Of a stretch of 29,738 bases of DNA, positions 1 through 29,738 are shown piece by piece. Each line of letters opens with the position of its first letter. Position 1 is the stretch's first letter. Location of the stretch: positions 1-29,738 of the IMG/VR virus record IMGVR_UViG_3300016667_000431; one strand, given 5' to 3'. The stretch comes from a virus. Lineage: Duplodnaviria; Caudoviricetes. A program made the translations under genes and the position numbers. The notes beneath the pieces are model-generated. The model did not search any database. It was not told the DNA's origin and was given only the letters and a program-made list of their open reading frames with translations.

Positions 1-17
1 ATCTGTAAGGTTAAGGC

Positions 18-395
18 ATGATAGTTCAAAGAGCAACTCTTGATTCGTTATTACTCAATAACGTATGTGAAATTCGATTTGTAAGACGTATTCCTAAGCC
101 GGGATTCGCATCGACTCGTCGAATGCTATGCACTAAATCATATGGGTTGCTTAATTCTACAAACGGTAGAATTACCCTTAACTTTAGGCCACCTACACAT
201 ATAAGCAGAATAAATGAAGCTGCAGAAAATGTTGTTATAGTGTGGGATATATTGATGCAGGATTATCGGGTAGTGAGTATGGATCAAGTAGATCTTATTC
301 AGGAAATTCCAGCTAATGAAGAGTTTTGGAAGTATTTTAACGAAAATATATATCCAATGTCAGCTGAGCAAAAACTCAATTTTATGAATTCATGA
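18..395 (+). CDS. Conserved T4-like phage protein, possibly WYL-like/SH3-fold
   Basis: 125 aa ORF; motifs RRMLCTKS and VVIVWDILMQDYR resemble the M.CT...VWD...WR pattern of small SH3/WYL-like phage proteins (from memory). Confidence 0.45.
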   Translation: MIVQRATLDSLLLNNVCEIRFVRRIPKPGFASTRRMLCTKSYGLLNSTNGRITLNFRPPTHISRINEAAENVVIVWDILMQDYRVVSMDQVDLIQEIPANEEFWKYFNENIYPMSAEQKLNFMNS

Positions 396-739
396 ATACA
401 AATTTAGAGAGGATTATAGAGTATATTAAACCGTATCTACTGACAGATATAGTTATTCGAACTAATAAGAAAGTACTCAAAAAAGGTAAGCTTAAAATCT
501 TTCAAGTAAAGCAACACTATATTAGACTCCTTTTTGAGCATGACAATATCTACAAGCCCTACGAGTTACCGTATCCGTTTGACGTAACAGTAGATAATAA
601 AGTTACAATGTTCAATTATCATATTAGTAGCTTTGCACCAACAGCAGATATTTTACTACAAACTAAATTATTAGATACCTCTTTAAAATCTAAAATTTAC
701 GATAATACGGTTTTTATATTGCCTTCCAAAGAAAACTGA
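392..739 (+). CDS. Hypothetical protein
   Basis: 115 aa ORF with ATGA overlap to the previous gene. Confidence 0.7.
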   Translation: MNTNLERIIEYIKPYLLTDIVIRTNKKVLKKGKLKIFQVKQHYIRLLFEHDNIYKPYELPYPFDVTVDNKVTMFNYHISSFAPTADILLQTKLLDTSLKSKIYDNTVFILPSKEN

Positions 740-746
740 CTATAAT
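719..746 (+). promoter_or_regulatory. Sigma70-type early promoter for the helicase
   Basis: TTGCCT(719-724)-N16-TATAAT(741-746), then 6 nt to GTG at 753. Confidence 0.5.
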
Positions 747-752
747 GACTAT

Positions 753-2372
753 GTGATTTCGACTTTACTCAATAACTTCCCTGCAGGTTATGAACCAAAC
801 ACACAGCAGATTAAGCTTCTTAAAGCCATCGATCAAGCATTTGACGATGGCTTTAAATTTGTGGTATGTAATGCTCCTACTGGTTCTGGTAAGTCATTTA
901 TATCAAAGACTGTAAGTAATATTGCTGATAATTGTTCAGATAATTTTAAAGATCTAATTACATCTTACGTAGCATACAAGCGTGGACATGAGGATGATTG
1001 CGCAGATGAACCAGCGTTTGGTTGCACAGCATTAACCATCACTAAATCGCTACAAGATCAATATAAGAGTTTATTTGATGACATTGAAATTTTAAAGGGT
1101 AAATCCAACTATCAATGCGCTATTGACGATTCATTTAGTGTAGAAGTAGCACCTTGTATGCACTTACCTAAGATGAGAGATGAATGTTGGGCTAAGCATA
1201 AATGCCCGTATTATGAGCAACGCAACAAGGCGCTCACATCTAAGTTTAGTTCTCTAAACTATACTATGTTCTTCTCGTTACCTGATCATCTTAAAAAGCG
1301 TCAGTATCTAATCTGCGATGAGGCCTCAGAACTAGAAGATCAACTAGTAAAGGAATTTACTTGTAGAATTGAATTCGCTACCTTAAAGAAGTTAGAGGTA
1401 AACGTACGTCCATTCTATACTAAAAATAGTGCTAACACTCTTAACTGGATTAACACCCTTGCGGTTGATATTAATGACCGTATTAATGATCTAGAAGAGA
1501 TTATTCGTAGTATCCCTAAATCAAAGGAAAAGCTGCTTATTAACAAGCGTGGAGAGATTATTCGTCTACGTAATATTCATAGCAAACTAGTAATGATCAT
1601 TGATACATGGAATGATAGTGAATACGTGTATGAGAAGAATGCTTACGCAATTACCTTTATGCCTCTTAAAGTTGATAAGATTGCATATAGGTTATTCGAT
1701 CATGCAGATAAGGTCATCTTACTATCAGCTACTATCATTGATCCAGCTAACTTCTGTAAATCATTAGGAATTAGACGTTTCAAATATGTAGAAGCGGAAT
1801 CTACATTTGATCCAAAGAATGCACCAATCTTTTGTAATACAAAAGTAAAGCTTAACTACTATAGTATGGCTAAAAACCTACCCGTTGTTATTAATCAGAT
1901 TAAACAAATCTGCGAACACCATAAAGATGAAAAGGGTATCGTTCATACCCATAATAATAGTATTACAAAATCTCTAATGGATAGTATTAATGATTCTAGA
2001 TTTTTATTTAGAGAGCCAGGTATACGTAATGAGAATATTCTTCAACAACACTTTGAATCAGATAAACCGACTGTGTTAGTCTCGCCATCCATGTCATTTG
2101 GAGTCGACCTTAAAGATGAATTAGCTAGATTTCAAATCATTGTCAAAGCGCCATTCTTACCTACAAACGATACACGTGTAGAGAATCTAATGAAAGAAGA
2201 TCCGAATTGGTATTTCAATAAAATGCTTTGTTCGTTGATTCAATCTTGTGGTCGTGGTATTAGATCTAAGAAAGATCACTGTGTAACGTATATTCTAGAT
2301 GCAACAATTGTTGAAGCTATTGTTAAGAATAAACATAAACTACCAAAATACTTCCTGGAACGGTTTAGCTAA
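753..2372 (+). CDS. DinG/Rad3/XPD-family SF2 DNA helicase
   Basis: Q-motif region PNTQQ, Walker A APTGSGKS, LKGKSNYQC..C..C..CPY (Fe-S-like cysteines), motif II ICDEAS, LSAT, GVDL, QSCGRGIRS; GTG start. Confidence 0.9.
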   Translation: MISTLLNNFPAGYEPNTQQIKLLKAIDQAFDDGFKFVVCNAPTGSGKSFISKTVSNIADNCSDNFKDLITSYVAYKRGHEDDCADEPAFGCTALTITKSLQDQYKSLFDDIEILKGKSNYQCAIDDSFSVEVAPCMHLPKMRDECWAKHKCPYYEQRNKALTSKFSSLNYTMFFSLPDHLKKRQYLICDEASELEDQLVKEFTCRIEFATLKKLEVNVRPFYTKNSANTLNWINTLAVDINDRINDLEEIIRSIPKSKEKLLINKRGEIIRLRNIHSKLVMIIDTWNDSEYVYEKNAYAITFMPLKVDKIAYRLFDHADKVILLSATIIDPANFCKSLGIRRFKYVEAESTFDPKNAPIFCNTKVKLNYYSMAKNLPVVINQIKQICEHHKDEKGIVHTHNNSITKSLMDSINDSRFLFREPGIRNENILQQHFESDKPTVLVSPSMSFGVDLKDELARFQIIVKAPFLPTNDTRVENLMKEDPNWYFNKMLCSLIQSCGRGIRSKKDHCVTYILDATIVEAIVKNKHKLPKYFLERFS

Positions 2373-2391
2373 TTAAATATATTTATCCAGG

Positions 2392-3513
2392 ATGAGAGCT
2401 CAGAGTTTTAATTTCGAGATCAAGGATCTTCTAACTCAATTCGTTGCAGCATTTGATGATGTTATTATTAAACGCTACGATAACGATAGAAATGTAAAGC
2501 AAGAGCTTGAAGTACGTTATGTGTTCGCACCTAAACAGCGTGTGATGTATGATATTGTTAATAAAGCGCAGAATCTTACACTACCTGTTGTTGCAGTTAA
2601 TCTTACTAATGTTGCGTATGATAGTGCACGTGCTTTTAATAAGCTCAATAATATAACTAACTATATGAATGAGGTAGATAGTACAGAGATTAAAATGCCT
2701 GTGCCCTTCAATCTAACTGTTAGTATGTCTATTCTCGGTAGGTATATGCAGGATGTAGAGCAAATCATTTCTAACTTTGCACCGTATAACAATCCATATA
2801 TTATATTAGCATGGAGTGAACCAACTAGTACAGGTGATATTCGTGAAATTAGATCAGAAGTAAGCTGGGATGGTTCTATATCTTTAAATACTCCCACTGA
2901 AACAACTTATAGTGATAAATTTAGAATTGTTGCTGATACAACATTTACAATTAAGGGATGGTTATTCAAAAATAAGAACGAAACATCTAGTCCGATTTAC
3001 TTTATAAAGCAAAACTTTATTGATGTGCCTAAAAACTTCAATCTTGTTCAGCCACTTTCAACTTTAGATTATGAAAACTTCTTTAATAGCTTAACTGCTA
3101 CTAGTGAGATTGAGACTGTTACACTCTCTGCAATTCCCACTATTACAAATATATTCTTTAATAATAGTGGTTCATTCTTACCGGTAACCTCACCATTTAC
3201 GATTAATGGTGCGTTATCTAATCTTGTTAACCCATATAGCTTTTTATTACTAGGTAGTAATTTTAACCACACTACATCCGTTCTATTAAGCAGTAATACA
3301 ATGAGTATGAGTGGCGTGACTTCAGTTTATAGTACATATACCGGGACAGCTAGCGGAGTATCATTATCTACTTATAGCATACTTGACGACAGTACTATGG
3401 CGTTATCGCTACCATATAATTCACAGCTTAGTACAATAGATATTATTATTAATAATCCAGCTGGTTGGACATCTTCCAACACTATCAGTGGGTTTTATCT
3501 GATTAACGATTAA
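2392..3513 (+). CDS. Tail completion/sheath stabiliser (T4 gp15-like) with a C-terminal S/T-rich beta extension
   Basis: F.AAFDDV.I.R, VRYVFAPKQR, PVPFNLTVSMSI, QIISNFAPY, FTIKGWLF match the gp15 family pattern. Confidence 0.8.
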   Translation: MRAQSFNFEIKDLLTQFVAAFDDVIIKRYDNDRNVKQELEVRYVFAPKQRVMYDIVNKAQNLTLPVVAVNLTNVAYDSARAFNKLNNITNYMNEVDSTEIKMPVPFNLTVSMSILGRYMQDVEQIISNFAPYNNPYIILAWSEPTSTGDIREIRSEVSWDGSISLNTPTETTYSDKFRIVADTTFTIKGWLFKNKNETSSPIYFIKQNFIDVPKNFNLVQPLSTLDYENFFNSLTATSEIETVTLSAIPTITNIFFNNSGSFLPVTSPFTINGALSNLVNPYSFLLLGSNFNHTTSVLLSSNTMSMSGVTSVYSTYTGTASGVSLSTYSILDDSTMALSLPYNSQLSTIDIIINNPAGWTSSNTISGFYLIND

Positions 3514-3527
3514 ATATATTTTATAAA

Positions 3528-5339
3528 ATGGCAGGAGATTCTTCAACTACATCAAACACTAACCGAAATTATGTTAGTGATGACGGCCGTGCATCTACAT
3601 TTGGTAGAGGTTTAACTAACTACATTCAAAGTAGAATGCCATATGCTAACGCGGTAAATGCTCCAGATGCTCTTAACCCAAAGTATAAGTACTTTCATAA
3701 TATTGGCATGCGTAGAGCAGAGGCTCTGACAAAGTCATCAATTTCCTCTTCTAACCCGTATAATAATTTACCGATCGGCGACTTCCAGAAAGACACTACT
3801 TTCGGTGAGGTAATGTATGCTAATATTCAAGCTGATAAAGGTGGACGTATACGTGATTACCGTATTATGGCAGCTTATTCGGAAGTTGCAGATGCGTTAG
3901 ATGAGATTTGTGATGAGGTTATTAATCCGGATGCTGATGGTAATGTGGCTAAAATTAACTTCCAAAATATTGATCTAAGTGTTGATGAGAGAGAAGAGAT
4001 TGAAAAGGAATTTAATAAGTATATTGATTTTTTCGACTTAAAGCAGAAAGGTTGGCAATACTTTAGACAGCTTTTAGTTGAGGGTGAAGTCTTCTTTGAA
4101 CTCATTATTCACGAAAATTATATCAATGAAGGTGTCTTAGGTGTTATTAACTTACCTTCTGAAATTATTGATCCTGTCTATAATAATATTCAGAACATGC
4201 TTGTGAAGGGCTTTATCTATAGAAAGCCTATATTTAACGCTACACAGCCAAGTAAGGTTGATCGTGTTGAACTGATTCCAATGGATGAGAATCAAATCGT
4301 TTATGTCAATTCAGGTGCATATAATGAAACAAAGAATTTTGTTATCCCTTTCCTAGAAAATGCTCGGAGACCGTACAGGCAATTATCTTTAATTGAAGAC
4401 TCTATTGTAATTTACAGATTGGTGCGCGCTCCGGAGCGTCTTGTATTTAATGTTGATGTTGGTAACATGGCACCACCAAAAGCTGAAGCGTATTTACGTA
4501 AACTCATTCAAAATTATTGGTCAAGAAAGACTTTCGATTTAGATCAAGCTGATGTTGTTAAGAAATTTAACCCGCAATCAATGCTTGATGCTTTCTGGTT
4601 TGCAAAACGTGCTGGAGCTGAAGGTACTACTGTAACCCAACTTCAAGGTGGTGCTAACTTGGGTGAGTTAAGCGACTTAATGTACTTTATTAAGAAGTTA
4701 TATAGAGCGCTTAAAGTACCTGCAGCTCGTATCGACCCTCAGGATCAGACCGTAGATTCTTCAACTATTCTTAGAGATGAGCTTAAGTTTGCAAGATTTG
4801 TTATACGTCAACAACAGCTCTTCGCGTCTGGTATTAAGCGTGGATTTATTACTCATCTCAAGTTAAGAGGTATTTTTGATAGATTAGATTTACATGAAAC
4901 AAATTTAGATATCATATTCAATGTACCGACAAACTTCTACGAAATTAGAGAGAGTCAAAGATTAGAGCTTAAGGCTGCTAACTTTAATAATCTTGCAAGT
5001 AATGAGTTTGTATCAGCTACCTTTGCACAGAAAAAGTATCTTGGCTGGAAAGACAGGGATGTCCTCGCTAACCGTGAGTTCTTACGTAAGGATGCAGAAA
5101 TGCAATGGGAGTTAGCTCAAATTCAAAACGCAGGTCCAGCTTGGAAAGAACAAATGGTACTTAATAACGTAGGTACTGGTGTAGAAGCTACCCCTGGCGG
5201 TGAAGGTGGTGGCGCACCTATCGGTGGTACAGAAGTACCTGAATTTGGTGGTGGTCCAGCAGCAGAAGTAGGTGGCGCAACAGAAGCACCGGCTCCTGAA
5301 GCCGAGGTACCAGCTCCTGAAGCACCACCAGCTGCTTAA
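3528..5339 (+). CDS. Portal vertex protein (T4 gp20-like)
   Basis: YR.MA..SEV.DA.DEI, QLSLIEDSIVIYRLVRAPERLVFNVDVGNMAPPKAEAYL, ILRDELKFARF; low-complexity G/P/A/E C-terminal tail. Confidence 0.95.
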   Translation: MAGDSSTTSNTNRNYVSDDGRASTFGRGLTNYIQSRMPYANAVNAPDALNPKYKYFHNIGMRRAEALTKSSISSSNPYNNLPIGDFQKDTTFGEVMYANIQADKGGRIRDYRIMAAYSEVADALDEICDEVINPDADGNVAKINFQNIDLSVDEREEIEKEFNKYIDFFDLKQKGWQYFRQLLVEGEVFFELIIHENYINEGVLGVINLPSEIIDPVYNNIQNMLVKGFIYRKPIFNATQPSKVDRVELIPMDENQIVYVNSGAYNETKNFVIPFLENARRPYRQLSLIEDSIVIYRLVRAPERLVFNVDVGNMAPPKAEAYLRKLIQNYWSRKTFDLDQADVVKKFNPQSMLDAFWFAKRAGAEGTTVTQLQGGANLGELSDLMYFIKKLYRALKVPAARIDPQDQTVDSSTILRDELKFARFVIRQQQLFASGIKRGFITHLKLRGIFDRLDLHETNLDIIFNVPTNFYEIRESQRLELKAANFNNLASNEFVSATFAQKKYLGWKDRDVLANREFLRKDAEMQWELAQIQNAGPAWKEQMVLNNVGTGVEATPGGEGGGAPIGGTEVPEFGGGPAAEVGGATEAPAPEAEVPAPEAPPAA

Positions 5340-5663
5340 TTACTTGCTAAGATTATTCTGACTAAAATATTGAGTTCTATAGAAAATAGGACCTGCAGCT
5401 GCAGCCTTTGCAGATAATTGACTGCAATCAGTTAGACCTCTAAATGTAAAAGATGTAGCGTTAGGTACAAGGAAAGCGAAAGGTTCAGTATTATATCCAT
5501 TATCGTAAGCGCTCAAAGCACCACCTGTATTGTTATACAGAATGACTTCCGAACATGGTTGTGAAGATAACTGGGTTAGGTTTGTACCTATAGTTTGATT
5601 AAAAGATCTACAAACATTTAAATTATAGAAGGTAGAGCCGTTATTAGTTGTTGGAGCGGGCAT
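5340..5663 (-). CDS. Small beta-rich hypothetical protein, likely late/virion
   Basis: ORF fills the portal-neck gap; ATG at 5663 (MPAPTTNN...) is preceded by TAAATA and avoids overlap with gp13, so it is preferred over 5729. Confidence 0.7.
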   Translation of the reverse strand: MPAPTTNNGSTFYNLNVCRSFNQTIGTNLTQLSSQPCSEVILYNNTGGALSAYDNGYNTEPFAFLVPNATSFTFRGLTDCSQLSAKAAAAGPIFYRTQYFSQNNLSK

Positions 5664-5692
5664 ATAATTATTTATTTGACTAAATAATTTAT
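5664..5692. promoter_or_regulatory. Back-to-back T4-type late promoters
   Basis: TAAATA on the minus strand (5674-5669) and on the plus strand (5681-5686), 5 and 6 nt from their ATGs. Confidence 0.65.
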
Positions 5693-6841
5693 ATGGCGCT
5701 AGCATGCGAAATAACACCACTTTCAGCATTTCTATCTACTAATCTTAACAACAAAATTGAGACGTATGATAGATTAGGTGATAGAATTAAGAGAGCGTTA
5801 GGATATCCTTTAGTCTCTTTAGAAATACATTTAGATCAACTAAGAGAGAACATACAGATCGCTGTTGAATATTTTACAAAATTCGCAGGATATACACAAG
5901 AGTATCTTATCTTTGATTCTAACTTATATGAAAAAGGCAAAGGTATAAGATTAGACTTGTTATACACATTAGCTAATTCAGATCTAGATACAGCTGCTAA
6001 AAAAGTAGCAGGTAGCAATCCGTTAGGTGCGAGTGGGGAATACTACGCTAGTACACCAAGCTCAGTATTTGTAACTACAACACCTATATTATCTTCTACA
6101 TTTGCTAGCTCAACAACACTATCTTCTACATTTGCAGCTGGTATATTCGAATTCGAATTACTAGATCAATCGCTATATAGTTCTATTACATCATTTAATC
6201 CAACTCTATCTTCATCATTTAAGCAGACTATTCGTAAGACATTAACACTTGAAGGTGAGCCTGATACCGCTACTACATACCAAAATGTATTTGATTATGA
6301 TTTAATGGATTATAGAAAGGTAGTTAATGTTGTAGAGTTTGAAGAAGGATCTACAACAGGCATTAACACACTATTTACTCTTGAGCAAACACTAGCTCAA
6401 CAGACATACTTCAGCTATGCCTTAGGTAATTATGGATTTGATTTACTATCATGGTATTCAATGAAAGAGTTCATGGAGACTCGCGAAAAACTACTAGCTA
6501 TAAGACGTGATATTGAATTCAATCCACGCACACAATACCTAAAAATCTACCCACAACCAAAGGATAGATTTTATGGTGTTGTATCTTGCTATATTGAAAA
6601 ACCAATTCGCGACATTATCAAAGAACAGTGGGTATATGAATATGCTCTAGCATTATGTATGATTACTATTGGTAGAGTAAGAGGTAAATTCACTGGCGTT
6701 AGCTTATTAGGTGGCGGATCATTGAACTATGAAATGTTGAGTGAAGGTACATCTAAAAAGGCTGAACTCGAAAAACAACTACTTGAAGGTGCATCACCCG
6801 GCTTCGGGGATGCGGATCCTATACTGTTTATTGTTGGATAG
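5693..6841 (+). CDS. Neck protein (T4 gp13-like)
   Basis: IKRALGYPLVSLEI...AVEYF at the N-terminus; WVYEYALAL..IG.VRGKF.GV.L.GG.SLN and P.LF.VG at the C-terminus; S/T-rich internal insertion. Confidence 0.85.
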   Translation: MALACEITPLSAFLSTNLNNKIETYDRLGDRIKRALGYPLVSLEIHLDQLRENIQIAVEYFTKFAGYTQEYLIFDSNLYEKGKGIRLDLLYTLANSDLDTAAKKVAGSNPLGASGEYYASTPSSVFVTTTPILSSTFASSTTLSSTFAAGIFEFELLDQSLYSSITSFNPTLSSSFKQTIRKTLTLEGEPDTATTYQNVFDYDLMDYRKVVNVVEFEEGSTTGINTLFTLEQTLAQQTYFSYALGNYGFDLLSWYSMKEFMETREKLLAIRRDIEFNPRTQYLKIYPQPKDRFYGVVSCYIEKPIRDIIKEQWVYEYALALCMITIGRVRGKFTGVSLLGGGSLNYEMLSEGTSKKAELEKQLLEGASPGFGDADPILFIVG

Positions 6842-6932
6842 GAACTAAAAATAATATCAAATATAAGGTTTAAAACTTGAATAATTATTATAGAATATAT
6901 GATTGTGGTAATACTAAGTATATCTTCGAATA

Positions 6933-7385
6933 ATGAATAATTCTCCAAAGAATCCAAAATATAGACAGGGTATCTTCGTACCTAAGAATCAAAATAAATT
7001 TATAGGTACGAAAGCTATATATAGATCTGGATTAGAATTAAAGTTCTTTCGTTTTTGTGACGAGAATCCTAATATATTAAGGTGGTCCAGTGAGCAAGTC
7101 GTAGTACCGTATATATCTCCTTTAGACGGTAGAGTTCATAGATATTTTGTTGATAACTTCATTATTATCAAAGAAGGTAATGGTGAAGTTAAAAAATATC
7201 TAGTTGAAATTAAACCATCAAAGCAAACACAAGCACCTACCACCAAGTATAAAAAGAAACAACATCTAATTTATGAGCAAACTCAATGGGCTATAAATAG
7301 TAGTAAATGGGAAGCAGCGAGACTATGGGCCAGCAAACATGGAATGACATTTCTAATTTTAACAGAGAAAGATCTACAGGCTTGA
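6933..7385 (+). CDS. Head completion nuclease (T4 gp4-like, TnsA-like fold)
   Basis: QG.F.PKN..K, YRSGLELKF, WSSE..VPY.SP.DG..HRYFVD, LVEIKP, KWEAA, F.ILTEK. Confidence 0.9.
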   Translation: MNNSPKNPKYRQGIFVPKNQNKFIGTKAIYRSGLELKFFRFCDENPNILRWSSEQVVVPYISPLDGRVHRYFVDNFIIIKEGNGEVKKYLVEIKPSKQTQAPTTKYKKKQHLIYEQTQWAINSSKWEAARLWASKHGMTFLILTEKDLQA

Positions 7386-9070
7386 TAAAGACACAGAGAT
7401 TTATTACAAAGTCATCAATCAAACATAATTTTAAGTTTGATTATAGTAAGGTGACATTTACCACAGCAAAGACGAAAGTGGAAATTATATGCCCTATTCA
7501 CGGCTCTTTTATGCAATTGCCAGCTGATCATGTAAGAGGTATAGGTTGTAAGAAGTGTGGGAGAGATACTGCTGTAGAGAAAACTACCAAAAAGTGGGTT
7601 GATGTAGAGAGAGATTTCCGTAAAGTTCATAATGATCTTTACGATTATAAGGTAGATACATATATCAATACATCAACAAAGATGGTAATAGGGTGTAAGA
7701 TACACGGGGAATTTGAACAGACGCCTAGTAACCATCTTCGACATGGTTGCCCTAAGTGTGGAAATATATCAACAAAAACCAAGCAAACATCTAATACTGC
7801 CGAGTTCATTAGAAAGCTGAAATTATTATACGGTGATTTTTATGATTACACAGATATTATATACTATAATAGTAAAACAAAAGTAGAAGTACATTGCCCT
7901 ATACATGGTGAATTTACAGCTACACCAAATTCTCTTCTAAATGGCTCAGGATGCCCTAGTTGTGGTACAATTAAACAAGGTATAACAAAAAAGTTAAACT
8001 ATTTTAAGTTATGGGTAAATGAGATACATCATCGAGATAGTAATATTAGTATTGATGCTCAAGAGTATCAAGGAGTTAATTCAACTGTTACAGGTACATG
8101 TAATAAACATGGAAAGTTTGAAGATGTAGTGATTAATATTAAAACTAGATCTAACGCCTGTATAAAATGCTGTAGTAATGTTTTTTCCAAACCCGAAAAA
8201 ATAATAAGTAAAATATTAGATAACCTTAAGATACAATTCATATCACATTACCGTATTAGGAAAGATAATACATATATAGAGCTTGACTTCTTTTTACCAG
8301 AGTACAATATAGCGATTGAAGTAAATGGAATTTACTGGCATAGAGATCAAGGTACAAGATGTACAAAAGAGTATCATAATACCAAAACTAACATTTGTAT
8401 AGAGAATAATATTCAACTATTACACTTATACGATCAAGAAGTTAATAATAAAACAAGCATCATTGAATCAATTATTAGATCTAAAACCGGTAAAAATACT
8501 AAACGCATATATGCACGTAAAACTATCATAAAGCAAGTAGACTCAGTTACAGCTAATAATTTTTTGGCATTATACCACTTGCAAGGCTCATGTAAATCGC
8601 AAGTATATTACGGACTGTTTACAGCAGATTGTGATGACCTAGTATGTGTAATGGCATTCGGTACGAGGCAGATAACAGGGAAATCGCAACATGAGTTGAT
8701 TAGGTTTGCTACAAAAGCCGACTGCACGGTGATAGGAGGATTTAGTAAAATCTTAGAATATTACAAACATACAATCAAAGCAGGTACTATTGTCACTTAT
8801 GCAGATCGGAGATATAGCTTAGGATCGGTATATTATAAGTGTGGATTTAAACTAATAAATGTATCAAGCCCTTCATATTGGTATTTTAAGTTACCTAATA
8901 CAAAATTGTACCATAGATACAATTTTGCTAAGCACAAATTATCAGGTAAATTGCAAAATTTTGATATAAATTTGACAGAGTGGCAGAATATGAAGAATAA
9001 TAATTACTCGAGAATATGGGACTGCGGCCAATTTGTGTTTGAACTAGCATTTGGCGGTGAGTCTGGCTAA
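7307..9070 (+). CDS. Free-standing Hef-like putative homing endonuclease 1 (Zn-ribbon repeats, Vsr-like nuclease, C-terminal GNAT-like domain)
   Basis: Four CxxHG..F..CxxC repeats; ELDFFLPEYNIAIEVNGIYWH; IYARK...HLQG...ELIRF...YADRRYS.G.VY...GF...IWDCG. The true start may be the in-frame TTG at 7382, overlapping the gp4 stop. Confidence 0.75.
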   Translation: MGSSETMGQQTWNDISNFNRERSTGLIKTQRFITKSSIKHNFKFDYSKVTFTTAKTKVEIICPIHGSFMQLPADHVRGIGCKKCGRDTAVEKTTKKWVDVERDFRKVHNDLYDYKVDTYINTSTKMVIGCKIHGEFEQTPSNHLRHGCPKCGNISTKTKQTSNTAEFIRKLKLLYGDFYDYTDIIYYNSKTKVEVHCPIHGEFTATPNSLLNGSGCPSCGTIKQGITKKLNYFKLWVNEIHHRDSNISIDAQEYQGVNSTVTGTCNKHGKFEDVVINIKTRSNACIKCCSNVFSKPEKIISKILDNLKIQFISHYRIRKDNTYIELDFFLPEYNIAIEVNGIYWHRDQGTRCTKEYHNTKTNICIENNIQLLHLYDQEVNNKTSIIESIIRSKTGKNTKRIYARKTIIKQVDSVTANNFLALYHLQGSCKSQVYYGLFTADCDDLVCVMAFGTRQITGKSQHELIRFATKADCTVIGGFSKILEYYKHTIKAGTIVTYADRRYSLGSVYYKCGFKLINVSSPSYWYFKLPNTKLYHRYNFAKHKLSGKLQNFDINLTEWQNMKNNNYSRIWDCGQFVFELAFGGESG

Positions 9071-9096
9071 TACTCACTGAAAAGCGCTTTAATTAA
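9067..9096 (+). pseudogene. Relic duplicate of the gp4 3' end (LILTEKRFN*)
   Basis: cta ata ctc act gaa aag encodes LILTEK, identical in protein to gp4 7353-7370; 12/18 nt identical and all six differences are synonymous. Confidence 0.55.
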
Positions 9097-9132
9097 TAGA
9101 TTTTGGTATTAATATCATAAATATAATTACAT

Positions 9133-9798
9133 ATGTCATTAAAGCTTAATCTTGTTGTAGAGAAGCCAGATATACACGATCAATTCGAGTATATCGAAGA
9201 GGAAACTAATAAAAACTCTCCTAGTAATCTATATATCAAAGGTCCATATATGATGGCTGAAGGTGTTAATAGAAATAATAGACTCTACCCAATAGATGAA
9301 TTAGCTAGAGAAGTCCAACGCTATAACGAAGAAATGGTTATTCCAGGACGTGCTATGGGTGAGCTAAATCACCCTACAGCAGCTGATGTTAACTTAGAAC
9401 GTGCTTGCCATATTGTTACTGAACTCACACAAGATGGTAATGTATTCTATGGTAAGTCGAAAGTACTAACCACGCCTTGCGGTCAGATTGTAAGAGCTCT
9501 TATTAATGATGGTGTAAAGGTCGGTATGTCCTCGAGAGCTTTAGGGACCTTACAAGAAGGTTCACAATATAATACAGTACGTAATATGAAGCTAGTAGCT
9601 ATTGACTGTGTAGCAGATCCATCGTTTCCTAAAGCGTTTGTTAATGGTATTCTAGAATCAAAGCAATGGGTATTAGCTGATGATGGTAAATATGAGGAGC
9701 TATATGATAATTTTGAAAAATCAATTGCTCGGTTACCACGTAAAGAAATTGATACATACCTACGTGAGCGTATTACAGCTTTTATCAGCCGGCTATAA
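9133..9798 (+). CDS. Prohead core protease (T4 gp21-like)
   Basis: LYIKGPYM.AE..NRNNRLYP, GELNHP, TPCGQI, GMSSRALG, DCVADPS...AFVNGILE; TAAATA at 9118-9123. Confidence 0.95.
   Translation: MSLKLNLVVEKPDIHDQFEYIEEETNKNSPSNLYIKGPYMMAEGVNRNNRLYPIDELAREVQRYNEEMVIPGRAMGELNHPTAADVNLERACHIVTELTQDGNVFYGKSKVLTTPCGQIVRALINDGVKVGMSSRALGTLQEGSQYNTVRNMKLVAIDCVADPSFPKAFVNGILESKQWVLADDGKYEELYDNFEKSIARLPRKEIDTYLRERITAFISRL
9736..9776 (+). repeat. 41-bp direct repeat, copy 1 (within the gp21 3' end)
   Basis: ccacgtaaagaaattgatacatacctacgtgagcgtattac; 40/41 identical to 11511-11551. Confidence 0.95.
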
Positions 9799-9834
9799 AT
9801 TATATAATATGCCATTGATTGCTTTTATTACTGG

Positions 9835-9842
9835 TATAAATA
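9835..9842 (+). promoter_or_regulatory. T4 late promoter for endonuclease 2
   Basis: Perfect TATAAATA 6 nt before ATG 9849. Confidence 0.7.
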
Positions 9843-9848
9843 CTAGTA

Positions 9849-11504
9849 ATGACTGAAGACACTATATTGAGTAAGCTTGATTGCTCAGCAAAATTGTTTA
9901 AATCAAAGCTCACAAAGCAGGATATAGATTATATATATAGTCTCTGTGTGAGTATCACACAGGAAGACACAAAGACTAAAACGTTAGGTAAGTATATTGC
10001 ATGCTTGAAGCTAGGTATTAGAGAAGATAAGCAGTGTACTGTTTGTAATGAACGTATACCTTATAGAGATTTTAAAACCTATATTAAGCAGTCATTTTGC
10101 TGTATTAATTGTAGAGAAAAACATAGAGGTATTATTAATCTTAATGCGAACAACGCTCTTAAGAATAATAGAGAAGCAGTTCTAAAACGTAAGAGCACAC
10201 TACATAAGATGTATGGTGTTACTAACTCAATGCAACTAGATGCAGTAAAGTCTATAAGGAAGCAGCGCTGTTTTGAGCAGCACGGCGTTGAACATACTTC
10301 ACAACTTATTACTGTTAAGCAAAAGGTTAAACAAACAAATCTTAATAGATATGGTGTGGAGTGTACCTTATTAACTAGTAAAGAAAAGAACTCAGAACAA
10401 AAGAGATCTAAAAAGTTTGACACTCTACAGCAATTAACAAACATAGCGCCAATCTTTAAGAAGGAAGAATACTATGGTATTTTTCATGGTAATTGTAAAA
10501 AGTTTTATCCATTCATATGCAATATATGTAAGAGAGAGTTTAGTGCGCATCTAGGTTCATGGAATACCAATTTAGATAGCTGCCCATACTGCAGTGGTGA
10601 GAGTAATAAATATGAAGATTTTCTAGGTGAATTTCTAGTATCGATAAATGTTCCATATGAACGGAATAATCGCAAGATACTTCAAGGTAAGGAGATTGAT
10701 TTCTTTCTATCACATAAAAATATAGCTATTGAGGTAGATGGTTTATACTATCATAGCACTAAATTTATTAAGCGTAGTGATTATCACTTAGCTAAGACTA
10801 ATATGTGTAAACAGCAGGGTATTTCTCTTATACATGTTTTTGGTGATGAAATTTTGTTTAATATAAAGTCGCTTAAAAATCGCCTACGTAGTGTACTTGG
10901 AAAAAATAAACATACTGTATATGGTAGAAAATGTGAAGTATATCCTATTACCTCAGCCGTAAAGAGTAAATTTCTTAAGAAATATCACATACAGGGTGAT
11001 TGTAATAGTAGTATCAACTTAGGATTATTTTATAAAAAAAGATTATTATCAGTTATGACTTTTGGAAAAAAACGCGTCAGTACAGGTCATAAAGGTATCG
11101 ATGGTGAGTTCGAACTATATCGTTTTTGTAGTATATATAATTTTAACATCTTAGGAGGTGCTTCGAAGTTATTATCATACTTCGAGAAGTATTACCAACC
11201 TACAGAAATTATATCCTTCTGTGATCTCAGATATACATCGACTCTTAAGCGTAATTTATACGAGAGTCTAGGTATGAAACTATGTAAACAGACCTTACCT
11301 AATTACTGGATTGTTAGAGGTAATAAGAGAGAGCATAGATTCTCTTATAGGAAAAGCGTTCTACATAAGAAATTATCGTTATTTGATCCACTTCTATCTG
11401 AAACGCAAAACCTAGAACAAAATAACATTTTTAAGATATATGACTGTGGTAACTTATTATACAGAAAAACATATACACGAGTCAAAGCAATAAGCATTAG
11501 CTGA
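9849..11504 (+). CDS. Free-standing Hef-like putative homing endonuclease 2
   Basis: Zn-finger cysteines, YGV-type repeats, EIDFFLSHKNIAIEVDGLYYHS nuclease motif, C-terminal VYGRKC...HIQG...ELYRFC...GGASKLL...DLRY...IYDCGN domain shared with 7307-9070. Confidence 0.75.
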   Translation: MTEDTILSKLDCSAKLFKSKLTKQDIDYIYSLCVSITQEDTKTKTLGKYIACLKLGIREDKQCTVCNERIPYRDFKTYIKQSFCCINCREKHRGIINLNANNALKNNREAVLKRKSTLHKMYGVTNSMQLDAVKSIRKQRCFEQHGVEHTSQLITVKQKVKQTNLNRYGVECTLLTSKEKNSEQKRSKKFDTLQQLTNIAPIFKKEEYYGIFHGNCKKFYPFICNICKREFSAHLGSWNTNLDSCPYCSGESNKYEDFLGEFLVSINVPYERNNRKILQGKEIDFFLSHKNIAIEVDGLYYHSTKFIKRSDYHLAKTNMCKQQGISLIHVFGDEILFNIKSLKNRLRSVLGKNKHTVYGRKCEVYPITSAVKSKFLKKYHIQGDCNSSINLGLFYKKRLLSVMTFGKKRVSTGHKGIDGEFELYRFCSIYNFNILGGASKLLSYFEKYYQPTEIISFCDLRYTSTLKRNLYESLGMKLCKQTLPNYWIVRGNKREHRFSYRKSVLHKKLSLFDPLLSETQNLEQNNIFKIYDCGNLLYRKTYTRVKAISIS

Positions 11505-11576
11505 CACCTTCCACGTAAAGAAATTGATACACACCTACGTGAGCGTATTACGAACTTTATTTCTAAATTAAAGTAA
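11479..11576 (+). pseudogene. Relic duplicate of the gp21 3' end
   Basis: 11479-11505 reads ESKQ*ALAD (22/27 nt identical to 9655-9681, ESKQWVLAD); after a ~49-nt deletion, 11508-11576 reads LPRKEIDTHLRERITNFISKLK* versus gp21 LPRKEIDTYLRERITAFISRL*. Confidence 0.9.
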
Positions 11577-11656
11577 ATAGTTCCCACAAATCACGTGATT
11601 TGTAGTGGATATATTATAAAAAGTTCCGTACAGTTGTAGAAAAAGTTGCAGCAGTA

Positions 11657-11664
11657 TATAAATA
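11657..11664 (+). promoter_or_regulatory. T4 late promoter of the core/scaffold/capsid operon
   Basis: Perfect TATAAATA 5 nt before ATG 11670. Confidence 0.75.
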
Positions 11665-11669
11665 CTATT

Positions 11670-11852
11670 ATGGCAGGTAGCCCCGCTAAAACACAAAACT
11701 CAACAAAGCTCTCCACAAATGATAAAATTTCACGTTTTATCGCTGCAATTTCTTCTAAGAATTACGCCGAAGCTAATAAATATTTAAAGGGCGCTGTTGA
11801 GGATAAGATAACAAGCAGAATCAATAATGCGACTGAACAACCACTTTTCTAA
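11670..11852 (+). CDS. Small prohead core-like protein (gp67-like by position and pattern)
   Basis: FIAAISSKNYAEANKYLKGAVEDKI helical pattern; lies between gp21 and gp22; ATG 11670 follows the late promoter. Confidence 0.6.
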   Translation: MAGSPAKTQNSTKLSTNDKISRFIAAISSKNYAEANKYLKGAVEDKITSRINNATEQPLF

Positions 11853-11853
11853 T

Positions 11854-12702
11854 ATGAAAAACCAGAAAGAATTATTACCGGAAAGCGTTAAGGAAGTCCT
11901 TACTGAGGAGACTATTTCTTCTATTGAGACTGCGATTAAAGAAAAGGTAACACTATCCGTAGAGGCTGCACTTGCTACTCAAGATGAGCTCTACGCTGAA
12001 AAGTTACAAGAACTTATTGGCGCTATTGATAAAGATCACACCTCTAAGTTAAAGAGAGTTGTAGAGGCTGTAGATCGTAGCAATGCTAATAAACTACTCA
12101 AAGTCGTATCTAAGTACGAAACTGAGTTAAACAAAGGCGCTGCTAAATTTAAATCTACACTTGTAGAGTCTATCTCCGATTACTTAGAAGAGTATATCGA
12201 AGAAGCGATTCCAAGTCAAGCTATCGAAGAGGCTACTAAGAATAGAACTGCTATGGAAGTTCTAACCAACCTTCGTAAAGTTCTCGCTGTTGATTCTTCT
12301 CTAATGAGTGAATCAGTAAGAGATGCTGTAGTTGATGGTAAGAAACAAATTGATGATCTTACACAGAGACTTCAGCAAGTTGAAAAAGAAAACACTCTCC
12401 TTAAAGAAGCTTATACCAAGACTAAAGCTGACCTTTTACTTGAGTCTAAGACCGCTAAGCTTCCACAGAAAAAGGCTGAATACCTCCGCAAGGTACTAGG
12501 TGATAAAACACCTAAGTTTATCGAAGAAAACTTCGAGTATACAGCTAGACTCTTTGATAAAAAGGAGAAGGAGAGACTTGATATCATCAAGGAAGAAGCC
12601 TTTACAAACCGTAAGGTTAAGGCCGATGCCCCTGTAACCAAAATGGTTGAGGAGAAGGTTCAAGTAAATCCTTACTTAGAAGAACTTCAGAGAATGAAAT
12701 AA
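11854..12702 (+). CDS. Prohead scaffold protein (T4 gp22-like)
   Basis: E/K-rich coiled coil, LVESISDYLE, C-terminal NPYLEEL; directly upstream of the capsid gene; ATG 11854 preferred over the overlapping 11827. Confidence 0.85.
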   Translation: MKNQKELLPESVKEVLTEETISSIETAIKEKVTLSVEAALATQDELYAEKLQELIGAIDKDHTSKLKRVVEAVDRSNANKLLKVVSKYETELNKGAAKFKSTLVESISDYLEEYIEEAIPSQAIEEATKNRTAMEVLTNLRKVLAVDSSLMSESVRDAVVDGKKQIDDLTQRLQQVEKENTLLKEAYTKTKADLLLESKTAKLPQKKAEYLRKVLGDKTPKFIEENFEYTARLFDKKEKERLDIIKEEAFTNRKVKADAPVTKMVEEKVQVNPYLEELQRMK

Positions 12703-12703
12703 T

Positions 12704-12771
12704 TTTCACCCTGAACAATGAGGTGCTTGTCACCTGAACATCTTGGGAGTAAAATCCCATGAAGGTCGAAA
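12704..12771 (+). promoter_or_regulatory. Candidate structured RNA leader upstream of the major capsid gene
   Basis: Hairpins aggtg/cacct (12721-12735) and tggga/tccca (12744-12759), enclosed by tttcacc/ggt(c)gaaa. Confidence 0.45.
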
Positions 12772-12798
12772 TAGAAAAGGAAACGAATAATAATTATT

Positions 12799-14259
12799 AT
12801 GAAAAAACCACAATCATTTATTGATAGATCAAGAGCTGATGCCCTTCTAGAAAAATGGGCTCCAGTTCTCAACTACACATCTGATAGCGTTAAGGCTATC
12901 TCCGATGATCACACCCGCCTCAACACCGCCGTTCTTCTTGAGAACCAAGAAAGATGGTGTATGGAGTCAAGCTCTGTTGGTGGTGGTTCACTAGGTGGTG
13001 CTGCACAAGGTGGTAGCATCTTCAACCCAACCGGTCAGATCAATTCAGGTGACACATATGCCTCAGGTGATGCTCGCCTACCAAAGGTTCTAATTCCAAT
13101 GATTCGCCGTACATTCCCAGAGCTTATCACTAACGAAATCGTTGGTGTTCAGCCAATGTCCGGTCCAGTTGGTCTTGCCTTTGCTCTACGTTATGCTTAT
13201 CAAAGCCAAGCTCTCGGTTCTGGTTTTGATGCTACCACTCCTGGTGGTCCAGGTGTACCTGCTGGTAACACTACCAGTTATACTGGTGCCGCTGGTCTAA
13301 ACAGCACTGAACTTGGTTATCAACTTCTTGATACCCGTTTCACCGGTGCCAGCTCAAACAGACTATCCGGTTCTGCCGACTGGTCATTTGATGCTCGTGA
13401 CCGTGGTGTTGCACAAATCCTATCAGCATTCGAAATCACTGGTAACATTCCTCAAGTTGAAGTTCGCTTCGAAAAGACTGCCGTTGAAGCTGGTACCCGT
13501 AGACTAGGTGCCCGTTGGTCAGTTGAACTCGAGCAGGACCTCAAGAACATGAACGGTATCGACATCGATGCTGAGATCACAAATGCTATGTCATATGAGA
13601 TCCAAGCTGAGATCGACCGTGAAATGCTCATGAGAATGATCCAAGCTGCTCTAGGTGCTGGTGCTGGTGTTGGTTACTCCTTCTGGTCTCCAGCTTCTGC
13701 TGATGGCCGTTGGTTAGTTGAGCGTAATCGCGACTTCTATCAAAGATTAATCATCGAAGCTAACCGTATTGCTGTACGTAACAGACGTGGTGCTGCTAAC
13801 TTCATCGTCGCAACTCCAAGAGTTTGCGCCATCCTTGAAATGCTCCCTGAATTCCAGTGGGTACCTGTTCAAGGTGATGTTAACACACAACCAGTTGGTA
13901 TTGCTAAGGTTGGTTCGCTTGGTGGCAGATTCAACGTTTACCGTGATACAAGAACTGAAGTTCAGAACACCAACAAGTATCCTGGCAGTGGTTATACCGC
14001 TGGTCAGAACGGCATCGAGTATGCTCTACTTGGCTATAAGGGTCCTGAATTCTATGATACTGGTATCATCTATTGCCCTTACATTCCAGTAATGGTACAA
14101 AGAACAATTGGTCCAAATGACTTCGCTCCACGCGTTGGTCTACTTACCCGCTATGGTGTAGTAGATAATATATTTGGTGCTAATCTTTATTACCATGTTG
14201 TTCTCGTTCAGGGTCTTGGTACTGCGTTTACACCTGCTTCACAGAGTGTTTACTTCTAA
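12799..14259 (+). CDS. Major capsid protein (T4 gp23-like)
   Basis: LLEKWAPVL, LLENQE, IVGVQPMSGPVGLAFALR, ELEQDLK, EIQAEIDRE, YCPYIP, TRYG. Confidence 0.97.
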   Translation: MKKPQSFIDRSRADALLEKWAPVLNYTSDSVKAISDDHTRLNTAVLLENQERWCMESSSVGGGSLGGAAQGGSIFNPTGQINSGDTYASGDARLPKVLIPMIRRTFPELITNEIVGVQPMSGPVGLAFALRYAYQSQALGSGFDATTPGGPGVPAGNTTSYTGAAGLNSTELGYQLLDTRFTGASSNRLSGSADWSFDARDRGVAQILSAFEITGNIPQVEVRFEKTAVEAGTRRLGARWSVELEQDLKNMNGIDIDAEITNAMSYEIQAEIDREMLMRMIQAALGAGAGVGYSFWSPASADGRWLVERNRDFYQRLIIEANRIAVRNRRGAANFIVATPRVCAILEMLPEFQWVPVQGDVNTQPVGIAKVGSLGGRFNVYRDTRTEVQNTNKYPGSGYTAGQNGIEYALLGYKGPEFYDTGIIYCPYIPVMVQRTIGPNDFAPRVGLLTRYGVVDNIFGANLYYHVVLVQGLGTAFTPASQSVYF

Positions 14260-14290
14260 TTAATTAGAAATAGTTAAGAACAAACAAGTT

Positions 14291-14326
14291 AGAGCTGGAG
14301 GAACCGAAGAGCCTCCAGCTCTTTTT
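14291..14326 (+). terminator. Rho-independent terminator after gp23
   Basis: agagctggagg-N10-cctccagctct followed by a T-run. Confidence 0.85.
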
Positions 14327-14532
14327 GTGTATAATTGGTCCAATATAGTATAAGCATAAATACATACCTTGCTATATAGTAAATATTTTTTCTATTATTT
14401 AATTGAACATATATTTGGCGTGTATATTATTAGTTACCTCTAATATGGTAATAATACGACTGTAGATAAATTCAGTAACTTATTATTATATTGTAGTTGA
14501 TAATATATTATGGCTTTAATATATAACTATAA

Positions 14533-15039
14533 GTGAGTAGTAAATTTACAGAAGATGAAAGGCTAGCTATTATACAACATGCTATAGAACACGGCATATG
14601 GACTGTTAGAGATAAATTTAATGTCTGACCTGATACAGTTCGACGATGGATGGATCCTGATTTAGATAAAAAATGTAAACAACAATTAAGTGATCTTTAC
14701 CATAATAAGTATAAACATAGTACAGAGTATAAATTACATATAAAGAATAAGAATAGAAAAAGGTACGAGAAGACACATCTTAATAGTAAATTTACAATGA
14801 AGCAGATGAGACAAATTATAGCTATACCTATAGATATGATGTGTAATTGTATAAAGTCATGTGTAAAAACTGTTGGTATTGTTATTAATAAAACATACGA
14901 AAAAAACGTTATTAATAGTATTAAAGAATTTTCTCTGCAGAGTAGAACTATACTAGGATCTACAAATGCAGTATCTCATTTTAATAAACAGCAAACACGT
15001 AAAGAAGAAATACTGTTAGTATTTACTAAGTATAGTTAA
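14533..15039 (+). pseudogene. Interrupted HTH-containing gene (in-frame TGA at 14626-14628)
   Basis: GTG 14533 opens VSSKFTEDERLAIIQHAIEHGIWTVRDKFNV*PDTVRRWMDP, continuous with the 14650-15039 ORF; the stop falls in an apparent HTH turn. Confidence 0.6.
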
Positions 15040-15067
15040 AATCCTACTGAGTAGAATAAATATTAAT

Positions 15068-15448
15068 ATGGCAATAGTAAGTTTCTCTTCTCAAGCTCTT
15101 TCATCATACGGTCTAAATCCACTACCTCTATCATGGTCTCTATCAGGTAATAGCAACACTGTAGAGCTATTAACTGTCGGTACCGGTGTACAAGGTATTG
15201 CATTTAATGCATTACCAATCGCTGCTACCGGTACTTTCGTCACTCTATCTGCACAAACTGGAAATACATTCAGAGTTGATCAAGCGTATAATAACACAAC
15301 ATTTGCGCTTATTAATACAGATGGTTCAACATCACTCTTCACATGCTTAACAGCTAGCGGTGTTTCAACAGCACAATCACTTACAGCTAACGCTTTTGAC
15401 TCTACATGGCCAGAAGTAAGAAGAAAGTGGCTACTGGGTTTTAACTGA
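15068..15448 (+). CDS. Small S/T-rich late protein, possible virion decoration
   Basis: 126 aa, beta-rich; TAAATA at 15057-15062, 5 nt before ATG. Confidence 0.65.
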   Translation: MAIVSFSSQALSSYGLNPLPLSWSLSGNSNTVELLTVGTGVQGIAFNALPIAATGTFVTLSAQTGNTFRVDQAYNNTTFALINTDGSTSLFTCLTASGVSTAQSLTANAFDSTWPEVRRKWLLGFN

Positions 15449-15469
15449 TTTTATCTAACATATATAAAT

Positions 15470-15502
15470 AAAAAGCCGAGCTATAGCTCGGCTTTCTTGT
15501 TT
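15470..15502. terminator. Bidirectional terminator between convergent arms
   Basis: Perfect inverted repeat aaagccgagctatagctcggcttt (15472-15495) with A/T tails on both sides. Confidence 0.8.
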
Positions 15503-16167
15503 TATAGAGAATCTATTTTAGCTTTTATATCTTTAAGTATTCTACAGTAATACGGACCCTCTCCAAAAGACCCTACAGTAGTATGAGTAATTACTCGCCA
15601 CTCATCATTCTCCCATATAAACCATGGGGTCCCTGAGTCTCCGGGTATTAAAAACGGGTCTCTATCTTTACCGAAGATCCAAGCTGTTTTATTTCCATAA
15701 TGTATTCTACTCATAGATACCCTGCCGTGCTGATCAAAAGTAACAGCTATCTTACCTAGAGCATCATCTTCTATAGAAAAATTATACGCTTTTACAGTAT
15801 CTGGGAATGGTGTATCTACCTTACATATAGCTATATCTCCACCTCTATACCGTGTTAATGATTCTTCTCTATCATTGGATATAGTATATTTATCACATGT
15901 TAATGCGACGATAGTTCGCTCTATTTTAGTACCAAACTTATCTACAACGTATATTTTATTACTCGGTGTGTTAGTAGATGGGTTAGAGTGGTTACATACT
16001 ATTATAATGTCTTTAGATGGTACATTTACTACCCACCCTTTGATCCAACCATTACCTAATACAGGGTGATCAGAACAAACAATCCCAGTCCTATTAATTG
16101 ATGTAGGACCGGGATTACTTTGATATTTATTAAATAATACGTAGAATATACGTTGTAGTGCATTCAT
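15502..16167 (-). CDS. Trypsin-like (S1) serine protease
   Basis: Triad in correct order: IIVCNH (His), GDIAI (Asp), PGDSGTPW (Ser). Confidence 0.8.
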   Translation of the reverse strand: MNALQRIFYVLFNKYQSNPGPTSINRTGIVCSDHPVLGNGWIKGWVVNVPSKDIIIVCNHSNPSTNTPSNKIYVVDKFGTKIERTIVALTCDKYTISNDREESLTRYRGGDIAICKVDTPFPDTVKAYNFSIEDDALGKIAVTFDQHGRVSMSRIHYGNKTAWIFGKDRDPFLIPGDSGTPWFIWENDEWRVITHTTVGSFGEGPYYCRILKDIKAKIDSL

Positions 16168-16186
16168 ACATATTATTTAATGCATT

Positions 16187-16432
16187 TTATGCAACACCGA
16201 AGTGTGCTTTAACAGCTGCGATAAGTGATTCGTTTGACCATTCTTCCGGTGTATCATAGTTATCACCAGATAGAGCGTCAAGCTCAATTCGCTGACCTCT
16301 GATAAATACTACAACCTTCTTTTCAGTTGGTAAATCTACAATACGCTCAATGGTAATTTCGGATATCGTATCTTTAACTTCTGGTTGTCTAATAACCTCG
16401 ATTGGTGTTGTTAGTTCAATTTTAAGACTCAT
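16187..16432 (-). CDS. Hypothetical protein, tail-fibre associated
   Basis: 81 aa acidic ORF; TAAATA 7 nt upstream. Confidence 0.7.
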   Translation of the reverse strand: MSLKIELTTPIEVIRQPEVKDTISEITIERIVDLPTEKKVVVFIRGQRIELDALSGDNYDTPEEWSNESLIAAVKAHFGVA

Positions 16433-16481
16433 ATATTATTATTTAGGTTGAGTCATGCTTCTTCTAACAATGTTAGTAATA

Positions 16482-16820
16482 CTACACGCTTTCTATTACC
16501 GATTGTTGAGTTTCCTGAATTTCTTGTTGCTGAGTTATCCAATCTCTTAATGGATTAACAGCATTAAGAATAGCTTCCATTGCTGACGCAACTTCTGGAA
16601 CTTGTGAACCAGCTTCCCAAAGCTTATCTGTGGAAATCGCAACCATATTTTGGCCACTTCCAATTTCAGAAGTTTCTGCATTATATGGAAGAGTTTCAAT
16701 TAAAATACGGCCACTTGAAACAGAAGGGGCATGACAAATTACATTGTATAACCAAAGATGAGGAAAACTTTTTGCTTCGGTTGCTGGAATTATTGTTGGA
16801 TTAGGATTGTCTATTGGCAT
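16482..16820 (-). CDS. Hypothetical protein, tail-fibre associated
   Basis: 112 aa ORF downstream of the fibre gene. Confidence 0.7.
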   Translation of the reverse strand: MPIDNPNPTIIPATEAKSFPHLWLYNVICHAPSVSSGRILIETLPYNAETSEIGSGQNMVAISTDKLWEAGSQVPEVASAMEAILNAVNPLRDWITQQQEIQETQQSVIESV

Positions 16821-16821
16821 A

Positions 16822-16980
16822 TTATTCTGGCTTTTCTACTACCATTTCATTTTCGATTCTTTTGACAAATGTTAAAGCTGCTTCCGCAACATTGATTCCT
16901 CCTGCTTTTACAGCGATATCAATTAACTGAACTAAAACTTGAGCTTCTTGATTTGTTAAAATGAGATTAACTTCTTTCAT
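16822..16980 (-). CDS. 52 aa hypothetical protein missed by the ORF track
   Basis: MKEVNLILTNQEAQVLVQLIDIAVKAGGINVAEAALTFVKRIENEMVVEKPE*; fills the gap and its stop lies 1 nt from the next ATG. Confidence 0.75.
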   Translation of the reverse strand: MKEVNLILTNQEAQVLVQLIDIAVKAGGINVAEAALTFVKRIENEMVVEKPE

Positions 16981-17019
16981 GATTTATTATATATATTTTT
17001 ATTAGTATTTTTCAACTGT

Positions 17020-19038
17020 TTATCCCACTAACCAGTTGGTGCCGTCGGAGTAAACAGGAACTGGAATTGCACCTGATCCAACTACAGTCGCCATAAATGT
17101 TGGAGCTAGAGCATCACTTACAAATGATCTAGCTCCTGCTCCTGATGTTGCTGCATTTGGTAGTGTTGCTACAGTATATACTGTTTGTTTATATACGCCA
17201 CTAGCACTTATATTTCCAACTACTGTGAGTTTTTCGTTTGGAGTAGTAGTATTGATGCCTACGTTACCCGAGCCATTAAAGATTACAACTTCCCTTAATC
17301 CAGATGAATTACCATAAATATCAATTGCAGAAGCTGTAGCAAAACGAATAGTATTATCCATACTATTTTTAATATATGCATTTACTGACCCAGCAGCTGT
17401 GTCAGCTGATCCGCCAAAATTACTAACAAATTGAATTGATTGATTGCCACTAACAATAGACCCATGATTTGTTACTATTTGAAGCGTTGTATCTCCACCA
17501 TATTGACTTGTATGAACTCTAAAAATACCATTTGATGGCATTGCGATATTACCCTCTGGTGAAATTATTGTACTTTGATTCCCGTATAATGTAAATCTCC
17601 CATTACTAACATGAGAAGCCGCAATACCCCCAACATTTTGTATATAAAATGATGTATTATTTGCACCATTTCTAGTTCTAAATACATCACCAGCATAACC
17701 TCCTAAGACATCTAAGTTATGTGTAGGACTACTAGTACCTATACCTACATTTCCCCCACTAGTTATAGTCATTCTAGTAGAATTAGCAGTCTGAAATGCT
17801 ATATCTCTATTAGATCCTGTTCCTAATCCTTCAGCTCCAATTTGTAGAGTATTGCTACTCCATCTAAAATAACCTCTTTCGTAGTTACTTGCATCTGTGT
17901 ATGTGTTATAGAGTCTGAATGTTTGAGCATTGGTGCTGTTTACCTGTGAGAGAATACCAGCACCTTCACGGGATAGTGAAACATCTGGTACAGCACCAAT
18001 ACTAGTTGATGTAAATCCAAATCTATTATTATAAATAGATAATCCATAATACGAATATCTAAAACCATCTGATGATCCAACATTATCAAATCTAAATCCT
18101 TGATTATTACCAGTCTGGTTTCTAAATATATGATCACCGTTGGATGGACCAGAAGATGAACCTACTTCCAACGCTCCCCATTCTCGTAATTTAAATCTTG
18201 TTTCACCATTGACGGTTACGCTAATAATATTGTTGTTATTCGGAGATGAAGTCGGTGAAACTGAGTCATTGTTAATAATATTAGCACTTAAAATAGTAAA
18301 TGACGCATTTCTATTATTCCATGTCTGTTGTAATATAACAGGAGCAGTAGAGCTTAGAGATTGGTTATAACCGGGAGCTATAATAATAGGACTTACTAAC
18401 CCACTTAAGACACTATTACCAGCAGTAGTAGCCGTTTCAGTACCAATTACAAAAGCAGAGTTAGGTTGTTTCCATGTAAATGTACCTCTTTGATAATTGT
18501 TAGCATCTGTATAAGTGAGGTATTGTTGAAACGTTTGGGAGTTAGTACCTTTACGTTGAGCTAGCCGACCAACACCATCTCTATATAATGCAACATCCGC
18601 GTAATAATTTCCAAATACGGTATTGCCACTGGTAAATTGTAGAGGTCGTCCATTACCAATTACAACACCTGCATCATATTGTATTGCTACAGTAGCGTTA
18701 TTATTTGGATTCCATTCACCATATGCTCCACATAAGAATCCATAACCTCCTATGGAAAATGAATTTGGATAACCATAATAATTACCAACAAATCTAGCAG
18801 CATCTTTGAGATTAGAATTAGGACCCGGTATTTGCGCGTTATCTACAATAACACCGGTAGAGCTTACAGTACCATTTACTGTAGCATTCCCCTGAACTGT
18901 AAACCCAGAAAGCTCGTATTGCTTAATGTCCATTACAGTAACAACAGCAGAGAGTGCTGATAAAGTACCGTTTACTGTAACATCTCCATTGAAAGTCGAA
19001 TTATTACCATTTAATGTTGGTATTGGATCGTAAGACAT
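17020..19038 (-). CDS. Tail fibre / adhesin-like protein
   Basis: G/N/S/T-rich; GNVGIGTSSP and GNVGINTTTP repeats; C-terminal YTVATLP...VPVYSDGTNW; two internal ~42 aa repeats. Confidence 0.8.
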   Translation of the reverse strand: MSYDPIPTLNGNNSTFNGDVTVNGTLSALSAVVTVMDIKQYELSGFTVQGNATVNGTVSSTGVIVDNAQIPGPNSNLKDAARFVGNYYGYPNSFSIGGYGFLCGAYGEWNPNNNATVAIQYDAGVVIGNGRPLQFTSGNTVFGNYYADVALYRDGVGRLAQRKGTNSQTFQQYLTYTDANNYQRGTFTWKQPNSAFVIGTETATTAGNSVLSGLVSPIIIAPGYNQSLSSTAPVILQQTWNNRNASFTILSANIINNDSVSPTSSPNNNNIISVTVNGETRFKLREWGALEVGSSSGPSNGDHIFRNQTGNNQGFRFDNVGSSDGFRYSYYGLSIYNNRFGFTSTSIGAVPDVSLSREGAGILSQVNSTNAQTFRLYNTYTDASNYERGYFRWSSNTLQIGAEGLGTGSNRDIAFQTANSTRMTITSGGNVGIGTSSPTHNLDVLGGYAGDVFRTRNGANNTSFYIQNVGGIAASHVSNGRFTLYGNQSTIISPEGNIAMPSNGIFRVHTSQYGGDTTLQIVTNHGSIVSGNQSIQFVSNFGGSADTAAGSVNAYIKNSMDNTIRFATASAIDIYGNSSGLREVVIFNGSGNVGINTTTPNEKLTVVGNISASGVYKQTVYTVATLPNAATSGAGARSFVSDALAPTFMATVVGSGAIPVPVYSDGTNWLVG

Positions 19039-19050
19039 CTCTTCTTATAT

Positions 19051-19290
19051 TTAATTTGGTAATGTTGGTTGAAAGCCATTTAGTAATGTGCCTTCTTCAG
19101 ACTCTGTATATTTTTTAATATCTAATTGAAAGTAATTGCATGCTTCCTCTAATGTATCAAACCAATACCATCCATCAATAGGATATACATATGAATCTTT
19201 ATTATCTGAGAATAATGTATAATTTGTACTATATACTGAACTTCCGCAGAAAAGCTGTCCATTATCATTCTTATAAAATCCTTCTTTCAT
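19051..19290 (-). CDS. Hypothetical protein
   Basis: 79 aa; GFYK...YVYPIDGWYWFDT pattern; lies within the fibre cluster. Confidence 0.7.
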   Translation of the reverse strand: MKEGFYKNDNGQLFCGSSVYSTNYTLFSDNKDSYVYPIDGWYWFDTLEEACNYFQLDIKKYTESEEGTLLNGFQPTLPN

Positions 19291-19306
19291 ATTTTTAATT
19301 ATTATT

Positions 19307-20485
19307 TTATGCTGTTACTACAGTCCACCCCTTATTAGTAGCGATGAGTAGGTCGGCTGCTGATAGAGATGATGTGCCTATATTAAGACCAACATCAATA
19401 GTCTGACTCGTAGCTGTCCCTAAATTATTAAATATATCAATAATCTGTAAACGAGAAAGAGCACAACCTCTATAAGAGATACTGAATTTTGTACCAGAAA
19501 GAGGGGCTGAGTGGAGAGATGGACAACCACTAAATATAGAACCAAAATTACCCGTTGTTACAGCAGATGTATTTAGAGCTGGAACTGTTTGTAGACTAAA
19601 GCAGTTCTGAAACATACTCTGCATATTAGTTACAGCACCTGTATTAAATAGTGGAACTGTTTGTAGACTATAGCAGAATTGGAACATACTCGACATATTA
19701 GTTACAGCAGATGTATTAAATAGTGGAACTGTCTGTAAACTACAACAGTTATAAAACATCTGCTGCATAGTAGTTACAGCAGCTGTATTAAATAGTGGTA
19801 CTGTCTGTAGACTATGGCAGTTATCAAACATATACTGCATATTAGTTGCAGCAGAAGTACTTCTAATACTAATATCCTGCAACGATCTAAAAGCTTGAAA
19901 TTTATATGAATAATCTGTAATAGTTCCCGTTACCCCAATATTAACTCTTTCACAGAAAGATAAATAAGATGTTCCTCCTCCAATAGACAGAGATGTTAAG
20001 TTTGGGCTATTTAGTGATATATCTAAATAATTGGTAGTGTAATTATTATTGAGACCTGTATATAACTGTTGTAAATTTATGCTGGTTAAATTTTGACCCG
20101 ATTGAGGAGTTACTATAACTAAAACCTGCCGAGCAACAACACCCGTTGTTAACTCAAATTCTGTGGAAGCAGAGATAGAACTAAATGTATACTTATGTTG
20201 TGCTTTTACTCCCGAAGATATATTTTCTATATTACCATCTCCCCAATCAACAGTATAATTACCGCTACACATTAGAGCGATATACTGAGAATCATCATTA
20301 GTAACAGCAACTAATCCTACAAACTTCTGATCGGTATCAGCTAATGTAGGCATAGGCAACCATAGAGGATTTCTTACCCAATTTTGTACAACAGTTCTAT
20401 CTGTTGACATTACACTGTTTGATCTACCAGCATATGAAGCAATTCTGCCAATGCCTGTTGAGCCTAATTTAAGTACTGATCCCAT
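19307..20485 (-). CDS. BspA/DUF285-like repeat surface protein with a PKD-like VDWGDG motif
   Basis: YTVDWGDG; four 24 aa repeats NMxxMFxxCxSLQTVPLFNTxAVT; C-terminal IATNKGWTV. Confidence 0.8.
   Translation of the reverse strand: MGSVLKLGSTGIGRIASYAGRSNSVMSTDRTVVQNWVRNPLWLPMPTLADTDQKFVGLVAVTNDDSQYIALMCSGNYTVDWGDGNIENISSGVKAQHKYTFSSISASTEFELTTGVVARQVLVIVTPQSGQNLTSINLQQLYTGLNNNYTTNYLDISLNSPNLTSLSIGGGTSYLSFCERVNIGVTGTITDYSYKFQAFRSLQDISIRSTSAATNMQYMFDNCHSLQTVPLFNTAAVTTMQQMFYNCCSLQTVPLFNTSAVTNMSSMFQFCYSLQTVPLFNTGAVTNMQSMFQNCFSLQTVPALNTSAVTTGNFGSIFSGCPSLHSAPLSGTKFSISYRGCALSRLQIIDIFNNLGTATSQTIDVGLNIGTSSLSAADLLIATNKGWTVVTA
19556..19843 (-). repeat. Four tandem 72-bp coding repeats
   Basis: Units NMQYMFDNCHSLQTVPLFNTAAVT / TMQQMFYNCCS... 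/ NMSSMFQFCYS... / NMQSMFQNCFS... Confidence 0.9.
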
Positions 20486-22389
20486 TATATTATTATCCAG
20501 TTAGAGTTGTTTGATTGAATTGTGAATGATTGGTATTGAGTAGACATTGTAATAACAGATCTGCCGTCTATAGTTTCTCCCGTCGCCGCTGATAGATTGG
20601 ACGAACCTGTAGAGCTATTTTTAATATTATAAATTCTACCATTATTACCAATTGCTGTAGGTAGAGTGAGATTACAGGCAGTAGTAATATTGATAGTATA
20701 ATCTTTATCAGTAACTGTATAATCAGAATTAACGGTTCTTAATGGTAAAACAATTGGTCCCTGCAAACTAGCATCAGTAATAATATAAAAAGTATTGGGA
20801 TCGGGAGTTATGCTATCATATTGAGCCTGTGTTACTGATTCGATATAAAAAATACCCGAGCTGGTAATAGCTCTTTTACCACTAATAGTAACTGTATTGG
20901 TAGCGCTAATACTACCCTGAACAGTTAAGCTACCACTTAATGTGCCTCCTGATAGCGGTAAGTAATTACCTGTAGGGATTGATAATCCAAGATATTGACT
21001 TGCTGAAAAGGCGCCTGTAACAGTAAGATTACCGTTCATTGTACCTCCGTTAGCAAATTGCTGTGCTACAGAGCCGCCTCCAGATGACATTTCAATAAGT
21101 CTCTTAAGAGACATTACTTCATTTGTAAATTTAGTTGTAATACTCTTTTCTAGAGCGCTTTGAACAGATTTAAGATCAATTTTCTGATCTAGACCGTCTT
21201 TCTTTTCAATAATGATATTCGGTACATCAACTTTTATATTAGCTATTTCTGCTAATAAAGACTGCCTACTCTCATTGATAAGATTGATAAAATAGGATTT
21301 TGTCTCTTCTGTTGTATCAGTTAATTGATTTTCGATAACAAAAAGTTTATCATCATAGTACTGTCTTATTCTATCTTCAGCAGTCTCGATTCTACCACTA
21401 ATACTACTGATAGATTCTTCAATCTGTGTCTTAACATTACCAATACGGCTGAGAGCTTTATTAGATGATTTGCTAATAGCATCATGTAATTCGACATTAG
21501 CGCTTTCTAAATTAAGAATAGCAGTATTTACTACATCAATCTTTTTAGCTATATCTTCATTAACAATCTGTCTATGTTCGTCAAAGAGTAGATCTACAGC
21601 AGTTAACTTCTCAGTAATATGATTGGTTAATGTATTGTGTGTCTTCTTAATCTCCTTAAGTAATGTACCTTTAAGGATATTTGCAGCTAGTGAATTGATT
21701 TGCTCATTGAAGAATTCAATCGCTAATTCATTCTTTTTGTCGAGATCTTCACTAAGACCTTCTGCTAGTGAATTGATAGATTCAGAAATAAACTCTCTAA
21801 TATCAGATCTCTCATTAGTATTAAAGTCATATAGATCACTTTTAACACTCTCAGCGATAGATATAAATTCATCAACGAGTGATGTCTTGAGTGTATTAAT
21901 CTCACTAACAATAGCCTGGCTGCGCTGCTCAGCAATTACATCAGCTTCCTGTATCTTCTGCTGCTTTATACTCTCTGCATATTCTTTAGCGGACTTTCTA
22001 GCTTGATTAAGCTCTTTTAAAATGTCTTCCTTTTTCTCAAAGACAATTTGCTCGACTTCATCATGTGACTGTTCTTCAGCAAAAAAATATTCCTCAACAC
22101 TATTATCTACAACATCCTTTACATATGTCGTATTATTCTTGTTGAACAGAATTTCAAATTTACCATTTTGTATAACAAATGGCGCCGTAAACTCTTTACC
22201 TTCCAATACTATCGGTAGACTTACGACAGGGGATCCCTTATATTCGGATACCTTTTCTGCAATAAATTTCTTTCCGTTTATCTCTAACTCATAGACATCG
22301 AAGAAAATTTCACTGAAGCTTTCAACGGTAATGATGTTAAGGTTAGAGCTAGTAAAGGTAGGTGATACCTTTTCGCTAAACAGTCTCAT
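20485..22389 (-). CDS. Coiled-coil fibre-like structural protein
   Basis: About 400 aa of coiled coil, then SSGGGSVAQQFANGGTMNG, YLPLSGGTLSG, VTQAQYDSITPDPNTFYII and LTLPTA..NGRIYNIKN..TIDG..SNNSNW fibre modules; TAAATA 7 nt upstream. Confidence 0.7.
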   Translation of the reverse strand: MRLFSEKVSPTFTSSNLNIITVESFSEIFFDVYELEINGKKFIAEKVSEYKGSPVVSLPIVLEGKEFTAPFVIQNGKFEILFNKNNTTYVKDVVDNSVEEYFFAEEQSHDEVEQIVFEKKEDILKELNQARKSAKEYAESIKQQKIQEADVIAEQRSQAIVSEINTLKTSLVDEFISIAESVKSDLYDFNTNERSDIREFISESINSLAEGLSEDLDKKNELAIEFFNEQINSLAANILKGTLLKEIKKTHNTLTNHITEKLTAVDLLFDEHRQIVNEDIAKKIDVVNTAILNLESANVELHDAISKSSNKALSRIGNVKTQIEESISSISGRIETAEDRIRQYYDDKLFVIENQLTDTTEETKSYFINLINESRQSLLAEIANIKVDVPNIIIEKKDGLDQKIDLKSVQSALEKSITTKFTNEVMSLKRLIEMSSGGGSVAQQFANGGTMNGNLTVTGAFSASQYLGLSIPTGNYLPLSGGTLSGSLTVQGSISATNTVTISGKRAITSSGIFYIESVTQAQYDSITPDPNTFYIITDASLQGPIVLPLRTVNSDYTVTDKDYTINITTACNLTLPTAIGNNGRIYNIKNSSTGSSNLSAATGETIDGRSVITMSTQYQSFTIQSNNSNWIII

Positions 22390-22427
22390 CTAGTATTATT
22401 TATTCGTAAATTTTGATAGATCTATAT

Positions 22428-22465
22428 AAAAACAAAAAACCTGGTACCATTAATGGTACCAGGTT
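22428..22465 (-). terminator. Terminator ending the deazaguanine operon
   Basis: Perfect 28-bp inverted repeat aacctggtaccattaatggtaccaggtt (22438-22465) followed by T-runs on the minus strand. Confidence 0.8.
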
Positions 22466-22492
22466 AACACAAACAATTAGTTATTGAGCTAA

Positions 22493-23413
22493 TTATTGCT
22501 TTGGCGTCTTAACATGCGAAATAGTATGATCGCTTAACGCATAATGTAGTAAGTGCTCATCTGAAGCGCGCTCTGGATTAATATCCCAACCACCACGACG
22601 AGCGTATAAGCAACGAACGACAAGCTGATCCGGTTGAACAATATCATGGAGTCGCTTATAAATCGCTTCACAGATCTCTTCATGGAAGTGACACTCATCG
22701 CGAAATGAAACGATATACTTAAGAAGTGACATTGGATGTACTGTACGTTTACCCTTCATATAGATATAAACATCACCACTATCTGGCTGAGCAGTTACAC
22801 GACAGCGACTACGTAGAAGTGCGCTATGATATGATACTTCTTCAATTTCTGAATCAATTACTTCTAGTAGTTCAGGAGTTTCAGTATACACATCAAATAC
22901 TTCACCCTCAGTAGGATATTCAGTCTCTAGAGTAATATACTCATTATGATCCCACTCTTTAAATGGTGCAGTATCATCACCTAGAACATAATCATTACTA
23001 CATACACGAACTCGTACATCAGTCTCTAGAAGCTCAGAAAGATCTTTTGCAGCAGTCTCTTCTAGCGCATTACGAATTTCTTCAACAGTATCACCAAGCT
23101 TAGTCATACTAAACGAATTAAAGTATAGCTTCATCGACTTCGACTCGACAATATACTTACTATCACATGAGTATACAACCTTTGCAATACATACAACCGG
23201 TAGTCCAGAATTAGTGAGAGTGGTTACCTCATAACCATTCCAGGTATCGTATCCTAAGAATGGTAAATTATGATCATCAAGCTCTAGATGAACGCGATTA
23301 GACTGTCGTGGTTCACGAACCAAAAGTGAAGGATCATAGATGCAAGCATATTCAGAATTCTTACCTAGGTGCTTACTTACGTTTGAGTTATCTGGATTAT
23401 CGTTAAGGGCCAT
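22493..23413 (-). CDS. queF: NADPH-dependent preQ0 reductase, bimodular (E. coli-type) QueF
   Basis: YDPSLL, QueF motif IVESKSMKLYFNSF, catalytic Cys in LLRSRCRVTAQPDSG, FHEEICE, YARRGGWDINP. Confidence 0.92.
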   Translation of the reverse strand: MALNDNPDNSNVSKHLGKNSEYACIYDPSLLVREPRQSNRVHLELDDHNLPFLGYDTWNGYEVTTLTNSGLPVVCIAKVVYSCDSKYIVESKSMKLYFNSFSMTKLGDTVEEIRNALEETAAKDLSELLETDVRVRVCSNDYVLGDDTAPFKEWDHNEYITLETEYPTEGEVFDVYTETPELLEVIDSEIEEVSYHSALLRSRCRVTAQPDSGDVYIYMKGKRTVHPMSLLKYIVSFRDECHFHEEICEAIYKRLHDIVQPDQLVVRCLYARRGGWDINPERASDEHLLHYALSDHTISHVKTPKQ

Positions 23414-23435
23414 AATTTAGTTTATAATATAGATT

Positions 23436-23990
23436 TTATTTTACAATGTTAAAAGTCTTAAAAATAGTTTCAATCTGTTTCATTCGTTCCTCAACAGACC
23501 CTTTAAGCGTTACAATTTTGTCTGTGGGTACAAATCGTTTGTATTGATCAAATAATTCAATAATTTCATTTCGAAAGTCAATATCTACAGACCGTTCCCC
23601 ATCGTCAACTAACTGCACATCGTTTGGTTCTGGATACAGAATACAATCATAACGATCAATAGTTGCATTAAAGACACTACGAGCATGAGTATATACATCC
23701 ATCGTTACATGTCTTTTATTGCATAGCCAATGTGTGTATACAATACCATCTAGAGAGCAGCGATCTAAAACACAATCTTTCGTCCGATTAATAAAAGCAT
23801 TATGCATATGCATGCTCATAATCATAGTCTGAGTAATGTTATTACCTTCTTCATTAATAGGTAGATTATACTCACGCTTAACTAAACGAGTCACTTCTGG
23901 TACATACTCTAAATGCTGAAACTTAGTTTGACACTCCTTTAAGAGTGTAGTTTTACCAGTTGATTGCGCACCTGAAAAGGAAATTATCAT
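23436..23990 (-). CDS. P-loop nucleotide monophosphate kinase-like protein (AAA_28/NadR/thymidylate-kinase-like)
   Basis: SGAQSTGKTTL, VLDRCSLDGIVY, DDGERS, LKGSVEER. Confidence 0.8.
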   Translation of the reverse strand: MIISFSGAQSTGKTTLLKECQTKFQHLEYVPEVTRLVKREYNLPINEEGNNITQTMIMSMHMHNAFINRTKDCVLDRCSLDGIVYTHWLCNKRHVTMDVYTHARSVFNATIDRYDCILYPEPNDVQLVDDGERSVDIDFRNEIIELFDQYKRFVPTDKIVTLKGSVEERMKQIETIFKTFNIVK

Positions 23991-23999
23991 ATAATAGTA

Positions 24000-24539
24000 T
24001 TATAGTTTAGTTCCTAAAAATTCAACCCAAGCCTTAAATGATGTGTCTTTAAGAGTATCGAATGTTGCATCAAGTGAATCACATTTAGCATTACTTACCA
24101 TGCTATATGTAATTACATCACCAGCATCAACTTCAGGTACAACTTTATGTACAACGCTACCAACATATAGATAACGTCCAATATTATCCCATGCTCTCAC
24201 TTGCGGATCTTTACCTTTAAGCTCAGGATGGTAGTTAATTAATCCGGGATGACCGTTATACAACTTAAACTGATTGCAAATAGTCGCTGGTACAATATTT
24301 AACCAACCATGCAACGTTACAAGATCATACTCTTTAATCCACGATTTAAAATAATCGAGTTTTTCGCTATCTGTTAAACCTCGATACTTTCGTTTCTGTA
24401 CGAAAGCACTATTGCTGATACGACTATCAATTTCACCGGTGATATTATCAGTCACAATAAGGTCAGGATATCGACCAAGATGCTCTGATAGATTACATAT
24501 CTCACTACCCGTCTGACTAAAAAGAGCTGCCCATTTCAT
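24000..24539 (-). CDS. PurN-like formyltransferase, candidate DpdN
   Basis: ALFSQTGSE, LHGWLNIVP, YNGHPGLI..HPELKGKDPQ, GSVVHKV.PEVDAG (N/H/D catalytic residues of the GART fold). Confidence 0.8.
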   Translation of the reverse strand: MKWAALFSQTGSEICNLSEHLGRYPDLIVTDNITGEIDSRISNSAFVQKRKYRGLTDSEKLDYFKSWIKEYDLVTLHGWLNIVPATICNQFKLYNGHPGLINYHPELKGKDPQVRAWDNIGRYLYVGSVVHKVVPEVDAGDVITYSMVSNAKCDSLDATFDTLKDTSFKAWVEFLGTKL

Positions 24540-24543
24540 ATAA

Positions 24544-25341
24544 TTAACCTACAATAGCACGAAACTCATCGACGTTATGAATAATATCCTGCATTTCATC
24601 CGCACTAACTTCGTGATCGATTAGATCAGCTAGCTTAACCGATGGCTTACTATTCAACCCGATTTCTCTAATGTAACGAAGACCTTTAATACCTGCTACA
24701 ATAGGATTCGAAGTATCTACAGATCGAATGCTTGGAATTGATTTATAATTTTTAAATTCTCTAGCTAGCGATGCACCGAGTAGATGGTGTGGCTTATCTT
24801 TATTCCAAAAGCCATCCGCGATAAGACTTTCAATAAGATATTGACGACCAGTGCAGTATCGTTCAAGCTTACCACGATCATCACGATAAGTTGAATAACC
24901 TACAGCTTGATACCATGAATAGTCGAAAGAGATTGCAATATAATCGGCATTTTCTGACATAAACTTATAACACTCAACTAACTCCTGATATGTTTTACCT
25001 TGTACAACGCCGATTTTAAGACCAGGTAGATCTGGATATTCTGATACAAACTTCTTAAACGATTCAATCGTACCTCGAGTATCTTCAAGTACATCCGGTA
25101 CTACATAGAACGTTGGTTTAAGTTCCTCAACATATTCAGCAAACTTTGATGAATCAAATGCTGTGCCTAACTCGAAGATTGAGTTATCTAGAAGGACTTC
25201 ACGTCCCATAGCAAGTGTACGCTTAAAAAATGAGTGATATTCAGGATGTGTTTCTAGTAGGTGTACTAGACAATAATCGTAGTCATTATAGTGAATAGAA
25301 TGATCTAGAATACTGATCGGTGATTCATGGCTGATTAGCAT
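24544..25341 (-). CDS. TGT-fold transglycosylase-like protein, candidate DpdA (DpdA3-like)
   Basis: TGT-like motifs in order: LLDNS, VPDV, GVVQG, PHHLLG, SVDTS; no CxCxxC Zn site; ATG 25341 (MLISHESP) preferred over TTG 25365, which lies inside the promoter. Confidence 0.7.
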   Translation of the reverse strand: MLISHESPISILDHSIHYNDYDYCLVHLLETHPEYHSFFKRTLAMGREVLLDNSIFELGTAFDSSKFAEYVEELKPTFYVVPDVLEDTRGTIESFKKFVSEYPDLPGLKIGVVQGKTYQELVECYKFMSENADYIAISFDYSWYQAVGYSTYRDDRGKLERYCTGRQYLIESLIADGFWNKDKPHHLLGASLAREFKNYKSIPSIRSVDTSNPIVAGIKGLRYIREIGLNSKPSVKLADLIDHEVSADEMQDIIHNVDEFRAIVG

Positions 25342-25347
25342 GTCACT

Positions 25348-25376
25348 ATTATAGTGTAGTTCCAAATAAGAATCAA
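25348..25376 (-). promoter_or_regulatory. Sigma70-type early promoter of the deazaguanine operon
   Basis: TTGATT(25376-25371)-N17-TATAAT(25353-25348), then 6 nt to ATG 25341. Confidence 0.75.
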
Positions 25377-25390
25377 CAATAAATATCTAT

Positions 25391-25999
25391 ATGCCAGCTT
25401 TAATGAATAGCGTTAGTGGATTGCTTAATGCCACTAACAGTAAAATAGATCAGGTGACGGGAATCGCAAAAGGTATTCTTTGTCTACCATCATTTCTCAA
25501 TGGTCTATTTAGTAATATTACACAAGCGGCTTTAAGTGGTATTGTAAATGCGTTGAGCGCTATCGCTCTCGGTTTAGCTGATACTATCGCACAATTAGTA
25601 GCTAGTGAGGTAGCAAAGATAACCGGTGCAATTACTGATACACTGAATACATTTGTATCTATTATAGCTGATATAGCAGGAACTGTAGCGTTAGTTAAAA
25701 ACTTTATACAGTCTCTAGTAGATAGAACGAATAACATTAGAGACTTTATATCAAATAAAGAGAATTGTAATTTTGCAGGAGCAGAATTTGCAAAATGTTT
25801 AGTTGGTCAAATAACGCAAAGCTTAACAGCTAATGTTGCTAGAGATATTTCAAAAGGTACACTTGGTATCGGATCAATAACAGATTCTATAACAAAAAAG
25901 ATATCTTCCCCTGGAGGTCTTGCACAGAACTACGTAAATAAATCTGCTAGCCAAGTCAACCGTGCAACACAAATAATTTCAAAATCATCAATAATGTAA
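25391..25999 (+). CDS. Helical hypothetical late protein, baseplate-associated by context
   Basis: 202 aa, A/I/S/T-rich amphipathic helices; TAAATA at 25380-25385. Confidence 0.65.
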   Translation: MPALMNSVSGLLNATNSKIDQVTGIAKGILCLPSFLNGLFSNITQAALSGIVNALSAIALGLADTIAQLVASEVAKITGAITDTLNTFVSIIADIAGTVALVKNFIQSLVDRTNNIRDFISNKENCNFAGAEFAKCLVGQITQSLTANVARDISKGTLGIGSITDSITKKISSPGGLAQNYVNKSASQVNRATQIISKSSIM

Positions 26000-26000
26000 T

Positions 26001-26633
26001 ATGAATCCAGATCTTAATAGCCTTTTTATTGGTAAAGTTTTATATGATAGTGATATATCAGATAAATCAAATGATAGACCTCTTGGTCGTGTACGAGTTC
26101 TTATTGAGGGTATATCTATGGGATCAAATACTAGGGAGGTTTATAAATATCCACTCGGTACAAACGTAGATAGTACTGTTAGTCAACAGACATACGATTT
26201 AGTAGGACAGGAGGTCTGGGCGTATGTATTACAGCCAATCATGGGAGAAAGTACAGTTGCAAAATATAACCCTTCTTCAGGTATTGCAAACGCATCAGAT
26301 GGTAATTATCCAGATAAGGTAGACGCGACTCCACCGTCTGCGCAATATCCTATAGGTGGGCTATCTGATGGGTTTATATCTAACTCTATTGGTACTGCTG
26401 GTATCAATGCAACAGGAGCTTCATATTATTCTGATAACCGCGCTAATTCAGCGAGAGGGTTATTCACAGTACCTGTAGTGGGCAGTACTGTATTAGTAAG
26501 TTTTATAAACGGTAGACGTGGCACACCAATTATTTTAGGTGTAATTTCAAGTGATGTTGGTGTTGCTTCTGTACACGGTGCTGGTGCAAATATATATCCG
26601 AGCTATCCACTCGCTTATAGTAACATAAAATAA
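26001..26633 (+). CDS. Baseplate spike N-terminal OB-fold protein (gp5-N/VgrG-like)
   Basis: LGRVRVLIEGI...WAYVLQP...VPVVGSTVLVSFING..GTPIILG. Confidence 0.75.
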   Translation: MNPDLNSLFIGKVLYDSDISDKSNDRPLGRVRVLIEGISMGSNTREVYKYPLGTNVDSTVSQQTYDLVGQEVWAYVLQPIMGESTVAKYNPSSGIANASDGNYPDKVDATPPSAQYPIGGLSDGFISNSIGTAGINATGASYYSDNRANSARGLFTVPVVGSTVLVSFINGRRGTPIILGVISSDVGVASVHGAGANIYPSYPLAYSNIK

Positions 26634-26637
26634 TATT

Positions 26638-27894
26638 ATGGGAGAAAATATTCAAATTAATAATGAAATAGAGAAGTCAACATATAGACACGAGACTGTA
26701 TGGAATAATACAGCGGGTACGTTAGTGTTTGATAACTCTACTGGTAGAGAAAATATTTCTATGGCTCATAGAAGTGGATCTAGTATTACCTGGTCTAATA
26801 AAGTTACAAGTGAGCTCAATACTAATAACAGACAGTCTCTAACGTTAGGTAATAATTATAACACAATAAATGGTGATAGTTTTGAGCAGTCTAGAAAGAA
26901 TATGGAGAAGAGATCTTTCGGTGACTTTACTCTCATAACTGGTAGTCCAAATTTCTTTACCAACACTGTAGCAAAAGACTATATCGAAAATAACAGAGAT
27001 ATAGCTACAGCTAAAACATCACCTGAGTTAAACTGTAGAGGTATAGGTAATAATTCGCAAGCAGAATACGTAGCTGGAAAAAATACTTCAAATTCTTCAT
27101 CAGGCGCTGTCGAAGGTGGTACTTATAGTAAGTCAACTACCCAGCAACATATCCAAAAGCTATACGAAGATAAGGTTGAAAGTAATGCAGATATAGAAAA
27201 GAAAATGGGAGTTGGTGGTAGTATAAAATTACTATCATGTAAACATGTCTTTATTCAAGCTGGTACGAATGCAGTTAATTATGACTCTGGTGTAATTATA
27301 CCAAACGCTAGACCAGTAACGCAACAGTATGATTTTGATAAGTCGTCTGGAAATGTCGTTGAAAAGAAAACAGCAATAGCTGTTTATGAAAATAAAGATA
27401 CTACCTCAACAATACCCTTTGGTGATATACATTTCTCATCCGCTAATAAACTTAATCTACAAGCTGGCGCAGGTGGTATAAGTTTACAGAGCTCTGGCGA
27501 AACAAAAATCGTTGGCTCAGGGCGGGTTGCAATTGGTGGTGCAGAAATTGCAATTGGTAGCTCTACAGGTGATAGTGCGGCTGGAAGAGTTACAATTGTA
27601 ACGGATCAGGATATATTTATGGAAAGTGATGTATTAATAACAATGCATAGCTCAAATGTTAATACAGTAGCTGATAGTCAATATACTATTGTATCTCCAA
27701 TGACATTAGCAACTGGTGATTGTCATATACAAGGTGATTTAAGAGTACAAGGTAATTTGTTTGTACAAGGTACAATATATGCTAACGATACTATTACATC
27801 TGCTGTTGATGTAATTGCTGGTGGGATATCACTTAAAAATCACACACACGGTGGTGTAACAAGTGGTAGTTCTACAACAGGTGTGCCACAATAA
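26638..27894 (+). CDS. Baseplate spike beta-helix protein with a gpV-type HxH apex
   Basis: FDNSTGRENISMAHRSGS (gp5-like), beta-helix repeats, C-terminal GISLKNHTHGGVTSGSSTTGVP. Confidence 0.75.
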   Translation: MGENIQINNEIEKSTYRHETVWNNTAGTLVFDNSTGRENISMAHRSGSSITWSNKVTSELNTNNRQSLTLGNNYNTINGDSFEQSRKNMEKRSFGDFTLITGSPNFFTNTVAKDYIENNRDIATAKTSPELNCRGIGNNSQAEYVAGKNTSNSSSGAVEGGTYSKSTTQQHIQKLYEDKVESNADIEKKMGVGGSIKLLSCKHVFIQAGTNAVNYDSGVIIPNARPVTQQYDFDKSSGNVVEKKTAIAVYENKDTTSTIPFGDIHFSSANKLNLQAGAGGISLQSSGETKIVGSGRVAIGGAEIAIGSSTGDSAAGRVTIVTDQDIFMESDVLITMHSSNVNTVADSQYTIVSPMTLATGDCHIQGDLRVQGNLFVQGTIYANDTITSAVDVIAGGISLKNHTHGGVTSGSSTTGVPQ

Positions 27895-27897
27895 CAT

Positions 27898-27930
27898 AAA
27901 AAGGGCGGTCTTAATAAGACCGCCCTTTTT
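27898..27930. terminator. Bidirectional terminator
   Basis: aaaaa-gggcggtctta-a-taagaccgccc-ttttt between convergent genes. Confidence 0.9.
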
Positions 27931-27935
27931 ATATT

Positions 27936-28565
27936 TTATACAATTTCGTCAACTAAGCCTAATTCTAAGCAAGTCGAACTATCAAACCATAAATCTCGTT
28001 TTAGGATTTCATCAATCTTCTTCATTGGAACCTTAGTGTATTCCTTGTAGATTGCTTTAATGGTTTGCATTAGATGAGCATTATTTTCCATATCATCTTG
28101 AAGCTCGGTATATTTACCATAAGAGCCAGCGGATAACTGGTGAATAAGCATCTTTGAATATTTACCGATATAGCGTCGCTTACAAGCTACTGAGATAATA
28201 GTAGCAGCAGAAGCTGCAGCACCTTCTACGTAAGAATGTACCTCACAACCTAGGTTACGAATAACATCAACAGTAGCTAAACCAGCAAAGAGAGAGCCAC
28301 CGTATGAGTTAATATGAAGTTTAATTACTGGTTTTGCATCAACAAAAACTCTCATTACAGAAAGTTTCTTATCGACCTCATGTAGAGCAGTGTTGAGCTC
28401 TAGCGCGTTTGCTTCAGTAATATCACCATAAAAGTAAATATTATTCTCGACAATACGCGTAACATTACCTCCCTGAACAGGCATACTGGCGTTAATAATT
28501 AGGGGTGGTTGAGATGCTGCTGGTTGAGCATCATCTTCTGAGTTTGTAATGTATTTCCATTTCAT
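27936..28565 (-). CDS. ClpP-like protease
   Basis: IYFYGDI, LHINSYGGSLFAG, GAAASAATII (Ser), MLIHQL (His), DLWFD..CLELGLVDEI. Confidence 0.85.
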   Translation of the reverse strand: MKWKYITNSEDDAQPAASQPPLIINASMPVQGGNVTRIVENNIYFYGDITEANALELNTALHEVDKKLSVMRVFVDAKPVIKLHINSYGGSLFAGLATVDVIRNLGCEVHSYVEGAAASAATIISVACKRRYIGKYSKMLIHQLSAGSYGKYTELQDDMENNAHLMQTIKAIYKEYTKVPMKKIDEILKRDLWFDSSTCLELGLVDEIV

Positions 28566-28571
28566 GGTTAA

Positions 28572-29738
28572 TTATCCTTCACAGGTTGCACAAGTAAGAA
28601 TTGATCGAGCTAACTCTTGCGCGGGGTTAGCAGAGCGTTGATAGTATAACGATTTAACACCTTCTTGCCAAGCAAAAATTAGAAGCTCGTTAACTTCTTT
28701 TGGCTTAGCAGTAGGTGGAATCATTAGGTTGAGAGATTGACCTTGATCAATAAACTTCTGACGAGCAGCAGCTTGAATGACAATCTCTTTTTGAGAAATT
28801 TCACCGAATGTCTTGAATACATCTTTCTCCTCTTGAGTTAGGAAGTTGAGGTGTTGTACTGAACCACCATGAGTAAGAATATCCTTCCACACTTCTTGTG
28901 TATCTTTGCCTTTCTCTTTTAGTAGCTTGGTAAGATAAGGATTACGGTAAGTAAACTTACCCTTTGCGAGATCCTTTACAAAGTAGTTACTATTGAGAGG
29001 TTCAATAGAAGGACTTACTTGTCCGAGAATAAACGAGCTCGAAGTAGTTGGTGCAATTGCAACTGTAGTGGAATTGCGGATACCGTACCCTTCTAGAAGG
29101 GGTGGTTCTCCAAATGTAGCAGCCAATTCACGAGTTGCTTTATCGCATTTCTCTTTAATGGTAGAGAAAATTTCGTGATTAATCATCTTTGCTTCCATTG
29201 ACTCAAATGGTACCATCTTAGATTGTAGTAGAGAATGCCAACCTAGAACACCTAGACCGAGTGCACGTTGATTTACGGCGAACTTATGTGGTGCTTCCAT
29301 GGACTTAACATCTTCTGTCTTGCTGATGAACTCAGTCATAACAGCATCAAGGAAATAAATGAGAGTTTCGATTGCATCCGTATCCTTAATCTCATCCCAC
29401 TTTTCTAGATTAAGAGAAGATAGATCACAGACGAACGATTCATCTTCATCAGTAGATAAAAAGATTTCAGTACATAGATTTGAAGCATTAATCTTTAGAC
29501 CTTTATCTTTATATACCTGTGGTGCGTTGTTATTAGCAGTATCAGTAAAAAAGATATACGGGTAACCTGATTCAAAACGCTTCTTAATAACCTGGCCCCA
29601 AACTTTACGCTTTTCTTTATCACCATCAACCATTGATTGCATCCATTCATCAGATACACAGACACCAATAGATAGATCTTGAATAGCATTACCTTCAGAA
29701 CGAATCTTAAGAAATTCTTCAATATCTGGATGATCGAT
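28572..29738 (-). CDS. nrdA: Class I ribonucleotide reductase large subunit, 5' end outside the window
   Basis: GYPYIFF, ASNLCTEI, AIAPTTSSS, IDQGQSLN, KSLYYQRS, C-terminal CATCEG; the frame stays open to the window edge (IDHPDIEEFLKIR...). Confidence 0.95.
   Translation of the reverse strand: MDHPDIEEFLKIRSEGNAIQDLSIGVCVSDEWMQSMVDGDKEKRKVWGQVIKKRFESGYPYIFFTDTANNNAPQVYKDKGLKINASNLCTEIFLSTDEDESFVCDLSSLNLEKWDEIKDTDAIETLIYFLDAVMTEFISKTEDVKSMEAPHKFAVNQRALGLGVLGWHSLLQSKMVPFESMEAKMINHEIFSTIKEKCDKATRELAATFGEPPLLEGYGIRNSTTVAIAPTTSSSFILGQVSPSIEPLNSNYFVKDLAKGKFTYRNPYLTKLLKEKGKDTQEVWKDILTHGGSVQHLNFLTQEEKDVFKTFGEISQKEIVIQAAARQKFIDQGQSLNLMIPPTAKPKEVNELLIFAWQEGVKSLYYQRSANPAQELARSILTCATCEG

Follow-up and report, generated by a model that had tools for sequence, protein, structure and literature searches.

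A P-loop kinase accompanies DpdA3 in phage 7-deazaguanine clusters and may act in a pre-replicative route of guanine replacement

All 7-deazaguanine modifications of DNA are proposed in the main text of Cui 2023 (PMC10516641) to arise after replication. Bacterial DpdA acts on DNA and carries a zinc site of the form CXCX2CX22H (PMC10164549, in the part available), and replacement by DpdA1, DpdA2 and bacterial DpdA is partial (0.1-30%; PMC10516641, main text). Replacement of G is complete in the Firehammervirus and immuto groups, and fdPreQ1 stands in place of all G in the DNA of Flavobacterium phage immuto_2-6A; the bases measured in DpdA3 phages are dADG, dDG and fdPreQ1 (PMC10516641, main text). 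According to the same text, attempts to obtain DpdA3 activity in E. coli failed; it also cites the detection of ADG nucleoside in the cytoplasm of CP220-infected cells. It uses the word 'kinase' 0 times, gives no role for the kinase gene, and leaves phiST CGPG_00066 out of consideration on the ground that other phages lack it. Before the discovery of DpdA3, a pre-replicative, polymerase-level route had already been put forward for Campylobacter phages (PMC6884629, in the part available). No published role for the kinase described below was found in the literature covered, with most subscription journals and the supplements of Cui 2023 outside that coverage.

The window, the whole stretch of 29,738 nt analysed here, comes from a T4-like phage and includes genes for the portal, the gp23 capsid protein, head closure and the alpha subunit of ribonucleotide reductase (RNR). 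A run of four genes on its minus strand (dpdA3-dpdN-kinase-queF; intergenic gaps of 4, 9 and 22 nt) encodes a predicted TGT-fold guanine transglycosylase of 265 aa (dpdA3, 24544..25341), a PurN-fold formyltransferase of 179 aa that is a predicted preQ1 formylase (dpdN, 24000..24539), a P-loop nucleoside/nucleotide kinase of 184 aa (23436..23990) and a bimodular preQ0 reductase of 306 aa, which makes preQ1 (queF, 22493..23413). The first-pass annotation had placed a P-loop protein between the formyltransferase and queF, and this is where it lies, 9 nt after the former and 22 nt before the latter. Immuto_2-6A has the four genes in identical order, with 50% (DpdA3), 48% (DpdN), 32% (kinase) and 47% (QueF) identity to the window; the window cluster therefore extends the known DpdA3/DpdN system by one member, and fdPreQ1 is the predicted DNA base of this phage. 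In immuto, MazG, a phosphoribosyltransferase (PRTase) and a family A polymerase are close by, whereas the window cluster lies among structural genes.

DpdN matched Pfam PF00551 just above the cut-off and carries the motifs NGHP and VHKVVPEVDAG; as expected of a DpdA3/DpdN fdPreQ1 system, this formyltransferase of the PurN fold is short and is encoded together with a DpdA and a QueF. QueF matched Pfam QueF_N and QueF above the cut-off and scored 228.8 bits with TIGR03138, below its cut-off of 293. FolE, QueD, QueE and QueC were not found in the 29.7-kb window; QueC is present in 5/5 close genomes and FolE in 4/5. Elsewhere in the window, two homing-endonuclease-like genes (phrog_559 and phrog_3339; 7307-9070 and 9849-11504) lie within the head gene block, the gene for a DUF285/BspA-type repeat protein (19307-20485) has tail-fibre-like genes around it, and the gene next to RNR alpha codes for a ClpP-like protease (27936-28565).

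DpdA3 is 265 aa long if translation starts at the ATG (25341) and 273 aa if it starts at an upstream TTG; it matches phrog_19058 (E 3e-65) and is 47-48% identical to Firehammervirus proteins. Its conserved residues are D52, D83, Q114 and D209; the three aspartates are invariant in 7 distant members and were matched to D95, D130 and D256 of DpdA by motif order, not by superposed coordinates. The structure model shows an ordinary TGT barrel (Z 17.8 with archaeal TGT, 17.4 with DpdA). Sequence-only PDB searches with DpdA3 and with the single kinase gave no significant match, and neither did a profile comparison of DpdA3 with DpdA1. The protein had been described as short (265 aa) and lacking the Zn site, which is true, and the loss had been taken as a pointer to a nucleotide-level substrate, which does not follow: the CxCxxC motif occurred in 0/103 DpdA3 homologs and 0/80 DpdA3, and also in 0/80 of the DNA-acting phage DpdA1. 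Because DpdA1 also lacks the motif, the zinc argument cannot separate DpdA3 from it; net charge, tried as another sign of a non-polymer substrate, was likewise rejected, DpdA1 being the same. To our knowledge, every characterised member of the TGT fold acts on polymers.

The kinase has its Walker A motif (GAQSTGKT) at residues 7-14, and matched Pfam AAA_28 above the cut-off (E 4.8e-14) and phrog_2107, annotated 'thymidylate kinase' (E 9.2e-24), but not PF02223 (thymidylate kinase, TMPK) or PF01712 (deoxynucleoside kinase, dNK). Its structure model (pLDDT 91) was nearest to the ribosylnicotinamide kinase domain of NadR (Z 18.5, rmsd 2.8, 173 aligned), followed by human dGK (Z 16.5), dCK (16.2) and TMPK (16.1), with Foldseek concordant. 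As in TMPK, an NMP-kinase fold, a Walker A and a DR motif are present. The first-pass term 'monophosphate-kinase-like' fits a P-loop kinase, but its monophosphate part is less certain, the nearest solved fold, NadR, being a nucleoside kinase.

In a conservation set of 124 kinases (the window protein and 123 of 150 listed homologs), G7, G12, K13, R35, Q54, R77, D81, D130 and R133 were invariant (124/124). E32 aligns with the Glu after strand 2 that we take to be the general base of deoxynucleoside kinases; it is present in 91/91 close and 93/124 wide homologs, and replaced in 31/124 and in CP220. The acidic P-loop residue and the thymine-binding Arg that are presumably specific to TMPK align with Q9 and H61. 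In a profile alignment to Aquifex TMPK, position 9 was Q in 89/124 and H in 25/124, and H61 was kept in 114/124; with the TMPK-specific residues replaced, the label 'thymidylate kinase' is unsupported. Three fixed arginines (R35, R77, R133), next to a base that the family can lose, speak for a monophosphate acceptor, and the NadR-like fold, together with an ahcY-kinase-metK context of distant homologs in Patescibacteria, speaks for a nucleoside; on balance a monophosphate is somewhat favoured.

A search of 50,697 phage records with the kinase gave 21 matches, all in Firehammervirus or immuto, three of them being a paralog beside a dUTPase. In the six isolate DpdA3 loci that were opened, a P-loop kinase stood within two genes in 6/6, the slot being filled by three PHROG families: 2107 (CP220, immuto), 19196 (phiST, MA9V-3) and 761 (BSP7, Youna2). 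PhiST CGPG_00066 is itself a P-loop kinase (AAA_18 above the cut-off). Across four phiST-type loci the kinase was adjacent, two genes off, or the C-terminal part of a larger protein, the N-terminus of which resembles DpdL by eye.

Among the best 80 of 549 DpdA3 matches in IMG/VR, a kinase was found in 80/80 (79/80 by a stricter 8-kb count), many of them without dpdN; among the best 80 of 315 kinase matches, queF was found in 80/80 and dpdA3 in 70/80, the remaining 10 having less than 1.8 kb upstream; these locus counts are not independent, because most loci belong to related T4-like phages. In the pooled DpdA3 loci, a redundant set mostly selected via the kinase, a kinase match lay within 8 kb in 217/220 and in 34/36 clusters at 60% identity. 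Since the kinase is present in 80/80 DpdA3-selected loci and many of these are without dpdN, it is tied to DpdA3 and not to the formyltransferase. The co-occurrence check suggested in the first-pass annotation therefore supports its proposal as regards DpdA3 (80/80 of the best 80 loci, fusions, joint replacement). DpdN being optional and the kinase not, the PurN fold of the formyltransferase, offered earlier as an argument for a nucleotide route, says little. Kinase and DpdA3 distances were correlated (Mantel r 0.51), which cannot separate co-evolution from shared descent.

Among 10 long kinase homologs examined, fusions with DpdN (P0364), QueF (kinase-QueF, P0370), QueC (kinase-QueC, P0372) and a dUTPase occurred once each, and fusions with a GNAT domain three times. 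In another protein (P0334, L299:9980-11341) the kinase is fused to a 270-aa domain without a Pfam match, within a queC-dpdA3-dpdN-kinase-queF cluster. Gene spacing varied: in one sub-lineage (L007, L033, L035, L039, L062, L130, L142) dpdA3 stands apart from dpdN-kinase-queF, with 6-7 kb of other genes in between, and in another (L028, L032, L034) a gap of roughly 350 nt lies between dpdN and the kinase. Two loci (L257:6311-15841 and L258:1618-11411) read PRTase-folE-mazG-dpdA3-[kinase:GNAT fusion]-queF-polA, without dpdN; an acetyltransferase in the formyltransferase's place would give an acetyl-preQ1 base.

A natural swap was observed in Firehammervirus CC_R7 (PQ092953.1; L373, L374), which is 79.3% similar to CP220 (PMC12398825, in the part available). 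CC_R7 is without the HD/P-loop-dpdA3-kinase block of CP220, the flanks being 87-94% identical, and has elsewhere the order queC-dpdA3-kinase-DNA polymerase; the corresponding site of CP220 holds the polymerase and a queC-like gene of 74% identity, but neither dpdA3 nor kinase. A joint loss of DpdA3 and kinase was ruled out, since PHROGs revealed the ORF at the new site as a divergent DpdA3 (phrog_19058, E 5e-10) with all three aspartates kept. This DpdA3 is 31% and the kinase 28% identical to those of CP220, against 95-100% for five neighbours, and the paralogous kinase is 92.5% identical (vs IBB35). DpdA3 and kinase were thus replaced as a unit while the housekeeping-type paralog stayed, in what is one event, and the base of CC_R7 may be other than dADG. 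The available part of PMC12398825 holds no discussion of the dpdA3-kinase swap. In CP220 the gene immediately before dpdA3 (L002:8050-9081), which CC_R7 lacks together with dpdA3, encodes a fusion of an HD domain with a P-loop domain, a candidate nucleotide hydrolase.

The kinase queries matched 0/80 DpdA1 loci, and a loose P-loop pattern occurred in 2/80. The gene lists of the DpdA2-type QueF clusters in VH7D and pf16, and of the QueF cluster in 2.275.O, contain no kinase, VH7D having a weak kinase match only, 47 kb from the cluster; none of 46 Vibrio records with a QueF homolog was among the kinase matches. Two DpdA3-like genes are without an adjacent kinase, in L164 (StAshley), which has only a dNMP kinase 6 kb off, and in L169. 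When the kinase scan was widened, the best 80 of 452 matches included 71 loci with dpdA3, 74 with some deazaguanine gene and 6 with none, so that in phages the kinase is not equally common without deazaguanine genes, an outcome that would have spoken against the first-pass proposal. The six deazaguanine-free viral loci are small phages with a kinase and GNAT, two of the records being 95-99% complete. DpdA3 was not found in five of the small-phage records by two profile searches or by a PHROG scan that covered 18 of the ORFs of one of them (G004); as a profile search had missed the DpdA3 of CC_R7, the result means none found by these searches. In these records (L259-L263, L267; G001-G005), of up to 29 kb, the kinase and a small GNAT-like gene lie near the terminase.

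Bacterial kinase homologs (25-34% identity) had deazaguanine genes at 0/36 loci. In Patescibacteria (L332-L334), ahcY (SAH hydrolase) stood directly upstream in 3/3 loci inspected and metK (SAM synthetase) downstream in 2/3, which suggests an adenosine or AMP salvage kinase. Campylobacter phages have a second kinase paralog beside the dUTPase, in addition to the kinase-dUTPase fusion noted above.

From the sequence comparisons, we put at roughly 55% the probability that the kinase phosphorylates a 7-deaza-dG building block (deoxynucleotide or deoxynucleoside) in a pre-replicative route. More tentatively, and a little short of even odds, DpdA3 would exchange bases on free nucleotides, and DpdA3 and a dedicated kinase would form the mobile two-gene core of pre-replicative guanine replacement, tuned per base and served by tailoring enzymes that can be exchanged for one another, among them an acetyltransferase fused to the kinase that would give acetyl-preQ1, an undescribed base. 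QueF, by the established activity of its family, would make preQ1 from preQ0; DpdA3 would then put this preQ1 in place of the guanine on a free dG nucleotide, in the simplest case dGMP. Formylation of the amine by DpdN would come either before incorporation or after it. Deaza-dGMP, on which host guanylate kinase presumably acts poorly, would be raised to the diphosphate by the phage kinase and then to the triphosphate by host Ndk, and replication would build the modified G into DNA from this triphosphate. Some hydrolase would have to keep dGTP low, in some lineages possibly MazG or a protein of the dUTPase fold.

The points counted for a pre-replicative route are the linkage to DpdA3, the three PHROG families, the fusions, the CC_R7 swap, the fixed arginines, the failed expression of DpdA3 in E. 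coli and the ADG nucleoside in the cytoplasm. Counted against it are the TGT fold, the deazaguanine-free homologs, the paralog at the dUTPase, the DpdA3-like loci without a kinase, the absence of MazG, the relatedness of the loci and a nucleoside kinase as the nearest fold. The nucleotide-level route of the first-pass annotation therefore has the support of co-occurrence, fusions and joint replacement in CC_R7; its Zn-site argument failed, and its formyltransferase-fold argument carries little weight.

The dGTP-depleting enzyme that had been predicted elsewhere in the genome was not borne out as MazG, which was not found in 5/5 close genomes. Near dpdA3, MazG occurred at 8 loci and a dUTPase/dCTP-deaminase fold at 23, never both. 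The gene for the latter fold in MazG-less DpdA3 clusters (L268, L274, L283, L288, L167, L168, L005) encodes a candidate dGTP hydrolase. As the dGTPase of the window lineage this fold was rejected, with weak matches in 2/5 close genomes and also in VH7D. Adjacency to MazG was weak as a DpdA3-specific trait, MazG being also beside DpdA2 in pf16, and adjacency to a polymerase was rejected as evidence, DpdA1 clusters also abutting a polymerase.

Joint replacement with DpdA3 is also predicted if DpdA3 swaps bases in finished DNA and the kinase recycles modified nucleosides or nucleotides from proofreading, repair and turnover. That account, which we regard as rather unlikely, agrees with the TGT fold with all catalytic aspartates, the DNA substrate of bacterial DpdA (PMC10164549), the post-replicative proposal for all these modifications (PMC10516641) and the salvage nucleoside kinase as nearest fold; yet no such kinase accompanies DpdA1 and DpdA2, whose clusters produce similar bases after replication, and near-universal retention with three kinase families resembles an essential step, not housekeeping. 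The paralog beside the dUTPase in Campylobacter phages, the kinase-dUTPase fusion, the homologs without deazaguanine genes, the phrog_2107 annotation with the TMPK fold (Z 16.1), and the distance correlation (r 0.51), as shared descent predicts, would all suit an ordinary dNMP-supply kinase, annotated as thymidylate kinase and kept beside dpdA3 by inherited gene order. This is improbable: the pair was moved and replaced jointly in CC_R7 with the conserved paralog in place, unrelated phage lineages fill the slot with different kinase families, and Q9 and H61 stand where we take TMPK to have its P-loop acid and thymine-binding Arg.

Still more doubtful is a pre-replicative route through ribonucleotides or a phosphoribosyltransferase, in which the kinase would turn deaza-GMP into the diphosphate and the phage ribonucleotide reductase would give the deoxy form. 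DpdA3 has a PRTase no more than 10 kb away in 11/36 clusters, and immuto also has one, but PRT matches also occur in 9/85 DpdA1 loci, many matches are weak, and guanine recycling explains a PRTase under any route; the RNR alpha gene 3 kb away in the window, and the DpdN fold, which acts on a ribonucleotide, would fit. Kinases that act on 5-hmdU in DNA function in thymidine hypermodification, and P-loop kinases of phage modification clusters can act on the polymer. By analogy the kinase could activate the base on DNA, which is highly improbable: dDG, the base of phiST, is without a side chain to activate, yet a kinase stands beside phiST dpdA3, and the fold is that of a small-molecule kinase. 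Phages with the kinase end up with different bases (dADG, dDG, fdPreQ1), so a shared side-chain role is unlikely.

Phosphorylation of a 7-deaza-dG building block before replication remains the preferred reading. The missing kinase step, if true, would explain the failure to reconstitute DpdA3, the family replacing every G; the TGT fold would gain its first small-molecule substrate; and a short gene set would be at hand for 7-deaza-dGTP analogues and for fully G-substituted, restriction-resistant DNA in cells. The cluster belongs to a known system, of which one constant part, the kinase, has been overlooked and challenges the published mechanism.

The Z-genome (2-aminoadenine) pathway of PurZ, MazZ and DatZ achieves complete purine replacement through a nucleotide-level enzyme and pool control. 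The guanine route would follow the same logic with a different base and different enzymes; the Z-genome route has been demonstrated, whereas the guanine route is one that we infer. DpdA1, DpdA2 and bacterial DpdA share the TGT barrel and the three catalytic aspartates with DpdA3, but are longer (about 300-460 aa) and have no kinase partner. Compared with known kinases, the window kinase differs from TMPK in the replacement of the TMPK-specific residues and probably from dNK, the Glu that aligns with the dNK base being replaced in part of its family. NadR, for which the available part of PMC7221760 names no catalytic base, shares the Walker A, ExxR and DDGxR motifs with the window kinase but has DT where the kinase has DR, and the kinase is a single domain in a deazaguanine cluster, without the NMN adenylyltransferase or the NAD-salvage context of NadR.
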